DNA of 63,470 nt, the filler included. It is 7 parts of 7 records of this genome, joined end to end, with 100 filler letters (N's around TTAATTAATTAA, not from the genome) between each part and the next. Parts side by side here need not be neighbours in the genome. Positions count along the whole stretch, not along the records: positions 28,754 to 36,895 come from SRR20825010_2578; 6 more parts are not named here. The stretch is one strand, 5' to 3'. Shown here piece by piece: positions 1 to 63,470 of this stretch (within the stretch, counting starts at the first letter, position 1; the number at the start of each line of letters is the position of its first letter). A program made the position numbers and the translations under genes. Below the pieces are notes generated by a model. That model ran no database searches, was not told the origin of the DNA, and was given only the letters and a program-made list of their open reading frames with translations.

Positions 1-141
1 CGGAAACCTGACATACATCATCACCGCCAGGCGGATGATCTCGGGAGACGTCTTGAAATAGCGAAACGGGTTCTGTTTTGTCATGCTCGAAAGCTAGTCG
101 ACGACCAAATGGCCATCAAGCCATTTTCTTCTGACAAAGCC
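1..141 (-). mobile_element. IS6-family insertion sequence, left end with transposase N-terminus (84..1), cut by window edge
   Basis: Minus strand from ATG at 84 reads MTKQNPFRYFKTSPEIIRLAVMMYVRFP, a typical IS6 transposase start. Terminus GGCTTTGTCAG at 141 resembles IS6 GG-starting inverted repeats. Confidence 0.85.
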
Positions 142-327
142 CTGGCGGTGCTATCAGACGAATATGACCTTGTCTCAATGTTGTCCGACGAACGCGGCGC
201 AGTCTCTGTTTCGCGTAAATTGGCGTAAAGGTGCCCTTATTACTCCGCACTAAGTTGCTGTCAATCAAACGCGTGGCATTTCTCTGAAGCTTGAATTCTT
301 TACAGCTAGAATCTGCAAATAGTCATT

Positions 328-1170
328 TCAGTCCATGATGAAGGCAAGCAGATCGGCGTTGAGCGTCTCCGCGTTGAGAGTCAACATACCATGGCCAAAT
401 CCCGGATATGTTTTCAGCGTGCCATTGCGCAGCAATTTTACCGCAAGTCTAGCGCTGTTGTCGATCGGCACGATCTGGTCATCTTCGCCATGAAGAACGA
501 GCGTTGGCACCGACATTGCCTCCAGATCTTCGGTTTGATCGGTTTCGGAAAAAGCCTTGATCCCGTCATAGTGCGCTTTCGCACCGCCCATCATTCCCTG
601 CCGCCACCAGTTCATTATAACGCCCTGATGCACGACAGCCTCCGGTCGATTGAAGCCATAGAAAGGGCCGCTTGGTACATCGAGGAAGAATTGCGCCCGG
701 TTTGCCGCCAGAGCCTCTCGGAAGCCATCGAATACTTCGATCGATAACCCGCCAGGATAACGCTCGGACTTGACCATCATCGGTGGAACGGCGCTGACTA
801 GAACGGCCTTAGCCACACGACCTTCCGGCTCTCCGTGCCGTGCAACGTAACGCGCCACCTCTCCTCCCCCTGTAGAGTGCCCAATATGGATGGCATTGCG
901 CAGGTCCAGCTGCTGGACCACAGCGGCTGCATCCGCGGCGTAATTTGTCATCGCATGGCCATCCGCGACCTGATCGGAACGGCCGTGGCCACGGCGGTCG
1001 TGAGCGACGACGCGATAGCCTTTCGACAGAAAATAAAGCATTTGTGCGTCCCAATCGTCAGACGAAAGGGGCCAGCCATGATGGAACATGATGGGTTGCG
1101 CGTCCTTAGGCCCCCAATCCTTGAAAAAGATGCGTACGCCATCCTGTGTCGTCACAAAACCAGTTGTCAT
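328..1170 (-). CDS. Alpha/beta hydrolase, non-heme chloroperoxidase/perhydrolase family
   Basis: [15 protein letters not shown] and GHSTGG motifs plus C-terminal D/H. Start moved to ATG 1170 (SD AGAAGGAA). Confidence 0.9.
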   Translation of the reverse strand: MTTGFVTTQDGVRIFFKDWGPKDAQPIMFHHGWPLSSDDWDAQMLYFLSKGYRVVAHDRRGHGRSDQVADGHAMTNYAADAAAVVQQLDLRNAIHIGHSTGGGEVARYVARHGEPEGRVAKAVLVSAVPPMMVKSERYPGGLSIEVFDGFREALAANRAQFFLDVPSGPFYGFNRPEAVVHQGVIMNWWRQGMMGGAKAHYDGIKAFSETDQTEDLEAMSVPTLVLHGEDDQIVPIDNSARLAVKLLRNGTLKTYPGFGHGMLTLNAETLNADLLAFIMD

Positions 1171-1229
1171 GAAAGAAGTTCCTTCTGTTTGATAGTTAAT
1201 AGGCGCTGCGATCGCCGCTTCCAACCTGT

Positions 1230-2036
1230 TCACTTTCGCTTTGCGCCATCTTGCCTTGAAATGGTTTGTGCAGCTTCATCAATCACAGCGGCAACCACTT
1301 TTGGCTGTGTCATGAAGACTGCGTGGCTGGCGGCGACCTTGGTGATCCTGGCGCCGATACGTTCCGCCATGTGCAATAGCATGGCCTGATCGAACGCGTT
1401 GTCTTCGGTCGCAATGACGGCCCAGCTTGGCTTGGACCGCCAAGCTGCGTGCTTCAGCTTAGAACCGAATGCCGCCATATTGATGGGGACTTGCGAATCC
1501 CGCATGAAGGCGACATCCGCATTGTCGACATCATGGGCAAAACCGGACGCGAAATTCTCCGGCCTTACATAACCGAAACCATCCTCCGTCGTATCAAGAA
1601 CGAATTCGGATGCAGGTGCAAAGCCTTCATATTGCTGCGCGGTCGTCTCGCCTGCATCTGGAGATAGCGCCGACACATAGACAAGCGCGGCAACCTTCGG
1701 ATCGATCCCGGCCTCGGTAATGACAGTACCACCCCAGGAGTGCCCCACGAGAACGACCGGACCGTCCTGCTGATCGAGGGCGCGTTTAGTTGCTGCAACA
1801 TCATCTTCGAGAGAGGTTAGCGGATTTTGGACAATCGTGACCCGATATCCCCGCTGGGTCAGTTCATCATAGACGCCGCGCCAACCGGAGCCGTCCGCAA
1901 AGGCGCCGTGAACGAGCACAACATTTCTTACCGATTGGTTTAGAGGTATCGGGTCCGAAGCCATCGCCGTCTTCAGAGTCATGATGGCCACAGTAGCAGT
2001 AATCAGTGCGAGAATTTTGCTTGTCTTGGTGATCAT
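1230..2036 (-). CDS. Secreted alpha/beta hydrolase (Abhydrolase_6 esterase-like)
   Basis: N-terminal signal peptide; VLVHGAFADGS and GHSWGG motifs. Confidence 0.85.
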   Translation of the reverse strand: MITKTSKILALITATVAIMTLKTAMASDPIPLNQSVRNVVLVHGAFADGSGWRGVYDELTQRGYRVTIVQNPLTSLEDDVAATKRALDQQDGPVVLVGHSWGGTVITEAGIDPKVAALVYVSALSPDAGETTAQQYEGFAPASEFVLDTTEDGFGYVRPENFASGFAHDVDNADVAFMRDSQVPINMAAFGSKLKHAAWRSKPSWAVIATEDNAFDQAMLLHMAERIGARITKVAASHAVFMTQPKVVAAVIDEAAQTISRQDGAKRK

Positions 2037-2092
2037 CGAGATTTCCTTTTCAAACCTTCAGGCGGAGCGGGTCCACCCGTTTCGATAACTAT

Positions 2093-2872
2093 TCAAACTG
2101 TCGGTATGGTCCCACCATCAATGACGAATTCTGAGCCGGTAATGGCTGCTGCCCGATCAGACGCCAGAAAAGCAATGAGATCTGCAACTTCACGGGGTTT
2201 TGTGGGGCGGCCAATCGGAATGCCGCCAAGTGCATCCATGATGATCTTCTTGCCACCTTCGTAATCCGTACCGGCTTGCTCGGCCAGCCTCTCAGCGAGC
2301 TTCACGGCTGCTTCCGTCTCGATCCAGCCCGGCGACACCCGCACCACGCGAACCCCCTTGGAGGCCACCTCTTTTGACAGCGCCTTGCTGTATGTTGACA
2401 GGGCCGCCTTTGCTGCTGCATAAGCGGTGGTCGACTCCGGCAACGGTAATTGCCGCTGGATTGACGACACGTGGATGACGACGCCACTTCCCCGCTCGAC
2501 CATTTCCGGAACGAGCTCCCGATCCAGTCGAACGGCCGGAAACAGGTTGAGATACAGTTCCTTGTGCCAATCATCTTCGGCAAGCGCCGCAAAGCCTCCG
2601 CCCGGCGCGGATGACCCGCCGAGCATATGCACTATGATATCCACACCGCCGAGACGCTCACGCGCGGCTCGGGCAACCATGGCGCAGTCCTTTTCACTGG
2701 TAAGGTCGGCAGGCACAAAAAGGGCTTTAGGAAGCGTCTCAGGTCGAGATCGAGCAGTCGTGAGCACCTTTGCACCTAGTTCTCGAAACAGTTCCACGGT
2801 AGCGGCGCCTGCCCCCTTCGTTCCTGCGGTAATGAGGATACGCTTGTCTGCAAAGGAGATGAATTCCTTCAT
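2093..2872 (-). CDS. Short-chain dehydrogenase/reductase
   Basis: TAGTKGAG Rossmann motif, YAAAK catalytic motif, C-terminal IDGG. Confidence 0.9.
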
Positions 2873-3192
2873 TCCCGGATCTCCAACGCAACGATCTTGT
2901 TGTCCCCTACGGTGAAGTGGAAATCGAGTTTCACCGGACTGTTGGGAAACGCTCCACTTACAATCGCACGAACACAGGTTTTATCGCCCGTAGTTGTCGT
3001 CTCGATAGGTTCATTGACGTGATGGGTCTGCTTCTTCGCTGCAGTCCACCATTCACGGATCGCGTGAACTCCCTCATGGAGGGCGCGCTCATCCTCGACC
3101 ACTGCATCGACAGAAAACAGTGCTGCCAGAGCAACGGGATCGTTGCGCCGGTCGGTTTCAAAATAGGCCTTCACAATGTCGGGCATGTCCAT
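2869..3192 (-). CDS. SnoaL/NTF2-like small protein
   Basis: 107 aa with [11 protein letters not shown] and GAFPNSPV patterns; overlaps the SDR start (coupled). Confidence 0.8.
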
Positions 3193-3295
3193 TGGAGTTA
3201 TTCCTTTCTGTAGAATACCGATGAGACATTTAGGGGTTGACGATTATTCTGACAAGAAGGATAAAGTGGCATGGAGTATTGAAAAAATCAGGACA

Positions 3296-4204
3296 ATGGA
3301 ACGCGCTAGCCTGAACCAACTTGAAGCTGTCATCGCAATTGCAAGAAGAGGTACGTTTCGTGCCGCTTCAATCGATCTGGGGATGTCAACGACCGCACTC
3401 AGTCATTCCATTGGCAAACTTGAGACTGACCTGGGGGTTCGACTGTTTAACCGTACGACGCGCAGCGTCTCGCTAACGGATGCCGGCAGGCTTTTTGTGG
3501 CGCATGTGGGACCTGCATTGCAGGACATTCATGGTGCTTTGGATTCTGTACGGTCGCAACGTGATACGCCATCAGGGACGATACGGATCAATGCCCCGCC
3601 CTTTGCTGCACGCGAAATAATCTCGCCTCTGGTAACAGAATATCTCCGTCGCTACCCGGACATGAACGTAGATCTGGTTACCGAAGGTCGATTGGTCGAT
3701 ATCGTTGCCGAAGGCTTTGATCTGGGCGTGCGGGTCGCTGGCCTTATTCCCAGCGACATGATCGCCGTTTCACTTGGCCGTCCGCAACGTTACGCCATCG
3801 TCGCTTCCCCTGATTACATTGTGCATCATGGCAGGCCACTCGTACCACCCGACCTTCTCAATCACCAATGCATTCGTATTCGACTGCCTGATGGATCGCT
3901 GTTTCGGTGGCGTTTCGAGAAAGACCGAAAACCCGTTCAGATTGATGTGGATGGCTCCCTCACTGCGGACGAAACAAGCGTCGCTCGAAGCGCCGTGCTC
4001 GAGGATGTGGGGATAGCCTGCTTCATGGAACAAAGCGTTCTCGAAGACATCGAAGCAGGACGCCTGGTGCGCATATTGGATGACTGGACGCCGCCGTTCC
4101 CTGGACTTTGCCTCTACTATCCTGGTCGTCGAAATCTTTCCGCTGGCATCAAGGCCTTTCTGGCATTGGCGCGCGAACTTGCTAAACAACACAAAAATCG
4201 ATAG
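3296..4204 (+). CDS. LysR-family transcriptional regulator (CrgA-like)
   Basis: HTH with [12 protein letters not shown]; divergent from the SnoaL-SDR-hydrolase operon; start at ATG 3296 gives 302 aa. Confidence 0.92.
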
Positions 4205-4214
4205 CTGCTCACCG

Positions 4215-4335
4215 TCATCGCAAGGCGGATGACCTCAGGCGAGGTTTTAAAATAGCGGAACGGGTTCTGTGTTGACATGCTCGGAGGCTGATCGACGAGC
4301 AAATGACCATCAAGCAATTTTCTTCTTACATTGCA
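4215..4335 (-). mobile_element. Degenerate IS6 left-end remnant (second copy)
   Basis: ATG 4278 reads MSTQNPFRYFKTSPEVIRLA and then loses similarity. Nucleotide similarity to 20-141, including a decayed terminal repeat. Confidence 0.8.
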
Positions 4336-4424
4336 ACGGTGAGGGTTAGAGCTTCCGCTCAAGACGGGGCTGCCTCGTCGTGCAAAATGCAGACGCCGAA
4401 AGGAAACCCTAACCCAACAAGAGT

Positions 4425-5414
4425 TTAATAGTCCCAGAAAGCCGCTACCCAACGAAATGCGTCGCCATCGACAGCCACCCTGCCAACGGAAGGAAACGGC
4501 AGATGAGTAGCCACCAACAGCTCACCTGTCTCAGCTGCTTCTTGCAGAAGGCGGACCCGAACTCGAACAGATTCTTCGGGATCATGTTCAAAGCCGTTAT
4601 GCCACTCGGGATGATCGAAACCAACGGGGAAGATTGCGTCGCCAGCAAAGGTCAACCGGTCGTCACCAGACGTCACACGGACTACACTGTGGCCAGGTGT
4701 GTGACCGCCTGTACGCCAAACAACCACACCGGGTGCAACCTCTTGCTCTTGGTCGAACGTTCGCAGCTGGCTACCATATTCGTCAAGAAACTGCCTGGCC
4801 GTGGTCCGAAGTACGTTTGGAACTGGCTTGGGCATGGATGTGCTTGAGAAATCCGGCGACGCCCAGAAATTAACTTCAGTGGCCGCCACATGAATCCGAA
4901 GATCTGGACGCAAACGTTTCTTTACTTCATCGACGAGCAACCCGCCGACGTGATCCATATGCATATGGGTAATCACTACATCGGTCACGGACGCGAGATC
5001 AATACCGGCTGCCTCCAGTCGCTTGGGAAACTGCCCCGCCCGCGGAAAGCCGGGGAACTGCCCTCCTAATCCCGCGTCGACAAGTATGGTCTGCTCACCG
5101 CTACGCACCACAAGCACGTTCAATGCCCAATCGAATGCATCCGGCGGAAGGAACATTCCTTCAAACCAGGCTGCCCGGGCGGCCGGGTCGGCATTGGTGG
5201 CCAATGTCGCGGTTGGCAGAGGGAGCACACCGTCGCTTACCACCAATACATCAATCTCGCCAACCCTCAACGCATAGCGCGAAGGAACGAGTTCCTCAAC
5301 GCCAATCCGATTTGGGGAAGCGGCGGTTTCCGTATTCATTTTTACCGCCAGGTTATCCATGCTTTTCTGATATTTTTCGTGATCTCTTGTGCTGTAATTA
5401 AAAGATTCTGACAT
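4425..5414 (-). CDS. MBL-fold metallo-hydrolase (methyl-parathion hydrolase/lactonase-like)
   Basis: THMHMDH, GHTPGH, GD and ATH metal-ligand motifs. Confidence 0.9.
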   Translation of the reverse strand: MSESFNYSTRDHEKYQKSMDNLAVKMNTETAASPNRIGVEELVPSRYALRVGEIDVLVVSDGVLPLPTATLATNADPAARAAWFEGMFLPPDAFDWALNVLVVRSGEQTILVDAGLGGQFPGFPRAGQFPKRLEAAGIDLASVTDVVITHMHMDHVGGLLVDEVKKRLRPDLRIHVAATEVNFWASPDFSSTSMPKPVPNVLRTTARQFLDEYGSQLRTFDQEQEVAPGVVVWRTGGHTPGHSVVRVTSGDDRLTFAGDAIFPVGFDHPEWHNGFEHDPEESVRVRVRLLQEAAETGELLVATHLPFPSVGRVAVDGDAFRWVAAFWDY

Positions 5415-5759
5415 CGTCGTTTTCCTGTTACTTTGGTCAATATTTTAGGACGGAAACCATTCTCTAAGTATGAGATAAATGGTTCTTCCAGTGAAAGAGG
5501 ATGCACCGCAATGCACCTTTTCCGATACTGTTCCCGGGTATAGGTTGTGACCACTAATCGTCAGGCGTACATATGCTTTAGCATGATCATTCCTGGCAGA
5601 GAGGCATAAGCATTTAGCGAACCGAGATCCGGCGGTTAAGCGAAACCCTCCTCTACACATGAAAATCAGTATATGAACCGCAACTGCTACCCCGCAGCGC
5701 AAAGCATGGGCTACTTTATATTCAAGTCCTGGTGGACAGGACGACTTAGGTTGCTGAAG

Positions 5760-6233
5760 TTAATTGTGATCTGTTTTCACGAGAAGCATCGTCCGCAAGC
5801 CTAATGAAACTCGATTCCATGCGTTGGCGAATGCAATGATCAGAGTGAGTTCCTCCAACTCCTCTCGAGAAAAAAAGCCCGCCGCTTCTTCAATAGCTGG
5901 ATCAGGGGATACTATCTCACGGTTCGTAGTTAATGTCTCCGCCCATAACAGCGCAGCGCGCTCGCGATTGGTATACAGAGACGATACTCGCCAATTTTTC
6001 AATAGATTGAGGCGATCGTCTGTCTCTCCACGTCTTCGCGCATTGCTTCTGTGCATAAGGATACAATATGGGCATCTGTTCAATTGCGAAATTCTAATTT
6101 TGACCAACTCGGTCAAAACTTTATCAAGTACGCCGCTTTCCATGTCATCGGAGAACATAGTCATTGCACGCATAAGTTCAGGGATCTCATTCGCAGGGGG
6201 TTGTCTTTGTGTCATTATGCATTGCTCAGTCAT
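5760..6233 (-). CDS. AhpD/carboxymuconolactone decarboxylase family protein
   Basis: ELVKIRISQLNRCPYCILMH (CxxC..H), RERAAL, NAWNR. Confidence 0.85.
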   Translation of the reverse strand: MTEQCIMTQRQPPANEIPELMRAMTMFSDDMESGVLDKVLTELVKIRISQLNRCPYCILMHRSNARRRGETDDRLNLLKNWRVSSLYTNRERAALLWAETLTTNREIVSPDPAIEEAAGFFSREELEELTLIIAFANAWNRVSLGLRTMLLVKTDHN

Positions 6234-6310
6234 AAATCAAGGAGCTGAATTAAAGATCGACCAAACGAAGTTCGATCTAATTTTCAAATCCTTAAAATTG
6301 AAACTACCCA

Positions 6311-7060
6311 TTAAATCAACGATATACCACCATCAGCGTGCAGATTCACACCGTTAATGAAGCTGCTCGAGCTAGAAGCAAGAAACAGTGCGGCCCGCGC
6401 TAGTTCATCAGCCTCACCAAATCGTCCCACCGGTATCATGTCTCGCATTATTTCCTCGAAATGCGGCCTGTCGCCTTCAGAAATACCAAGCTTGGCTAGT
6501 ATGGAAGTGTCGACCGGCCCCGGGCTTAAAATGTTAACCCGTATTTTCCGGGCTTTTAGTTCCAATACCCAATTGCGAGCAAAAGCGTTAATTGCAGCTT
6601 TCGTTCCAGCGTAAACAGCATGATTTTCTAGTACTTTGGTTGCCGCCAGAGAACTAATCAGGATAATACATCCCCCTTCTCGCATGAGGGGTAGCAGTGT
6701 CTGAACGCCAAAGAAGGTACCACGTGTATTCACTGCAAACTGACGATCATAGTCTGTCATCGTAACTTTTTCAGACGGCGACAGATGAATAACGCCGGCG
6801 TTGGCGACGTATATATCAAGCCCGCCAAATCTGTCTCTGATTTCAGTAGCCAGTTTTTTATGATGTTCAAGATCAGAGACATCGCCCTTTATACCGATTA
6901 CGCCGTAGCCAATCTCCACAACGGCATTATCAAGAACGTCCTTCCTGCGACCTGTAATGATCACCCGAGCTCCTTCTTGCGCAAACAGCCGTGCTGTCGC
7001 CTTGCCGATACCGCTATTTCCGCCGGTAACTACCGCGATTTGTCCTTTCAACGATTGCAT
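6311..7060 (-). CDS. Short-chain dehydrogenase/reductase
   Basis: TGGNSGIG, NAG and YAGTK motifs. Confidence 0.92.
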   Translation of the reverse strand: MQSLKGQIAVVTGGNSGIGKATARLFAQEGARVIITGRRKDVLDNAVVEIGYGVIGIKGDVSDLEHHKKLATEIRDRFGGLDIYVANAGVIHLSPSEKVTMTDYDRQFAVNTRGTFFGVQTLLPLMREGGCIILISSLAATKVLENHAVYAGTKAAINAFARNWVLELKARKIRVNILSPGPVDTSILAKLGISEGDRPHFEEIMRDMIPVGRFGEADELARAALFLASSSSSFINGVNLHADGGISLI

Positions 7061-7189
7061 AAGTCGATGCCTCCAGTTTTACTGCTTGACGATTTGATGG
7101 TTTCGTTCGTTCCGCACATTCCCGAAGCGGTGAAGCAAATGTGTTTGATGGCATGACTCGCAAATGCTAAGCCATGCCTCTTCATCATG

Positions 7190-8161
7190 CTAACCGGAAA
7201 TAAAAGTAAACAGATCTCGATTGATTACATCCGGATGCGTTGCGCACATTCCATGAGGGAACCTCTTGTATGTTTTAAGTGTCGCATTCTTGAGAAGTTT
7301 TGCGGCCAATGGGGCGGAATCGGCATATGGGACAATCTGGTCATCATCACCATGCATGACTAATGTCGGGACGTCTACGGACGTAAGATCTTCCGTGAAA
7401 TCTGTCTCAGAAAACGCCTTTATGCAGTCATAGTGCGCTTTTGCACTGCCGGCCATACCTTGGCTCCACCAGTTCTGGATCAACCCTTGAATAGGGGTAA
7501 TTCCGGAACGGTTAAATCCGTAGAATGGTCCAGATGCAAAGTCGAGGTAGAACTGTGAGCGGTTCGCGGCGAGCGCAGTCCTGATTCCGTCGAATACTTC
7601 AATCGGAAGGCCGCCGGGATTATCAGGTGTTTTCAGCATGATAGGCGTAACCGAACCAATAAGGACCAGTTTTGACACTCGGCCAGACTTCGATCTTGCC
7701 ACGTAATGAGCTGCTTCTCCGCCACCGGTTGAATGTCCGATATGGATCGCATTTTTGAGATCGAGTTCATCAACCAATGCCGCTACATCTGCTGCATAGG
7801 TATCCATCTCATTTCCTTCATCGGTCTGCGAAGACCGCCCGTGACCCCGACGGTCGTGAGCGATCACCCGATACCCTTTGGCGAGAAAATAGAGCAGTTG
7901 ATTGTCCCACTCGTCCGCTGTAAGTGGCCATCCGTGATGGAAGACGAGAGGTTGTCCATTTCGAGGACCCCAATCCTTGTAAAATATACTGACGCCATCT
8001 TTTGTTGTAATGAAATTTGTCATCTTTTGTCCTTTCAATTTTGGGGGCCGCAAAGCAGATTGCGGCTGAAACGCTTCCGCACATGAAGTTAGAAGGATCG
8101 CGCAAACGCTAGCAGACAGGAATTCGCGACGATCAAGGCTTAAAAAGTTTTTTTTAGCCAT
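7190..8161 (-). CDS. Non-heme chloroperoxidase-like alpha/beta hydrolase with Tat/lipoprotein-like leader (alternative start at 8023)
   Basis: Paralog of 328-1170 (HHGWPL, GHSTGG). Leader has DRREFL and LLTSC. Confidence 0.88.
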
Positions 8162-8207
8162 ATTTATTCCTCGGCATGGATTTATTGGGCGTAGTAATTT
8201 TTAGAGA

Positions 8208-9419
8208 CTAAAAATTTACGACTGAGCTTGGGTTAGCATAAGCAAGAGCCACTTTTCGGTCGGCTTTGGGAGGGTAAATCCATATGGTATTGACTTCCTG
8301 CTTTATCGTTTTGGCATCCGCGCCCATCGCTTCAACTTTTCGATCCCAACCCCGTGTAAAGAGGGCTCCGGGTTCCCCAAGATCGAGGCAGGTGACATAG
8401 GTCCGCTGGTGATAGGGCTCCGGTTCAACATTCAGTAAACTCGCGGCGGCATTATTTCCTGCAAAAGCACCCATTCGCTTTGCGTGCTGACATGACATCA
8501 GGGTATGATTTCCAAGGTCATCGGTTGGTGCTTTCGCCGCATCTCCCGTGACATAGACATTAGCTACTCCGGGAACTGCCAAATTTGAATCCACTATCAA
8601 GCGGCCCAGATTGTCATGTTCCGCGCCAATGAATCGGGTCAGTGGTGTTGCGCGCATCCCGGCGGACCAGATGACTGTCGATGCCTCGATCCTCTTGCCA
8701 TCTGACAGAGTTACGCCGTCGACGTCGACGCCCGTGATTCCTGTGCCTGTAAGCGTCGTTATTCCAAGTTGGTCGAGCGCTTGCATGATATGCGGGCGCG
8801 CTTCATCACCCATATCCGATGCAATGTTCGGTGAACGGTCGACCAAGATCACCTGTATTTTCTCATCTTGACCAAAAATTTTGCGAAGGCGCGACGGCAA
8901 CTCAGTCGCAACTTCAATTCCCGTAAACCCGCCGCCTGCGACAACAATTGTGCTGCGTTTTACGCTCGCCGGACGCTTGACGAGACTGTGCAAATGATTG
9001 TCGAGGGAAACGGCATCAGAAACGTTATCTACACTAAACGTATGTTCATCGACGCCAGCAATTGGAGGGCGAAACAAACTACTGCCTGCAGCTAGGATCA
9101 AACGATCGTAGCTCATTTTCCGTTCGTCCTTACCCTGGTTTTCAAAGGTAATTGTTTGATCCTCGGTATCTATCGCGTTGACTGTTCCTTGAATAAAGTT
9201 CACATCAATGACGCTGAAAAGGTCCAGAAGCGGAACTACCATTTTTTCAGGGTTTGGTTCGTAGAGTCTCGGACGAACCGTCAGCACTGGATTGGGAGCA
9301 ATTACAGTAATTTCGAGATCACTGCTCGAGACTTTTTGAATGTCACGGAGCCGGGCGGCAGAGAGAGCGGCATCGGTGGCAGCAAAACCAGCGCCAATAA
9401 TCAATATACGTTTAGTCAT
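8208..9419 (-). CDS. NAD(P)/FAD-dependent oxidoreductase, NDH-2-like
   Basis: IIGAGFA and GGGFTGIE dinucleotide-binding motifs, GD motif; start ATG 9419 with SD GGAAGGA. Confidence 0.9.
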   Translation of the reverse strand: MTKRILIIGAGFAATDAALSAARLRDIQKVSSSDLEITVIAPNPVLTVRPRLYEPNPEKMVVPLLDLFSVIDVNFIQGTVNAIDTEDQTITFENQGKDERKMSYDRLILAAGSSLFRPPIAGVDEHTFSVDNVSDAVSLDNHLHSLVKRPASVKRSTIVVAGGGFTGIEVATELPSRLRKIFGQDEKIQVILVDRSPNIASDMGDEARPHIMQALDQLGITTLTGTGITGVDVDGVTLSDGKRIEASTVIWSAGMRATPLTRFIGAEHDNLGRLIVDSNLAVPGVANVYVTGDAAKAPTDDLGNHTLMSCQHAKRMGAFAGNNAAASLLNVEPEPYHQRTYVTCLDLGEPGALFTRGWDRKVEAMGADAKTIKQEVNTIWIYPPKADRKVALAYANPSSVVNF

Positions 9420-9980
9420 TATCTTTCCTTCCAAAGTGCAAAAGAGATGCCGGCAGACTGGTCCTTGGGAGAAAAGGACCTTTAAGGGGAGGGAGGAGAG
9501 TGTCTGCCGGCCCAGCTTGAATTGCCTGGCAACGATGCCGTACCAAATCGAACATACGAGAAACAACCGACGATATTGAGATTACAAAATTCTCTTTACT
9601 TACTTTTGAGGGCATTTGCGTCTGTCCTGTTTTGGTGGCTTACGTTTCCAAACAAGACAAATTTACGCGTTTTGAAAGCTTCCGACGATCGGACGAAAGT
9701 GTAGACTGACTATTACTGAAGTATAGGAGAAGTGCGTCGAACGTTGATTGTTACTTAAACTAAGCAAGGAAAGTGAAAACTCGCAGCCCTGGCAACGCCG
9801 AGTTAACCTCGATAATTCGCATTGCTAAGCTGTGCGGGCGGCAGAGTAATTACGGCACAGTAATCGTCCGTCCTTCTTTGTTAGTCCAATCCTTACTATT
9901 CAATGCTTCTATTTCAGAGGCCTTGAATCAAAAAGGCGCAAAAATTAGGTTAACAAGTTGGGCTCACATCCTGATCAATT

Positions 9981-11774
9981 TTATGACGTTTCTGAATTGA
10001 TGTTCAAATTGGACGACGTGCACGTGTTTAAGTCAGTGCTATATGCAGGAAAAGCTATCGGTATTAAAAAGCTAAAATGTGCGCCCCCTGAAGAATGGTT
10101 TGACACCGACATCTTCCCTCCATGCGCCTTTACAATTGACTGGCAGACAGCAAGGCCGATACCAATACCACTTTCCTTAGTGGTAAAGAAGGCATCAAAG
10201 ACGCGGTTGAGGTCATTCTTGGCAATTCCTGCACCGCTATCGTGAATAGACACAACGACCGAGAAATCATCATAGGTATCTGTAGTAAGCTCTATTCGTC
10301 GTAAATTCCCTGTGCTTTGCTCAACGGCATGAAGGCTATTTAATAGCAAATTAACGACTACCTGTTGTAGAAGAATACGATCTCCATTAACGCGCGGAAG
10401 TGAAGAAAACAGTTTTACTGAAACATCGATTGATCCGATGTCGATATCATGGCGAACAAATAATAGTGCTTCATTTACAACGTCATTCAAGTCCACCAGC
10501 GCTCGCTCAGGTGCACGCTTAGCAGCCATACCTCTAATACGCTGGACAATGTCACTTGCACGGCGAGCGCTCGTGGCGATGCGGCTAATTAGTTGTTCGA
10601 TCTTTAAGAGGTTAGGATCTTCACGCGCTAACCAACGTATGCTCGTTTCCGCGTTAGTGACGATGGCAGCGAGCGGTTGGTTGATTTCATGCGCGATTGA
10701 TGTTGCCAATTCTCCAAGTGTGGATATACGTGCAGCGTGGGTGAAATCAGTCTGAACCTGGCGAAGTAGCGCCTCCGTACGGAGACGCTCGGTCACATCC
10801 TCAAGGCTGATAAAGAGCACATCTCGTTCTTCAAACTGCGAGGGAAATGATAGGGAAATGAGTACATCCAGTTGTCGATTATCGAATGTACGTAATTTCA
10901 TTATCTCGGAATAGTCGCTCGTTCCATTGAAACGCGCGACCATGATCCTTCGGGCAGTTTCTGGTGACTCCTGGAACAAAAATCCCACAGGCCCAACGCA
11001 ATCCGAAAGAGCACTTCCGCCTAACAATGAGACTGCGCTTCTATTTGCCTCAGCAACACGTACAGTATCATTTGCAACGTCAATTAGCTCAGGGTGATCG
11101 TTCAGGTAAAGATCGAGATCATCAACACCCTCCGCTTTCAACTGGTCATATCGTTCAACCATGCCATTCGCATCAACACGCAACAAGGCAGTAGGTATAT
11201 AATGGAATAATTTCCGATAATGTTCTTCGCTTGCCTGCAACGTTGCAAAAGAATTTCCAATTCTCACGTTACCGTCGATAGCTAAAAGTAGAGTTTCCGG
11301 ACCTATATCCTTCGCTGAGCGATGAATAGTCACGACAGGGTCTAGTAATAATCCATATGACGCGATCTCACTCGTCCACCACCCATGTTCCCGGGGATGT
11401 GTAATAGCTGCAAAAACAAGTTCAAAAAGGACAGTTATGCTCTCCGAAGGCCAAAAATCCAAAATCGGACGACCTATCACGTTCTCACGATTGGCATTTG
11501 CCCCAAGGAGACGAACAGCAAATTCATTAACATCAGCGACACAGACGTTGGCTAGAATTCCGTCTCTAAATTTCGGCTTGAGTATTAAACCAGGCGCACC
11601 CAAATTCTTATGGGCGACGCTTGCCTCTCTTAAGAAATTACTAGCTGCCGCTGTATCTAGTTTCATAAGAACCGTTGATTGCGATTGTTTATGTTTTAGA
11701 AACTCAGCCGAATGGAATTGATCTTGTATAATATCTGAGGCAGTGAGTCCGAGTACATCAGAGATAGTAAGCAT
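9981..11774 (-). CDS. Cytoplasmic PAS-type sensor histidine kinase (NodV/FixL-like)
   Basis: AHEINQPL H-box, N-box QQVVVNLLLN, DSGAG, FFTTK, GIGIGL; no TM segments seen. Start ATG 11774 (SD GAGGA). Confidence 0.9.
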   Translation of the reverse strand: MLTISDVLGLTASDIIQDQFHSAEFLKHKQSQSTVLMKLDTAAASNFLREASVAHKNLGAPGLILKPKFRDGILANVCVADVNEFAVRLLGANANRENVIGRPILDFWPSESITVLFELVFAAITHPREHGWWTSEIASYGLLLDPVVTIHRSAKDIGPETLLLAIDGNVRIGNSFATLQASEEHYRKLFHYIPTALLRVDANGMVERYDQLKAEGVDDLDLYLNDHPELIDVANDTVRVAEANRSAVSLLGGSALSDCVGPVGFLFQESPETARRIMVARFNGTSDYSEIMKLRTFDNRQLDVLISLSFPSQFEERDVLFISLEDVTERLRTEALLRQVQTDFTHAARISTLGELATSIAHEINQPLAAIVTNAETSIRWLAREDPNLLKIEQLISRIATSARRASDIVQRIRGMAAKRAPERALVDLNDVVNEALLFVRHDIDIGSIDVSVKLFSSLPRVNGDRILLQQVVVNLLLNSLHAVEQSTGNLRRIELTTDTYDDFSVVVSIHDSGAGIAKNDLNRVFDAFFTTKESGIGIGLAVCQSIVKAHGGKMSVSNHSSGGAHFSFLIPIAFPAYSTDLNTCTSSNLNINSETS

Positions 11775-11900
11775 TTCCTCGCCCTTCTCGAATTCCTCCA
11801 ATAATACGCTCGATTACTCAGTGTTCATGTCACCAATAGCCAAAATACATTTGATGCTGGAAAGGGTCATAAATCTCAAATATCTACCTACATCACACCA

Positions 11901-12308
11901 TCATACATTCCCGTCTTGTGAAGCATTGAAATCAAATAATCTCTGGAGGTGGCGCAACAACTCCTCGTCAGCAAACGGTTTTGATATATAAGCAACTGCT
12001 CCCTTTTCCAACGCACGCTGCATCGTTACCGGGTCCGTATAAGAGGTTATAATAATCACAGGGATGGACGACCCCATCATGCGTAAAATCTCTTGAAGTT
12101 CCAGTCCGCCTATTCCCGGCATCTTTACATCTGTAATCAGACAGTCGAAGGAACGGTTGGAAATCTCCATTAAGAAATCCGCTGCGCGATCGAAAGTACA
12201 TGTTGAATAACCCAGTACTTGAAGAAGATTTGACAGCGCCTCGCGGACGGCTTCGTCGTCGTCTACGATTGCAATTACAGGTGCATCGGACAAATGATTG
12301 GTCCTCAT
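11901..12308 (-). CDS. Single-domain response regulator
   Basis: IVDDD, LITDVKMP and KPF receiver motifs; start approximate. Confidence 0.85.
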   Translation of the reverse strand: MRTNHLSDAPVIAIVDDDEAVREALSNLLQVLGYSTCTFDRAADFLMEISNRSFDCLITDVKMPGIGGLELQEILRMMGSSIPVIIITSYTDPVTMQRALEKGAVAYISKPFADEELLRHLQRLFDFNASQDGNV

Positions 12309-12381
12309 AAAAACGGCCTGATCGACCTCTCCTATCTTTCGCAGCTTTGACGGATAAATGTAACCATACCATTGTCTAGGT

Positions 12382-13026
12382 TCATCCTTGCTCGCGAAGA
12401 TTGGCAGGCAATGCTTCCCACGCACGAATAAGCTCACCAAGGGACTTAAACTGCATTTTTTTCATCACATTGCTTCGATGCAATTTTACGGTTACTTCAC
12501 TTATCCCAAGATCAAATGCTATTTGCTTGTTAAGACGTCCATTCGCGACCTCTTTCAGGACCTGACGCTCGCGCGGCGTCAACGTTTCCATCCGATCAGT
12601 ATACTCCTTGACAATCTGCGTTGAATTCCGTTGCGCAGCATCTCTCTCTATACCACGAGACACTGCATCCAGAAGCGCCTGATCCCGAACTGGTTTGGTT
12701 AGGAAATCTACGGCTCCCGCTTTCATCGCCTGGACTGTCATCGGAATATCACCATGACCGGTAAGAAAAACGATTGGCTTTTTATTACCTTTCGATACTA
12801 GGTGGTTCTGAAGATCCAGACCACTCGATCCTGGCATGCGGATATCAACCACCATGCACCCTACCCTTTCAGGCAACTCCGTTTCGAGCAGTTCATGCGA
12901 CGAAGTAAAGCAGGTAGCATCTATGTCAACTGACAGGAAAAGTTCCTGAAGCGCGCTTCGAATTTCATCATCATCGTCGACAATAACAACCAGTGGGCGT
13001 TCGATTGAAGTGCCTATCATGTTCAT
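12382..13026 (-). CDS. FixJ/NodW-like response regulator (receiver + LuxR HTH)
   Basis: VDDD, DIRMP, LTPRERQV...NKQIAFDLGISEVTVKLHR. Confidence 0.92.
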   Translation of the reverse strand: MNMIGTSIERPLVVIVDDDDEIRSALQELFLSVDIDATCFTSSHELLETELPERVGCMVVDIRMPGSSGLDLQNHLVSKGNKKPIVFLTGHGDIPMTVQAMKAGAVDFLTKPVRDQALLDAVSRGIERDAAQRNSTQIVKEYTDRMETLTPRERQVLKEVANGRLNKQIAFDLGISEVTVKLHRSNVMKKMQFKSLGELIRAWEALPANLREQG

Positions 13027-13592
13027 GATTTTACCTTTCGAACTGATGTAGTCAGGCTCGCTTCACTTGACTTTCGGGTGCGCGACCTGACGCGATTTTC
13101 GATCCAATCCTGGACATTAGCTGAAAAATCCGATGGGGCTTTTTGATCAACCATATGAGCAAGATCGGCAAGAGATTGCTCTGCCAGAGACTTCCGCATC
13201 GCCTTTTCTGCCTGCAGCATTACTTTGTGAACTGAACAAAGGCCGGACGTAGCCCAAACCGGCGGCTCACCATCGAATACTGCACAACGACCGCGAATTT
13301 CCTGGCAATCAAACAGCGGCTTCCTGCCTTCAATTGCATCCAATACCTGTAGAAAACTGATATTTTCCGGGCGCCGGGCGAGAACATATCCTCCACGCGC
13401 ACCCTCCGTCGCATTAACTATGCCCGCTTTTTCAAGTTTTGCGAAAATCTTGGCAAGAAAGCTGGGTGAGATGCCTTGCAACTTTGCGAGATCACGATTG
13501 CTGAGCGGAGTGGCATCAGCGTCGATGAGCCACAACAGACAATGAAGACCGTATTCTACCTTAACCGTTATATGTGCCATAACGTGGATCAT
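13023..13592 (-). CDS. Rrf2-family transcriptional regulator, RsrR-like
   Basis: VEYGLH N-terminus, GARGGY wing, FDCQEIR and LCSVH cysteines. Start at 13592 (SD GGAG) or 13580. Confidence 0.85.
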   Translation of the reverse strand: MIHVMAHITVKVEYGLHCLLWLIDADATPLSNRDLAKLQGISPSFLAKIFAKLEKAGIVNATEGARGGYVLARRPENISFLQVLDAIEGRKPLFDCQEIRGRCAVFDGEPPVWATSGLCSVHKVMLQAEKAMRKSLAEQSLADLAHMVDQKAPSDFSANVQDWIENRVRSRTRKSSEASLTTSVRKVKS

Positions 13593-13619
13593 ATCACTCC
13601 ACGTTATTGTTTTCAAGAA

Positions 13620-13648
13620 TAAACGTAGACTCCTAAAGTCCGCGTTTA
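13620..13648. promoter_or_regulatory. Imperfect 12-5-12 inverted repeat, candidate Rrf2 operator
   Basis: TAAACGTAGACT-CCTAA-AGTCCGCGTTTA (10/12 complementary) just upstream of the Rrf2 start. Confidence 0.55.
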
Positions 13649-13708
13649 GAAAAATCTGCCCCATAATTGCTTCAGCGTAATTTTTCTGACGATACAGAAT
13701 CTGTGTGT

Positions 13709-13873
13709 TCATCGGCGATCTCCGATGAACTTTTGCGTAACCTTGAAGGCAAGAACCAACGGTGCCGCCACTAGAAAAAGCAGAACGAGCGAAAAGAATG
13801 CTTCGTTAAAAGACAGTGCCGCCACCTGGGTTATTATTGTATTCTGTATTAGAGTCGAACTACTTCCACTTGC
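13709..13873 (-). CDS. C-terminal fragment of DHA2 (EmrB-like) MFS efflux permease
   Basis: Not in the ORF track. Reads ...ITQVAALSFNEAFFSLVLLFLVAAPLVLAFKVTQKFIGDRR*, matching the EmrB last-helix pattern; cut by the spacer. Confidence 0.6.
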   Translation of the reverse strand, partial: ASGSSSTLIQNTIITQVAALSFNEAFFSLVLLFLVAAPLVLAFKVTQKFIGDRR

Positions 13874-13874
13874 G

Positions 13875-13974
13875 NNNNNNNNNNNNNNNNNNNNNNNNNN
13901 NNNNNNNNNNNNNNNNNNTTAATTAATTAANNNNNNNNNNNNNNNNNNNNNNNNNNNNNNNNNNNNNNNNNNNN
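13875..13974. other. Artificial contig spacer
   Basis: N44-TTAATTAATTAA-N44 (stops in all six frames). Confidence 0.99.
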
Positions 13975-13980
13975 CCTTTC

Positions 13981-14122
13981 CCTTCGACTGCGCTCAGGGA
14001 CCGAATTTAAGTTTAAAGTCTAGGGAGAGGGAGGGAATGCGGCACCGCCGCATTCCCTCCCTCTCCCTTTAAGCCAAAATTGACCGGAGGCTGAGCGCCG
14101 GTTGGTGAGCTCGTCGAACCAA
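13981..14122. repeat. Bacteroidota REP-like palindromic cluster enclosing a perfect 22-bp hairpin
   Basis: CTTCGACTGCGCTCAG at 13982 and an inverted, interrupted CTGAGCGC..GTCGAAC at 14091-14119. Perfect inverted repeat 14022-14043/14047-14068. Confidence 0.6.
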
Positions 14123-14469
14123 GTCCCTGATTGAACATACGTGCAGGTGTCCGAATACACATTTTATTTTTTGTGGACAATTTGCTTCGCCTGACGAGAT
14201 AATACTTTCCAAATCCCTTTTTAATATTCCATATGCATCAGATTATTTGGTGTTTATGGTTTTTTGTGCCCAATAAATTTTAATTTGTAAGGAGTTTTCG
14301 GATTGGCGTCACTGGCATTTAAGGCTAGAATGTTAATTGATTTTTGATAATTCGGAGATGATTTTTTCTCATCTCACTCTTAAAAATCGGGCAAAATCTC
14401 AAGCTAAAAGCGTACGTAGTCCTTCATCTTTGAAAGGATATTTTACTATTAACCTAATAATTTTTACCT

Positions 14470-17400
14470 ATGGCTACTTTGAAAATAATGCTGAAAGGAC
14501 AGGATCATTCTTCTTACCTCACTGGAGATGATCGGGGATTTGAATTGTACCAACTGGACCAAGCATACACGGTGGAAAGTCCCACCAGAGGGGATATTCC
14601 TGAGCAAATTCTCGAAATAGATGATAACAAGATAGTTGAGTTTGAATTTGAAGATAACACCGTCTGGATGGCGGATAATGAATCCTTAACCACACTTTTT
14701 CAGCAGAAAATCAAACGTTCCGCAGACGGAGATGAACTCTATCTGCCAGATGAATTAGAATCTAATGAACAGGACAGGGGTATAATCAAAAAGATCGGTA
14801 TTAAGCTGGTGAAGGTCTTTGTGAAAAAGAACATCATCAAGCCCAAAATGCTGGAAATGGCGATAAACCTTGAAAATAAGCAGTTGGCTTTTACTGGTGA
14901 AAATTTTAAAAAAGTGGATTATGGAGTTTTGGCGGCCTGTTCGCCAGAAATAGAATTGAGTACACTGGAACTTGACGAGGCCACTGGGGAAGCAAAATTG
15001 GAAGTAAGAAGTAGGTATTTACTCTTGTTGCACGGAACAGCTTCTTCTACTGTAAGTTCCTTTGGGGATTTGAAAGATTCTGAGGAGTGGAAGACCTTGA
15101 TTAAAGGCTACGGCAATAATCATTTGCTTGCCTTCCAGCATAGATCCTTGACTGCAAGTCCATTGGAAAACATTCTGCAGCTTGTGCAAAATCTTCCATC
15201 TGGAATTGAGTTGGATCTTTTAAGTCATTCGCGAGGAGGATTACTGGCTGATTTGTTGGCTAGATTTTCAACTAGCCCCGCAGGTTTTGATTCCACGGAG
15301 AGGGCACTTTTCAGTACAAATGAAAGAACCCGAGATCTAGATGTGATCCAAAAGATTCATGAAATTCTAAAAAACAAAAAGATCAAAGTTAAATCCATGG
15401 TGCGGGTGGCATGTCCAGCCAACGGCACCACATTAGCTTCAAATCGACTGAATATCTTCTTGAACGTCACTTTCAATCTGGTGGGACTGGCAGTAGGGCA
15501 AGTAGGAAATCCCATTTTCGTTGCCTTCAAGGAGTTCCTTATGGAGGCGGTGGCCTGTAAGGATGATGTGGATGTTTTGCCTGGATTAGAAGCTATGAAT
15601 CCACAATCTCCTTTCATCAAAGCGATGAATTACCAGGCTTCAGAGATTGAAATAGACTTTCCTTTATATGTAGTGGGAGGTAGTGGCGAATTGAGCCTAA
15701 GCTTTAAGACACTCGTGGTAATTCTGGGTAAATTCTTCTTTATGAAGAAAAATGACTTGGTGGTAGACACCGAAAGCATGAAGTGGGGTTCGAGAAGAGT
15801 TTCAGGAAAAGTGTACGTCTTTATAGAGAAAAGTGGGGACATAAATCATTTTAAATACTTCTGTACTCCGAATACCTTAAAAGCTTTGATTTCTGGTTTG
15901 TCGGCGGTCAACGATGTGTTTGAATTGAAACTGGCGGATAAAGAAAGAGGAATAGCTGGAATAGAGTCTGGTGCATATAAAAGTGATAAGGTATCTGGAA
16001 ACAGACCTATAGCTGTCTTGATTCCCGGTATCATGGGCTCAAATATCGGCGAGAAAGATGATTTGCTATGGATCAATTATTGGAGATTTATCAAAGGGGA
16101 ATTGAAGGGTTTAGCCTATGACCCATCTATGCCCAGTAAGCTATCACCTCATTCTTTGATCAAAACTTCCTATGGAAATCTTGGAGATAAATTAGCCAGC
16201 AGTTACGATATAGTCACTTTTCAATTTGATTGGAGAATTCCACTGAAAGAGAGCGCTGCACTTTTTGATAAAAAAATAAAAGAACTTCTGATTCATAATC
16301 AACCTGTCAAAATCGTAGCCCATAGTATGGGAGGGGTTTTGGTTAGGGACTTTATGGTATATCATAAGGCTACTTGGCAAAAACTCAATAATTCCATTGG
16401 ATTTCGAGCGGTATTTTTAGGCTCACCATTAGGCGGTTCCTATCGTATTCCTTATGTACTTTTCGGCAAGGATAGCTTGATCAAATTACTTGGAAAAATA
16501 GATATCAAGCATTCTACCAAGGAACTGATAGCCGTGTTCTGCAATTTCCCTGGGATTCTTAATCTCTTACCGATTAGTAAGGAAGCTAGACACGATTTCT
16601 CTGATAGGAAATTATGGGAAAGAATGCGAGGGGCGTCTGGAGATGACTCTTGGCCTATACCTTCTCAACGAGTTCTTGATGAATTCGGCGCTCACCAAAA
16701 TGAAGTTTTGAAGGTGATAGATACTATAGACTACTCCAACATCACCTACATCGCTGGACAAAGTGGGAAGAAGAATTTTACCGTATCAAATTTAGGTATT
16801 GAGGATGGGGAGTTGGTATTCTATGCTACCAATTCCGGGGATGAGAGTGTCACTTGGGCTTCAGGAATTCCAAAAGATATCCATGACAAAAAGCAAGTTT
16901 ACTATGCTAATGTCACGCATGGAGGATTATCCAAGGAAAAGAATCTGTTTGCAGGCATAGAAGATTTGCTGATCTATGGTAGTACAAAAAGGCTCCAAAA
17001 TAGCCTTCCAAAATCAAGAGGAGAGGAGCGGGAGTTTGCTCCAACAGAAACTGAGATTTTTGACATCTCTGAAGAGAAAGTAATAAACACCATTTTGGGT
17101 GTGGGAGAGGTAGAGGAAAAATGGCATGAAGAGAAACCTATGCTGGTTTCGGTAAGTCACGGTGATTTGAAATACGCCAAATATCCAGTGCTTGCCGGAC
17201 ATTTTCAATACGATGCTATTCTCACTACTGAAATCGCGATTGACCGTCAGTTGGATGGTGAGCTGACCAGACTTCATGGCTTAGGTTTATATCCAGGACC
17301 GATTGGTACAAATCAAATTGTCCTAAACGAAGATTTGACCAAAAGATCATTCAAAGGTGGGGTGATTGTAGGGTTAGGGGTTCCTGGGGAACTTTCTTCT

Positions 17401-19821
17401 TTTGCCCTAATGAATTCCATAGAGAAGGGAGTTGCTAGATACTTGACTATCAAGAAAGAAGAGGAAAATAGAACTTCGATGGATGAAGGTAGCAGTCCTG
17501 CTATTAATGGTATTTCTGTTATAGCTATTGCAAATGCCTATGGGGGACTTTCTACTGAGAGTTCTATTCGTGCGATTATTTTAGGTATTCAGCGAGCAAA
17601 TCAAAGCATAGATAGAGTTTACAAAGGGGAGATCAAAGGGATTGAAGAAGTGGAAATTATTGAGATTTTCAATGATAAGGCGCTTTCAATCCTGAAAACT
17701 ATCCAGCGCTTAGAAGTAGATGACAGTAAGGAGTTTAATATAGTATTCAATGAGAAGGGACTGAACTACACCTTAGGCAAACGCTGGAGAATACCATATG
17801 ACTATGCTAATGACTGGTGGACACGAGTGAGCGTATGCCATGAATTGAAATTAAAAGAGACGGATGAGTTTGAGGATTCGATACGTATGTCCATCGCATC
17901 AAATGGTGCTAGCGAGAAGGTAGAATATATGCCGGCACATGATAAAACGCTTGAGGTGTTACTGAAGAGGATGACATTGGAAAACCAATATTCACCTGAA
18001 ATAGCAAAAACCATGTTTGAGCTATTGATACCGTATCAGTTCAAGGAGGAAGTGAAGCGCCTTAACAATGTTTCTTGGATATTGGATGTAGCCTCAGCGG
18101 AATATCCTTGGGAAATGATCCAAGAAGATGTAGATGCGGTACCGCTCTGTGTTCATACTGGGATGGTTCGACAGCTAGCTTCCATGCAATTCCGAGAAAA
18201 AATAGCACGGGTAAATGCCAAAACAGCATTGGTAGTAGGTGATCCCATGCTTGATAAGTTTATGCCACAACTTCCTGGTGCTTTGCGCGAAGCAGAAACT
18301 GTGGTAAGTATTCTCAAGAAAAATGATTACGAGATACAAAGCTTAATAAGCAGTTCTGCAACGGAGATTATACTCAAGCTTTTCTCCAGAAATCATAAAA
18401 TCATACACTTAGCTGGTCATGGCGTATACCGATATGGACCAAACCGCTCTACAGGTATGGTTATTGGCAATGATACTTTTTTATCACCAAGCCAGATAGC
18501 AGGGATGAGTTCTTCAGCTGAGTTAGTTTTTGTGAATTGCTGTTACCTCGGATTGATAGATAGGAAAGCAGAGGAGGGAAGTCTATATAGGAATAAGTTT
18601 GCGGCTAATATTGGAACACAACTTATTTACAATGGCGCTAGGGCAGTGATCGTAGCAGGATGGGCTGTGGACGATGCTGCTGCTCTGAAGTTTTCCCAAT
18701 TGTTTTATAGTAATATGTTCGATGGGTTGGCATTTGGTGAATCCGTCAAGCGGGCTAGAAAGAAGATTTACGAAGAGTTTGGGCATAGAACCAATACTTG
18801 GGGAGCTTTTCAGTGCTATGGAGATCCTTTTTATAAACTGACTGAAGACGGTTCGGGACGAGGTAACGAGGATGACTTATTGGTCAGCGAGGAAGTGGAG
18901 ATTGAGTTTCAGAATACATTGGAATCCATGGGTGCCAATAATTATAATCATGAGTACATCCTGACTCGGATTAATTTGGTTTTGGAAAAGATGAAAAACA
19001 GAAATATGCTCACTGATAAAATACAGGAGCTATCTGCTGGAATCTATGCTGGATTGCAGGAATATGAGAAATCATGCGACTGCTTTGAGAAACTCATGAA
19101 ATCCAAAAAATCAGAATTTACTATTAAGGGATTTGAGAAATACTGTAATATTCAAGCCAAACTTTCCCTTCAAAAATTTGCTGCTAAGACAATTGACTTG
19201 AAAGAAGCAGTGAAAATAATAGACAAAGTAATCACTGATCTGGAGGGGCTTGGGAATCATTTTGGAGCAAGTGCGGAAAGATGGTCTTTGATCGGAAGTG
19301 CGTACAAACGCAAAATGCATCTGCTCAAAGGCTCATCACAAAAAGATGTGATGGAAGCACTCGTTCAGTCGATCAACGCCTATAAGGAAGCCAGCATTTC
19401 TTCAGAAAATAAAGATGCATATCCATTGACCAATTGGTTGACACTTGCACGAATTCAGGGTTTACTACAAGGCAAAGACAGCATTCGATTAATTGATTTG
19501 GAAGCGAGGAAGGCTATGCAGAAAATTTATGACGAAATAAATGAAGACACTAAAAGGAAAGATGACTTCTGGGCGATGTCTAATTATTCCAATATTATGC
19601 TAACTCAGTTTATGTTGGGTACTAGCAAGCCCAAGGATGGGGAAATTGCACATCAATACTTGAAATTATGGGATTTGGCTGGTAATAAGGGACAAAAAGT
19701 AGCAGAATTGGAGCACTTTGAAATATTAGGTGTCTTACTGGAGAATATCAAAATTGAGGGCTTTTCTTCCGTCAAGGACGGACTAACTAAAATCCAAAAA
19801 GCTCTTGAAGAAGCTCTTTAA
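14470..19821 (+). CDS. Multidomain protein: two lipase-like alpha/beta hydrolase domains + CHAT (caspase/separase-like) protease + C-terminal helical/TPR-like region
   Basis: LHGTASS/SHSRGG (S254), PGIMGS/AHSMGG (S619), YPWEM, IHLAGHG (H1317), FVNCC (C1358), TWGAFQCYGDP. Confidence 0.85.
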   Translation: MATLKIMLKGQDHSSYLTGDDRGFELYQLDQAYTVESPTRGDIPEQILEIDDNKIVEFEFEDNTVWMADNESLTTLFQQKIKRSADGDELYLPDELESNEQDRGIIKKIGIKLVKVFVKKNIIKPKMLEMAINLENKQLAFTGENFKKVDYGVLAACSPEIELSTLELDEATGEAKLEVRSRYLLLLHGTASSTVSSFGDLKDSEEWKTLIKGYGNNHLLAFQHRSLTASPLENILQLVQNLPSGIELDLLSHSRGGLLADLLARFSTSPAGFDSTERALFSTNERTRDLDVIQKIHEILKNKKIKVKSMVRVACPANGTTLASNRLNIFLNVTFNLVGLAVGQVGNPIFVAFKEFLMEAVACKDDVDVLPGLEAMNPQSPFIKAMNYQASEIEIDFPLYVVGGSGELSLSFKTLVVILGKFFFMKKNDLVVDTESMKWGSRRVSGKVYVFIEKSGDINHFKYFCTPNTLKALISGLSAVNDVFELKLADKERGIAGIESGAYKSDKVSGNRPIAVLIPGIMGSNIGEKDDLLWINYWRFIKGELKGLAYDPSMPSKLSPHSLIKTSYGNLGDKLASSYDIVTFQFDWRIPLKESAALFDKKIKELLIHNQPVKIVAHSMGGVLVRDFMVYHKATWQKLNNSIGFRAVFLGSPLGGSYRIPYVLFGKDSLIKLLGKIDIKHSTKELIAVFCNFPGILNLLPISKEARHDFSDRKLWERMRGASGDDSWPIPSQRVLDEFGAHQNEVLKVIDTIDYSNITYIAGQSGKKNFTVSNLGIEDGELVFYATNSGDESVTWASGIPKDIHDKKQVYYANVTHGGLSKEKNLFAGIEDLLIYGSTKRLQNSLPKSRGEEREFAPTETEIFDISEEKVINTILGVGEVEEKWHEEKPMLVSVSHGDLKYAKYPVLAGHFQYDAILTTEIAIDRQLDGELTRLHGLGLYPGPIGTNQIVLNEDLTKRSFKGGVIVGLGVPGELSSFALMNSIEKGVARYLTIKKEEENRTSMDEGSSPAINGISVIAIANAYGGLSTESSIRAIILGIQRANQSIDRVYKGEIKGIEEVEIIEIFNDKALSILKTIQRLEVDDSKEFNIVFNEKGLNYTLGKRWRIPYDYANDWWTRVSVCHELKLKETDEFEDSIRMSIASNGASEKVEYMPAHDKTLEVLLKRMTLENQYSPEIAKTMFELLIPYQFKEEVKRLNNVSWILDVASAEYPWEMIQEDVDAVPLCVHTGMVRQLASMQFREKIARVNAKTALVVGDPMLDKFMPQLPGALREAETVVSILKKNDYEIQSLISSSATEIILKLFSRNHKIIHLAGHGVYRYGPNRSTGMVIGNDTFLSPSQIAGMSSSAELVFVNCCYLGLIDRKAEEGSLYRNKFAANIGTQLIYNGARAVIVAGWAVDDAAALKFSQLFYSNMFDGLAFGESVKRARKKIYEEFGHRTNTWGAFQCYGDPFYKLTEDGSGRGNEDDLLVSEEVEIEFQNTLESMGANNYNHEYILTRINLVLEKMKNRNMLTDKIQELSAGIYAGLQEYEKSCDCFEKLMKSKKSEFTIKGFEKYCNIQAKLSLQKFAAKTIDLKEAVKIIDKVITDLEGLGNHFGASAERWSLIGSAYKRKMHLLKGSSQKDVMEALVQSINAYKEASISSENKDAYPLTNWLTLARIQGLLQGKDSIRLIDLEARKAMQKIYDEINEDTKRKDDFWAMSNYSNIMLTQFMLGTSKPKDGEIAHQYLKLWDLAGNKGQKVAELEHFEILGVLLENIKIEGFSSVKDGLTKIQKALEEAL

Positions 19822-19826
19822 CTGGC

Positions 19827-21377
19827 TTAGTTACCAAATACATTTCGGATAGCTTCTAAGTAATCGAACCCGTGTCCTTCGGTAGGCTCTATGTAATTAC
19901 CTTCCAAATACTCGTTCCAGCAGCAGATCATCACTGTGTTTCCGTTGCTGGAACGATAGTTTTTCGACGTTTTCTGAGCCTCTTTAAGCATGGCGGTAAA
20001 AGACCTTTTGTTGCTGTGTACGCGATCTTTTTGAGGTTCACTTGGGATTCCTGTTTGCTGAGGCCAGGTGCCGCCAGCTGGTCTCATATCCCAACCCATT
20101 GCAGTTGGAATTTGATATTCGAAATCAGGATCGTTTTTGAATTTTTCGGACCACATTACCCAATGTCCTTTATAGGTCTCACGCATATCTGCATACGAGA
20201 AATTGCTTTTGTTCATGAAGTTATGATACACATACGCAGTCATGCCTTCGAAACCCATGCTTTTCAAGCGAGGAACATATTCCTGAAGTAATTCACGGTT
20301 TTGATACTCACCACCTTCCCAAGGTCTTTTAGGGTTTTTTGCTTTCCACTCAGTAGGTAATCCATAAGCTCGTTCATTCTCCAGCATGGGTCCTGCAGTC
20401 ACTGCGATGAATTTGATGCCAGGTAAACCTGCTTTTTTGACTGTTTTTTGAGAAAGGTCAAGTAAGTCTTTAAGCGTTAATCCATAATAAGCAGCACGAG
20501 ATTCAGCATCCTGTGGAAAATAAAAATAGACAATAGGACGACCATCTTTTTCCTTCAAATAATCCTCACGAGAGAAATACTCATCTATCCAAAGCTGGGT
20601 GATTTTCTCATGTACTTTGAGGTACAAAGCTTTATCAGGGTTTTCGCCTTCGTAGTTCGCTTTACGGGCTATTTCTTCGGGAGCTCCTACTTTCAGCCAG
20701 AGCATCCAGCGCTCATTACTGTCATCACACCAGTTCAGCGCCCACTTCATTTGCTTTTCCTTTGGAAGACTGGTATTTACCTCAAGCATAACTTTTAGTT
20801 GGTCGCCCCATTCTACCAAACCGGGAACAGCTACTCTTCCATCACGATTTGTGTCTGTTTTCCATCCTTTGGGATAGTAGATTTTGGACTGGGGACCAAA
20901 GTTTAGATGGTAATAATAATGACGTCCATAAAACCAGTTGTAAGCAAAAAAGTCAATACCATAGCTCTTCATGTATTCGAGTTGCTTTTTGATCACCTCC
21001 GGATCATCTCGCTTATAAAATCCCTTCAATTCTTTGATGGGTTTTCTATCTAAATATGGGCCTTCGTAGGGATTTCTGGCATTATAGATTCTACCTTTTG
21101 CACCCCATACACCAGTATTTTGTAAACTCGCACAGTCGCCCTGACCCGTGAGGCATGACCAAAAACTATCGCGATCAACAGCTGGGTTTGGTGAGGTGTT
21201 CCATGATGGCATAAAATATACTCCTACCAATTCCTTCTCCTCCGAATCATCAGCAAGACTGATTTTGGTAGTTTGCACTAATTGTTTTGATTTCGTTTCA
21301 GACTTTTCTTCTGAAAAAAATACCACAAGAGTAACAATGACTACTGAAAAAAAGGAAATGAGAATGGATTTGAGCAT
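19827..21377 (-). CDS. WbsX/GH99-like glycoside hydrolase-fold protein, membrane-anchored or secreted
   Basis: GVYFMPSW, YGIDFFAYNWF, GWD and WNEYLEGNYIEP motifs; N-terminal hydrophobic anchor. Confidence 0.7.
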   Translation of the reverse strand: MLKSILISFFSVVIVTLVVFFSEEKSETKSKQLVQTTKISLADDSEEKELVGVYFMPSWNTSPNPAVDRDSFWSCLTGQGDCASLQNTGVWGAKGRIYNARNPYEGPYLDRKPIKELKGFYKRDDPEVIKKQLEYMKSYGIDFFAYNWFYGRHYYYHLNFGPQSKIYYPKGWKTDTNRDGRVAVPGLVEWGDQLKVMLEVNTSLPKEKQMKWALNWCDDSNERWMLWLKVGAPEEIARKANYEGENPDKALYLKVHEKITQLWIDEYFSREDYLKEKDGRPIVYFYFPQDAESRAAYYGLTLKDLLDLSQKTVKKAGLPGIKFIAVTAGPMLENERAYGLPTEWKAKNPKRPWEGGEYQNRELLQEYVPRLKSMGFEGMTAYVYHNFMNKSNFSYADMRETYKGHWVMWSEKFKNDPDFEYQIPTAMGWDMRPAGGTWPQQTGIPSEPQKDRVHSNKRSFTAMLKEAQKTSKNYRSSNGNTVMICCWNEYLEGNYIEPTEGHGFDYLEAIRNVFGN

Positions 21378-21464
21378 AGTTGCTTTTTCTTAAAAATAAC
21401 TGATTCAATCTTCGTGCTGAAATAATCGATTATCAGTTTTATATCTCAAACCCAATCCGCCAAA

Positions 21465-22004
21465 TCAGGTCAAGCTTTTTCTCAAGATCTGAATGCCACG
21501 ATACTTGGGAAGTAATTTTTTGTAATCTAAGTGATACGTGAAAATCCACTCAAAACCCATTTTTCTGTAGAAGCGCTGAGCCTGAAGCTGAGTGTCCATG
21601 ACTTCTAACCACATGTATTTCAAACCTCGTTCTCTAGCTATGGACTCAACCCTTTTCATAAGTTGGGCCGCCACTCCTTTTCCTTGATATTCCTTGCTGA
21701 TATAAATCCGGTGAAGATGCAGTGAGTTTGGGAAATCAATCAAAGTGGGCGATTCTGGATAGTTGTATTTCAAAATACCGATTTTCCATCCTTCATATAG
21801 CACGTAATAATAGTGGCTTTTTGGATTTTCTAAGTCTTTTTGAAATGCATCGGGATTATACATTTGTTCCAAATACCAATCCCCTGAATCCGACCAAATA
21901 TGCTTGTAGGAAGGAATATAGATTTCCTGCATCAATTCAATTAGCTCTGGTTGATCTGCAACAGTGAGTTTTTGAATACTTAAGTCTTCTGAAAGTTTAA
22001 TCAT
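21465..22004 (-). CDS. GNAT family N-acetyltransferase
   Basis: RIYISKEYQGKGVA and AQRFYRKMGF motifs. Confidence 0.9.
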   Translation of the reverse strand: MIKLSEDLSIQKLTVADQPELIELMQEIYIPSYKHIWSDSGDWYLEQMYNPDAFQKDLENPKSHYYYVLYEGWKIGILKYNYPESPTLIDFPNSLHLHRIYISKEYQGKGVAAQLMKRVESIARERGLKYMWLEVMDTQLQAQRFYRKMGFEWIFTYHLDYKKLLPKYRGIQILRKSLT

Positions 22005-22664
22005 TGAAGTAGGCGAGAGGTTGGCATGTTAGAATGAACATCAATTTTGGGCGCGTAATCTTAGTAAATTCTTATTCAAAGAAATGTATTTAGATGGTCT
22101 TGCCAAAATATAAAGTGAATAGATTTCTAAGGCAAATCAAAAGAAATTGAAAAGTAAAACCACGGCCTGCAATGGAAGCGGTGTTATTATGTAAGGTAAC
22201 TGACTGTTGTAGTTACAAAAAAGTGGCAATGAGATCCACTAAGTTTGTACATAGATTACAATTTTTTCTTTTTAATCTTCTATTACATAATGAACGAAAA
22301 CTCTTGAACGTCAAGCTTAATTTGAACCGTTACTTATTGAAAAGAGGAATTCACTTTCATTTCTATTAAAAATTTTTGCAAAGAGATTAAAATTTTGTCT
22401 TAATTCTTTGGGTGCTAGAAAAGTATTGTGTCAGTATCTCTATTGGGGTTTTTTATTTTTCAAGAGCATTTATTCTCCAAATTTTTATCATGAAAAGCAT
22501 TAAAAATTATTTGTATTACAAAAAAGTGTTTTTTAATAACAATTTTTTTCATTAGTTATGTTGTTAAACGTGAATTGTGATTCTAGTTAAGCCATTGAGG
22601 ACTAGTGTTTTTTAGTTAGTGAGTTTAGTCAACAGCTTGAGTGGGATTTTTTAAAAAATAGCCT

Positions 22665-22815
22665 ATGAAAAATTTATACAAAACTTCGGTTTTAGGGTTG
22701 TTGAGTTTGGTGTTCCTGTTTTTTCTTGGGAATACCTTTGATGTCAATGCCCAAGGCGGTACCGCCACAGTTACCACGGATAAAGATGATTATGCTCCTG
22801 GTGAGTACGTGATCA
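22665..22815 (+). CDS. N-terminus of a secreted (probably large surface) protein, truncated
   Basis: Signal peptide ending VNA-Q, then TVTTDKDDYAPGE; runs into the spacer. Confidence 0.6.
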
Positions 22816-22915
22816 NNNNNNNNNNNNNNNNNNNNNNNNNNNNNNNNNNNNNNNNNNNNTTAATTAATTAANNNNNNNNNNNNNNNNNNNNNNNNNNNNN
22901 NNNNNNNNNNNNNNN
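22816..22915. other. Artificial contig spacer
   Basis: N44-TTAATTAATTAA-N44. Confidence 0.99.
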
Positions 22916-22916
22916 G

Positions 22917-23333
22917 CGCATTGACATGGAAGATCGCGGCGGTCGCATTGAAATGCTTCTGCCTTATGCAACGCTGGAACCGATCCGCGAATTGCTGCTC
23001 CAGATGTTCATGGGTGAGAAATTCGGTCGCGACTCGATTTGGGAAAGCCATCTCGCGACAGAGTTGTGGTCGACCAAAGTGCCTCTCGACGCAGTGCTGG
23101 ACGAACAGAAAATTTCCTTGCGCGAAGTCATGGATTTCAAAGTGGGGCAGACCCTTCTTTTGAACAATGGTCCGGATGCGCTGGTCGATATGCGTTGTGG
23201 CGGTGTCACGCTTGCTCAGGGCCGTATTGGTCGAATGAGCAATAATGTTGCCGTTCGGATCGAGAATGGTGTCAGCCGGAAAAAACGTGCCGCGACGGTC
23301 GCGAGCGTCAAAGCAAATGGAGAAGTGTCATGA
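22917..23333 (+). CDS. fliM: Flagellar motor switch protein FliM, C-terminal part
   Basis: DMEDRGG..LPYATLEPIRELLLQMFMGEKFGRDSIWE followed by a SpoA domain; 5' truncated. Confidence 0.9.
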   Translation, partial: RIDMEDRGGRIEMLLPYATLEPIRELLLQMFMGEKFGRDSIWESHLATELWSTKVPLDAVLDEQKISLREVMDFKVGQTLLLNNGPDALVDMRCGGVTLAQGRIGRMSNNVAVRIENGVSRKKRAATVASVKANGEVS

Positions 23334-23785
23334 GCCTGTCGATTGACCTGATGCTTGAGTTGATCGTTTGCGTGCTTCTGGCTGCAACCATCGGATATTG
23401 TGCGACAATTGATCGTCGTTTGCGTGCGATGCGCAATGGGCAGGATGGATTGCGGGAGTTAATTACCGATTTGTCGACTGCCACTGGGCAAGCCACCAAT
23501 GCCATTGCCCATTTACGGCAAGCTAGTGATGCCACGGGTTCCGCTTTGAGTGAACAGGTTATTCGTGGACGTGCGCTCGCAGACGAACTGTCGCTTATGG
23601 TTCAGGCGGGAAATGATATTGCTAATCGTTTGGGGGGCATTGAAACACGCCGTCCTGCCGCCGCTGTTGCACAGCCAGCATTCGCACCACGAATTGTCCA
23701 GCCGCGTAGTACTCAGACACGTCCTGCAAATACAAGTTCTTCCGAGCAGCATCCGCTTCTCGACCTTCTAAAGCGCGCCCGTTAA
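23330..23785 (+). CDS. DUF6468/PflI-like bitopic flagellar protein
   Basis: N-terminal TM, coiled coil, Pro-rich tail; directly downstream of fliM as in the Caulobacter-type operon. Confidence 0.65.
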   Translation: MSLSIDLMLELIVCVLLAATIGYCATIDRRLRAMRNGQDGLRELITDLSTATGQATNAIAHLRQASDATGSALSEQVIRGRALADELSLMVQAGNDIANRLGGIETRRPAAAVAQPAFAPRIVQPRSTQTRPANTSSSEQHPLLDLLKRAR

Positions 23786-23810
23786 GCGCCAGTTTTCAAG
23801 GTTCCGCATC

Positions 23811-24578
23811 ATGCTTGAGCGCCTCCGTCTTTTGCCGACTGTTATGCTGGTGGCAGCCATGCTGCTGGGACTCAAGGTCGTGCACATGGTTGGTGGTTTG
23901 GGTGATGTGTCGGTGATTGATCGCGCCGAAGCTCAGGCACCTGCAGCTAAGGAGTCGGAAGAGGCTGCTCCTGATCATGGTGCGAAGCCTGCTGAGGAGG
24001 CTCATGGAGAAGCCGAGGCGGAAGGCGGTCATGCCCCAAAGGCGAAGGGTGGTGGCCAGAGCTCCATGACCAATGAAGAAAAACAACAAGCTCTGGAAGC
24101 CCAGACAGCCAAACTTAAAGAAGGTGCTCAGATTAACCAGGCCGAAATGGCGGTTCTAGGTAGTCTCGCATCGCGGCGCGAGGAAATTGAACAGCGCGCG
24201 AAAGATTTCGATTTGCGCGAGCAGCTTTTGGCAGCTGCCGAAAAGCGTGTGGAAGAACGTATTGTTGAACTGAAAGCGCTGGAAGCGAAGATTAACAGCC
24301 AGATTGCGGCAACAGACGAGCAGAACGAAGAGCGCTTGAAGAGCGTTGTTCAGATGTACGAAACGATGAAACCGAAGGATGCGGCCCGCATTTTCGAACG
24401 CCTGGATATGGGTGTGTTGCTGGATGTGAGCAAACGGATGAACCCGCGTAAAATGTCTGCGGTATTGGCGGTCATGGACCCAGTTGCCGCACAGGATCTG
24501 ACGGTTGAACTCGCCACAGGCGACCGCTTGCCGGAAGTTCCGGGTGAGGCGCCGATCACGGCAAAGCCTGCTACCTGA
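23811..24578 (+). CDS. MotE-family flagellar protein (MgtE_N-like)
   Basis: RLLP-TM start, coiled coil, YETMKPKDAARIF...MNPRKMSAVLAVMDP. Confidence 0.8.
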   Translation: MLERLRLLPTVMLVAAMLLGLKVVHMVGGLGDVSVIDRAEAQAPAAKESEEAAPDHGAKPAEEAHGEAEAEGGHAPKAKGGGQSSMTNEEKQQALEAQTAKLKEGAQINQAEMAVLGSLASRREEIEQRAKDFDLREQLLAAAEKRVEERIVELKALEAKINSQIAATDEQNEERLKSVVQMYETMKPKDAARIFERLDMGVLLDVSKRMNPRKMSAVLAVMDPVAAQDLTVELATGDRLPEVPGEAPITAKPAT

Positions 24579-24820
24579 TAAAAGTGGTCTTCGGAGGTTG
24601 ATTTGTCACTTTTAGATGACAAATTTACTCACGCAGAGGCGGGTTTCCTTAGACCTCTCTTAACCCCGTTTACATAAACTTGATTAGCAGTTCCCTGCGA
24701 GCCGTCGGGAAACAGGTTCGCGTGGCCTTCGGAATTGCGTGTATTGGGCAAATAATGATTTTGGCTGAAGCATTGAGGCAGATCGGGAGACGTAGTGCAG
24801 AAATTGCGCTTGGCGTTTCC

Positions 24821-27800
24821 ATGCGCCTTTTTGCAGCGCTGGTTTTGGCGTTTGTGCTTTTTCCGTTAGCCAATGCGCGCGCGGCCATAGCAGTTACCAG
24901 CACCCTCAGCGAAAGCGGTGGCTATGGCCGGATCGTGCTGAATTGGCCGGGTGGCGTGCCGAAGCATAGCGAAGCACTCAATTCTGGCGTGCTGGTGTTG
25001 AAATTCGAAAAAGCATTTAGAGTTGATCTGGAAGAATTTGCACGCCAAATGCCCCGCGTGGTAGCTCTGGCTCGACAGGATCCTGATGGCAAGACATTGC
25101 GCCTCGGATTGAAATTCGATTATTGGCTGAATGTACGGGAGGCAGAAAATTCACTTTATGTGGATTTGCTTCCGTCCAATTGGTCCGGTCCGCCGCCGGC
25201 TTTGCCCGCTGATGTGATTGCCCGCGTCAAGGCGGCAGAAGAAGCTAAGCAGGCAGCAATCACCGAAGAAAAAGATGCGCGTGAAAAAGGGATTGTGGAT
25301 CCTGAAGCTCCTGTGCCTGCGCTTAGTGTTCGTGTGGCGGGGCATGACGGTATTACGCGTCTGGTTTTCGACTGGAACCAACCTGTTCTCTATTCGCTGG
25401 CGCAGCAAGATGGTTCTGCAACTATAACGTTTGATCGACCTGCAAAAGTGGCATTAGCGCAGATACGTGTTAATCCACCGCCTTATCTAAAGACGATCAG
25501 CGCCCTGGAGCGCAATGGCCGTCTTTCAGTTTTCATGAAGCTGGATAGCGGTGTTGTGGTGTCCGATTTCCGTGAGGACTTGGGGATCGTTCTAGATCTG
25601 AAGCCTTATCAATCGCTTGAAACTGAGCCTGAACCAGGGCAACAGGAACATAAAGCACAGGAACATGCCGCTGACCACGAGTCAGAGCCGGTTCATGAGG
25701 CCGAGACTGGACATAAGGCCGAACCCGGTGGTCAGGCTGTAACTGATGCTCACTCGCCACCGCATGCCTCATCGCATGATGAGGAGTCAAAGGCGGATAC
25801 ACACAAAGCGGACACACATGAGCCAGAGCTTTTGGCGCCGAGTACACCTCCAAACAGCCATGAACCTGATGCACATGCTGAAGTGTCCGAGCCGGAACTG
25901 ATGACGCCTGAGCCAGACCATGCGCCGAAAATGATTTCCCCGAAGACAGCCCATGTTGAACCAGAGGCTGTCATTTCGCACGAATCTGCGGGAGCGGAGG
26001 ACGGCGTTGAACTTGTGAAGGTGACAGCAAAGACGACAGAGAACCGGAGTGAACTTAGCTTTGAATGGCCGGTGCCAACTGGAGCTGCGATATTTACCCG
26101 ATCAAACATGCTCTGGGTGGTTTTCGACCGTGCGACTTTGTTCGATATGGGGGATGTCGATTTGTCGGTGATGAAGGGTTTCGGTACGCCGAAGTTTTAC
26201 AAATTACCGGATGCGACGGCACTCGTTTTTCCAATGACCGAGCCGGAAATGCTCATTGGGGCTGAGGAAAACGGCAATGTTTGGCGCATTTCATTGGCGC
26301 GATCTCTGGCAAGTACGGGCCGCTCCATAGGACTGTCGCGTAGCTGGTCTGCTTCCGGCGACGGCTATGTGTCTGCCGATTTGGTCGGGGCACGAAAAAT
26401 TATCGAATTCAAGGACCCTCAGGTTCGCGATACTCTGCTGGTTGCGACGGCGAGGGGTGCTACACAAGGTTTGCAGGCAGAGCGCAGTTTTGTGGAGTTC
26501 AAGGCGTTGAAGTCCGCGCAGGGCTTGGCGATTTCGCGTGTTGCGGATGATTTGAATGTAGCTGCGGCACCCGATGCGGTGATTATTTCGCGGCATAGTG
26601 GTTTGACGCTTTCGGCAGACCGCGGCGGGCGTTCAGATGTGGCGGATTTCGGTTCGCAAAACGCGTCGCCCGTCACGATGGACTTTGCAGCTTGGCGGGG
26701 CGATGGGGATTTTCTGTTCAACAAGCAGATACAGCAGAACCGTGTTGTGATGGCGGCTCCTGCGGACGAGGCGGCAGCGCGACTGGATTACGCTCGGTTC
26801 CTTTTGTCGTATCGCTTGGCTGAAGAAGCTATGACCCAGTTGGCCTTGGCAGTGAAAAGCGATGTGAAGCTTTCTTCGGACGCCTCATTCAGGGCGTTGC
26901 GTGGAGTTAGTGAAGTGCTTGCTAATCGCAATGCACTAGCAATCGAAGATCTCACAGCAAGCGGACTTGATCTTGATCCTTATGCCGCCGCGTGGCGCGG
27001 TTTGGCACGCGTGGAGCTTGGGCAGATGGATCAGGCCAATAAGGATTTCGATTTTTCCGCAGGTGTGATTGATTCCTTTGATAAGGAGTCCGCGACAGAA
27101 ATGCATCTATCCGCAGCTGATGCTGCATTGGCAATGAAGGATTTCTCATCTGCCCACAATCATCTAGGGCAGCTGAAAGACGGACTCGATACCAACGCGC
27201 TCAAGGCGCGTGCCTTTGTCCTGCGGGGACTATTGCTTGAGGAATTGGAAAAGCCTCAGGAGGCTCTCAATTTTTATGATAGGGCGATTGAGCAGGGTGA
27301 TCGCCACCAGATGGTGAAAGCGCGCTATGCCAAGGCTATTTTGCTCAACAAGAAGGGCGAAATGGATGATGACGCATTTATCGCAGAACTGAACCGCTTG
27401 CGTGTGATGTGGCGCGGTGACGAACTGGAGCGTCAGATCCTTTCGCGTATCGCCGAGAAGGCGTTGGAGCGTGGACAAGTTGTCGAAGCTTTGGTGGCCA
27501 TGCGTGAGGCGACAGCCCAGTTTCCGATGAGTGATGAAGCGCAGGTTCTGGGAGCAAAAATGCCCCAGGTATTTGCGGATTACTTTCTCGGTGCAGGCAC
27601 CACGGAAATGACAGCCGTGCAGGCGCTGTCTTTCTATTACGAGTTTCAGGATCTGACTCCTATCGGTCAGAGGGGCGACGAGTTGATCCGTCATCTAGCC
27701 GAGCGCCTCGTGTCTATTGATCTTCTGGCACAGGCAGAGGTTTTGCTGCGGTATCAGATTGAACAGCGCCTTTATGGCAGCGTGGCCAAAGCTCAGGTTG

Positions 27801-28420
27801 CGGCGCGTCTGGCCGGTGTCTATTTGCTGGATGACAAACCTAAGGATGCTTTGCAGATCATCCGTGCGACTATGCAGAACCAGTTGCCACCTGAGTTGAA
27901 CAAGAAGCGCATGCTACTGGAGGCACGTGCTCTTGCTTCATTGAAGCAATATGAATTGTCACTTGATCTTCTGAGCGAAGTGGAAGGCGAGCAGGCCGAA
28001 GAATTGCGCGCTGAAGTCTATTGGGAGCAGCAAAACTGGGATGCGGCGGGGCAAGAGGCGGAAAATATTGCTGAGAGCCGAAGTGCGGGACAGGGCGCGG
28101 GTATCGCATTGTCGGATGACGTGCGCCTCTATGTGATGCGGTCTGCCATTGCCTATTCGCTTGGAAGTAATGATCGCGGCCTATCGCGCTTGCGTGAGAA
28201 GTTTGGCGGCAAGATGCAGACGTCTGTGGATGCGAGTGCCTTTGCCGTTGTCAGCGATCCGATCGAGACATCCGGCGTTGCTTTCCGTCAGCTTGCGAGC
28301 CGTGTCGCTGCGGTGGATATGATTGAGCGCTTCGTTTCGTCCATTAAGGACGATGTCGTATTGGCAGAACCTGCCAAGGCTGCTGCCGTTGAGGACGTTG
28401 GCAAGACCGCCGTCAACTAG
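24821..28420 (+). CDS. Large periplasmic TPR protein of the flagellar cluster
   Basis: Signal peptide MRLFAALVLAFVLFPLANARA, AMIN-like beta repeats (RIVLNW, RLVFDW), WRGD and C-terminal TPRs. Confidence 0.75.
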   Translation: MRLFAALVLAFVLFPLANARAAIAVTSTLSESGGYGRIVLNWPGGVPKHSEALNSGVLVLKFEKAFRVDLEEFARQMPRVVALARQDPDGKTLRLGLKFDYWLNVREAENSLYVDLLPSNWSGPPPALPADVIARVKAAEEAKQAAITEEKDAREKGIVDPEAPVPALSVRVAGHDGITRLVFDWNQPVLYSLAQQDGSATITFDRPAKVALAQIRVNPPPYLKTISALERNGRLSVFMKLDSGVVVSDFREDLGIVLDLKPYQSLETEPEPGQQEHKAQEHAADHESEPVHEAETGHKAEPGGQAVTDAHSPPHASSHDEESKADTHKADTHEPELLAPSTPPNSHEPDAHAEVSEPELMTPEPDHAPKMISPKTAHVEPEAVISHESAGAEDGVELVKVTAKTTENRSELSFEWPVPTGAAIFTRSNMLWVVFDRATLFDMGDVDLSVMKGFGTPKFYKLPDATALVFPMTEPEMLIGAEENGNVWRISLARSLASTGRSIGLSRSWSASGDGYVSADLVGARKIIEFKDPQVRDTLLVATARGATQGLQAERSFVEFKALKSAQGLAISRVADDLNVAAAPDAVIISRHSGLTLSADRGGRSDVADFGSQNASPVTMDFAAWRGDGDFLFNKQIQQNRVVMAAPADEAAARLDYARFLLSYRLAEEAMTQLALAVKSDVKLSSDASFRALRGVSEVLANRNALAIEDLTASGLDLDPYAAAWRGLARVELGQMDQANKDFDFSAGVIDSFDKESATEMHLSAADAALAMKDFSSAHNHLGQLKDGLDTNALKARAFVLRGLLLEELEKPQEALNFYDRAIEQGDRHQMVKARYAKAILLNKKGEMDDDAFIAELNRLRVMWRGDELERQILSRIAEKALERGQVVEALVAMREATAQFPMSDEAQVLGAKMPQVFADYFLGAGTTEMTAVQALSFYYEFQDLTPIGQRGDELIRHLAERLVSIDLLAQAEVLLRYQIEQRLYGSVAKAQVAARLAGVYLLDDKPKDALQIIRATMQNQLPPELNKKRMLLEARALASLKQYELSLDLLSEVEGEQAEELRAEVYWEQQNWDAAGQEAENIAESRSAGQGAGIALSDDVRLYVMRSAIAYSLGSNDRGLSRLREKFGGKMQTSVDASAFAVVSDPIETSGVAFRQLASRVAAVDMIERFVSSIKDDVVLAEPAKAAAVEDVGKTAVN

Positions 28421-28479
28421 GCTCCATCTGATTTATTGATAATTAGGGAAAGCCAAGAGAGTGCTTTGCCGGAGGCAAG

Positions 28480-28518
28480 GAAAAGGCCACGCAGGATAAA
28501 TCCGGCGTGGCCTTTCTC
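28480..28518. terminator. Probable bidirectional intrinsic terminator
   Basis: AAAGGCCACGC...GCGTGGCCTTT stem between convergent genes. Confidence 0.6.
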
Positions 28519-28568
28519 GTTGTTGTTTGATGTGCTGTCGAGACAATCAAACGGAATGTCAGGCTTCG

Positions 28569-28652
28569 CTAAGTCCCGAAACTCTGGACCAAACTGCCTG
28601 CTATCAATGACCAGCCATCAACAAGAACAAAGAAGATCAGCTTGAAGGGCAG
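28569..28652 (-). CDS. fliP: Flagellar export protein FliP, C-terminal fragment
   Basis: Not in the ORF track. Reads LPFKLIFFVLVDGWSLIAGSLVQSFGT*, the conserved FliP end. Confidence 0.9.
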   Translation of the reverse strand: MPFKLIFFVLVDGWSLIAGSLVQSFGT

Positions 28653-28653
28653 G

Positions 28654-28753
28654 NNNNNNNNNNNNNNNNNNNNNNNNNNNNNNNNNNNNNNNNNNNNTTA
28701 ATTAATTAANNNNNNNNNNNNNNNNNNNNNNNNNNNNNNNNNNNNNNNNNNNN
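28654..28753. other. Artificial contig spacer
   Basis: N44-TTAATTAATTAA-N44. Confidence 0.99.
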
Positions 28754-28950
28754 ACCATATGATATGAACCATATTTGTAATGACCCAAGACAAATAAATA
28801 AAGTTAAGAAGGATATTATATAAATACTGTTCCCAATTAACGGATTTATCCAGTCACTACTCTGAGAAACATTTTGATGGCTTGAGGTTCGATAATGAAA
28901 GATTCTTTCAAAAATCTGTTATCACATATACCTTTATTTTTTGAGTTTAG

Positions 28951-29256
28951 TTAGGTGGAAAGGAGATTTTCATCCTTGCCGTGTTCATTGTTTATTTCAT
29001 CTGCTAGTGCCTCTAGAGTCTCCGCCAAATAGGAAGCCACATATTTGCGAAAGACCCAGACCTCAGCACACCAGAATCCTATATTTTCATTCCACCATAC
29101 GATTCCATTAAAGTTTCGGGCAGTATAGCGAGAGAATAAAGGTTGGTTTTTTATAACTTTTTGTATTTCAGAATTGATAGAATAATCAATATTCGTAATA
29201 ATGGCATCCCCTGAATGCTCTTTAAAGTTTGTTGGTAGTCTTAAATCACATTTCAT
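28951..29256 (-). CDS. Hypothetical protein (101 aa)
   Basis: ATG-started ORF with globular, Trp-rich composition; no recognised motif. Confidence 0.6.
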   Translation of the reverse strand: MKCDLRLPTNFKEHSGDAIITNIDYSINSEIQKVIKNQPLFSRYTARNFNGIVWWNENIGFWCAEVWVFRKYVASYLAETLEALADEINNEHGKDENLLST

Positions 29257-29454
29257 AGTGATAAAGGTATTAAACCGATTTGAAATTAAATCAATTGACT
29301 CAAAGCAAGGAAACGGAATACCTAAATTTTATTTGGTTTTTAAAAGAGTATATAAAAAGTGACTTTAGGGAACGGCTTTATGTCCCTTGCCCGAGAAATA
29401 TTTGCCGGGTTTATCTTTTGGAAATGTTGCTTGGATACTTATTACATTGTACTG

Positions 29455-29696
29455 ATTCCAATGCATGTACCCTGCAAGCGGACTTGACCCACTGTTTTTG
29501 GTGTCCTGATCCATCAGGGAGTGAAGTGCCCCGTTCCAGGTATTCCGGAACGGGGAAACGGAAGGGTAACCAAAAGGAGTGGGTCGTGTCCAAGACTTTT
29601 TTTTACGAAGCGCTTTTCCCGAAGTACCTGCCAGCAGTAGGCAGGGAGAGCGAAATGCAGGGAAATGGGCCTAGAAAGCTGTTTGTTGCTGGAATA
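29455..29696. other. Highly structured non-coding element (nested inverted repeats)
   Basis: At least five complementary pairs visible; detailed in findings. Confidence 0.55.
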
Positions 29697-30071
29697 CTTT
29701 AAAACAACAAAATTCCTAAGCCTTTTTAGATTTTTTCACTAAATTGGGAAACTGTTTTTTAACAGTCCTTTTCTTAATTAGAATTATAACAGCCCTACTG
29801 GAAATTCCCGGCACAAAGTCCCCTCTTCGACCGGTTTGGATAAGGAATTAAATTTACCGTGAAAAAATGTATTAACCTTTAACTTAAGGATTGTCCTATT
29901 TAATCCTATGGAACTGAGATTATTCAACTTTTAAGAAAATAATGCGGCGTGTCCCATGGAAAATATATTGAATTGAGAATCGAAAAACTTGGGCATAGCC
30001 AACTAATTTGGCAATATAAACCCAGTAAAGTTCATTTTTTAAACAAGTTGTATGCAAGCTTAAAATACTAG

Positions 30072-32675
30072 ATGGAAGAAATCTCACAACCAACAGAAGA
30101 ATTAAAAACGCTTGAAACTGAAGTTAAAGCTTTTGCAAATGCTCAACCTTATTGGGCAAGATACCTTTGTTCTGAAATTTTAGCAGGTAATGAAATTACA
30201 GATACTATAATTGATTCAGCTTATTCTTATTTGCTCGAAAAAATAGGTCTTAAAGAAGAAACTGATAAGCCTGAGCTTTCTATTTCATACAACCCAAATG
30301 CCTCTGATGATTATAAAGAAAACCTGTCTTTTGACTCGCTTGCAAACGTTGAAGGAGTTAATGCCCTTACCGAAAATCAAACTATAGAGTTAACATCAAA
30401 TTTGACTATCATATATGGAACAAATGGAGCTGGGAAATCTGGTTATGTTCGCCTTTTAAAAAACGTTTTTTATTCCAAAGACAAGGCAAACATTCTTCCT
30501 AACATCAACATTGATTCCGGACACAAACCAATAGCAGCAACCTTTAATTTTTCTTCAGAGGGAACTAACATTCCTTTGAAATATCCTGATAACATCGGAA
30601 ATGGCATTTTTAATCAGTTTGCAATTTTTGACGGAGATATTGGGAAAAAACACCTTAGCTTAAGAAATGATTTTAGCTTCCGCCCTGCTGGACTGCAATT
30701 GTTTAATGAATTTAATGCTGCATTAGAGAAATTAAACGGCAAGCTAAATATTGAAATTCAATCTAAAAGTACTGCCAATCCCTTTGCAGATGATGACATT
30801 TTTCAAGGAGAATCTGAAATCAAAACATTGTTAATTCAGCTTTCGCATAATTCTAAACTTGAAGATTTAAATGCTCATTTACCTTATAATGAAGAGGAAA
30901 AAGCAAAGAAAGTTCAACTAGACAAAGAATATGATGATTTAAAAATTGCTTTAGCTCAAAAAGACAAAGCATCGAAAGAGTTGCAAACTATAAAAGCCCA
31001 ATTAGCAGCTCGAAAACAGACTTTAGTTAACACGAACACTTGGTTCGCTCAAGACCAACTAAATAGTGTAATTAAAGCAATCACTAATTGTAAAACCAAA
31101 GAGGATACAGCACAAAAAGAAGGCGTAGAAAAATTCAAAACCGATAAAATTGAAAATATTGGTTCTACAGAATGGAAACAATTCATTGAAGCGGCCGCAA
31201 AATTTGCTTCTACTCAAAACGAAGGTGAATACCCTTCACTTGGTGACAATTGCTTACTGTGTCAGCAAGCAATCAATGATGATGTTCCCAAAAGCTTAAT
31301 TAGCAGCTATTGGGCTTACATTAAAAGTGTTGCTGAACAAGAAGCAAAGACGGCCAAAGAAAAGCTTGCAAAGTTTAAAGCGGATTACGAAAAATTAAGT
31401 TTCAATCAATTTCCTGAAACAGACACTTTAGCCGTTTGGTTAAAGGACAGGTACGAAACGGTTTTAGCCAATTTAAAAGATGAACTAAAGAAACAGGAAA
31501 CATTAAGACAAACACTTGTATCAAACATCAATGACAAAAAGGATATTTTACAAGTTGAAGTACAATTAGATTTAAGTGCATTAGATGCCATAAGCAAAAC
31601 GGTAGATAAAGAAATTAAAGCATTTGAAGAAGATGAGCAAAATAAAAAACTTGGCGAACTGTTAAAAAAGAAAACTTATTTGGCTCATAAAGAAAAACTG
31701 GAAGCTCGATACCCAGATATTGAAACCCTACACAAGAACTTGATTTGGGTAAACAAAGCCAACCAGTTTAATAAAAGGTCAATAAAGAAATCATCTACAG
31801 ATACTGAAAAGAGACTTTCCGAAGAATATTTCAACAACGATTATATCAATGAATTTAATGACGAATGCGATAAATTAAATGGAAAGTTTGGAATTGAAAT
31901 AGATGCAAGAAGTTCAGATGCACAATCCAACCGCCAACTTTTTCTTAAAGGCGAAGACCCTTCTGCAATTTTAAGTGAGGGAGAACAAAAAGTAATTGCT
32001 CTGGCTGACTTTATTGCAGAAATCAACATTACCACAATTAACAGAGGAGTCATTCTTGACGACCCTGTTAACTCGCTTGATGAAGAACGGAAGAGTTTAA
32101 TTGCGAATAGGCTCGTTTCAATTTCAGAAACTAAACAAGTAATTATATTTACTCATGATTTAGTTTTTGTCTCCTGTCTTCTTAATTATGCTCAAGACAA
32201 ATCTTTAACTCACGAGTGCCATTGGATTGAAAATAGAAATGGTAACCCGGGTCAAGTTTGGTTAAGAAACTCACCTACATATGAAAAAATTTATCGTAAT
32301 GCTGAGCCAGTAAAGAAGCTATACTCCGAAGCGAATAAAACCGAGTGCCCTCCTGAACAGAGAGAGTTCCTAGTTAAAAGTGGATTCACAGCATTACGTA
32401 CCTGCTATGAGGTTTTAGTAATTAATGACTTGTTTAAAAATGTTGTTCAGCGATACAATGAACGTGTAAGCGTTGATAGTCTTTCCAGTGTCTATTTTGA
32501 CGAAGAATTAACAAACGAACTTCTTGACAGTTTTGCTCAATGTTGCAGATACATGGAAGGCCATACGCATAGTGATAAATATGCTTACATGAAACCAGAA
32601 CCTTCAAACCTTAATGAAGAAATTCAAAGATATGAAGCGTTAAGAAGTAAAATTCGAAAATTTAAAAAGAAATAA
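30072..32675 (+). CDS. Rad50/RloC-like ABC ATPase with zinc hook and C-terminal HEPN-like domain (putative anti-phage nuclease)
   Basis: Walker A GTNGAGKS, coiled coil with CLLC, signature LSEGE, Walker B/D-loop ILDDPVNSLD, H-switch FTHD, C-terminal LRTCYE and RYMEGH (Rx4H). Confidence 0.75.
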   Translation: MEEISQPTEELKTLETEVKAFANAQPYWARYLCSEILAGNEITDTIIDSAYSYLLEKIGLKEETDKPELSISYNPNASDDYKENLSFDSLANVEGVNALTENQTIELTSNLTIIYGTNGAGKSGYVRLLKNVFYSKDKANILPNINIDSGHKPIAATFNFSSEGTNIPLKYPDNIGNGIFNQFAIFDGDIGKKHLSLRNDFSFRPAGLQLFNEFNAALEKLNGKLNIEIQSKSTANPFADDDIFQGESEIKTLLIQLSHNSKLEDLNAHLPYNEEEKAKKVQLDKEYDDLKIALAQKDKASKELQTIKAQLAARKQTLVNTNTWFAQDQLNSVIKAITNCKTKEDTAQKEGVEKFKTDKIENIGSTEWKQFIEAAAKFASTQNEGEYPSLGDNCLLCQQAINDDVPKSLISSYWAYIKSVAEQEAKTAKEKLAKFKADYEKLSFNQFPETDTLAVWLKDRYETVLANLKDELKKQETLRQTLVSNINDKKDILQVEVQLDLSALDAISKTVDKEIKAFEEDEQNKKLGELLKKKTYLAHKEKLEARYPDIETLHKNLIWVNKANQFNKRSIKKSSTDTEKRLSEEYFNNDYINEFNDECDKLNGKFGIEIDARSSDAQSNRQLFLKGEDPSAILSEGEQKVIALADFIAEINITTINRGVILDDPVNSLDEERKSLIANRLVSISETKQVIIFTHDLVFVSCLLNYAQDKSLTHECHWIENRNGNPGQVWLRNSPTYEKIYRNAEPVKKLYSEANKTECPPEQREFLVKSGFTALRTCYEVLVINDLFKNVVQRYNERVSVDSLSSVYFDEELTNELLDSFAQCCRYMEGHTHSDKYAYMKPEPSNLNEEIQRYEALRSKIRKFKKK

Positions 32676-32682
32676 AGCCAGC

Positions 32683-32741
32683 ATACAACAACACCTAAAC
32701 GCAATGCCCTACGGGACACTGCCATAGCCAAAATGTTGTAC
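32683..32741 (+). other. attC-like (59-bp) recombination site
   Basis: R'' ATACAAC, 5-nt spacer, L''-like CTAAACGC, central CCC-TAC-GGG hairpin, L'-like GCCATAG, R' GTTGTAC; begins 7 nt after the ATPase stop. Confidence 0.6.
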
Positions 32742-32762
32742 CTCATGCTAAAAAAGAACCTG

Positions 32763-33419
32763 ATGATAATAAAGCAAATCATAGTACAATTTGATACAGA
32801 CTCTAGGAGAGGGTTTGATGAACACGATATCAGTTCCGCATTAAGAAAACTTGTCCCAGAAGATAAATCACAAATTGATGACACACTTAAGGCTGAGTTA
32901 ATGGCCTTTGATTTTGCTGAGGATTATCAAGATAAAAAGACTGGATGGGGAACTTATTTTGGGCCTATGATGGTCTGGAACAATGGAGATGGCACAGCAA
33001 CAGAATCACCATCAATCAAACTAATCACTCCAGAGATGATTGATTATTGGGAAAAAAGGGCTACTGAATGTGTAAATCCAATAATAATAGCACGCTACAG
33101 CGGATTAGTTTGGGACTTCAAGAATAAAATTACAGGAATAAATCCACCACATGAGATTTGCCGAATATATACAAAAGCTTTAATTGATCAGGCCAATGGC
33201 GATTTTCATAAATATGAGGTTAATACCTTTCGGAAACTGGCACGAGCGTTAAAACTGTCGATTAGCCTTAATGACGATGATTTAATCAAGAAATGTAAAG
33301 ATTCCCTAATCAATTTTGAAAATAGGCACTCGCAAGATACTAAGTCTAGCGTATATTGCACCAAATTGAAACAAAGTCATTCATTTTCAATTGATTATAC
33401 GATTCTACATTTTCTTTAA
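32763..33419 (+). pseudogene. Truncated N-terminal part of a DUF4209-associated (DUF7380-like) protein
   Basis: WGTYFGPM...YWEKRA...ARYSGLVWDF pattern recalled for this family. The coding character degrades after ...SQDTK (~33344) into the non-coding integrase flank. Confidence 0.55.
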
Positions 33420-33448
33420 TATCATCTAATATCAATTGATTTCAACAT

Positions 33449-33557
33449 TTGTTGTACCTATGTTGTACCTGAAAAGAACAATAATTTCGTATCTTTATGG
33501 TGTACTTAGGTAAAGGAATACATTCAAAATGGAATGTTGTACCTATGTTGTACCTGA
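33449..33557 (+). repeat. Two tandem pairs of (A)TGTTGTACCT direct repeats, probable integrase arm-type sites
   Basis: TGTTGTACCTATGTTGTACCTGA identical at 33450-33472 and 33535-33557; degenerate ATGGTGTACTT at 33497. Confidence 0.8.
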
Positions 33558-33587
33558 TTTGACTTTCGTACTCAAAACAGGTCAATT

Positions 33588-34802
33588 ATGTCATCAAACG
33601 CAAAGATAGTTCTACGTAAAAAACCAAACAGTAAAGGGCTTTACCCATTAGCTGTTCGAATTACAAAAAATCGTCGTTCAACATATCAATATATAGGTCA
33701 TTATATTGACATAGAGGATTGGGACGAAAAAAATATTCGAGTAAGAAAGTCTAATTCAAATGCTGATAGTTTAAACAAGTTGCTATCACAGGAACTCTCG
33801 AACGCCAATAAAGCACTTATTGACTTACAATCCGAGCATAAAGATGCATCTGCCAACCAAATCAAAAAAGAGATATATGCCTCGGGAAACTCTGCTACCT
33901 TTTTTGAACTAGCACAAGAGCATCTGGACGAATTGGAAATCGCCGAAAAATTAAACCGCTTATCTACGGATAGTGCTTTGGTTAGCTATATCATAAAGTT
34001 TAATAAATCAAAACAGTTGGCTTTTCAGGAAATTAACGAACGCTTCCTAAAAAAGCTGATGATATATTTGAAAGCCAAACACGAACTTTCAGAAACATCA
34101 GTAATGAACATCTTAGTCCTCATTAGGTTGTTGTTCAACAGAGCTATTAAGCTCAAAATAGTTAGTAGGGAATTATATCCTTTTGGTGGTGACAAGATTA
34201 AAATTAAGTTTCCAGAAACAAGCAAAGTCGGGTTGAATATTATTGAAGTAAGAGCCATAGAAGCTCTTGAGAATTTAACTTTGAGTGAAATACACACTCG
34301 AAATGTCTGGCTCTTTAGTTTTAATTTTGCCGGAATGCGAGTTACCGATGTATTGTGGACAAAGTGGTCTGACATATACGACAAAAGGTTGCATTATAGA
34401 ATGAACAAAAACTCAAAATTACTATCATTAAAAATTCCAGATAAGGTTTTCAAAATTTTAGATTATTACAAAGAAGACAAAAGATATGCAACCGATTTTG
34501 TTTTTCCCGAATTGAAAAAAGCGAATCTCGATGATGCAAAAGATGTCTATAACAAGAGAAAGACAGCTACCAAGAAATTTAATGACAACTTAAAATCTAT
34601 AGCTAAAAAGGCGAAAATTGATAAGAAAATTACAATGCATATTGCGAGGCATACCTTTGGCAATATTGCTGGTGATACCATCCATCCCTTTATGCTGCAA
34701 AAATTGTATCGTCATAGCGATTTAAAAACCACATTGAACTATCAAGCTAATTTTATTCACAAAGAAGCAGATGATGCTTTGGATAGTGTGGTAAATTTTT
34801 GA
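33588..34802 (+). CDS. Tyrosine integrase, Bacteroidota type (arm-binding + SAM-like + catalytic domains)
   Basis: N-terminal YPLAVRITKNR arm domain; catalytic GMRVTD, HIARH, YRHS, LNY. Confidence 0.92.
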   Translation: MSSNAKIVLRKKPNSKGLYPLAVRITKNRRSTYQYIGHYIDIEDWDEKNIRVRKSNSNADSLNKLLSQELSNANKALIDLQSEHKDASANQIKKEIYASGNSATFFELAQEHLDELEIAEKLNRLSTDSALVSYIIKFNKSKQLAFQEINERFLKKLMIYLKAKHELSETSVMNILVLIRLLFNRAIKLKIVSRELYPFGGDKIKIKFPETSKVGLNIIEVRAIEALENLTLSEIHTRNVWLFSFNFAGMRVTDVLWTKWSDIYDKRLHYRMNKNSKLLSLKIPDKVFKILDYYKEDKRYATDFVFPELKKANLDDAKDVYNKRKTATKKFNDNLKSIAKKAKIDKKITMHIARHTFGNIAGDTIHPFMLQKLYRHSDLKTTLNYQANFIHKEADDALDSVVNF

Positions 34803-34887
34803 ACTATTATCAGCCATCTGCAAATATTTTAAAGTCATATTTCAACATATTCAATTGCCATTCCCTTACCTTTACCAACATAATTTT

Positions 34888-35799
34888 ATGTTTATGGTGT
34901 TAAAGGTTAAATGGACTGAATTTAAAAGTAGTCTTGAAAATTTTCAGTCCGAAGGAAATGCGCTTATTAAAAAATATAAAGCAGCAAGAACTGAGGATTT
35001 ATTAAATGAATTGAAAGAGGAAAAACAATCGTGGGAAAGCGATGTAATCAGTTATGTAAAGGCTTCTTTTGACCCTGAACACACCAATTTTGCATACGAG
35101 TTTAAGGCTCAACAAGGATATAATTTCGGAATGAAATTAGGTATCGACCAAAGAGTCAAAAACACTATTCAAACCATTAAAGATGAAATTAATGGGCTTG
35201 ATTACTATTTAAAAATATTATTCATTTCAGATGCTATTGTGCGAGCTGATGACATTGATTTAGAAGAGCGTAAAAACCTTGATACCGAAGGCATTCTTGA
35301 TCTTATACTTTCTAAACTATATGAACTGTATAATGATGGGAAATACTATTCTATTAAGTGGATTCTTGAAGGTAACGGCCTAAAGTTAGGTGGGCGTAGC
35401 GAAGATTGGGACTATGGTAGAATGCTTGAAGAACGAGGCCTTATTGAGACTATGAATGGTCGTGAGGTAAATGCCAAACTAAAACTTGAGGGAAAGTATG
35501 CCATTGAACAAGCCAGAAAATCCCAAGTGCCCGACTACTCAAAAATTAGCGATTCTGATGAAGAATTAAAAACACTTCTCAAAGAGGTACTTGCCGAAGT
35601 TAAAAGATCAGGATATGGTCAGCAAATCATCTTCGATGAGTTTGATGAGCTGCGCAAAGACATTCCGCATCTTAGCAAAAAATCGTTTGGTCAGTTATTA
35701 AAATCAAAACTTGGCGATTTGGTCGCAGCCAAAGCCTTTGACAAAGCTATCGCCAGCGACATATTCAAACAATTTACTAACCAAATATTTCCATTTTAA
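34888..35799 (+). CDS. Hypothetical protein with a winged-helix-like central segment
   Basis: Long ORF; ILSKLYEL...LEERGLIE...LKLEGKYAIE resembles a wHTH. Confidence 0.7.
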   Translation: MFMVLKVKWTEFKSSLENFQSEGNALIKKYKAARTEDLLNELKEEKQSWESDVISYVKASFDPEHTNFAYEFKAQQGYNFGMKLGIDQRVKNTIQTIKDEINGLDYYLKILFISDAIVRADDIDLEERKNLDTEGILDLILSKLYELYNDGKYYSIKWILEGNGLKLGGRSEDWDYGRMLEERGLIETMNGREVNAKLKLEGKYAIEQARKSQVPDYSKISDSDEELKTLLKEVLAEVKRSGYGQQIIFDEFDELRKDIPHLSKKSFGQLLKSKLGDLVAAKAFDKAIASDIFKQFTNQIFPF

Positions 35800-35802
35800 C
35801 GT

Positions 35803-36582
35803 ATGAGAATATGGGCAGGTATTAAAAATAGAATAGTTCAATTCTTCCGAAAAGAACCACCACCAGAATATGAGGTGACAGAATATGTGTTTTCGGATAG
35901 ACAACCTCTTGATGGTTCTTCGACCATTTCATTTTTCGTAAACAATCCCAAGCCAGATGTAAGTGTTACCAGAACTTTTGATAGCGAAGACCAAGCCGTT
36001 AATTGGCTTATGGAAAATCGAGATTTCAAAAAGATGTTATTTAGTAATGTATTTCCATCCGCAAATTCGGTGAAATACCAATGTGGCGTTAAAGAACCTA
36101 TCACAATCCCAAACAAAATGCCAGGGGATATTGACATTCTTCTGTATGAACAAGGAAAGGAACAAAATGCGGTTGGAATAGAATGTAAAATAGTAAAAAC
36201 CGAATCGCTTGAAAATCAACCACCAAAAATAAACAAGATTACAAGCGTTCAAAAAAAGGGAACTATTCAGGCAAATGGATATACCGAAATTGGATTCAAC
36301 AGGGTTTATCTGCTAATCATACTATTGGATGATGGCCGGCATTACAAAAACCCCAATGTTATGTTCAGAACTACACCTTTTAAATGGTTGAAAGAATTGT
36401 ATGGTTTTGACTGGCAAACCCGAATGAGTGATGATATTGGAATTATTTACGTTCACATAAATCAATTTACTACTAACCATATAAATCAGACCAAAGGATT
36501 GGGATTGCGTGTAGAACGTGAAGCAATACCAATTTTACAACCTGAAGAACTAACTGATAAAATCAAAAAACTGGATTCATAG
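35803..36582 (+). CDS. Putative PD-(D/E)xK nuclease
   Basis: GDIDIL...GIECK plus downstream QANGY (QxxxY); 3 nt from the upstream stop. Confidence 0.6.
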   Translation: MRIWAGIKNRIVQFFRKEPPPEYEVTEYVFSDRQPLDGSSTISFFVNNPKPDVSVTRTFDSEDQAVNWLMENRDFKKMLFSNVFPSANSVKYQCGVKEPITIPNKMPGDIDILLYEQGKEQNAVGIECKIVKTESLENQPPKINKITSVQKKGTIQANGYTEIGFNRVYLLIILLDDGRHYKNPNVMFRTTPFKWLKELYGFDWQTRMSDDIGIIYVHINQFTTNHINQTKGLGLRVEREAIPILQPEELTDKIKKLDS

Positions 36583-36588
36583 GATAAT

Positions 36589-36681
36589 TTGAAACGTAAA
36601 GGAACTTGCAGGATATGCGGAAATCATAGTAAACTAACGTTTGAGCACGTTACACGAGAGTGTAAACTGAACTCTCTATAG
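36589..36681 (+). pseudogene. Truncated HNH-endonuclease-like N-terminus
   Basis: Not in the ORF track. TTG start reads MKRKGTCRICGNHSKLTFEHV, then stops after 30 aa. Confidence 0.55.
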
Positions 36682-36699
36682 TTTGCCTGATTCATTTTC

Positions 36700-36894
36700 T
36701 CAAGTGCTCGGTTCTTGCCTAAAACATTCCACCAACATCCCATAAAGTTCTGGATGTTTTCTTTTTAGTAAATCCGCTCGTTCAAAAAAATACTCTGAAG
36801 CAACCGCAAAGAATTCAGCTTGATTTGTTCCACCATATTTACGAATATCTGAATGGTTATCGTTAATCGCTTCCATTTCTTTATGGATTAAGTT
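36700..36894 (-). CDS. Zinc-dependent peptidase M90 (MtfA-like), C-terminal fragment
   Basis: Reads ...IRKYGGTNQAEFFAVASEYFFERADLLKRKHPELY...*; cut by the spacer. Confidence 0.85.
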   Translation of the reverse strand, partial: NLIHKEMEAINDNHSDIRKYGGTNQAEFFAVASEYFFERADLLKRKHPELYGMLVECFRQEPST

Positions 36895-36895
36895 T

Positions 36896-36995
36896 NNNNN
36901 NNNNNNNNNNNNNNNNNNNNNNNNNNNNNNNNNNNNNNNTTAATTAATTAANNNNNNNNNNNNNNNNNNNNNNNNNNNNNNNNNNNNNNNNNNNN
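36896..36995. other. Artificial contig spacer
   Basis: N44-TTAATTAATTAA-N44. Confidence 0.99.
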
Positions 36996-36997
36996 AC

Positions 36998-37579
36998 TGT
37001 GAACAGGTATACAAGATTGTAAAGGATTTAAGAGATTCAGGAAATAAAACATGTTACGGAATCGCCGATTGGGATTTAAAAAACGTAGAAAAGAACTTTA
37101 CTGTTGTTCATGGCCTAGACAAACGCTACAGTATTGAAAATTATATTATGGATCCTCTTTACATTATTTGCCTATTGAATGAACTGGGCAATGCAAACGG
37201 GATAAAATCTAAAATTGGTATCCCAGAAATCTACAATGAATATTCAATTGGAAAAGAACCAATTGAAAGATTACAACATTTCATCATGGTTTTTTTCAAT
37301 GAATTTGAAAATGAATTTCCTGCTTACAAATATGAAAGTCCCAAAAAGACAATTAAATATTTTAATGGGAAGGAAATTGAAATCCCAGAATGGTATCTAG
37401 AAATGAAAGGACATGAAATAGTGGACAAACTAAAAAAAGTGTTCTCAGCTCTTGATAAATTTAAGAATGAAGGAGAGATTCAAAAAGCGGTAACCCAAAT
37501 AATAGTTAAGTGCTATCCTTTTGTTCCTATGGATACTATTGAAACATTAAATAAAATTGGAGAAAAAACGTCCCAATAA
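36998..37579 (+). CDS. C-terminal TOPRIM-like (OLD/DUF4435-type) domain, 5' truncated
   Basis: Frame is open back to the spacer: CEQV...YGIADWD...RYSIENYI (DxD and ENY motifs). Confidence 0.65.
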   Translation, partial: CEQVYKIVKDLRDSGNKTCYGIADWDLKNVEKNFTVVHGLDKRYSIENYIMDPLYIICLLNELGNANGIKSKIGIPEIYNEYSIGKEPIERLQHFIMVFFNEFENEFPAYKYESPKKTIKYFNGKEIEIPEWYLEMKGHEIVDKLKKVFSALDKFKNEGEIQKAVTQIIVKCYPFVPMDTIETLNKIGEKTSQ

Positions 37580-37633
37580 CTACCCAATAAATATTTAAAA
37601 TAACTGATTATCAATATATTAAAAAATATAATT

Positions 37634-37651
37634 AACCCTGCCGCGGTCACA
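37634..37651 (+). mobile_element. tRNA 3'-end-like fragment, probable att site at an island boundary
   Basis: AACCCTGCCGCGGTCACA resembles a T-arm/acceptor 3' end. It is preceded by IHF-like TAACTGATTATCAA and followed by a terminator; no full tRNA is present. Confidence 0.55.
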
Positions 37652-37658
37652 GACAAAT

Positions 37659-37692
37659 AAAAAAACGCCGAGGCTTTGCTTCGGCGTTTTTT
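37659..37692. terminator. Bidirectional intrinsic terminator
   Basis: AAAAAACGCCGA-GGCTTTGCT-TCGGCGTTTTTT. Confidence 0.8.
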
Positions 37693-37718
37693 GTTATCCA
37701 TATTTTCCACTACAACAA

Positions 37719-38159
37719 TTAGTACGTTAGGACATTATAGCCCTTCGCCTGTAACTGAAGTACCCGTACAGTCCATGTGGCAACAGGTTCCATGCCCGAA
37801 ATTAATTGGTCTTCAGAAACCCCCAATTTTTTCATGGCCACGCTGCATACACTCACTCGAACTTTTCCCTTATACTTTTGGTACAAGTCTTCCAACTCAG
37901 AACCTTTCACCAAGTTCTTCACGAATTTACCCTTTGCAACAATTTCATAATCGGTAATCTCCACACCGCTTGCCAAAAGTTTATCATACAAATGCAACAC
38001 CCCTCTAAAATGCCGCTCTTCACTGACACCAAAAGCAAATTGCTTTGATTTTTGTAGGTCCGATACAATTTCTGCATCAAACTTTTCCTGTGCAACGAGC
38101 ATAGGTCCCGAAAAAACGGTCAGGATTGTTAAAATAATGGTGTAAAGAAATGGTTTCAT
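37719..38159 (-). CDS. Secreted DsrE-like protein
   Basis: Signal peptide; VSVCSVAMKKLGV and LQAKGY. Confidence 0.65.
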   Translation of the reverse strand: MKPFLYTIILTILTVFSGPMLVAQEKFDAEIVSDLQKSKQFAFGVSEERHFRGVLHLYDKLLASGVEITDYEIVAKGKFVKNLVKGSELEDLYQKYKGKVRVSVCSVAMKKLGVSEDQLISGMEPVATWTVRVLQLQAKGYNVLTY

Positions 38160-38211
38160 GTTATACTGTTTTGAGTTGCTCTTTAAAAATACAATTACTG
38201 TTTTAAATAAT

Positions 38212-38814
38212 CTATTTCTGTAATGAATCCAACACGTGTTGGGCTTCTTTCAAATCGAGTTGAAGTTTTTGGTTCTCCAATATATACTGTTCACGCAATT
38301 GCTCCATTCTGCGTTCAAATTCATCTGCGGGAACATACTCAGGTTTTAAAAGTGTTTCATTAAAAATACTGATGAGGGTAAACAAAAAACTGACTGCAAC
38401 CGCCGAAATCAATCCCATAAGCATCAGTTTTTCACGTTTTAAGTCGGGTGTAGCTTTTTTGATTTGCTTTTTCTCCTCCTTTGTCAGTTTTGGCATTCCC
38501 GACAGTTGTCCAAGGAAGGTATCCCACTTTTCCTCTTCTTTTACATAAAGATTCATAAATCCGCCCTCCTCTAAAAAGTCCTCTGTGCTCGAAGTGGATG
38601 CCAACATAAATATATCCAATCCGTTACCTCCCATAACATCTAAAAGAGTGGAGTCATAAGCTAGGATTTCCCGTACCAGTTTCTGGACATATTCCAAACT
38701 GTAATTGGGCCTCAAAAATTCGTCGTACAGGGTATATATTTGAAAGTAGTCGCTCCGCTCGAGAGCATATTCCAAAAAACGGTCTTTCAATTCAGCCTTA
38801 AAGAATTCACTCAT
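38212..38814 (-). CDS. Hypothetical membrane-anchored protein
   Basis: 200 aa, one TM near the C-terminus followed by a coiled coil. Confidence 0.7.
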   Translation of the reverse strand: MSEFFKAELKDRFLEYALERSDYFQIYTLYDEFLRPNYSLEYVQKLVREILAYDSTLLDVMGGNGLDIFMLASTSSTEDFLEEGGFMNLYVKEEEKWDTFLGQLSGMPKLTKEEKKQIKKATPDLKREKLMLMGLISAVAVSFLFTLISIFNETLLKPEYVPADEFERRMEQLREQYILENQKLQLDLKEAQHVLDSLQK

Positions 38815-38965
38815 TTTTAAAAATGGGCGGTTTATGGTTGGTTTTGGTCGTTAGGCTAAATGTAAAGAAATGGGGAATCAGTAGAGTTAGGTCAGGATAA
38901 AAAATTCATAAACTTTGCTGTTAGGATGTTGGTTTTCTCTAATAAAATGTGTGGGATATGCTAAG

Positions 38966-39241
38966 CTAAACGATTTCCGCACTCAACCCGGCCTGAAGCA
39001 ATTTACTGCATTTGGGTTCAAGAAAAGAATATTCACCTGTTTTTACTGTGCATTTTCCTTTATAATGCACAATCAGCGAGCATTGTTCCGCCTGTTCGGG
39101 AGTGTGCTCACATACATTGATCAAGGTGGTTATCACGTGGTCAAAGGTATTCACATCGTCGTTAAAAAGAACTATTTCGTGCTCATTTGTTGTCTCTTCT
39201 TCCAAGAGGACATCTTCCAACTCTTTTTCTCTAGTACTCAT
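38966..39241 (-). CDS. clpS: ATP-dependent Clp protease adaptor ClpS
   Basis: LFNDDVNTFDHVI...VHYKGKC. Confidence 0.9.
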   Translation of the reverse strand: MSTREKELEDVLLEEETTNEHEIVLFNDDVNTFDHVITTLINVCEHTPEQAEQCSLIVHYKGKCTVKTGEYSFLEPKCSKLLQAGLSAEIV

Positions 39242-39265
39242 TTTATTAACGGAGTTTATGTCTAT

Positions 39266-40093
39266 CTAATTTACATATTTTGCCGCAACCCAATTGTTCT
39301 TCTCCAGATTTTTTTCAAATTCCAAACCATATGCACCACATTTTGAGGAAATTGCATCCAAATCCTCTAAATAGAAGCCACTTAAAAATAAGGAACCGTT
39401 TTTTTTGAGGCAGTTAGCGTAGACCGATATATCTTCCAGTAGAATATTTCGGTTGATATTGGCCAATATCACATCATATTTTTTGCCCTCTAGCAAACTA
39501 CTGTCTCCTTGAAAGGCTTTGATATCGGAGCAACCGTTTCGCTCTACATTTTCTTGGGTATTCAAAAAGCACCATTCATCAATATCTATAGCCTCGGTAT
39601 CTCCCGCGCCACGCTTTTTGGCCAAAATGGCCAGCACACCTGTTCCGCATCCCATATCCAGAACTGATTTTCCATCGAAATCATTGTCCAGAATATGTTG
39701 CAACATCATATGTGTGGTTTCGTGGTGCCCCGTACCAAAACTCATTTTTGGTTCTATAATGATATCGTATTCCACATTGGTCGCCTCATGAAATGGAGCT
39801 CGAACCATACACCTATCTCCTACTATTATGGGATGAAAATTCTTTTCCCATTCTGCATTCCAATTCTGCTGTTCGATTTCCTTCTGTGACCAACTTATTT
39901 CAAAATTTGGATTTTGGAACACAAATAGTTCTTCCAAGGCATCTTCTTTCCATTCTGATTTGAGAATGTAAGCCAATAGTCCTGTTTCATTTTCCACAAA
40001 ACTCTCAAACCCCAATTCCCCCAACTCCGCAATCAAAATATCGGTTGCGGGTTGGAGCGGGCTTATTTTAAAGTCGTATTCTAGATAGACCAA
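39266..40093 (-). CDS. prmA: Ribosomal protein L11 methyltransferase
   Basis: PKMSFGTGHHETT, LDMGCGTGVLAI, ANINRN. Confidence 0.95.
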   Translation of the reverse strand: MVYLEYDFKISPLQPATDILIAELGELGFESFVENETGLLAYILKSEWKEDALEELFVFQNPNFEISWSQKEIEQQNWNAEWEKNFHPIIVGDRCMVRAPFHEATNVEYDIIIEPKMSFGTGHHETTHMMLQHILDNDFDGKSVLDMGCGTGVLAILAKKRGAGDTEAIDIDEWCFLNTQENVERNGCSDIKAFQGDSSLLEGKKYDVILANINRNILLEDISVYANCLKKNGSLFLSGFYLEDLDAISSKCGAYGLEFEKNLEKNNWVAAKYVN

Positions 40094-40104
40094 TGGATTT
40101 GCTT

Positions 40105-40854
40105 TTAAATGGCCTTGATGATATCCGAGAAATCTTCAGCTTTCAATGAAGCTCCTCCAATCAAACCACCATCTACATCTGGTTTTGAAAATATTTCGGC
40201 AGCGTTGGCAGGCTTAACACTTCCTCCGTACAAAATGGAAACATCCTCGGCAATAGACGAATTGAATCCATCTGCAATTGTTTTTCTGATGAACGCATGC
40301 ATTTCCTGAGCTTGCTCTGGACTCGCCGTTTCTCCAGTACCAATGGCCCAAACGGGTTCGTAGGCAAGTACTATCTTGCTCCAAGCGCTGGCATCTAAAT
40401 CAAAAAGTGCGTTTTTTAACTGACTTTCCACTACGGCAAAATGGTTGTCGGATTTTCTATCCTCCAATTCCTCACCAAAGCAGAAAATTACTTTTAGACC
40501 CTTCTCGATAGCTGTTTTTACCTTTTTGGCCAATAACTCATCGTCTTCACCAAAGTAGGCACGCCTTTCGGAGTGACCCAAAATGACAACATCCACATCC
40601 AAACTAAGTAACATATCAGCAGAAATTTCCCCGGTATATGCCCCACTTTCTGCAAAGTGCATATTTTGGGCTGCCACTTGTATTTTGGAATCTTGCAATG
40701 CTTGTTTTGCGGCTTGAAGGTTCACAAATGTTGGCGCTACTATCACATCTGCATTGGTATCAGGTAGTTTGGCGGAAAGCTCGGCCAACAATTCCTCCGT
40801 TTCCTGAAGGTTTTTGTTCATCTTCCAATTTCCTGCTACAATCTTTGTTCTCAT
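40105..40854 (-). CDS. tpiA: Triosephosphate isomerase
   Basis: AGNWKMN, GHSERR, AYEPVWAIGTG, YGGSV, LIGGASL. Confidence 0.98.
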   Translation of the reverse strand: MRTKIVAGNWKMNKNLQETEELLAELSAKLPDTNADVIVAPTFVNLQAAKQALQDSKIQVAAQNMHFAESGAYTGEISADMLLSLDVDVVILGHSERRAYFGEDDELLAKKVKTAIEKGLKVIFCFGEELEDRKSDNHFAVVESQLKNALFDLDASAWSKIVLAYEPVWAIGTGETASPEQAQEMHAFIRKTIADGFNSSIAEDVSILYGGSVKPANAAEIFSKPDVDGGLIGGASLKAEDFSDIIKAI

Positions 40855-40879
40855 GTTATTTGTTGTTATGTTATACTCT

Positions 40880-40907
40880 TTTGGTGTTTGGTGTTTGGTG
40901 TTTGGTG
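40880..40907. repeat. Heptamer tandem repeat (TTTGGTG)x4
   Basis: Four perfect copies between the four-helix-bundle gene and tpiA. Confidence 0.9.
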
Positions 40908-40913
40908 TAAAAA

Positions 40914-41318
40914 TTATTCTTTTTCCCTATTGTTGAATTTTTGTCCTCTTATTTTAGTGTTTCGAAGGTAATACATAAACGCCCCAATTTTGTTGTTACA
41001 GTGTTCTGTCATCTCCAGAGCTTTCATGTAATCCTCATTAGAGATTAGCTTCTTGTCGAAAGAACGATAAAATTGAGATTTCAACTCTGTACACGAACCT
41101 TTTGAAAAACTCAAAAAATTATGGAACTCTTTATTCCCACCTCTTCCAAAGCCTTCTGCTATATTATCCATAATTGAACCTGAACTTCGCTCCATTTGGT
41201 TACGCAACGCATAATTGTTCCCCAACTCAGTTGTTTGAAAAGGGTGCTCTACTAGTTGACACAGTTCCCTGGAAATTTTCCAGACTTCCAAATCTTCGAA
41301 CCTATCTATCCTACCCAT
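40914..41318 (-). CDS. Four helix bundle protein (23S rRNA IVP/Avd-like)
   Basis: FEDLEVWK...QMERSSGSIMDNIAEGFGR...FLSFSKGSCTE. Confidence 0.9.
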   Translation of the reverse strand: MGRIDRFEDLEVWKISRELCQLVEHPFQTTELGNNYALRNQMERSSGSIMDNIAEGFGRGGNKEFHNFLSFSKGSCTELKSQFYRSFDKKLISNEDYMKALEMTEHCNNKIGAFMYYLRNTKIRGQKFNNREKE

Positions 41319-41355
41319 CTTACATCAAAACATTTAAACTGAAAAACAACAAACA

Positions 41356-42495
41356 TTAAAACTCCAGTTCCTCAAAATCGTTGTAATGTACCTTTTGTTG
41401 AATAGTCCCCTTGCTGAGCACTAAAATAGCTGGATTAGAGCGCACAATAGTCTTTAAAGTTGTTTCATCTGTAAAATAGAATTCAAAATCCAGTCCGTAG
41501 GTATCGATTAGCTGATTTGCCATATCGCTGCTCGAAGCGGACATTCCAATGACTTTGTAACCGTTTTCAATTGCCTTATCAGTAGTTTTCTTTACCTCTG
41601 GATAAACTTCCTTTTGTGCCTCCTTAATATCATCAACAGTTGCTCCTTTGGTCAAACCTGCTGTTTTGTTTAAATCATAAGCAATCACCATTACCAGCTT
41701 ATCCTCTTCCAGCAGTTCAGGAGCATAGTCCTGCCCTTCTTGTTCAATGGTAAAGTCATGAATGGGAGGTTCATACCCTGCTTGTATCTGAGTAGTTTCC
41801 ACATCAATAAATTCTCCATCTACCGTAGGATAGTCGCCCTCCGTTACATAAATTTGCTCTTCACCATTCACCTTAAAACGCCAAGCATACTCATAAATGG
41901 GTTTCGGAGCATTTTCGGGAACGGACATTCCTTCTTGTATGTTAGCACCAATTTTATAGGGCCTAAAATCCACCGATGGCAAATGGGCCAATACATGATT
42001 TGCAAACAGGGCACAAGCCAGCAACGACACTACCCCAACTATCCAATTGACTTTGGAACTGAACAATGGTATAATATATTTTCTGCCAAAAAACAGAATC
42101 AAAATAAACACCAATAGAATCACGTCTTTAGTAAAGGATTCCCAAGGCGTTAGCTTGACGGCGTCTCCAAAACAGCCACAATCCGTAACTTTATTGAAAT
42201 ATGCTGAATAAAACGTCAAGAATGTGAAGAACACGATCATGAGCAGTAGGCTCCAAACCGTGAATTTGGGTTTAAATCCAATCAATAGTAAAATGCCCAA
42301 AATCACCTCAACAATAACCACAAAAATAGAAATGGCCAATGCCAAGGGAGTCAAAAAAGGAATGTCCAATACCCCTGGACTAAAATATTCTTCCAGTTTG
42401 AAGGAAAAACCCATGGGGTCGTTCAACTTTATCAACCCGCTGATAATGAACAACACCCCTACTATAATTCTTGATATCCAGACCAAATATTTCAT
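41356..42495 (-). CDS. DoxX/MauE-like membrane protein (BT_3928 family)
   Basis: FIISGLIKLNDP, DCGCFGDA, C-terminal thioredoxin-like RSNP. Confidence 0.85.
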   Translation of the reverse strand: MKYLVWISRIIVGVLFIISGLIKLNDPMGFSFKLEEYFSPGVLDIPFLTPLALAISIFVVIVEVILGILLLIGFKPKFTVWSLLLMIVFFTFLTFYSAYFNKVTDCGCFGDAVKLTPWESFTKDVILLVFILILFFGRKYIIPLFSSKVNWIVGVVSLLACALFANHVLAHLPSVDFRPYKIGANIQEGMSVPENAPKPIYEYAWRFKVNGEEQIYVTEGDYPTVDGEFIDVETTQIQAGYEPPIHDFTIEQEGQDYAPELLEEDKLVMVIAYDLNKTAGLTKGATVDDIKEAQKEVYPEVKKTTDKAIENGYKVIGMSASSSDMANQLIDTYGLDFEFYFTDETTLKTIVRSNPAILVLSKGTIQQKVHYNDFEELEF

Positions 42496-42549
42496 ATTTT
42501 TCAAAATAAATTTCCAATCCTAAAAAAACAAAACCCAATTTCCTCTCGA

Positions 42550-42891
42550 TTAAGCCTTTTTCAAAATTGATGATAATATCTTTCTTAACTCGATAGATTC
42601 CTCAATCAAATTCTGCGCTAAATCACTATCAGGATTTGAATCCTTCAGCAAACGTAACCAATACCCCGATTCCTTTGCTTCTTTTCTTGCTATTTTCAAT
42701 CTAAACTTAAAATCCTTGTCCCCCAGTTTTTCATTTGCCTCAATATAATTGGCTCCAACAGAACCAGAAGAACGAATCAATTGTTTTCCATCTTCAATGT
42801 TTATGACGGAGGTTTTCAATGATTTGACATACTTTCTACAATTCTTTGCAAAATTGAATGTTCTATCTTCTAAATCATACTTGTTATTCAA
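42550..42891 (-). CDS. Four helix bundle protein (second, divergent subfamily)
   Basis: DLEDRT...QLIRSSGSVGANYIEA...IARKEAKESGYWL. Confidence 0.9.
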   Translation of the reverse strand: MNNKYDLEDRTFNFAKNCRKYVKSLKTSVINIEDGKQLIRSSGSVGANYIEANEKLGDKDFKFRLKIARKEAKESGYWLRLLKDSNPDSDLAQNLIEESIELRKILSSILKKA

Positions 42892-42917
42892 AGTGAATTT
42901 TTGTTATTTGGATTTTA

Positions 42918-43463
42918 TCATTTGGTATTTACACCCAAATGAATGAGTGCAAAAACTGCATAATTTACCATATCCTGATAGTTGGCATCCACACCCTCGC
43001 TCACCAAAGTCGCACCTTGGTTGTTCTCAATCTGTTTTACGCGCAATAACTTTTGCAAAATCAAATCGGTAAGGGAGCTTACACGCATATCTCGCCACGC
43101 TTCACCATAATCGTGGTTTTTATCCTCCATCAACTTTTTGGTAATGGCTACTTGCTCATCATAAAGGGCAATGGCCTCTTCAGCAGTCAAATCTGGCTGT
43201 TCCACCACGCCTTTCTTAATCTGAATCAACGCCATAATGGAATAATTGATAATCCCGATAAACTCGGAACGCTCGTCTTCGTCCACCTTGCGCACATCGT
43301 TCTGTTGAAGACCGCGAATGCGCTGTGCCTTTATAAAAATCTGGTCTGTTAATGAGGGTAACCTAAGGATTCGCCAAGCGGTACCATAATCCTTGGCCTT
43401 TTTTGAAAACAATTCACGACAGGTTTGTATCACCTCATCGTATTGTTGGGAAGTCTGCTGCAT
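42918..43463 (-). CDS. DUF1599 domain protein
   Basis: Duplicated K..DYG.AWR motif. Confidence 0.85.
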   Translation of the reverse strand: MQQTSQQYDEVIQTCRELFSKKAKDYGTAWRILRLPSLTDQIFIKAQRIRGLQQNDVRKVDEDERSEFIGIINYSIMALIQIKKGVVEQPDLTAEEAIALYDEQVAITKKLMEDKNHDYGEAWRDMRVSSLTDLILQKLLRVKQIENNQGATLVSEGVDANYQDMVNYAVFALIHLGVNTK

Positions 43464-43558
43464 GTATTGTTGCTAATTTGCGTAAATTTCGTCCAACTTA
43501 TCCGTGCCCATGAGCACTTTGCCAAAGATAATGAAACCCGACAAAGCATATATTTTTT

Positions 43559-44392
43559 ATGACCATAAACTGCAAAGGTGAGCTTGTAGACTTAAAAACG
43601 CCCAGAGTGATGGGCATCCTCAACCTAACGCCCGATTCCTTTTTTGATGGCGGCAAATACAAGGACGAAGCATCCATACTTGACCAAGTTGAGTATATGC
43701 TCAACCATGGCGCAACCTTTATTGATATGGGTGCCTATAGCTCCCGACCCGGTGCCGAGCATGTTCCGGAAGATGAGGAATTGAAACGGATGATTCCCGT
43801 TGTTGACCTTATCCTGAAGAAATTTCCTGATACTTTGATTTCGGTGGATACCTTTCGGAGCAAGGTGGCAACTGAAAGCATTGAACACGGTGCGGCCATG
43901 ATCAACGATATATCAGCTGGAAATCTGGATGAAGCAATGTTCGATACAGTCGCCAATCATCAAGTTCCGTACATTATGATGCACATGAAGGGCACTCCGA
44001 AATCCATGCAAAAGCAAGCGACCTACGACAACTTCATCAACGATCTCAGGTATTATTTTTCAGAGAAAATCAAAGAGACCACATCAAAAAAAATCAACGA
44101 TGTGATAATAGACCCAGGGTTTGGATTTGCCAAAACAACTGGGCAAAATTATACATTGCTCAACCACTTGGATATGTTTCAAACCTTTGGTTTACCCATT
44201 TTGATAGGCCTGAGCAGAAAATCCATGATTTACAAAGTGCTGGAATCATCACCTCAAGAAGCTTTGAACGGAACCACCGCGCTGCATACCGCGGCACTTT
44301 TAAAAGGAGCCAATATTATTCGGGCCCACGATGTAAAAGAAGCCATGGAATGTGTTAAACTTGTAACGGCCTTAAAAGAGAATGCCCTCTAA
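43559..44392 (+). CDS. folP: Dihydropteroate synthase
   Basis: MGILNLTPDSFFDGG, SSRPG, DPGFGF, SRKS, RAHDV. Confidence 0.97.
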   Translation: MTINCKGELVDLKTPRVMGILNLTPDSFFDGGKYKDEASILDQVEYMLNHGATFIDMGAYSSRPGAEHVPEDEELKRMIPVVDLILKKFPDTLISVDTFRSKVATESIEHGAAMINDISAGNLDEAMFDTVANHQVPYIMMHMKGTPKSMQKQATYDNFINDLRYYFSEKIKETTSKKINDVIIDPGFGFAKTTGQNYTLLNHLDMFQTFGLPILIGLSRKSMIYKVLESSPQEALNGTTALHTAALLKGANIIRAHDVKEAMECVKLVTALKENAL

Positions 44393-44436
44393 TTTGAGGT
44401 TCTCCTATTTTTGCTAATTTTACAAAAACGCTGCGG

Positions 44437-45225
44437 TTGGATTTTTTAAATTTTATCGAATTCAAGATTACGGATGTCATCGACATAGTCCTAGTGGCCG
44501 CACTCCTCTATTACATTTACAAACTGGTAAAGGGAACGGTAGCCATCAATATTTTTATAGGTATCGTGATTGTTTGGGCATTATGGAAACTTACCGAATT
44601 GCTTCAAATGAAAATGATCAGCAGTATGGTGGGTGGCTTTATGAACATAGGTCTTATCGCCCTGATCATTGTATTCCAACAAGAGATTCGAAAGTTTCTG
44701 TTAATGGTCGGCTCCACTAATTTTGCCTCCAAAAGAAATTTTTTAAGACGCTTTAAGTTTTTAAAACAAGAAGCTGTCTCCACCACCACGGATGTTGATG
44801 CCATCATAAATGCCTGCGAACGCATGGCCTCATCCAAAACTGGTGCACTCATCGTTATAGAAAGGAACAACTCCTTGGATTTTGTAAAATCTACCGGAGA
44901 TACGATGGATATAAAAATAACACAGCCTATTTTAGAAAGTATCTTTTTCAAAAATAGTCCGCTGCACGATGGTGCCATTGTAATCCAAGAAAACTTCATT
45001 ACCGCTACCAGAGTGATTTTGCCCGTTTCCAACGACCGCAATATCCCCCTTCGTTTTGGCCTACGCCACAGAGCCGCTGTTGGCATTACCGAAAAAACAG
45101 ATGCACTCTGTCTTGTGGTCAGTGAAGAAACAGGTTCCATATCCTACATAAAAAATGGCGATTTTATTCCTTTTAAAAACAAGGAGGAATTGGCAAAACG
45201 CATTAAAAAGGACTTGGAGCAATGA
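44437..45225 (+). CDS. cdaA: Diadenylate cyclase CdaA
   Basis: Three TM helices; HDGA and LRHRAA motifs. Confidence 0.92.
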   Translation: MDFLNFIEFKITDVIDIVLVAALLYYIYKLVKGTVAINIFIGIVIVWALWKLTELLQMKMISSMVGGFMNIGLIALIIVFQQEIRKFLLMVGSTNFASKRNFLRRFKFLKQEAVSTTTDVDAIINACERMASSKTGALIVIERNNSLDFVKSTGDTMDIKITQPILESIFFKNSPLHDGAIVIQENFITATRVILPVSNDRNIPLRFGLRHRAAVGITEKTDALCLVVSEETGSISYIKNGDFIPFKNKEELAKRIKKDLEQ

Positions 45226-46004
45226 CGTGCAAAAATTGCGGTGACACCTTAAGAACGGACTTTCTTTATTGTCCCAACTGCGGAGGAAAAGTTATACGTA
45301 ACAGAATTACAATTAAAAATCTCTGGACCGATATACTTGAACGGTATTTTAACCTCGACAATACATTCGTGAACACCTTTGTGCATCTGTTCACCAAACC
45401 TGAGGTAGTTATAGAAGGGTACATACAGGGGCTTCGTAGGAAATACTTGAACCCCATAAGTTATTTAGGGATAGCCTTAACGCTTTCAGGAGTTCAAATT
45501 TTCCTTATGTCGAAATCCATCGATTTGCTTGATTTCGATTTCTATGACACAGAAGAACAAATAAAATTTCAACAAAAATTGATGGGTTTCATAATGGACT
45601 ATCAATCTTTGGTATTTATTCTTTTCATTCCATTGATGGCCATTTCTGGGTGGCTGTGTTTTGATGAAAAGAAATATAATTTTGCAGAGCGCACCATCAT
45701 TTTCATGTACACGTTATCACATTATAGCGTCGTAATCTTTATCCCATCAGTTTTGATTCTCTTATTTGCTCCAGAAAACTTTATGATATTTTCATTAATT
45801 GGCTCATTGATGATGCTTTTATATGCCTGCTTCGTAGTTATTCGCGTATCAAGTTCAAAAGGGTTGGCACTGGTTGGAAGGTTAATATTTTTCAATATGG
45901 GTTTTGTAATTCTTTATATGATGATTGCCACATTGATACCGCTTATCATGTTGTTAACCGGTATGTTAAACATTGATGATTTTGTGCCTCCACCTCAAAA
46001 TTAG
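45222..46004 (+). CDS. DUF3667 membrane protein
   Basis: N-terminal CKNC/CPNC zinc ribbon, RRKYLNP, multiple TMs. Confidence 0.85.
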   Translation: MTCKNCGDTLRTDFLYCPNCGGKVIRNRITIKNLWTDILERYFNLDNTFVNTFVHLFTKPEVVIEGYIQGLRRKYLNPISYLGIALTLSGVQIFLMSKSIDLLDFDFYDTEEQIKFQQKLMGFIMDYQSLVFILFIPLMAISGWLCFDEKKYNFAERTIIFMYTLSHYSVVIFIPSVLILLFAPENFMIFSLIGSLMMLLYACFVVIRVSSSKGLALVGRLIFFNMGFVILYMMIATLIPLIMLLTGMLNIDDFVPPPQN

Positions 46005-46006
46005 AG

Positions 46007-47782
46007 TTAAGCCACTTCCTCTGCCAAAAACTGCGCCTGGTAAAGATCGTTGTAGTAGCCACCTTTTTCCAACAGTTCCTTGTGGGTTCCGACCTCAATG
46101 ATTTTACCGGCATCCATTACAATAATTTTATCCGCTTTTTTAATGGTCGCCAAACGGTGCGCTATAATAATGGAAGTCCTGCCTTCGGTAATCTTGTCGG
46201 TAGCTTCTTGTATCAGTATTTCGGAATAGGTATCCACGGATGATGTAGCTTCATCCAAAATAAGAATACTCGGGTTGCTCACATAGGCTCTTAAAAAGGC
46301 AATCAATTGACGCTGACCGCTGGAGAGCATCGTTCCACGCTCTTTTACGTTGTATTGGTACCCACCTGGAAGGCTCGAAATAAATTCGTGCACTCCAATT
46401 TGCTTGGCGGCCGCCTCAATCTGTTCCGTGGTGATATCATTATCACGAAGTGAAATGTTATTCGCAATGGTATCTGCAAATAAGAATACATCTTGCAGTA
46501 CAATAGCGATATGTGAACGGAGCGACTTTAATGTATAGTCGTCCAAACACACATTGTCCACCAAAATTTTACCGGAGTTGATCTCGTAGAATCGGTTGAG
46601 CAGATTAATGATAGTCGATTTTCCTGCACCTGTGGCACCGACAATGGCTACGGTTTCACCTGCCTTTACATCAAACGAAATTCCATGGAGTACTTCTTCA
46701 TCGGGCACATAGCCAAAATGTACATCCTTGAATTCAATATCTCCTTTCACATCTTTTTTCTCCACGGTACCGTTATCGTCGATATGGCTATCGGTATCCA
46801 AAATCTTGAATACACGGTTGGCAGCTACCATTCCCATTTGCAGGGTATTGAACTTATCGGCGATTTGACGTAGGGGCCTAAACAGCAGATCCATCAAGAA
46901 AAAGAAAGCCAAAATGGCCCCCTTGTTGTCCATCCCCACATTTTCTATATTCTGAATCACACCAAAATACACCACCAACCCAATACCAATGGAGTTGGAT
47001 ATTTCAGCGATAGGGAAGAATATGGAGTTGTACCAGACCGTTTTCAACCAAGCATTCTGATGCTTTTCGTTGATAACACGGAACTTCTCCTTTTCAATCT
47101 CCTCACGGTTGAAGAGTTGAACGATTTTCATTCCAGCTATTCGCTCCTGTACAAATGAATTAAGATTGGATACCTGTGCCCTAACTTCCACAAATGCCAC
47201 CTTCATGGCTTGTTGAAATAGCCGTGTAGCAATTAGGATAATTGGCATAATGGCAAATACGATTAAGGCCAACTTCCAGTTAATGACCACCATAATAATG
47301 GCTGCGGATAGCATTTTAAGAGCATCGGCAACTATCATAAAAAACCCTTGGCTAAATATTTCGCCAATGCGCTGCATATCCGCTACGGCCCTGGTCACCA
47401 AAACTCCAATGGAAGAATTGTCGAAGTAGGTCATTTTAAAACCTGTCATCTTTTCAAAAAGATTGATACGAATATCCCTGATGACCGACTCGCCCAATAG
47501 GTTCGCATAATAATTGAACAATAATTGCGTAATTACCTGGCCGAGCAAAAAAGCAAGCATGAGCATAACATTGTTGAGCAATTGCTCAGAATCCTTACTT
47601 TCCAGAGACTTGTTGATGATTTCCTTGACCAACAAGGGAATTCCGATAGCAAATGCCGCCGATAAAATGGCCACTATGGCCACCAGCCAAAAAATGCCTC
47701 GATAGGGCCTGGTCCGTGAAAAAACACGCTTGAACAATCGAAAATCAAACGCTTTTCCTACATCATCCTTTTTGCTCATCAA
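46007..47782 (-). CDS. ABC exporter (fused TMD + NBD, MdlB-like)
   Basis: GATGAGKS, LSSGQRQ, ILDEATS. Confidence 0.95.
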   Translation of the reverse strand: MMSKKDDVGKAFDFRLFKRVFSRTRPYRGIFWLVAIVAILSAAFAIGIPLLVKEIINKSLESKDSEQLLNNVMLMLAFLLGQVITQLLFNYYANLLGESVIRDIRINLFEKMTGFKMTYFDNSSIGVLVTRAVADMQRIGEIFSQGFFMIVADALKMLSAAIIMVVINWKLALIVFAIMPIILIATRLFQQAMKVAFVEVRAQVSNLNSFVQERIAGMKIVQLFNREEIEKEKFRVINEKHQNAWLKTVWYNSIFFPIAEISNSIGIGLVVYFGVIQNIENVGMDNKGAILAFFFLMDLLFRPLRQIADKFNTLQMGMVAANRVFKILDTDSHIDDNGTVEKKDVKGDIEFKDVHFGYVPDEEVLHGISFDVKAGETVAIVGATGAGKSTIINLLNRFYEINSGKILVDNVCLDDYTLKSLRSHIAIVLQDVFLFADTIANNISLRDNDITTEQIEAAAKQIGVHEFISSLPGGYQYNVKERGTMLSSGQRQLIAFLRAYVSNPSILILDEATSSVDTYSEILIQEATDKITEGRTSIIIAHRLATIKKADKIIVMDAGKIIEVGTHKELLEKGGYYNDLYQAQFLAEEVA

Positions 47783-48518
47783 AAATCTCTTTTGGATATG
47801 AAACCTTGGTCAAATATAATCCTTTTGCCGGGACGGAGACACCCGCCTCTCCCCTATCTTTACTTGCTATAATCTTATGAATATCCTCAGGGGACATTTT
47901 ACCCTGCCCCACATCCAACAACGTTCCTACCACTGCACGGACCATGTTCCGTAAAAAACGGTCGGCCGTAATGGTAAAGACCCATTTTTCCTTATCTACT
48001 GTCCAAACTGCCTCGCGGACATCACATTTGAATGTTTTTACATCGGTATTGGATTTGGAAAAACATTCAAAATCAGTGTAATTCAACATCAATTGCGCCG
48101 CCCTGTTCATCGATGGCAAGTTCAAAGGGTGCTTTACCAAGTGGGCATAATCAAAAAGAAAGGGGCTCTTTTCCTTGACCAGCCAATATTCGTAAGTGCG
48201 TTCCACAGCATCAAAACGGGCATGGGCTGTATCGATAACAGGAAATATGGCCTGTACGGCAATATCATCCGGTAAAAAGGCATTCAATCGGTACACCAAT
48301 TCATCAATATCCGATATTGAATCAACATCCATATGGCAGAACATCTGCTTGGCATGCACTCCTGCATCGGTTCTCCCGGCACCTATCACCTCAACCTTTT
48401 CACGTAACAATGTGGACAGTGCTTTTTCCAAAACCTCTTGCACGGTGATGGCATTGGGCTGGTTCTGCCAACCATGATATGCCTTGCCGAAATAAGAAAA
48501 TTGGACGAAATATCTCAA
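47763..48518 (-). CDS. truA: tRNA pseudouridine(38-40) synthase
   Basis: GAGRTDAGVHA, HARFDA, FLRNMVR. Confidence 0.96.
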   Translation of the reverse strand: MRYFVQFSYFGKAYHGWQNQPNAITVQEVLEKALSTLLREKVEVIGAGRTDAGVHAKQMFCHMDVDSISDIDELVYRLNAFLPDDIAVQAIFPVIDTAHARFDAVERTYEYWLVKEKSPFLFDYAHLVKHPLNLPSMNRAAQLMLNYTDFECFSKSNTDVKTFKCDVREAVWTVDKEKWVFTITADRFLRNMVRAVVGTLLDVGQGKMSPEDIHKIIASKDRGEAGVSVPAKGLYLTKVSYPKEIFDEQKG

Positions 48519-48606
48519 TGGAATGGATTACTTTTAAGCCTGTAAAGATAATTGAATCCTTTCCAACATAAATCCGACCGTTGGTTTTTAGCATATTTTT
48601 AGCGAA

Positions 48607-49101
48607 ATGAAGAAAATCCTGTTGCTTTCCGACACGCATGGCCATATGGACCCAACCATTTTAAAATATGCAGCGCAAGCTGATGAAGTTTGGCATGCAG
48701 GCGACATTGGAAGCCTATCTGTTACCGATGAGCTGGAAGCCCTAAAACCGGTTAGAGGCGTGCACGGAAATATTGATGACCATGTGATCCAAAAAGAATT
48801 TCCAGAAAATAACCGATTTATGTGCGAAGGGGTCGATGTTTGGATTACGCACATTGGCGGTTATCCGAACCGCTATAATATTCGGGTACGGGATGAAATC
48901 AGAAACAATCCGCCCAAACTATTTATTTGTGGACATTCCCATATATTAAAGGTAATGCACGACAAAAAATTGGGGCTGTTGCACATGAATCCAGGGGCAT
49001 GTGGAAAACATGGTTTTCATCAGGTACGCACTATGTTGCGTTTTGTTATCGATGGGGAAAAAATATCGGATTTAGAAGTTGTGGAATTGGGCAAGCGATA
49101 G
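48607..49101 (+). CDS. YfcE-like metallophosphoesterase
   Basis: SDTH, HAGD, GNID, GHSH, NPGA. Confidence 0.9.
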   Translation: MKKILLLSDTHGHMDPTILKYAAQADEVWHAGDIGSLSVTDELEALKPVRGVHGNIDDHVIQKEFPENNRFMCEGVDVWITHIGGYPNRYNIRVRDEIRNNPPKLFICGHSHILKVMHDKKLGLLHMNPGACGKHGFHQVRTMLRFVIDGEKISDLEVVELGKR

Positions 49102-49111
49102 CCAAATACAT

Positions 49112-49140
49112 AAAAACCCCGGCCAAAGCCAGGGTTTTTT
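49112..49140. terminator. Bidirectional intrinsic terminator
   Basis: AAAAACCCCGGC-CAAA-GCCAGGGTTTTT. Confidence 0.7.
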
Positions 49141-49167
49141 CGCACTAATACTACTAAGATGTTAGGT

Positions 49168-49206
49168 TCAACGTAAGCGATCAACAGATTTTACAAGATC
49201 TTCATC
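49168..49206 (-). CDS. C-terminal tip of a probable DUF4293 protein
   Basis: DEDLVKSVDRLR*; only 12 codons visible. Confidence 0.45.
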   Translation of the reverse strand, partial: DEDLVKSVDRLR

Positions 49207-49207
49207 C

Positions 49208-49307
49208 NNNNNNNNNNNNNNNNNNNNNNNNNNNNNNNNNNNNNNNNNNNNTTAATTAATTAANNNNNNNNNNNNNNNNNNNNNNNNNNNNNNNNNNNNN
49301 NNNNNNN
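49208..49307. other. Artificial contig spacer
   Basis: N44-TTAATTAATTAA-N44. Confidence 0.99.
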
Positions 49308-49502
49308 ACCGGAGGGCTCGCGTCCTTCCGCTACGTCGCCTGTTGTTCACCCGTTCCCAACCAGTGACGAAAACGAGAGTGATCCACCGATCGTCAACGA
49401 AGAAACGTTGTGACTGGCCGAGCTCATCGGCAACGGCTACAACGGAACGATCTTCTCCCTGGCGTTCATCCGTCAACCATCTTTTCATTGAGTGAAAACG
49501 AC

Positions 49503-50252
49503 ATGAGTGATTACGGCACATTCGGCGACGAATATTACGTGAACATGAATCTGTCCACCGAAATGGAGTTGCCGCAAGGTCGCGAATCAGTCCTGCACTA
49601 CTTTGAACAGGTCCAGCGTCGTTATCCCAAGATGGCGAATTTCTATGCGCGTGAAAAAGACGAATACGTGCTGGAAGAAGAAAAGGAGAAGGACAGCGGA
49701 TCGTATCGCTGGGTGTCGGTTGAACCCAAGCGAGTCAACAGCGGCATGGTCAGCCCATCAACTTACGAAGATGCGTGCGAGCAACACCGAGCCGTATTGG
49801 AATTGGTGCCGTACGAATTGTCCGTCAGCCCGCTGGACTGCGAAGCATTGACCGTGATGCTTGGTTTCGACTTTGTCTGCAAAGGCAACCACAACGAGAT
49901 CGTGACCGAAGCGATCGGCATCGCCCCCGGCTTAGAAAAGTTCACGCAACTGCCCTATGGCAAATTGCTTTCCAATGAACCCGTCGTTCAGTTCGCGCTG
50001 GATGAGGACTGCAAGACTCAGTGCCGGATCAGTTTTGAATCTCGAACGGGTGCGTTCCAAATTCGAACCGGTGAATTCACCGAGGAACAGCTCAGCGTTT
50101 ACATGATGGTCCGACGCTATGATTCCTTGGGTGCCAAAGAAAACTATGCGGATGAGTTCACGCGATTGTCGCAGTTGTGCCGCGACTTGGTCGACGAGTA
50201 CTTGATTGACAGCGTCTTGCGACCTCTGCAGACCGCGATTTCAATTCGCTGA
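49503..50252 (+). CDS. Hypothetical protein (planctomycete-type)
   Basis: 249-aa globular ORF from ATG 49503. Confidence 0.75.
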   Translation: MSDYGTFGDEYYVNMNLSTEMELPQGRESVLHYFEQVQRRYPKMANFYAREKDEYVLEEEKEKDSGSYRWVSVEPKRVNSGMVSPSTYEDACEQHRAVLELVPYELSVSPLDCEALTVMLGFDFVCKGNHNEIVTEAIGIAPGLEKFTQLPYGKLLSNEPVVQFALDEDCKTQCRISFESRTGAFQIRTGEFTEEQLSVYMMVRRYDSLGAKENYADEFTRLSQLCRDLVDEYLIDSVLRPLQTAISIR

Positions 50253-50612
50253 TCACTTGCCATGGGTGGGGCAAACGACATCCCCATTGTCTAGACCGTA
50301 GGCGTTTCCGGACGTCGGGCAGGTCGGCAGGTTCACGCCGGTGTAGTCTTCATCGGCCAGTTCACGAAGCGTTCGCCCGGGCGAACGCCCGTTTTCGTGC
50401 TCGTACAACTCGACATCACGCTGCAGCATCGACCGAGTGCCTTCGCATGCTCGTGACTTCGCGGTCTCGCCATGTGTTTGCACGAACGCCAATCCGGTCA
50501 TCGCAAACATCGTTGCGATTGTGAGCGCCACGATGATCTCGAGAATGCTGAACGCCCCGCGTCGCGAGAGACGACGAAGCGATGCTTGGATTGCAATTGA
50601 GTCACGCATCAT
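50253..50612 (-). CDS. Type IV pilin/pseudopilin-like protein
   Basis: Class III signal RRGA|FSILE plus hydrophobic helix; C-terminal cysteines. Confidence 0.85.
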   Translation of the reverse strand: MMRDSIAIQASLRRLSRRGAFSILEIIVALTIATMFAMTGLAFVQTHGETAKSRACEGTRSMLQRDVELYEHENGRSPGRTLRELADEDYTGVNLPTCPTSGNAYGLDNGDVVCPTHGK

Positions 50613-51772
50613 TCGAGAACTTCAAACATGTGGAACATCGGCGTGTAAATCGACAGCACCATGCCGCCGATCATGATTGCCAACGAAATCGTAAGGATGG
50701 GCTCGAGCATTCCCACGGAAGCTTCAATTCGAGATTCCAATCGTTCGCGCAAGTGATCGCAGGTGCCCGAAAGCGAACGAGCGAACTCGCCCGATTGCTC
50801 CCCCACCCCGATCAACTGGCACAACGTTGGTGGAAAGAAACGCTCGTACCTGCCAAGCTCGACGCTCAGCTTTTCGCCACGGCGCACGCCATGGTTAATG
50901 TCTTCGATCGCGCTTCGCACGCAGCGATTTTTCACGCAGGTCGAGGCGACTTCGATGGCCTCTATGGGTTTGTATCCGCACTGAACCATTGCCGAGGTAG
51001 CTTCGATGAACTGCAACACGGCAGCATCGCGTAGCCATGGTCCCACGACGGGAATTCGCAAGAAGACAGCGTCCATCTTTGCGGCGATTCGTGGATTGCG
51101 ACGGCCGCAGATCCACAGAATGATTGCGACAAATCCCAAAGGAAATGCGAGCAACCCTTTGGTCAACATGAACCGGCTCATTCCCGTGACAAACTGAGTC
51201 ACCGGCGGCAAATCCACACCGCTGGCGGTGTAGACGGTTTCAAACTCGGGCACGACGACCACGCACATGAAGATCATCAATCCCAAACCCGCCACACTGA
51301 TCAGGACGGGGTAGCTGATCTTTTTGAAAATGCGTTTTCGCAGTGCAACCTTGCGTTCGACTTGCTCACAGACTCGCAAGAGAGCCATTTCCAGCGAACC
51401 GCTTCGCTCGCCCAATCGGACTTGCTGGACCTGCATCTTGTTGAACGTTCTTGGATAGCGTGCCATTGCATCGCTGATGGATCCACCCGCCATGATGGTG
51501 CTTCGCATCCGCATTAGAACGCTGCTGTACTTGCGATTGGAATTGTCCATCGCGAGTGAGCCGAGCGCCTTCGGCAACGTCAGGCCATTCTGAAGCAACA
51601 TCAGCAACAACCGCATCAGCTGCGCCAGTGGCACCGGCGGAATGCGAGTCGACTCGCATCCTTTGGGAACACCTCGCTTGGGACCTCCCACCTCGATCGA
51701 GTTGAGCTTTCGCAAAAAGCCCATCACACCGCCGGAGGAGGTTGCATTGGTTGTGCTAGCAGGGAATGACAT
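50609..51772 (-). CDS. PilC/GspF inner-membrane platform protein
   Basis: GERSGSL, YP, GEQSGE and LEP repeats of T2SSF. Confidence 0.92.
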   Translation of the reverse strand: MSFPASTTNATSSGGVMGFLRKLNSIEVGGPKRGVPKGCESTRIPPVPLAQLMRLLLMLLQNGLTLPKALGSLAMDNSNRKYSSVLMRMRSTIMAGGSISDAMARYPRTFNKMQVQQVRLGERSGSLEMALLRVCEQVERKVALRKRIFKKISYPVLISVAGLGLMIFMCVVVVPEFETVYTASGVDLPPVTQFVTGMSRFMLTKGLLAFPLGFVAIILWICGRRNPRIAAKMDAVFLRIPVVGPWLRDAAVLQFIEATSAMVQCGYKPIEAIEVASTCVKNRCVRSAIEDINHGVRRGEKLSVELGRYERFFPPTLCQLIGVGEQSGEFARSLSGTCDHLRERLESRIEASVGMLEPILTISLAIMIGGMVLSIYTPMFHMFEVLE

Positions 51773-51853
51773 TGGATTGCACCAAGGCAGAGAACAAAAG
51801 CAAAATTCGAATGGGTCACCGCGAATCGGTTAGCGACTGAGGACTTGGCATCC

Positions 51854-53641
51854 TTAGGCGATAGCGCTCGGAACGGGTTGATCGACGGATCGTCGCCCAC
51901 CAACCATCGACGTTGAATTGGTGCTGCGACGGTCGCCACTGGTCTTGAAATACACTTCTTCCAGTGATGTCTTGCCGGCGATGGCGGCTTCCAAACCGGC
52001 TCGTCGAAGTGGCACCATGCCGGCAGCGTGAGCCATCTCTTCGAGCTGCGAATTTGGCACACCGGCTTCGATTGCGGCGGTGATGTCTGAATTGAGCGGC
52101 ATGATCTCAAAGATCGGCACCCGACCGGCGAATCCAGTGCCGAGACAACGTTTGCAACCTGCACCACGAACGAACGTGGTGTCTCGAGGCACGAATTGTT
52201 CAGGATCGAGCGCGTCCAACAGGTTCAAGTTGGCGGGCGCGTCGACCTTGCAGTTTTCACAAACACATCGAAGCAGTCGCTGAGCGACGCTTCCCAACAA
52301 TGAACCAGCGATCTTAAAATTGTCGACGCCAAGGTCGGCCAACCGCTGCACCGCACCAACAGCATCGTTGGTGTGCAACGTGCTGATGACCAAGTGTCCC
52401 GTCAGAGCCGCTTGGACCGCGGTGGTCGCCGTTTCACAATCGCGAATTTCACCCAACATGATCACGTCAGGGTCTTGTCGCATGATGTACTTCAGTGCGT
52501 TGGCGAACCCCATGCCGAATTCGTTGTCGCTTTGGACTTGGTTGATTCCCGGCAAACGATATTCCACCGGGTCTTCGACCGTCACGATGTTGCGATCGTC
52601 GTCGTTGAGGTGCTGCAGGGCGGCGTACAACGTCGTGCTCTTCCCGCTACCCGTTGGTCCCGTGACCACAAACATTCCGTGCGGTTTATCGATCACACGA
52701 CGAATCGTTTCATAATCGCGTTGTGGCATTCCGATGCCGGCCAAGTCAAATGTTTGCCCGCCTTCGTCAAGTAGACGAAGCACCAACTTTTGACCGTCGA
52801 CGGTTGGGATGCCGCTGATACGGAAACCCACTCGTTTGCCGTTTTCATACACCGTCAGGTGGCCATCTTGTGGACGACGATTTTCGGTCGTGTCCATGTC
52901 ACCCATGACCTTGATACGGCTGATGACGGAATCCTCGATATGGTTGGGGATCGTCATCACGACCTGCAATTCGCCATCAACTCGGTAACGAACCCGCATC
53001 TCGGGCTTGTGTGGTTCGAGGTGAATGTCGCTGGCACCGGCCGAGACCGCACCCGAAAGAATTGCTTGGACCAGCTTGACCACCGGCGCGTCTTCTTGGC
53101 TGACCGCCGACATTGCCAGCTCGTCTTCTTCGGTGACTTCACCGGACTCAGCCATCTCGGCGAACTTCATGTCAACGATGGTCTGACGAGCAAACGCACG
53201 ATCATCGTAGATGCGGTTGAGCAGATCGCGAACGTCGTCTTCCAATGCCACAACGGGACGAATTTTGTAGCCGGTCATCAATTCGGCTTCGGCAATGGTT
53301 TCGATATCGTCAGGAGCGACCATCGCGAGCGTCAGCATTCGGTCACTGACATCGATCGCGACGGAAGCTTGTGAACGAGCGAAGTCTTCGGGCAACAGAC
53401 GTGCGACTTGTGGATTGACGCTGGAGAAATCAATGTCGACGAAGGGCACCGAAAACTGTTCGGACAACGCGGCACCCAACTGCGCATTGTTGATCAGAGA
53501 TTGCCGCACCAACCAATCGCCGATCATCACTCCGCGTGGTTTCCCCGCGAAGGCAGCGTCCATTTGTTCGTTGGTCAGAATGTTCAATTCGACCAAAATG
53601 TCGCCAATGCGTTTCATCGTGCGAGTCCGTCGTGAAGACAA
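51854..53641 (-). CDS. PilB/GspE assembly ATPase with MshEN-like N-terminus
   Basis: RIGDILV..Q motif, ASDIHLEP, GPTGSGKSTT, EDPVE, RQDPD, TGHLV.STLH, tetracysteine. Confidence 0.95.
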   Translation of the reverse strand: MSSRRTRTMKRIGDILVELNILTNEQMDAAFAGKPRGVMIGDWLVRQSLINNAQLGAALSEQFSVPFVDIDFSSVNPQVARLLPEDFARSQASVAIDVSDRMLTLAMVAPDDIETIAEAELMTGYKIRPVVALEDDVRDLLNRIYDDRAFARQTIVDMKFAEMAESGEVTEEDELAMSAVSQEDAPVVKLVQAILSGAVSAGASDIHLEPHKPEMRVRYRVDGELQVVMTIPNHIEDSVISRIKVMGDMDTTENRRPQDGHLTVYENGKRVGFRISGIPTVDGQKLVLRLLDEGGQTFDLAGIGMPQRDYETIRRVIDKPHGMFVVTGPTGSGKSTTLYAALQHLNDDDRNIVTVEDPVEYRLPGINQVQSDNEFGMGFANALKYIMRQDPDVIMLGEIRDCETATTAVQAALTGHLVISTLHTNDAVGAVQRLADLGVDNFKIAGSLLGSVAQRLLRCVCENCKVDAPANLNLLDALDPEQFVPRDTTFVRGAGCKRCLGTGFAGRVPIFEIMPLNSDITAAIEAGVPNSQLEEMAHAAGMVPLRRAGLEAAIAGKTSLEEVYFKTSGDRRSTNSTSMVGGRRSVDQPVPSAIA

Positions 53642-53689
53642 AGAAATGGAAGGGAAGTGAATGCTTTGGTAAGCAGCAACGTCAGCTGA

Positions 53690-54085
53690 TCAAACGGTTT
53701 CGGCATGAGAAGGCAACAAACGCTGAACCTTCTCTTCGAGCACGGTCGGATCAAATGGAGTGATCAAGTAGTCCTGAGCCCCGGCCAAGTAAGCTCGCCG
53801 GACCATTTCCAGGCTGGGGTCAAGCGAGAACACGAGTGCGGGGACTTGGTCGGCTTTGAATTCCAAACGCAATTCGGTCAGCCATTCCAACCCGTCGCCT
53901 TCGGGCAACTTGGTATCCAGGATCAATAAATCGATCGGCTCGTGACGCAGGCGATCCAACGCCTCCGCACCGCTGCTGACAACTTCCAATCGGTACCCCA
54001 ACAACTCCAAACGGAAAGTTGCGAGTTCGGCCAAGACCAACTCGGGCTCGACCATCAGAAGTTTGGCTTGATTGGTTTCAAACAT
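53690..54085 (-). CDS. Single-domain response regulator (atypical)
   Basis: Receiver fold with LILD, GAQDYL.TPF. Confidence 0.8.
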   Translation of the reverse strand: MFETNQAKLLMVEPELVLAELATFRLELLGYRLEVVSSGAEALDRLRHEPIDLLILDTKLPEGDGLEWLTELRLEFKADQVPALVFSLDPSLEMVRRAYLAGAQDYLITPFDPTVLEEKVQRLLPSHAETV

Positions 54086-54607
54086 GGATTCACGCAAGGA
54101 TTGCGATACAAAAGGACAGCTACCGTCTGAAAGGTAGGTCACCAATTGCACGATGTTGAAAAAACACCTCATCCAGCGTGTGAATGCCGCTTCCACGCAT
54201 CAGCAGTCAATGAACATCGGCGTAATCACCGGCGCAAACGTCAGCACCGTTGCAACCGGATGAGTTGACCGCAGACAGCACGACATCGCATCGAAGCGAA
54301 CACATCGATGGAAACGTACGCGTCTCGATCGTGCTGATGAACAATTAAGCCGAGCGTGGCGGCGATAGAAGCGTTCCGCGTTGGGAACCCAAGCTCGATC
54401 GATAGGCCTTGTAGAATTGAGGCTTCAGAAATCGAAGCGGTGCCGGAGACTGAAGCAGAACGCACAGAGATCGCGTGTCATCGCGGTGCGTTCAAGATCG
54501 AATGAAAGAAGCGGCATGAACCGTCGACGTGATTCGACGGACGGTTCTATTTGCCAACTTATTTGCGAGCGGACGAGTCCATCAAAGAGAGGATGCAGCA
54601 AAGACGA

Positions 54608-54905
54608 TCAGTCTTCCCACTCTTCTTCCTCTTCATCGAGGTCGTCTTCTTCATCTTCGTCGTCCCAATCTTCGTCGGCTTCATCGTCGTCGACTTCTTC
54701 CCAGTCGTCGGTGCCGTCGAGATCGTCGTCGTCATCATCGGAGTCGTCCGAGTCTTCATCATCCTCGTCTTCGTCCTCGTCGTCTTCATCATCGTCGTCG
54801 TCGCTGTCCTCGTCCTCGTCATCCCAGTCGTCGTCGTCGAAGTCATCGTCTTCTTCGTCGTCGAGCTCGTAGCCGTTCTCGTACAGATCGTCTTCTTCGT
54901 CTTCG
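54608..54905 (-). repeat. Low-complexity GAC/GAA/GAT codon tract (Asp/Glu-rich)
   Basis: TCG/TCA/TCT-rich on the plus strand; encodes the poly-D/E tail punctuated by Trp. Confidence 0.9.
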
Positions 54906-56065
54906 ATCACGGCCGAAGGATCGTTCGACGATGCAGCATCCGCATCGGATGCGGGTGCATCCAAAACGGCCACGGCACCGGACTGATCGGCGTCGAGGGA
55001 AACGGTGAATTCAGTGGCGAGAGTTTCGATCGCGGCGACACTCACGTCAGACTCCTTGGTGGGGTGCAAATGCTCGGTTTCTGAAGGATTCGTATCCGAA
55101 GTTTCAGCGTCCGAAGATTCACGGCGAGGATGGGATTCAGGTTGAGAGGGATCTCTCGATTTCAATTCGTCGGCAGTCAACTCGTCGGCAATGTTTTCAA
55201 CTTCGCCGTCGGCAGATTGAGAAACATCATCGCAGGATGCGTGCCAGTCAATCGGCGGAAGCGACTTTATCGATGCCAATCCGCAGATTTTTAAAAAACG
55301 TTTGGTGGTCCCGTAAAGGTAGGGCCGCCCAAGCTCTTCACTGCGACCGCTGATCCGGACCAAATCCAGCTGCATCAACTGTCGCAGAATTTCACCGCAC
55401 GCAACACCACGCACGGCTTCTACATCCGCTCGCGTGACGTCTTGGCGGTAGGCCACTACCGCGAGCGTTTCCATCATCGGCCAACTCAACCGGATCGCTG
55501 GAGCCAAAAAACCAAGTCGGCGCAGCCATGGTGCCACGACCGACCGAGTCATCATCCGTTGGCCACCAGCGACCTGTTCGATTCGGATCCCACGTCCTAA
55601 ACGCTCGTAGAGTTCGTTCAGTTCCCCCACCAACGTCCGCGCAGAGGTTGCATCTTCCACATCCGCCAATGCCGCCAAACGCCGGTAATTCAGCGGTGAT
55701 TTCGCGATCAGCAGCACCGCTTCGATCCTTGCTCGGGCGGCGGCACGGTCTTCGGGATCAAAGGATTCCCCTGCGTCCGAACTGGACGATTCGCGACCGT
55801 CGACGAGATTATCCGTTTGGGAAAGATCGATCTCAGCCGTTGCCATGTCATCCGAACCTGCCGCCCGCTTCGGGTTGTCATGGTTGGATTGTGGGCCCGT
55901 TGAGAGCGAATTGGCCGCCATCAGGCGTTTTCGGGCAGCCGAGGAACGCTGCTCCGACGTCAGTTGCCCCTGCGTCGGAGCGGACCAAGATGCCGCCACC
56001 GGGGTCGGTCGCATTGTGCTGGCAATCGTCCGACCGCTCGCCCAAGGTGTGGCGTACCCATTCAT
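54608..56065 (-). CDS. scpB: SMC-Scp complex subunit ScpB with long acidic C-terminal extension
   Basis: IEAVLL, ETLAVVAYRQDVTRADVEAVRGV, GRPYLYGTTKRFL; start uncertain. Confidence 0.88.
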   Translation of the reverse strand: MNGYATPWASGRTIASTMRPTPVAASWSAPTQGQLTSEQRSSAARKRLMAANSLSTGPQSNHDNPKRAAGSDDMATAEIDLSQTDNLVDGRESSSSDAGESFDPEDRAAARARIEAVLLIAKSPLNYRRLAALADVEDATSARTLVGELNELYERLGRGIRIEQVAGGQRMMTRSVVAPWLRRLGFLAPAIRLSWPMMETLAVVAYRQDVTRADVEAVRGVACGEILRQLMQLDLVRISGRSEELGRPYLYGTTKRFLKICGLASIKSLPPIDWHASCDDVSQSADGEVENIADELTADELKSRDPSQPESHPRRESSDAETSDTNPSETEHLHPTKESDVSVAAIETLATEFTVSLDADQSGAVAVLDAPASDADAASSNDPSAVIEDEEDDLYENGYELDDEEDDDFDDDDWDDEDEDSDDDDDEDDEDEDEDDEDSDDSDDDDDDLDGTDDWEEVDDDEADEDWDDEDEEDDLDEEEEEWED

Positions 56066-56162
56066 CTTTGTTACGCTTGGAAAAAAGGGGCTTCGGGACG
56101 AACGATAACGAGTCGCGAACCTACCAAACCGTTTGTTTGACGTCTGCCGGGATATTTCAACG

Positions 56163-56936
56163 ATGTCAGCGACCTCCGCCACGCCATCCTCAGGCTCCTC
56201 CGCCGCCCAATCGCCCCAGTCCAAACGGCCGCGAAAGCGTCTTGCGACCGGCTACCGAATCCTGCTGATTTCGCTTTCTTCGTTGATTGTCGCCGGACTG
56301 CTGTTCGTCGCGATCCGGATGTTTGGCTACGTGGAAGGAACCGAGTTCGCCCCCAAACACTTCCAAACCCGCCAGTTTTCGTTTTACGAAATCCCGCTGG
56401 TCCATTGGCAGATCACGCCGATCCGCCGAGTCAGCACGACCCCTGAGACGGCTCGATACCTCACCCAGTCGAAGACCTTGGTCATGCCCAACAGCATCCC
56501 AACTCGGTGGGATCTGGTTGAAATCAAGCACGGTATGCAGTCGCTTGAGCCGCGAGATCCTGCGTTGCTGGTCGATCATCTTCGTTTGATGGAAGACGGA
56601 ACCGCGGTTTGGAAGCAGTGGAGCAAGAAAAATCCCAAGCTCGCCAAACAGTTCTGGCCCACAATCGACAAATTGGCCGATCGCGAGCTGTACATCCTGA
56701 TCCCGCGATTGATGGAATTGACGCGTGATGTCGAGGATGTCGCCACCTTGAAAACCGTCGTGTCGGATTACTTGGCGGAAGAATACGTCAGCCTGATCCG
56801 TGACATGCGAGACGCCCAACGGGATGAATTGGCCGACGCTTTGCTCTCAGAAGCCCTCGAAGAATCGCCCGACAATCCCGAACTGCAATCCTTGAAGAAA
56901 GATCGCCAAACAGCCGATCCTGTTGGACAAACATGA
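56163..56936 (+). CDS. Hypothetical membrane-anchored protein
   Basis: Single N-terminal TM; overlaps the start of the next gene (ATGA). Confidence 0.75.
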   Translation: MSATSATPSSGSSAAQSPQSKRPRKRLATGYRILLISLSSLIVAGLLFVAIRMFGYVEGTEFAPKHFQTRQFSFYEIPLVHWQITPIRRVSTTPETARYLTQSKTLVMPNSIPTRWDLVEIKHGMQSLEPRDPALLVDHLRLMEDGTAVWKQWSKKNPKLAKQFWPTIDKLADRELYILIPRLMELTRDVEDVATLKTVVSDYLAEEYVSLIRDMRDAQRDELADALLSEALEESPDNPELQSLKKDRQTADPVGQT

Positions 56937-58129
56937 TCTATCTCGACAACAACGCGACGACCGCCATCGATCCCGCGGTCGCTCGTGTTTTGGCAGAGGC
57001 TTTTTCGCAAACGCCCGCCAACGCGTCCAGCCAACATCGTCTCGGCCAGCAAACTCGGTCCCGTCTGGAAGCCGCCACGGATCTGATCGGCCGTTGCCTG
57101 GGAAGTGACCTGTCCCGCGTCCATGCGCCACGTCTGCTGATCACCAGCGGTGGCACCGAATCAAACAACCTGGCGATTTCGGGTTTGGGCGAACCCGACG
57201 GTGCGATCGTAATCAGCCGAATCGAACACCCCAGCGTCCTCGCCGCCGCTGCCGCCGAAGAGCAAACCGGTCGCCAAGTGGGCTGGGTCGACGTTGATGT
57301 CGACGGAGTGATCCAGTTGGAATCCCTGCGGAGCACGCTGGATCGCTTGACCGAATCGGGCAATTTTCCAGAAAGGGTCTCGGTCGTTTCGATCATGTCC
57401 GCCAACAACGAAACCGGCGTGATCCAGCCAATCCGAGCCGCTGCCGACATCTGCCGCGAATTTCGCGTGCCGCTGCATGTCGACGCGACTCAGTCGATTG
57501 GAAAGGTGCCGGTCGATCTGACCGCCTGGGGAGTCTCGGCTGCGACGATCACGCCACACAAGCTGCACGGGCCCACGGGAGTCGGATTCCTTTGGTTGGA
57601 TGCCGGTGTGGACGTTCGAGCGGCTCTGCGTGGCGGCGAGCAGCAATTGGGGACGCGTCCGGGCACGGAACCGGTCGCCCTCGTCATCGCCGCCGCCGAA
57701 GCCATTCGTCTCGCATGTGAGCAACAAGCGGTCGCCGCCAAGCACATGACGGCCCTGCGGGACAAACTGGAATCGGAGCTGGTAAGTCGACACCCAAGTT
57801 TGGTGATTCATGGCGAGCGGGCGCCACGTTTGCCATCGACGACCTGCTTGTCGCTGCCAGGTGCCGATCGGCAAAGCCTGCTGATGTCGCTGGATATGGC
57901 CGGCGTGGCCTGTAGCAGCGGATCGGCGTGCAGCAGCGGAAGCAGCCCGCCCAGCCACGTTCTGCTGGCGATGGGAGCGTCCAAATCACTGGTCGATTCA
58001 GCATTGAGATTCAGCGTTTCGCGGTTTTCCACGGAAGCCGAAATTGACCGGGCGATTGAGCTGATTTCTCGCCAATTTTCGAAGGCAGAAGGCTTTTCAA
58101 CTGTGGATAACTCGGTTGAAAAAGGATAG
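56933..58129 (+). CDS. Cysteine desulfurase (IscS/NifS group I)
   Basis: YLDNNATT, TSGGTESNN, HVDATQ, HKLHGP, SSGSACS. Confidence 0.93.
   Translation: MIYLDNNATTAIDPAVARVLAEAFSQTPANASSQHRLGQQTRSRLEAATDLIGRCLGSDLSRVHAPRLLITSGGTESNNLAISGLGEPDGAIVISRIEHPSVLAAAAAEEQTGRQVGWVDVDVDGVIQLESLRSTLDRLTESGNFPERVSVVSIMSANNETGVIQPIRAAADICREFRVPLHVDATQSIGKVPVDLTAWGVSAATITPHKLHGPTGVGFLWLDAGVDVRAALRGGEQQLGTRPGTEPVALVIAAAEAIRLACEQQAVAAKHMTALRDKLESELVSRHPSLVIHGERAPRLPSTTCLSLPGADRQSLLMSLDMAGVACSSGSACSSGSSPPSHVLLAMGASKSLVDSALRFSVSRFSTEAEIDRAIELISRQFSKAEGFSTVDNSVEKG
58102..58110 (-). promoter_or_regulatory. Perfect DnaA box (TTATCCACA)
   Basis: TGTGGATAA on the plus strand, just upstream of the DnaA-like gene. 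Confidence 0.6.
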
Positions 58130-58153
58130 CGGTGAACGACTGTTCCATTTAGA

Positions 58154-59416
58154 GTGGAACGGGGTGATCAGATTCGGCCGGACGCACGGCATCGGATCAG
58201 CTCCTGTTTGACCGCCTCACGCGTCGTCCAACCGTGTTCCACTCGTTCACTGCCATTTGCTGTGGTCGCTTCGCCTCCCAACGTCAACTCCTTCGCGCTC
58301 GAACGTCCGTCGCTTCGTCGACGCCGTCGCGATAGTGAAGTCGTTCGGCCGATCATCCCGCTGTTTTATTGCGGCGATGAAAATCGGTTGGCGGGCTACG
58401 TTTGCGAAAACCCGATCGAGACCTTGTTGGAAATTTCCCGGCCGATGTTGCTGGTCGGCCAACCGGGCACGGGCAAAACCGCTCTGGCGTTGCACCTCTC
58501 CAAACGGATGAGCATCAGCAACGTTTGGGAAGCGATGGAAATGGACAAAGACACCGCGCAGGGTGGGCCATCCGGTGTGACCTCGCGAGTCCTGTCCAGC
58601 CGCGTCCTCTACCAACCGGCGATCGACTTCGCTCGCGAATTTGCTTCTTCGATTGACTCGAAGGACATGCCGCGCTTTCGTGAAAAGCTGGACACGGTTC
58701 CGATCTTGGTCCTGGATGACTTGCATCTGATCGCGGACAAAGGCCCCGCTCAGGAAGAATTGGCTCAACGCTTGGAAGCCCGCGATGCAGAGGGTCGTTT
58801 AACGATCGTCACCTGTCGACGATTGCCGTCAGAAGTTCGCGGGCTGCGACCGGCTTTGGTCAGCCGTACGCTTCCCGGTTTGACGGTGACGCTGCATCCG
58901 CCCGCCGGCGATACACGACGCACGATCCTTCGCGAATTGATGTTGGCTCATTTGCCCGATGTTGAACCAGAGGCACTGTCATTGCTCGATGCGGGTTTGC
59001 CAGCGGAATCGACCGTTCGCGCTTTTGAATCGGCGATCAAGCAGGTCGCGTTGTGGTGCCGGATGCACGAACAACCCATCTGCGCCGATGCGGTTCAATC
59101 AGCAATTGAAACCGCCGGCGGTTCGCAATCGATTTCAATCAAAGCGATCACCACCGCGGTGGCTCGGCAATTGGGTGTGAAGTCGGCTGACATGCGCAGC
59201 GGCTCACGTCGTCAGAACATCGTCCGGGCCCGTTCGCTGGCAATGTGGCTGGCCCGCCGACTGACCGAAGACAGCCTAACTCAGATCGGCGATGCCTTTG
59301 GCGGCCGAGATCACTCAACGGTCTTGCATGCGATTCGCAAGATTGACGGGTCACTCGACGACGATGTTTTGCTGCGACGTTCCGCCGATCAAATCATGGA
59401 AAAACTTTCCAACTGA
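58154..59416 (+). CDS. DnaA-like protein (AAA+ domain III + domain IV, no clear domain I)
   Basis: GQPGTGKT, LDDLH, IGDAFGGRDHSTVLHA; start uncertain. Confidence 0.85.
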   Translation: MERGDQIRPDARHRISSCLTASRVVQPCSTRSLPFAVVASPPNVNSFALERPSLRRRRRDSEVVRPIIPLFYCGDENRLAGYVCENPIETLLEISRPMLLVGQPGTGKTALALHLSKRMSISNVWEAMEMDKDTAQGGPSGVTSRVLSSRVLYQPAIDFAREFASSIDSKDMPRFREKLDTVPILVLDDLHLIADKGPAQEELAQRLEARDAEGRLTIVTCRRLPSEVRGLRPALVSRTLPGLTVTLHPPAGDTRRTILRELMLAHLPDVEPEALSLLDAGLPAESTVRAFESAIKQVALWCRMHEQPICADAVQSAIETAGGSQSISIKAITTAVARQLGVKSADMRSGSRRQNIVRARSLAMWLARRLTEDSLTQIGDAFGGRDHSTVLHAIRKIDGSLDDDVLLRRSADQIMEKLSN

Positions 59417-59444
59417 TCGAGCCGCTGGTCCTGACTAAATGCCC

Positions 59445-59508
59445 GTACGATGGACTTCCAAGTCCGTCGGTACAAACAGCTTTCGACGGACTTGGAAGTC
59501 CGTCGTAC
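59445..59508. repeat. REP-like inverted doublet (GTAC-terminated, 25-bp arms)
   Basis: GTACGATGGACTTCCAAGTCCGTCG and inverted CGACGGACTTGGAAGTCCGTCGTAC (1 mismatch); each arm is internally palindromic. Confidence 0.8.
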
Positions 59509-59509
59509 C

Positions 59510-59609
59510 NNNNNNNNNNNNNNNNNNNNNNNNNNNNNNNNNNNNNNNNNNNNTTAATTAATTAANNNNNNNNNNNNNNNNNNNNNNNNNNNNNNNNNNN
59601 NNNNNNNNN
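59510..59609. other. Artificial contig spacer
   Basis: N44-TTAATTAATTAA-N44. Confidence 0.99.
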
Positions 59610-60022
59610 GGCGAATATTGGTCTGCAAACTCGGCAGAGGGCGGGATCGGCTTGATGATGTCGATCAGAACACCATTCGGATCGGCAGTGATGAAGTGAC
59701 GTTGTCCGAACGCTTCGTCACGCAGTTCCAGCAGCACTGGAAGCCCCGCGCCTTTCAGCCTCTCATATTCGGCGTCTACATCTTCAACCTCAAAATTCAG
59801 GATCAGACCTGACACCTTCCCCCTGCCGCTCTCCGGCACGGTCGCGTGGTTTCCGTTCAGTATGGCGAGATTGACGCCTGGGTCGTTGCTTGACTGAAGA
59901 TGGACATACCAGTCCGCCTCAAATGCCGGCTGAAAACCAAAATGAGCGCAGTAAAACCCTGCGGTTTCGGAGACTTTTTCCGTCATGATGACCGGGTAGT
60001 AACTGGTGATTTTCATCGTCAT
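59610..60022 (-). CDS. VOC/glyoxalase family protein, 3' end cut
   Basis: [30 protein letters not shown]. Confidence 0.9.
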
Positions 60023-60106
60023 GGTTCCTGTTGGCGCGTTGGTCGCAACTGCATGCTTTGATCCTCGCGACGCGCTAAACACTTGCAATCAACAATTGTC
60101 GCTATA

Positions 60107-60154
60107 AACATACAGACTGCATGTATTGATAATTAACATACAGGCTGCATGTAT
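60107..60154. promoter_or_regulatory. Two copies of a palindromic TetR operator
   Basis: AACATACAGACTGCATGTAT (60107-60126) and AACATACAGGCTGCATGTAT (60135-60154), each ATACA-N7-TGTAT, between divergent genes. Confidence 0.75.
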
Positions 60155-60749
60155 GCAACAGGAATCAGGTCGGCGTTCCAACCGCGAGCGCAGTGAGGAA
60201 ACCCGCGACAGGCTCATCGAGGCCGCGCGCCGCCTTTTCGTGGAGAAATCCTATGCGGAAACCGGAACGCCGGAGATCGCTCGCGAAGCCGGTGTCACCC
60301 GGGGAGCGCTCTATCATCATTTCGCCGACAAACAGGCTCTGCTTGCCGCCGTGGTCGAACGCGAGGCAAGCACGGTGGCAGATGAGATCGAGCGTCACAC
60401 GGTCGTTTCCTCGTCAGCCACAAGCGCGCTGATCGAGGGTGGACACGCTTATCTCAAAGCGATGACTGCCCCCGGACGCACACGCCTCTTGCTCCTCGAT
60501 GGTCCTGCCGTTCTCGGAAGAAGCGGTATGGACGAGATCGACAGCCGCCACGGCAACAGGACGCTAAGGGAAGGGTTGCAGGCTGCCATTGAAGCCCGAC
60601 AGATCCGCGACCTGCCGCTGGATGCGCTGACCGGCTTGCTTGGCGCGGCATTCGACCGTGCAGCGCTGGCGATTGATGCCGGCGCGGACGCAGAAAGTTA
60701 TCGTCGAGCCCTCGCCGGACTCATAGAGGGGCTATCCCCCGCCCCGTAG
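60153..60749 (+). CDS. TetR-family transcriptional regulator
   Basis: IAREAGVTRGALYHHFADK HTH. Confidence 0.93.
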   Translation: MQQESGRRSNRERSEETRDRLIEAARRLFVEKSYAETGTPEIAREAGVTRGALYHHFADKQALLAAVVEREASTVADEIERHTVVSSSATSALIEGGHAYLKAMTAPGRTRLLLLDGPAVLGRSGMDEIDSRHGNRTLREGLQAAIEARQIRDLPLDALTGLLGAAFDRAALAIDAGADAESYRRALAGLIEGLSPAP

Positions 60750-60756
60750 GCGCGGG

Positions 60757-61467
60757 CTACGGCTTTTCCGGGCTCCTCTTGCCGCCGGCCCTCATGGCAG
60801 GATTGGTGACGTCAACCTTGAGACCGGCAACCAGTTCACGGGCAGCAGAGAAGAACTCTCGGTAAAGTATCGACGCAAACAGCAGCACACTGACACCGAT
60901 GGCTGCCCAGGCGGAGACAAACCAGGCGATCATACCCAATGAAAAATAGTAGGCCCGAATGCCCTGATTGAAATTGCGCGCCGCGATCGTGTTGAGCGCC
61001 GCCATAACGTAGATTTCCTCTGGGTCGCATTCATCCGCCTCGTCCGCTGCCCCGAGCATGATACAGAAATGGTTGAACTGTCGCAGCGACAGCGTGAAGG
61101 ACAAAAACGCCATCACGAACATCACCAAAAACAGCACCAGATGCCGCTCGACGGCCGCTTTCGAAATGTCCAGCGCCGGCTGCATGACCGACACGGCTTC
61201 CACCACCGCGCTGATTTGACCGAACACGGCGATCAACGCCAGTATGATCAGAACCGTGGTTGATGCGAAGAAGGAGACGGCCCCCATCAGATTGCCCGAG
61301 AGGATTGCATCCATCGGCGTCTCACGGCGCACTGCGTTGCGCACCCAGCGGTGGCGCTGCGCACCCATGATAATGGACAACGAAGGCCGTCGCTTTTCCA
61401 GCCAGCTCGCAAAGACGGTGTAGAACCCCCAGCAAAAAATCGGGAAGAGCGAAGCTGCGAGCGTCAA
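60757..61467 (-). CDS. DUF599 membrane protein
   Basis: SFFASTT, FNQGIRAYYF, YREFFS. Confidence 0.85.
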   Translation of the reverse strand: MTLAASLFPIFCWGFYTVFASWLEKRRPSLSIIMGAQRHRWVRNAVRRETPMDAILSGNLMGAVSFFASTTVLIILALIAVFGQISAVVEAVSVMQPALDISKAAVERHLVLFLVMFVMAFLSFTLSLRQFNHFCIMLGAADEADECDPEEIYVMAALNTIAARNFNQGIRAYYFSLGMIAWFVSAWAAIGVSVLLFASILYREFFSAARELVAGLKVDVTNPAMRAGGKRSPEKP

Positions 61468-61581
61468 TGTTAATGCCTTTCAGCCTGTAGACCACAGACT
61501 GCAAGTTTGACCGAAGCCACGCTGTTGGTCCAGTCAGCCATTGCGGTTTGGAAACCCGCAACGGCCAAACCGACGACGCGA

Positions 61582-61875
61582 TCAGCCGAAAATCTGGTCA
61601 CCCTGCTCATCGATTACCTGGCGACCCTTTCGGACCGCCTGCTCTGCAGCGAGATCTGCACTTGGGAAGCGATCGGCGCGCACCAGACGATGCTCCTTGC
61701 GAACCCCATCCACCTCTTTCGAGATCAGCGCGCACGTCTGAAACTGGCCGCCCTCAGAAAACGGAGTGGGCTGGATCATGAAACCTTTGTGCTCGACAGC
61801 AGCCCCTACCGGCTTTCCTTCCCCCGCGGTGGATGTGTCCGCTCCTCCTCCGAACAGGCGCTTCAGGAATGACAT
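61582..61875 (-). CDS. HlyU-family (alphaproteobacterial) small protein
   Basis: MSFLKRLFGG...EGGQFQ...RAD...KGRQVIDEQG. Confidence 0.8.
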   Translation of the reverse strand: MSFLKRLFGGGADTSTAGEGKPVGAAVEHKGFMIQPTPFSEGGQFQTCALISKEVDGVRKEHRLVRADRFPSADLAAEQAVRKGRQVIDEQGDQIFG

Positions 61876-61958
61876 GTGTTTACTCCCCTCATTTCAGCGA
61901 TCTCTTCACGTTTTACCCCTGTGCAGGCCAATGCGGAACACAAAGCGTACCGGGTGCT

Positions 61959-62378
61959 TCACGCAACATGCAACACGACCTCACGCCGATGCGGTCGAAC
62001 CCGGTGTTCGAACAGATAGACGCCCTGCCAGGTGCCTAGAACCAGCCGGCCATTCATCACCGGGATGCCAATGGATGTCTGGGTCAAAGCCGCCTTGATG
62101 TGCGCGGGCATGTCGTCGGGCCCTTCAAGGCGATGGACAATCCAGGCCATGGAGGGATCGTCAGAGAGCGGAACGAGTCGGCTGAAAAAAGTCTCCAGAT
62201 CCCGTTTCACATCCGCATCGGCGTTTTCCTGGATGATCAGAGAGCAGGATGTATGACGCACGAACACCGTGAGGAGCCCGGCCACAAGGCCCGCTTCGTC
62301 AACGAAGCTCTCAACCCGATCGGTAAATTCATACAGTCCGGGCCCGGCAGTGGGGACGGACAGGATCGTCTGTCTCAT
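61959..62378 (-). CDS. yjbQ: YjbQ/UPF0047 family protein
   Basis: HTSCSLIIQEN, EGPDDMPAHIK, LGTWQGVYLFEHR; start ATG 62378. Confidence 0.9.
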   Translation of the reverse strand: MRQTILSVPTAGPGLYEFTDRVESFVDEAGLVAGLLTVFVRHTSCSLIIQENADADVKRDLETFFSRLVPLSDDPSMAWIVHRLEGPDDMPAHIKAALTQTSIGIPVMNGRLVLGTWQGVYLFEHRVRPHRREVVLHVA

Positions 62379-62430
62379 GCTATTGGTGGAGCATCCGAAC
62401 GAATGCGCTGTCAAGCAGGCAAGCCCCGGT

Positions 62431-63182
62431 TCATCCAGGCAAGGTGACCACGATCGGCCCCCGGTCCGTTGCCACGACCGTATGCTCGTATTGCACCACC
62501 GGGGCACAGGGTTCCGCATGCAGGGTCCAGGCATCATCGTCCCCATGCATGGCCCAAAGTCCTCCACAGGACAGAAACGGTTCAACCGTCAGAACCAGCC
62601 CCCTGTTGATCCGGCGCCTGTCATTGCGTGTCGGCCAGGTGGCGATTTCCGCGGGGTATTCATGCAAGGATCGCCCAACCCCATGGCTGGCCAGGTTTCG
62701 GATTAAGGTGTAACCCCGGCGCTCGGCAAAGCGGCCGATCGCTTTTCCGATACCGGCCAGGGGTTTGTTGCTGCGCACCTGCGCGATGCCGATCTCCATG
62801 GCGCGCTTGCCGTCTCGGCACAGACCCTCGAGCCGGGCATCTACCCTCCCCAGCCGAAATGTAGTGCCGGTATCGGCAAAATAGCCATTCTTGGATGCCG
62901 AAACATCGATGTTGACCAGGTCTCCCTCAGCAAGAATCCTGCCGCCCGGAATGCCGTGGGCAATCTCCTCGTTCACGCTGATGCAGGTTGCCCCGGGAAA
63001 GTCATAGGTGTCTGCGGCGCAGAAAGTGCGCCTTCACGCTCCAGCAACGCACCGCCGATCTGATCCAGTTCCCTGGTGGTCATGCCCGGCTCCATGGCTT
63101 TCGCCATGGCATGCATCGTGTTCGCGACAATGCGACCAATTTCTCTCAAGCCGTCAAGTTCATCCTGATGTGTGATCGTCAT
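62431..63182 (-). pseudogene. map: Type I methionine aminopeptidase split by a 1-nt frameshift near 63010
   Basis: The 5' frame ...EGALSAPQ joins the 3' frame TYDFPGATCISVNEEIAHGIP...DVS...DT...HGVG...EP...EHT if one base is restored. Confidence 0.85.
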
Positions 63183-63227
63183 TGCTTTGGCTTGCCCTGC
63201 CGGATGCTGATGAAATTGCCTCCAAAC

Positions 63228-63257
63228 AAAAAAGCCGGGCACTCAGACCCGGCATTC
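63228..63257 (-). terminator. Intrinsic terminator downstream of rpoD
   Basis: Minus strand GCCGGGTCTGAGTGCCCGGC-TTTTTT. Confidence 0.75.
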
Positions 63258-63320
63258 TTGTTCTTGTCGCCGCTCACATGTGTATAAAAAACCATGTGAG
63301 AGCAAGCCACTCAAGCGCGA

Positions 63321-63470
63321 CTAGCTATCGAGGAAGGAACGCAATTTGCGCGAACGGCTCGGATGCTTGAGCTTGCGCAGCGCCTTCGCTTCGATCTGGC
63401 GGATACGCTCACGCGTCACCGAGAACTGCTGACCGACCTCTTCCAGCGTGTGATCGGTGTTCATGCCGAT
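63321..63470 (-). CDS. rpoD: RNA polymerase sigma factor RpoD, region 4 C-terminal fragment
   Basis: Not in the ORF track. [49 protein letters not shown]. Confidence 0.97.

Follow-up and report, generated by a model that had tools for sequence, protein, structure and literature searches.

A lipase-lipase-CHAT protein of Algoriphagus with four invariant arginine sites: a candidate single-chain protease-effector

Introduction

In Lysobacter capsici, LcCaspase cleaves LcHydrolase at a pair of conserved R↓G sites, which yields toxic fragments; both cuts fall within the hydrolase fold, and activity depends on the N-terminal piece (Evans et al. 2025, 10.1101/2025.11.14.688446). An obligate pairing of caspases with alpha/beta-hydrolases had been noted or predicted earlier (Kaur et al. 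2020, PMC7159879). The caspase-like protease of type IV Thoeris, ThsE, requires Arg at P1 and prefers small neighbouring residues (Rousset et al., 10.1101/2024.10.24.620036). In type VIII Thoeris, ThsI, which joins a CMP-hydrolase to a TPR, is activated by cADPR, and the paper on it refers to Burroughs & Aravind 2020 with regard to the TPR (10.64898/2025.12.03.692087).

Our literature search found no paper on the CHAT-lipase architecture described here, no relevant one on TPR-S with CHAT or on TPR-S with TIR and SLOG, and none on DUF7379; the Lipocone preprint was considered and is irrelevant. TPR-S fusions may have been described already by Burroughs and Aravind in 2020. Here we analyse a gene for which a sensor, a protease and two lipases in one chain had been predicted from the DNA, the lipases being released by autocleavage at Arg-Gly motifs.

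Results

The gene and its contig

The window, meaning the whole stretch of DNA that was analysed (63,470 nucleotides, filler included), is a chain of at least seven contigs joined by six spacers of the form N...TTAATTAATTAA...N. The gene's own contig occupies 13975-22815. It shares 98.9% identity with Algoriphagus aquimarinus, with the BLAST match spanning 13975 to 22815.

13876..13974, no strand: artificial spacer (N run, TTAATTAATTAA, N run) bounding the gene's contig on the left
14470..19821, plus strand: whole gene, an ORF of 1,783 aa encoding a cytoplasmic protein of 199.9 kDa
22816..22915 (end approximate), no strand: artificial spacer, right end of the gene's contig

The ATG of this ORF is the first start past the upstream stop. 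Neither a signal peptide nor a transmembrane helix was found in the 1,783-aa protein, whose maximum Kyte-Doolittle mean over 19 residues is 1.49, and hydropathy and sequence check thereby agree with the original prediction that a signal peptide is absent. The protein has no Pfam match to the Por_Secre_tail domain. PADLOC returned no matching model, its two sub-threshold matches being Cas-related (E 0.006 and 0.015). Identity with HetF (NCBIfam NF045509), the sole NCBIfam match, was rejected at 19.9 bits against a cut-off of 1,200.

The gene had also been described as lacking a co-oriented partner. That judgement drew partly on false neighbours across spacers, because the window consists of joined contigs and only 13975-22815 belongs to the gene; what survives of it is that no conserved neighbour was found across 80 genome loci. 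In Algoriphagus the gene occupies stable chromosomal positions amid metabolic genes, and its neighbours are of a housekeeping kind (tricorn protease, amylase, PFK, GNAT) and do not form a defence island, which counts, like the lack of a PADLOC model, against the self-cleavage reading developed below.

Domain architecture and catalytic residues

The chain reads, in order, as a beta-rich N-domain, a DUF7379 hydrolase, an LCAT/LPLA2-type phospholipase, a macro-fold domain, a CHAT protease and a TPR-S tail.

14470..14778, plus strand: N-terminal beta-rich pro-region, aa 1-103 (strands in the AF2 model)
14908..15915, plus strand: hydrolase 1, a DUF7379 alpha/beta-hydrolase, aa ~147-482 (triad S254/D429/H460)
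16000..16989, plus strand: hydrolase 2, of the LCAT/lysosomal-PLA2 phospholipase type, aa 511-840 (triad S619/D791/H817)
17131..17739, plus strand: domain of macro or Peptidase_M17_N-like fold, aa ~888-1090 (structure comparison)
18001..18855, plus strand: CHAT caspase-fold protease, aa 1178-1462 (dyad H1317, nt 18418-18420, and C1358, nt 18541-18543)
18883..19818, plus strand: TPR-S helical repeat tail, aa 1472-1783 (Pfam TPR-S)

The AF2 model places pro-region strands at 4-9, 27-34, 45-50, 54-60, 65-68, 81-84, 87-91 and 95-97. Both pieces into which R40 divides this region are acidic (residues 1-40, pI 4.9; residues 41-103, pI 4.05), and Pfam gave no significant family for the N-terminal region alone (best E 0.03, under the cut-off).

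Both lipase-like domains that had been called intact proved to be so. Hydrolase 1 belongs to DUF7379 (PF24096; 108.6 bits against a cut-off of 33, 5e-31, from residue 184) and has an alpha/beta-hydrolase fold by structure comparison (Z 13.9 across residues 147-482); S254 in the elbow SHSRGG, D429 and H460 are invariant in 121/121 aligned sequences. Hydrolase 2 belongs to the LCAT family (PF02450; 34.9 bits against a cut-off of 21, residues 581-710, 1.3e-8), carries S619 (AHSMGG), D791, H817 and the motif PGIMGS at 519-524, and keeps its triad and the PGIMGS motif in 121/121. Its structure matches LPLA2 (4x97; Z 26.1, rmsd 3.3, 300 residues aligned), LCAT (Z 23.1) and Tle4 (Z 21.2), and a profile search of PDB sequences with the protein gave LCAT/LPLA2 and weak TPR matches only. 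By profile, triad and fold, hydrolase 2 is an LCAT/LPLA2-type phospholipase, with the activity predicted. LCAT-type enzymes include acyltransferases, a point against the lipase-release reading set out below.

The middle domain, previously considered uncharacterised, has the fold of macro domains and of the leucyl-aminopeptidase N-domain. For residues ~888-1090 the best structural match was macroH2A1.1 (Z 15.8, rmsd 3.0, 168/186 residues aligned), with the LAP N-domain tied at Z 15.7, and Atlas features lead to Peptidase_M17_N clusters (score 0.89); no macro or M17_N Pfam match was found in this region at E up to 10.

The CHAT protease (PF12770, clan CD; residues 1178-1452 score 100.5 bits, 1.5e-28, where the cut-off is 24) has the caspase-hemoglobinase fold by structure comparison, matching SAVED-CHAT (8tl0, Z 18.5), DdvA (16.8), RgpB (15.8), MALT1 (15.3) and caspase-7 (15.1). 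Its dyad was correctly predicted to be intact: H1317 and C1358 are invariant in 121/121 of the close set and 121/121 of the divergent set. Also invariant are D1401/D1402 in the motif GWAVDD; these might be the Arg-binding acid of the S1 pocket, but we build no argument on them. The helical, TPR-like tail is a TPR-S domain (PF20308; 52.7 bits against a cut-off of 27.6, residues 1531-1660, 7e-14; 56.2 bits for the tail alone), and its structure resembles the ASK1 central regulatory region (Z 21.6). It is the most variable part of the protein, with the lowest column conservation in the alignment of 121. A predicted complex of residues 880-1470 (macro and CHAT) with residues 1-180 scored 0.00 in a run without controls and bears neither way.

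Family and distribution

Full-length members of the family have about 1,700-1,820 aa and are 41-92% identical. At E<=1e-3, a library clustered at 50% identity yielded 3,216 representatives, of which 954 remained at E<=1e-30. Within Algoriphagus the gene is accessory, being present in single copy in 62/123 genomes, one copy having decayed. Both lipase triads are invariant across >240 sequences, so we take lipase catalysis to be under selection.

Beyond this architecture, DUF7379 is fused to Peptidase_C14 or CHAT, in other orders, in 3/6 other DUF7379 proteins examined from a 301-genome sample, and inspection by eye shows, in each of these three fusions, an R-G and then an amphipathic strand immediately ahead of DUF7379. 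Split forms, with the lipases as a separate gene beside the CHAT gene, were looked for and not found: the apparently shorter matches, once traced, belonged to larger ORFs (about 1,830-2,380 aa) that share this architecture. Because the short matches that were traced belong to full-architecture ORFs, they lend no support to split forms. On metagenome contigs, where 30/80 loci were examined, the focal ORF had at least 1,700 aa in 23, one an ORF-calling artefact.

Candidate arginine cleavage sites

Six RG dipeptides had been placed at apparent domain junctions, and all six are present. Four of them proved invariant.

14587..14589, plus strand: candidate site 1, R40, invariant Arg in an inter-strand loop, motif [T/S]-R-[G/S/A]-[D/E]
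14776..14778, plus strand: candidate site 2, R103, invariant Arg, motif [D/E]-R-[G/S/N], then an amphipathic strand at 108-119
15946..15948, plus strand: candidate site 3, R493, invariant Arg in the linker between the two hydrolases
17017..17019, plus strand: candidate site 4, R850, invariant Arg in a loop of the linker between lipase 2 and the macro-fold domain

Each of R40, R103, R493 and R850 is Arg in 121/121 sequences, whereas RG22 is kept in 3/121 and RG1464 in 9/121, and the junction claim therefore stands for four sites and falls for two. The P1' residue is likewise restricted: at R40 it is Gly in 71, Ser in 46 and Ala in 4; at R103 Gly in 73, Ser in 37 and Asn in 11; at R493 Gly in 90 and Asn in 30; and at R850 Gly in 101, Ser in 11 and Ala in 6. 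Taken as Gly, Ser, Ala or Asn, a small P1' follows the four in 121, 121, 120 and 119 of 121 sequences, respectively. Among the 17 invariant Arg of the protein, just these four and R255 of the nucleophile elbow have a small P1' in at least 98%; for the other 12 the count ranges from 0 to 17 of 121. The same alignment holds no conserved R-[small] site within the macro-CHAT-TPR-S part.

The loops that hold the four Arg are variable apart from these sites, and they lie at or ahead of the structural domain limits (147-482, 511-840 and 888-1090). The pLDDT is below 50 at residues 101-104 around R103, at 488-498 around R493 and at 851-866 after R850.

Conservation extends to distant relatives. In a divergent set of 121 representatives at 31-47% identity, in which most of the misses examined were alignment shifts, R40 is Arg in 116/121 and R103 in 117/121, with all four R103 misses showing a shifted R-[G/N]-G; by isolated conservation these two rank 2nd and 3rd of 1,783 positions. 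R493 aligned in 94/121 and R850 in 97/121, where most misses are a shifted R/K-[GS]. This less clean alignment of R493 and R850 in distant members is a point against self-cleavage. Farther out, in a clade at 25-27% identity, R40 has a counterpart in 22/22 (one column shifted), R103 in 21/22 and R850 in 20/22, and the equivalent of R493 appears as R-[GSAN] exactly 12 residues past P[LM]S[WA] in 21/22.

Separase cuts after Arg, and two of the sites had been said to fit its (D/E)xxR pattern. The alignment does not bear this out, as the acidic P4 is unconserved: at R103 it is Glu in 61 and Asp in 7, and at R493 Asp in 13, of 121. Elsewhere P4 is Pro in 119 of 121 (R850), or Ser in the query with no acidic residue among the six commonest (R40).

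Self-cleavage thus has comparative support, because four R-[G/S/A/N] sites are invariant and kept at 25-27% identity and because there are precedents for Arg-cutting proteases. The pattern suggests that the four sites may be cleavage sites of the chain's own CHAT protease. Alternatively, invariant Arg in loops could serve as pseudo-substrates or make regulatory or inter-domain contacts.

Discussion

Proposed mechanism

From the observed domains, catalytic residues, and conservation and position of the four sites, we infer cleavage, zymogen behaviour, a lipid target, a trigger and a role in defence, and we put at roughly 0.55 the probability of a cytoplasmic conflict protein that unites protease and effectors in a single chain and whose lipases are freed by cuts after Arg. 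At rest, both lipase-type hydrolases would be inactive within the 200-kDa chain, and the acidic N-terminal pro-region probably helps to hold them so. A trigger, which could be a phage component or a nucleotide signal from a TIR protein, would be detected by the C-terminal module, through the TPR-S tail and perhaps also the macro-fold domain, and would turn the CHAT protease on, probably via oligomerisation. CHAT would then cut after R40, R103, R493 and R850, within a chain or between chains, with predicted new N-termini at G41, G104, G494 and G851. Five products are expected: two small pieces, both acidic (4.6 and 7.4 kDa); two basic enzymes, namely the DUF7379 hydrolase (43 kDa, pI 8.7) and the LCAT/LPLA2-type phospholipase (40 kDa, pI 9.1); and an intact macro-CHAT-TPR-S module of 105 kDa. 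The freed lipases would attack membrane phospholipids and bring about death or arrest, as abortive infection or another regulated death. The contrast in computed pI, basic for the predicted lipase fragments but acidic for the pro-pieces, speaks for self-cleavage. Because its four cut sites are exactly predictable, the model is unusually testable.

The sensor-protease-effector cascade of the original prediction accordingly gains comparative evidence in the form of four invariant sites and loses two sites and the separase pattern. A fully self-contained system may not hold family-wide, because relatives often adjoin TIR signalling genes.

TIR association and other readings

Those neighbours raise a tentative possibility, with the same effector chemistry: that the protein is no self-contained sensor and instead forms the effector arm of a TIR (Thoeris-like) pathway, in which a TIR detects infection, an ADP-ribose-derived messenger binds the TPR-S or macro-fold domain and CHAT turns on, with the Algoriphagus TIR encoded elsewhere in the genome. 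By jackhmmer, a TIR ORF lies in the flanks of 20/160 related loci (5/80 genome, 15/80 metagenome), against a rough chance of about 1% per locus derived from 16 TIR_2 matches in 26.4 Mb. All nine matches checked against Pfam TIR_2 pass (9/9), and in seven loci (L064, L115, L127, L152, L159, L171 and L187) the TIR gene is directly downstream on the same strand. Stand-alone TPR-S proteins, with an N-terminus that is SLOG/CMP-hydrolase-like as in ThsI, adjoin the gene in 15/160 loci. For ThsI the TPR is the presumed cADPR receptor, and in type II Thoeris His-ADPR is received by macro domains (10.64898/2025.12.03.692087). However, the adjacent TIR (ThsB) gene that marks Thoeris, present in those 20 loci, is absent here: there is no TIR on contig 13975-22815 or in any Algoriphagus-labelled locus, and a ThsI-like neighbour is absent from 2/2 Algoriphagus genomes searched. 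Nucleotide binding by TPR-S is itself presumed in the literature, and by sequence no Pfam macro family matches the macro-fold domain.

TIR genes do occur in 5/5 genomes checked, and a membrane TIR protein is present in 59/62 genomes with the gene against 16/61 without it, by a hand count that ignores kinship and genome completeness. An unrelated control TIR was found only in gene-carrying genomes (8/8). Because the control shows the same one-sided pattern, we did not count the co-occurrence as evidence, and it may therefore be a clade or genome-size effect.

More doubtful is a version in which a one-chain, caspase-style death cascade answers an unlinked, chromosomally scattered TIR network. 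A TIR encoded elsewhere, for which the co-occurring membrane TIR would be one candidate, would make the ADP-ribose-derived messenger; the TPR-S or macro-fold domain would bind it, and CHAT would make four ordered R↓G cuts. The first of these would excise the acidic inhibitory piece, and later ones would part two phospholipases that destroy the membrane. If true, the protein would represent a new class of Thoeris-like effector, and the network an example of immune signalling without operon linkage.

We consider it unlikely that CHAT is the real effector, a promiscuous Arg-specific degrader like ThsE or PCaspase, with the Arg loops as uncut pseudo-substrates or latches and the lipases otherwise regulated or serving as membrane anchors. 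Promiscuous Arg-specific caspase-like effectors exist, a caspase-like protease without a partner defends E. coli (Evans et al., 10.1101/2025.11.14.688446), and an inhibitory pseudo-substrate would equally predict conservation of R-[small]. Yet the invariance of both lipase triads points to selected lipase catalysis, four sites precisely at domain limits exceed the needs of a latch, and DUF7379 is repeatedly coupled to caspases, separate or fused.

It is quite improbable that the protein is a housekeeping or stress enzyme of membrane-lipid remodelling, matured by its built-in protease and no immune or suicide device. Stable positions amid metabolic genes, the single copy, the acyltransferases of the LCAT family and the lack of a PADLOC match would suit such an enzyme. 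Its presence in merely half the genus genomes, with one copy decayed, would not, and the sensor tail is the fastest-evolving part; moreover, TPR-S, CHAT and DUF7379 are typical conflict-system domains, and genes for TIR, SIR2 and patatin proteins recur beside relatives. Scarcely credible is a lipase toxin that is secreted or injected against competitors, such as a T6SS cargo like Tle4 or a T9SS substrate, for although the second lipase matches the fold of that T6SS phospholipase effector, the protein has no signal peptide or Por_Secre_tail, shows no conserved immunity, VgrG, Hcp or PAAR neighbour in 80 loci, and is fused to a cytoplasmic-type sensor and a caspase-fold protease.

If the preferred reading, release of the lipases by the chain's own protease, is true, the protein, one of a very large family, would be the most compact form yet of the logic, common to bacterial and animal immunity, by which proteolysis licenses an effector of cell death, because a single chain would hold the sensor, the caspase-like protease and a pair of enzymes that attack membranes. 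It would give a name to thousands of genes annotated merely as "CHAT domain-containing protein", and could serve as a model for CHAT substrate choice, for how alpha/beta-hydrolase zymogens stay inactive, and for what the TPR-S "sensor" repeat senses, a phage protein or a TIR-made nucleotide.

Comparison with known systems

Separase and Craspase (TPR-CHAT, Csx29) belong to the same CHAT clan and are likewise linked to helical repeats; in our protein, in contrast, (D/E)xxR is unconserved, the repeats are C-terminal and of TPR-S type, and there is no CRISPR partner. LPLA2, LCAT and Tle4 share the fold and triad of the second lipase, but they are secreted or lumenal stand-alone enzymes with 14-19% identity to it, and for Tle4 the resemblance is in fold only, with no linked immunity or T6SS gene in the 80 loci.

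Among signalling systems, ThsI resembles our protein in fusing a "sensor"-type TPR to an effector, the Pfam TPR-S match having been checked on ThsI look-alike neighbours; its effector, as described, is a nucleotide hydrolase with neither protease nor lipase. Type IV Thoeris shares a signal-activated caspase-fold protease and an outcome of death or arrest, and some relatives of our gene directly adjoin TIR genes. As described, however, ThsE is a promiscuous effector without lipases that is activated by N7-cADPR from an adjacent TIR, whereas this locus has no adjacent TIR and specific self-processing is proposed. SAVED-CHAT/PCaspase of type III-B CRISPR is the best match of the protease domain (PDB 8tl0; rmsd 2.6, 182 residues aligned), and it also fuses a ligand sensor to CHAT, is activated by oligomerisation and specifically cuts a downstream zymogen (Steens et al., 10.1101/2023.06.23.546230). 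Its sensor, SAVED, binds cA3, and its substrate is a separate second protease rather than fused lipases.

LcCaspase/LcHydrolase, likened here by its description, couples a caspase-fold Cys protease to a lipase-like alpha/beta-hydrolase, as the single ORF does. In both, two conserved R↓G sites near the hydrolase N-terminus, represented on conservation by R40 and R103, flank a small piece (41-103 here, 74-117 there), and a latent death effector is licensed by proteolysis, as proposed in our case. They differ in that protease, effector and sensor form one polypeptide here, with a CHAT-type protease joined to a macro-fold domain and TPR-S, and with a second lipase of LCAT/LPLA2 type and two further Arg sites in linkers. 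The first two sites here also lie in a separate-looking beta-rich N-domain and not in the hydrolase core, which argues against self-cleavage. With these differences, LcCaspase/LcHydrolase is the closest precedent, and our protein looks like a fused, double-lipase version of it.

Gene integrity, domain order and relatives

The open reading frame at 14470-19821 (+) is intact and encodes 1,783 aa from an ATG that is the first start past the upstream stop. Four Pfam families score above their curated cut-offs, and PADLOC and NCBIfam searches with the focal protein returned nothing beyond them. Two AlphaFold2 models, each from a 40-sequence alignment, reached a pLDDT of 81 for residues 1-870 and 73.6 for residues 851-1783. 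Together with fold searches, a check that the original prediction had named, they delimit two hydrolases, a macro-fold domain, CHAT and a TPR tail.

Domains of the focal protein
Residues about 1-120: beta-rich N-region (AlphaFold2 models, fold searches)
Residues 147-482: hydrolase 1 (fold search)
From residue 184: DUF7379 alpha/beta-hydrolase (Pfam)
Residues 511-840: lipase 2 (fold search; lysosomal phospholipase A2, Z 26.1; LCAT, 23.1; T6SS lipase Tle4, 21.2)
Residues 581-710: LCAT (Pfam)
Residues 888-1090: macro / leucyl-aminopeptidase-N fold domain (Z 15.8 and 15.7)
Residues 1178-1452: CHAT (Pfam)
Residues 1241-1462: protease core (SAVED-CHAT, Z 18.5; DdvA, 16.8; gingipain R, 15.8; MALT1, 15.3)
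Residues 1472-1783: tail (TPR region of ASK1, Z 21.6)
Residues 1531-1660: TPR-S (Pfam)

The tail had been described as helical and TPR-like, and both the TPR-S and the ASK1 matches agree with this. The middle domain, described as uncharacterised, is present, but its fold is recognisable: judged by modelled structure, residues 888-1090 probably form a macro fold. Pfam gives no macro match in this region, and the lead from the protein atlas is Peptidase_M17_N. The focal protein has no signal peptide, as had been stated, and no transmembrane helix (highest 19-residue hydropathy mean 1.49). Two hydrophobic, low-confidence helical segments within hydrolase 1 (residues 327-345 and 401-419; nt ~15448-15726) split the DUF7379 match and may act as a lid or as a hairpin that binds membranes.

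A word-indexed search with the focal protein gave 433 matches, and the 120 of these that were listed are 1,702-1,816 aa long with 41-92% identity; most belong to Algoriphagus or other Bacteroidota, and their sole annotation is "CHAT domain-containing protein". Exhaustive phmmer with residues 1-870 as query recovered 3,216 cluster representatives with E<=1e-3, 954 of them with E<=1e-30, and the best 150 are mostly about 1,750-1,850 aa. Metagenome contigs yielded a more distant clade whose members have about 1,830-1,950 aa, 25-27% identity and an unchanged Pfam order. Split forms were suspected from "short" matches; these were contig-end fragments of the distant clade, and therefore no split forms were found. 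The lipase serines and the CHAT His/Cys pair, predicted to be intact, belong to a set of eight catalytic residues (S254, D429, H460, S619, D791, H817, H1317 and C1358) that are invariant both across 121 aligned sequences and in the alignments of 40, and nearly invariant in 121 divergent and 22 distant sequences.

Four arginines conserved in variable context

Six Arg-Gly sites had been proposed as cleavage sites, and their conservation across homologs as a check. Four of them, R40, R103, R493 and R850 (candidate cleavage sites 1-4), are Arg in 121/121 aligned sequences and are kept down to 25-27% identity, whereas RG22 (3/121) and RG1464 (9/121) are not conserved. The following residue (P1') is always small (G/S/A at R40, G/S/N at R103, G/N at R493 and G/S/A at R850), and the columns around the four arginines vary. 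Seventeen Arg of the focal protein are invariant; a small next residue occurs in >=98% of sequences only at the four sites and at R255, which is part of the buried SHSRGG nucleophile elbow, and in just 0 to 17 of 121 sequences at the other twelve. The acidic P4 of the separase (D/E)xxR pattern, which two of the six sites had been said to fit, is unconserved at the four arginines.

A divergent set was made from 120 of 148 new representatives (1,600-2,000 aa, 31-47% identity; 28 dropped). Here Arg is aligned at R40 in 116/121 sequences, at R103 in 117/121, at R493 in 94/121 and at R850 in 97/121, and R-[G/S/A/N] is displaced by a few columns in all four R103 misses and in most other misses inspected. 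By "conserved residue in variable context" in this set, R40 ranks second and R103 third of 1,783 positions. In the distant clade, counted after one artefactual ORF was dropped, sites 1-4 keep Arg in 22, 21, 21 and 20 of 22 sequences, with site 3 scored as R-[GSAN] exactly 12 residues past P[LM]S[WA].

In the models, R103 and R493 fall in stretches with pLDDT <50, and R40 and R850 in loops. The claim that the sites mark domain boundaries holds exactly for R493 and R850, which lie between structural domains; R103 is at the end of the N-region, but R40 lies within it. The macro-CHAT-TPR-S part contains no conserved R-[small] site.

The sequence data suggest that the focal protein may be a zymogen opened by its own CHAT domain, which would free two membrane-directed lipases. 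If cut at all four candidate sites, the chain would yield two acidic pieces, of 4.6 kDa (pI 4.9) and 7.4 kDa (pI 4.05), basic lipases of 43 kDa (pI 8.7) and 40 kDa (pI 9.1), and an intact 105-kDa sensor-protease.

Genomic context

The window consists of at least seven contigs of differing G+C, linked by six N...TTAATTAATTAA...N spacers.

Positions of the artificial spacers (TTAATTAATTAA between runs of N)
13876-13974
~22816-22915
~28.7 kb
~36.9 kb
~49.25 kb
~59.55 kb

The contigs range from about 33% to about 59% G+C and look like a mixed bin; adjacency across a spacer is meaningless. Rrf2, two-component and flagellar genes were rejected as neighbours, as they flank the focal gene in the window only. 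The focal contig (13975-22815) has 98.9% DNA identity to a contig of Algoriphagus aquimarinus and also carries a WbsX-like glycosyltransferase, a GNAT and a further gene truncated to its start. Two reading frames are cut by the spacer after it.

22662-22815: beginning of a protein with a signal peptide, which in A. aquimarinus runs on for at least 541 aa
22916-23333: FliM/FliN-type ORF, starting mid-FliM

Across 80 genome loci, the focal gene was the only gene cluster common to all; the runner-up occurred in 20/80, all with Algoriphagus-type synteny, and the family's neighbours are housekeeping genes. The focal gene is single-copy and present in 62/123 genomes of the genus, one copy being decayed (locus L047 of the Algoriphagus genome G322, split into several fragments and interrupted by multiple in-frame stops). 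With no shared neighbour, a single copy and this patchy presence, it is therefore a stand-alone accessory gene. The original prediction of no partner gene stands in that no neighbour is common to the 80 loci, but the flanking genes of the window belong to other contigs. Six loci (L032, L034, L040, L042, L043 and L068) have Bacteroidota-type gene copies on contigs labelled Limnohabitans or Hydrocarboniphaga (Proteobacteria), some with Algoriphagus-type synteny; MAG binning or labelling errors are the likely cause of these labels.

A TIR link in relatives

TIR ORFs occur in the flanks of 5/80 genome loci and 15/80 metagenome loci, and 9/9 TIR matches checked pass Pfam TIR_2. In seven loci of relatives the TIR gene lies directly downstream of the lipase-CHAT gene on the same strand, in places overlapping its stop codon; the proteins, in distant relatives, are TIR-OmpA, TIR-TPR or TIR alone.

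TIR genes directly after the lipase-CHAT gene, same strand
L064, 15362-16621
L159, 13591-14325
L187, 13454-15307
L171, L127, L115 and L152

Adjoining genes in the 160 loci also encode ThsI-like TPR-S proteins (15), SLOG-like proteins (22) and patatin (3). The stand-alone SLOG/CMP-hydrolase-like + TPR-S + MAP3K_TRAF_bd neighbours have an ASK1-like arrangement and resemble ThsI; ThsI of type VIII Thoeris is described as cADPR-activated, with the TPR as presumed receptor (10.64898/2025.12.03.692087). Two Algoriphagus genomes lack a stand-alone ThsI-like TPR-S protein.

SLOG/CMP-hydrolase-like + TPR-S + MAP3K_TRAF_bd proteins, about 455-690 aa
L065, 15348-16718
L055, 15343-16731
L080, 8383-9744
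L156, 6452-8524

At L080 (6511-8364), the CHAT gene is preceded by consecutive genes for a patatin-like phospholipase, a SLOG-like and a TPR-S protein, which looks like a small conflict island. In two Bacteroidota loci, SIR2-TIR fusions are encoded close to the family member (L062, 3079-4428; L071, 13160-14545).

No TIR match fell in an Algoriphagus-labelled locus among the 160 examined. TIR genes are present elsewhere in the genome in 5/5 genomes checked. A membrane TIR protein (L198, 1486-2550) consists of TIR, one transmembrane helix and an outside domain. Its gene is found in 75/123 genomes of the genus, unlinked to the CHAT gene, and by hand count in 59/62 genomes with the CHAT gene vs 16/61 without. 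This co-occurrence was not counted as evidence because a control TIR gene was equally one-sided (8/8 in genomes with the CHAT gene). Given a TIR link in relatives and none in Algoriphagus loci, the trigger may be either direct sensing or a TIR-made nucleotide.

Comparison with known systems

A literature search of main texts found no paper describing two lipases, CHAT and TPR-S in a single chain; a Thoeris survey includes unnamed "phospholipases and hydrolases" among its 29 putative effector types. Kaur et al. 2020 (PMC7159879) describe the caspase-superfamily domains of their conflict systems as always accompanied by an alpha/beta-hydrolase gene. DUF7379 scores above cut-off in 11 of 301 sampled genomes, and three of six other DUF7379-match proteins examined are fused to caspase-fold proteases.

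Giant DUF7379 proteins
L106, 6280-10086: DUF7362-DUF7379-TCAD7-DUF7363-CHAT
L107, 7822-13545: S8 (subtilase)-Peptidase_C14 (caspase)-...-DUF7379
L109, 7659-11141: Peptidase_C14 (caspase)-...-DUF7379

In all three, inspection by eye shows an R-G and, after it, an amphipathic strand directly upstream of DUF7379, like R103. The caspase-like protease of type IV Thoeris is reported to require a P1 Arg and to prefer small neighbouring residues (10.1101/2024.10.24.620036). The Lysobacter capsici caspase-like protease (LcCaspase) is reported to cut its partner alpha/beta-hydrolase (LcHydrolase) at R73 and R117, both of them R|G sites that are conserved across 161 homologues (Evans et al., 10.1101/2025.11.14.688446). 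This pair is a precedent for the processing proposed for the focal protein.

What the first reader, a model, noticed from the sequence alone, without database searches (positions are those of the whole stretch)
30040..32745. Integron-like gene cassette in a flavobacterium: defence ATPase bounded by a core site and a 59-bp attC-like hairpin
Seen: the gene starts 25 nt after GTTGTATGCAAGCTT (30047-30061) and its stop runs into AAGCCAGCATACAAC (32675-32689). These are reverse complements at 13/15 positions, perfect over the 9-nt core. The downstream motif opens a 59-bp imperfect palindrome ending in GTTGTAC (32735-41), and the next promoterless ORF begins right after it. R'' matches the upstream core better than its own R', as expected if 30048-32735 (2688 bp) was inserted as a circle by G|TT recombination. 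The upstream site TAAACAAGTT also resembles the attI1 end (AAAACAAAGTT). Known: this is the architecture of integron cassettes; integrons are seldom reported in Bacteroidota; no IntI is on this contig. Inference: a divergent Bacteroidota cassette system that shuffles anti-phage genes, served by a recombinase in trans.
Basis: partly seen in the sequence, partly recalled or inferred. Interest (0 to 1): 0.82.

Follow-up and report, generated by a model that had tools for sequence, protein, structure and literature searches.

The report
Integron-type defence-gene cassette in a flavobacterium
A candidate anti-phage ATPase gene sits in a mobile gene cassette built like those of integrons, part of a gene-capture system that is common in marine flavobacteria and whose enzyme lacks the domain thought to define integron integrases.

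Summary
Window 30048-32735 (2,688 bp) is an integron-type cassette. It carries one gene, an 867-aa AAA_13 ATPase (PADLOC candidate PDC-S06), and ends in a 59-nt attC-type hairpin (32683-32741).

The hairpin belongs to a real family. Twenty-two near-identical copies in other Flavobacteriaceae genomes follow unrelated genes, and conservation stops at GTT. A covariance model found such sites in 121 of 151 family genomes.

The cassette rule holds. In a 49-site array of a relative, the left box of a site pairs with the bases after the upstream neighbour's GTT in 27 of 48 cases. It pairs with its own right box in 2 of 49. The window shows the same pattern: 6/7 against 3/7.

The upstream border ends a conserved attI-like site (29952-30047). 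In one relative that site follows the recombinase gene.

In 6 of 6 relatives examined, arrays start just after a co-oriented Xer-like recombinase that lacks the IntI-specific domain.

The copy here is an orphan. No such recombinase lies on its 8.1-kb contig, both sites are slightly decayed, and the next gene is truncated beside an unrelated integrase. Near-identical copies elsewhere have the same arrangement.

This scan found the same system before on other DNA.

The parts
28754..36895 (.). The real contig that holds the finding. The stretches beyond the N44-TTAATTAATTAA-N44 linkers are other contigs.
   Evidence: N runs listed; alignment against L001.
29352..29951 (+). Conserved stretch upstream of the attI-like site. 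It appears non-coding and its role is unknown.
   Evidence: 68-69% nucleotide identity to G393 (L020) and G044 (L021) with no consistent reading frame in tblastx. No integrase remnant. Shared with L001 from 29352 and with L002 from 29331.
29952..30047 (+). attI-like site ending ...TAAACAAG, with the crossover between 30047 (G) and 30048 (T).
   Evidence: Homologous sites occur in 7 other genomes. Pairwise identity is 0.74 over the last 60 nt and 0.81 over the last 20, dropping to 0.45 after the TT. In G296 the site follows an intI-like gene. The 3' half of its inner hairpin is degenerate here (read from the sequences printed).
30048..32735 (+). The gene cassette: 2,688 bp, from TT... to the G of the attC R' box.
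   Evidence: Left end TTGTATGC pairs with R'' GCATACAA. Both borders coincide with the ends of conserved site families.
30072..32675 (+). 867-aa AAA_13 ATPase, PADLOC candidate defence gene PDC-S06.
   Evidence: PF13166 at E 6.7e-13. PDLC04891 at E 7.5e-124, full length. Homologues in L004 sit between McrBC and a type III-like methylase/ResIII pair.
32681..32743 (+). attC-type site. R'' GCATACAAC 32681-89; spacer 32690-94; L'' 32695-32702; central stem-loop 32703-20; L' 32721-27; spacer 32728-34; R' GTTGTACCT 32735-43. Crossover at 32735|32736.
   Evidence: R1 69.2 bits and R2 55.6 bits; alignment A5. It departs from the family consensus by one L'' base change, one deleted L' base, and a T instead of C before the G.
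32763..33347 (+). 5' part (~196 codons) of a DUF4209/PDC-S39 gene, cut off at about 33345-33350.
   Evidence: Homologues at 93% identity are 587-593 aa. Similarity stops at 33344-33356. The gene is intact in L002. No remainder was found in the window or in G001.
33450..33557 (+). Two tandem pairs of the 11-nt repeat (A)TGTTGTACCT, probably arm-type sites of the integrase that follows.
   Evidence: The same tandem repeat lies 30-50 nt upstream of paralogous integrase genes in G001. Window 33381-33469 is 77.5% identical to the L007 arm region.
33588..34802 (+). 404-aa tyrosine integrase with an arm-binding domain (CTnDOT-like type). It is not the cassette recombinase family.
   Evidence: PF17293, PF13102 and PF00589. 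TIGR02249 scores only 31.7 bits.

Best explanation
Window 30048-32735 is a gene cassette of an integron-like gene-capture system. It consists of one gene (the PDC-S06 ATPase) plus a folded attC-type recombination site.

It was once a circle whose R box read GCATACAAC / GTTGTATGC. A tyrosine recombinase joined that circle into an attI-like site by a crossover at G|TT. This left TTGTATGC at the cassette's left end and a hybrid R' (GTTGTACCT) at its right end.

In related Flavobacteriaceae, arrays of up to 49 such cassettes begin directly downstream of a co-oriented Xer-like recombinase that lacks the IntI-specific domain. That enzyme family is the likely catalyst.

The copy in this window is an orphan platform: attI-like site, one cassette, then a truncated second gene. 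It is now carried passively in ICE-like cargo DNA and is probably no longer active.

Shown: the site families, the borders, the pairing rule, and the linkage of recombinase and arrays in relatives.

Inferred: the circular intermediate, the identity of the enzyme, single-strand (bottom-strand) recombination, and the anti-phage role of the ATPase.
For: (a) Site family. The stretch 32686-32732 recurs at 80-94% identity in many family genomes. In 22 fetched loci it lies 5-30 nt after the stop codon of a gene and before another co-oriented ORF. Conservation runs from YAAC to GTT only. The cargo differs: the 600 nt upstream are alike in 1 of 253 locus pairs, and the 600 nt downstream in 0 of 253.

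(b) Structure. On 15 sites of several sequence types, 83% of cells are paired against 68.2% in shuffles (0/500 reach the observed value). Fourteen of 22 pairs change on both sides (0/500). Slid controls give 22-39%. The bottom strand folds better in 23/23 type-A sites and 45/49 G268 sites.

(c) Cassette rule. In the G268 array of 49 same-strand sites (median spacing 774 nt), R'' pairs at 6/7 or better with the bases after the upstream neighbour's GTT in 27/48 cases (27/32 without one type that has a constant R''). The figure is 2/49 for a site's own R' and 57/2304 for non-adjacent pairs. The window scores 6/7 against 3/7. Across the 23 type-A loci, an upstream match of 9/11 or better was found in 11/23 against 61/506 controls, and 10/11 or better in 4/23 against 3/506.

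(d) attI-like site. It has 7 homologues whose conservation ends at G|TT. In G296 it follows the intI-like gene. In G296, G268 and G028 the first cassette obeys the same pairing rule.

(e) Linkage. All 6 of 6 intI-like genes with downstream DNA available have co-oriented arrays: 49, 3, 11, 12, 6 and 5 sites.

(f) Prevalence. 121 of 151 family genomes hold sites at E<=1e-6.
Against: - Only one attC is detected on this contig, on L001 and on L002.
- No array-type recombinase lies on the contig.
- The near-identical copies in L001 and L002, and contigs of 4 runs that bridge both borders, all have the same arrangement. There is no independent sign of movement.
- More distant ATPase homologues (60-76% aa; 10 loci) lack these borders. 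Seven intact ones and one decayed one sit directly ahead of the same downstream gene, which in L004 is an N6/N4 DNA methylase.
- The window's attC and attI-like site both depart from their family consensus.
- Hairpin energy alone is unremarkable.
- The linked recombinase lacks the domain that canonical IntI uses, as I recall, to read the folded site, so the mechanism is not simply transferable.
- Caveats on method: alignment A7 was fitted to the model; R2 was built mainly from G268 sites, so 10 of its 49 hits match by construction; model E-values are rough.
Confidence: 0.85

Rival explanations
1. The hairpins are a family of intergenic palindromic repeats (REP/MITE-like or terminator-like) that spread on their own between genes. 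The gene-sized units are not mobile cassettes.
For: The type-A core is unusually uniform in sequence across genomes, 80-94%. It sits after stop codons, where terminators sit. One site type in G268 (17 of 49 sites) has a constant R'' and does not follow the pairing rule.
Against: A self-spreading repeat does not explain why R'' pairs with the upstream neighbour's post-GTT bases in 27/48 cases against 57/2304 for non-adjacent pairs. It does not explain why all 49 sites share one strand downstream of a recombinase gene, nor why 6 of 6 such genes head arrays. It does not explain why conservation stops exactly at G|TT.
Confidence: 0.06
2. The motifs belong to the neighbouring arm-binding tyrosine integrase (33588-34802). 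On this view GTTGTAC at 32735 is a fifth arm-type site, and the ATPase lies within that integrase's attachment region.
For: TGTTGTACCT occurs exactly 5 times in the window, all within 32734-33555. The tandem form lies upstream of 3 paralogous integrase genes in G001.
Against: The 32734 copy is also present in L002, where DUF4209 is intact and no such integrase follows. GTTGTA-type R' boxes are common in the attC family, e.g. GTTGTACAAC in L026 and GTTGTACCAC in G268. The rest of the hairpin is the conserved attC core, which is unrelated to the arm regions.
Confidence: 0.05
3. Chance: an inverted repeat that happens to flank a gene, plus an ordinary weak hairpin.
For: Hairpin z-scores are only -1.7 and -2.2. 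A 5-kb region holds 107 inverted pairs of 11 nt or more. An exact 9-mer arises in 18/2000 flank shuffles.
Against: 13/15 arises in 1/2000 shuffles. Both borders coincide with the ends of two independently conserved site families. The CM E-values are 1e-10 to 1e-13.
Confidence: 0.02

Closest known systems
Integrons, especially sedentary chromosomal integrons with the integrase co-oriented with the cassettes ('inverted integrase' group), and integrase-less remnants (CALIN, or a single attC)
   Same: - attC-type imperfect palindromes with AAC...GTT R boxes, L boxes and variable loops.
- Crossover at G|TT that leaves hybrid R' boxes.
- One-gene, same-strand cassettes (median spacing 774 nt).
- An attI-like site next to the recombinase gene, and arrays of up to 49 sites.

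The inverted group is described in Cury 2016 (PMC4889954, passage read). CALIN and single-attC usage are from PMC9024848 (passages read).
   Different: The array-linked recombinase has no counterpart of VchIntIA residues 198-246. It scores below the TIGR02249 cut-off, 209 against 265 bits. It fits NF040815 (XerA / 'integron integrase') and archaeal XerA 5hxy best.

The phylum is also unusual. IntegronFinder 2.0 reports only In0 (2016) and one complete integron, in Salinibacter ruber, for Bacteroidetes (passage).
rAID-1 (recombinase-associated acquired interbacterial defence) clusters of gut Bacteroidales (bioRxiv 10.1101/471110, passages read)
   Same: [quoted passage not shown] They are widespread in the phylum (226 of 423 Bacteroidales genomes, per the paper).
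   Different: The cargo there is immunity genes against T6SS toxins. Here it is candidate anti-phage genes. In the passages I read I saw no hairpin structure, G|TT crossover or pairing rule described. Homology between the two recombinases was not tested, because I held no rAID-1 sequence.
Defence genes as integron cassettes (Vibrio SCIs, bioRxiv 10.1101/2024.07.02.601686, passage read; 'Mobile integrons encode phage defense systems', 10.1101/2024.07.02.601719, listing only)
   Same: Single-gene candidate defence systems packaged as cassettes.
   Different: Those are canonical IntI integrons of Pseudomonadota. The Vibrio paper names Bacteroidota among clades 'previously found without any integrons'.
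Cassette insertion outside att sites (bioRxiv 10.1101/2022.09.11.507474, abstract in the listing)
   Same: Explains solitary cassettes away from an integrase.
   Different: Here the cassette sits at a recognisable attI-like site, not at a random genomic GTT.

Membership tests
Integron gene cassette / attC site | Imperfect palindrome of about 57-141 nt with R'' (RYYYAAC) and R' (GTTRRRY) boxes flanking L boxes. The consensus is recalled from memory. | tested here: met
   The site is 59 nt (32683-32741). R'' ATACAAC and R' GTTGTAC each match the recalled consensus at 6/7. The L boxes pair CTA/TAG and CGC/GC(G).
Integron gene cassette / attC site | Structure is conserved while sequence varies (compensatory changes). 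| tested here: met
   On A7, 14 of 22 pairs change on both sides. Covariation is 0.253 against 0.096 in shuffles (0/500). Caveat: the alignment was fitted to the model.
Integron gene cassette / attC site | Crossover at G|TT, so that a cassette's 5' end pairs with its own R'' (circular permutation). | tested here: met
   Window: 6/7 with the upstream border against 3/7 with its own R'. G268 array: 27/48 against 2/49 and 57/2304. Type-A loci: 11/23 against 61/506.
Integron gene cassette / attC site | The bottom strand is the better-folding (recombinogenic) strand. | tested here: met
   Bottom strand more stable in 23/23 type-A and 45/49 G268 sites; window -11.0 against -8.6 kcal/mol. Actual strand use is not testable here.
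Integron (platform) | IntI: a tyrosine recombinase with the IntI-specific additional domain. | tested here: not met
   None lies on the contig. The array-linked recombinases of relatives lack the region matching VchIntIA 198-246 and score 209 bits against the 265-bit cut-off of TIGR02249.
Integron (platform) | An attI site adjacent to the integrase gene, where cassettes enter. | tested here: inconclusive
   A conserved attI-like site ends at 30047. It is adjacent to the recombinase gene in G296 only. In the window and in 6 other genomes no recombinase gene is next to it.
Integron (platform) | Detection by IntegronFinder's attC covariance model and intI_Cterm profile. | not testable with these tools
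   The program and its models are not available here. Rfam has no match at any threshold tried.
Integron (platform) | Recombinase-dependent excision and integration of cassettes. | not testable with these tools
   This needs an experiment or raw reads. Only assembled contigs were on hand.
rAID-1 | A 5' XerD-like recombinase at least 44% identical to the B. fragilis reference, plus at least 2 co-directional low-GC genes downstream (criteria from 10.1101/471110). | not tested
   I held no rAID-1 recombinase sequence. The architecture (recombinase at the 5' end, co-directional arrays) is met in relatives.
PADLOC PDC-S06 | Full-length match to the PDC-S06 profiles. | tested here: met
   PDLC04891 at E 7.5e-124, covering residues 16-863 of 867. 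Defence activity itself was not tested.

The most novel reading that the evidence does not exclude
Flavobacteriaceae, and perhaps Bacteroidota generally (including rAID-1), run a second lineage of integron. In it, a Xer-like recombinase without the IntI additional domain recombines folded attC-type hairpins at G|TT and builds arrays of dozens of cassettes. Candidate anti-phage genes such as this ATPase pass between these chromosomal arrays and conjugative elements.

If so, the domain held to be essential for recognising folded attC sites is not required for integron-style gene capture.
Probability: 0.55. Interest if true: 0.85.

Novelty: new variant of a known kind. Interest (0 to 1): 0.72.

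Why it matters
Integrons are regarded as nearly absent from Bacteroidota, and as defined by an integrase with a special domain that reads folded attC sites. Here attC-type sites that obey the G|TT cassette rule occur in 121 of 151 sampled family genomes. They are linked to a recombinase without that domain.

This makes three things directly testable:
- whether integron-style capture can work without the IntI domain;
- how the gut rAID-1 arrays acquire genes;
- whether marine flavobacteria stock and exchange anti-phage genes as cassettes.

For this locus specifically, it gives a concrete history for a candidate defence gene: captured once as a cassette, then spread inside ICE-like DNA across samples of 11 studies.

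Tried and rejected
- **My first reading.** In some searches I read the site as not an integron: GTTGTAC as a fifth arm-type site of the neighbouring integrase, and the region as plain ICE cargo. I dropped this after one search showed the hairpin to be a family-wide element.
- **Known RNA families and tRNAs.** Rfam found nothing at gathering threshold over the window or at E<=1 over 29300-33600. ARAGORN found no tRNA in the window or in 8 loci.
- **Plasmids.** No megablast match for 29000-35000.
- **Own genome.** None is held, so an in-trans recombinase could only be sought in G001, which carries the identical 7.5-kb segment.
- **Origin of the intergenic region.** Aligning it with the regions downstream of distant ATPase homologues showed no relation.
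- **Integrase remnant upstream of the attI-like site.** None was found in the window, L020, L021 or L054-58. There is one 16-aa trace in L055 at E 6.9.
- **A second attC.** R2 found none on the contig, L001 or L002 at E<=5. By eye, L002 downstream of DUF4209 holds only degenerate attC-like ends.
- **G001's intI-like gene.** No array lies next to it.
- **Laid contigs of 4 runs.** No joint at 30047/30048 or 32735/32736, and no circle or empty-site form. Contigs drop rare variants, so this says nothing about excision.
- **The joint 33554-34626 in X13.** It rests on a 22-nt side only and was not pursued.
- **Supplementary files of the papers** were not opened. Table S6/S7 and fig. S4 of the rAID-1 paper, and the phylum tables of IntegronFinder 2.0, could bear on novelty.
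Full report
**What is in the sequence**

GTTGTATGCAAGCTT lies at 30047-61 and AAGCCAGCATACAAC at 32675-89. They are reverse complements at 13/15 positions with a perfect 9-mer. The ORF is 30072-32675. GTTGTAC lies at 32735-41.

The window itself is a chain of contigs joined by N44-TTAATTAATTAA-N44 linkers. The finding lies on an 8,142-nt contig, 28754-36895.

The ORF encodes an 867-aa AAA_13 ATPase (PF13166). It matches the PADLOC candidate system PDC-S06 over its full length (E 7.5e-124).

The next ORF is the first ~196 codons of a DUF4209/PDC-S39 gene. Relatives at 93% identity are 587-593 aa long. Similarity stops at about 33345-33350.

Then come two tandem pairs of an 11-nt repeat (33450-72 and 33535-57) and a 404-aa arm-binding tyrosine integrase at 33588-34802.

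**Chance**

Shuffling the two gene flanks gave 13/15 or better once in 2,000 trials, and an exact 9-mer 18 times. Among 71 real ORFs, one unrelated ORF reached this level. The hairpin's folding energy alone is not remarkable, with z of -1.7 and -2.2. On sequence alone the case would be suggestive, not decisive.

**First reading, later dropped**

TGTTGTACCT occurs exactly five times in the window, all between 32734 and 33555. The same tandem repeat precedes paralogous integrase genes in genome G001. By eye, what look like tRNA 3'-end fragments lie just upstream of those repeats, although ARAGORN calls no tRNA there.

I therefore first took the 'R prime' box for an arm-type site. Near-identical DNA in two MAG loci crosses both proposed borders: L001 is 99.99% identical over 29352-36895, and L002 is 98.9% identical over 29331-33350. 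More distant ATPase homologues lack the borders. Seven intact ones (L003, L004, L011, L012, L014, L015 and L013, whose locus ends at the stop) and one decayed one (L010) sit directly ahead of the same downstream gene. In L004 that gene is an N6/N4 DNA methylase, with McrBC upstream and ResIII beyond it.

**The turn**

I searched 401 genomes of G001's family with window 29352-33350. The hairpin itself (32686-32732) matched at 80-94% identity in dozens of genomes.

In 22 fetched loci, the core AAC-AACAC-CTATACGCAATGCCCTTCGGGACACTGCGCATAGCC-AAACC-GTT lies 5-30 nt after the stop codon of a gene and ahead of another co-oriented ORF. Conservation runs from YAAC to GTT and stops there.

The genes differ. 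The 600 nt upstream are alike in 1 of 253 locus pairs, and the 600 nt downstream in 0 of 253.

**Structure**

I built a covariance model from the 23 type-A sites (R1). It recovered other, longer site types in G268.

On 15 sites of several sequence types, 83% of cells pair against 68.2% in shuffles. Fourteen of 22 pairs change on both sides. Covariation is 0.253 against 0.096. No shuffle in 500 reached any of these values, and slid controls gave 22-39% pairing. This alignment was fitted to the model, which favours the structure.

The bottom strand folds better in 23/23 type-A sites and 45/49 G268 sites.

**Arrays and the cassette rule**

The second model (R2) finds 49 full-length sites in G268:C1:2885001-2935000. 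All lie on one strand, with a median spacing of 774 nt. The last site is 755 nt from a 404-aa recombinase gene. Ten of the 49 were used to build R2.

In that array, I compared the 7 bases beyond AAC in R'' with the 7 bases after GTT.

| Comparison | Pairs at 6/7 or better |
|---|---|
| R'' against the upstream neighbour's R' | 27 of 48 |
| Same, leaving out the site type with a constant R'' | 27 of 32 |
| R'' against the site's own R' | 2 of 49 |
| R'' against non-adjacent R' | 57 of 2304 |

This is what circular cassettes recombining at G|TT produce. The window fits: 6/7 with the upstream border and 3/7 with its own R'.

Over the 23 type-A loci, an upstream match of 9/11 or better exists in 11 of 23 against 61 of 506 controls. 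A match of 10/11 or better exists in 4 of 23 against 3 of 506.

**The upstream border**

Window 29952-30047 is homologous to sites in seven other genomes. Pairwise identity is 0.74 over the last 60 nt and 0.81 over the last 20. It falls to 0.45 after the TT.

In G296 this site lies about 80-130 nt after the stop of a recombinase gene that is 39-44% identical to those of G268 and G028. In G296, G268 and G028 the first cassette after the recombinase obeys the same pairing rule. I therefore call the site attI-like.

In the window, and in six other genomes, no recombinase gene or clear remnant lies next to it.

**The recombinase**

All six recombinase genes of this kind for which downstream DNA was available head co-oriented arrays.

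| Genome | Sites in the array |
|---|---|
| G268 | 49 |
| G028 | 3 |
| G210 | 11 |
| G081:C6 | 12 |
| G081:C7 | 6 |
| G296 | 5 |

The protein aligns best with archaeal XerA (5hxy, 138 bits). It aligns with VchIntIA (2a3v) in two pieces, leaving chain residues 198-246 unmatched against 4 residues in the query. It scores 209 bits on TIGR02249 (cut-off 265) and 232 bits on NF040815 (cut-off 220). From memory, the unmatched stretch is the IntI-specific domain that contacts the extrahelical bases.

The family is large: at least 7,985 proteins at E<=1e-30. NCBI names it 'site-specific tyrosine recombinase/integron integrase' in many Flavobacteriaceae genera.

G001, which carries the identical segment, has a 44%-identical homologue 684 kb away, with no array beside it.

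**Prevalence**

R2 finds sites at E<=1e-6 in 121 of 151 sampled family genomes.

**State of this copy**

Only one attC is found on the contig. It departs from the family consensus by one L'' change, one missing L' base, and a T before the crossover G. The 3' half of the attI-like site's inner hairpin is degenerate.

DUF4209 is intact in L002 but truncated here and in L001, where the integrase module begins. No remainder exists in G001.

The contexts of L001 and L002 are ICE-like: ParB, DUF932, RadC, IS110 and metal-resistance genes.

Twenty run records from 11 studies hold the stretch. Contigs of four runs bridge both borders in the same arrangement. The cassette was probably captured once and now travels passively.

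**Literature**

- IntegronFinder 2.0 reports only In0 (2016) and one complete integron, in Salinibacter ruber, for Bacteroidetes (PMC9024848, passages).
- A review lists Bacteroidota among the phyla with integrons (PMC8618304, passage).
- The Vibrio defence-cassette preprint counts Bacteroidota among clades without integrons (passage).
- The rAID-1 paper describes XerD-family recombinases heading co-directional arrays, with repeats 'reminiscent of integrons', in 226 of 423 Bacteroidales genomes (10.1101/471110, passages).
- My searches found no description of the hairpin structure, the G|TT rule or Flavobacteriaceae arrays. Supplements were not seen.

Earlier notes of this scan report the same system on other DNA: 37 findings in at least 26 genomes. 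I reached my reading before seeing them. They supplied the rAID-1 lead.

**Unexplained**

R' plus its neighbours (ATGTTGTACCT, 32733-43) is identical to the integrase's arm repeat. It is also present in L002, which lacks that integrase at this place. GTTGTA-type R' boxes are common in the family, so this may be coincidence. I could not settle it.

Noticed in passing
window 13875-13974, 22816-22915, 28654-28753, 36896-36995, 49208-49307, 59510-59609: The window is not one molecule. Seven contigs are joined by N44-TTAATTAATTAA-N44 linkers, so gene neighbourhood across these points is meaningless. For example, the 53-55% GC stretch 22916-28653 is a separate contig.
   Followed up: yes
window 33450-33557 and 33588-34802; L007, L008, L009: An arm-binding tyrosine integrase is preceded by tandem 11-nt repeats (A)TGTTGTACCT. 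In G001, three paralogous integrases show a tRNA-3'-end-like piece (judged by eye; ARAGORN calls no tRNA), then about 110 nt, then the tandem repeat (TGTTGTACC, or TTCTGTACC in L009), then 30-50 nt, then the ATG. A fifth copy at 32734 overlaps the attC R' box and remains unexplained.
   Followed up: partly
window 32763-33347: The DUF4209/PDC-S39 gene is cut off after ~196 codons, where the integrase module begins. It is intact (587 aa) in L002. No C-terminal part was found in the window or in genome G001.
   Followed up: yes
window 29352-29951: A 600-nt stretch upstream of the attI-like site is conserved at 68-69% in two other genomes without a conserved reading frame. It holds a 23-nt inverted repeat (29480-29502 / 29569-29591). 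It could be a regulatory or RNA element of the platform.
   Followed up: partly
window 29305-29320; L001 6545-6560 and 7268-7283; L002 1110-1124: A 16-nt motif, GCAAGGAAACGGAATA, ends a ~85-nt repeat. The repeat lies upstream of minus-strand ICE-type genes (ParB, DUF932) in three contexts. It is probably a shared promoter or leader of ICE genes.
   Followed up: no
L030-L032 (G268:C1:2885001-2935000): Seventeen of the 49 attC sites in this array are one 129-nt type with a constant R'' (TTAACTAAC). This type does not pair with the upstream border, unlike the other types. It may spread or be maintained differently.
   Followed up: partly
L004 2097-3263: This ORF is flanked by a 14/15 inverted repeat (AAAA[T/C]GGCACATAAC). 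It is possibly an insertion sequence.
   Followed up: no
window 34855-35799 and 35803-36582: Two ORFs (314 and 259 aa) downstream of the integrase have no Pfam or PADLOC match. They are shared with L001. They may be cargo of the integrase module.
   Followed up: no
L029 (G028:C1:1350001-1370000): Two 525-aa ORFs on the strand opposite to the cassettes lie within the small array. They are possibly IS copies that have broken it up.
   Followed up: no
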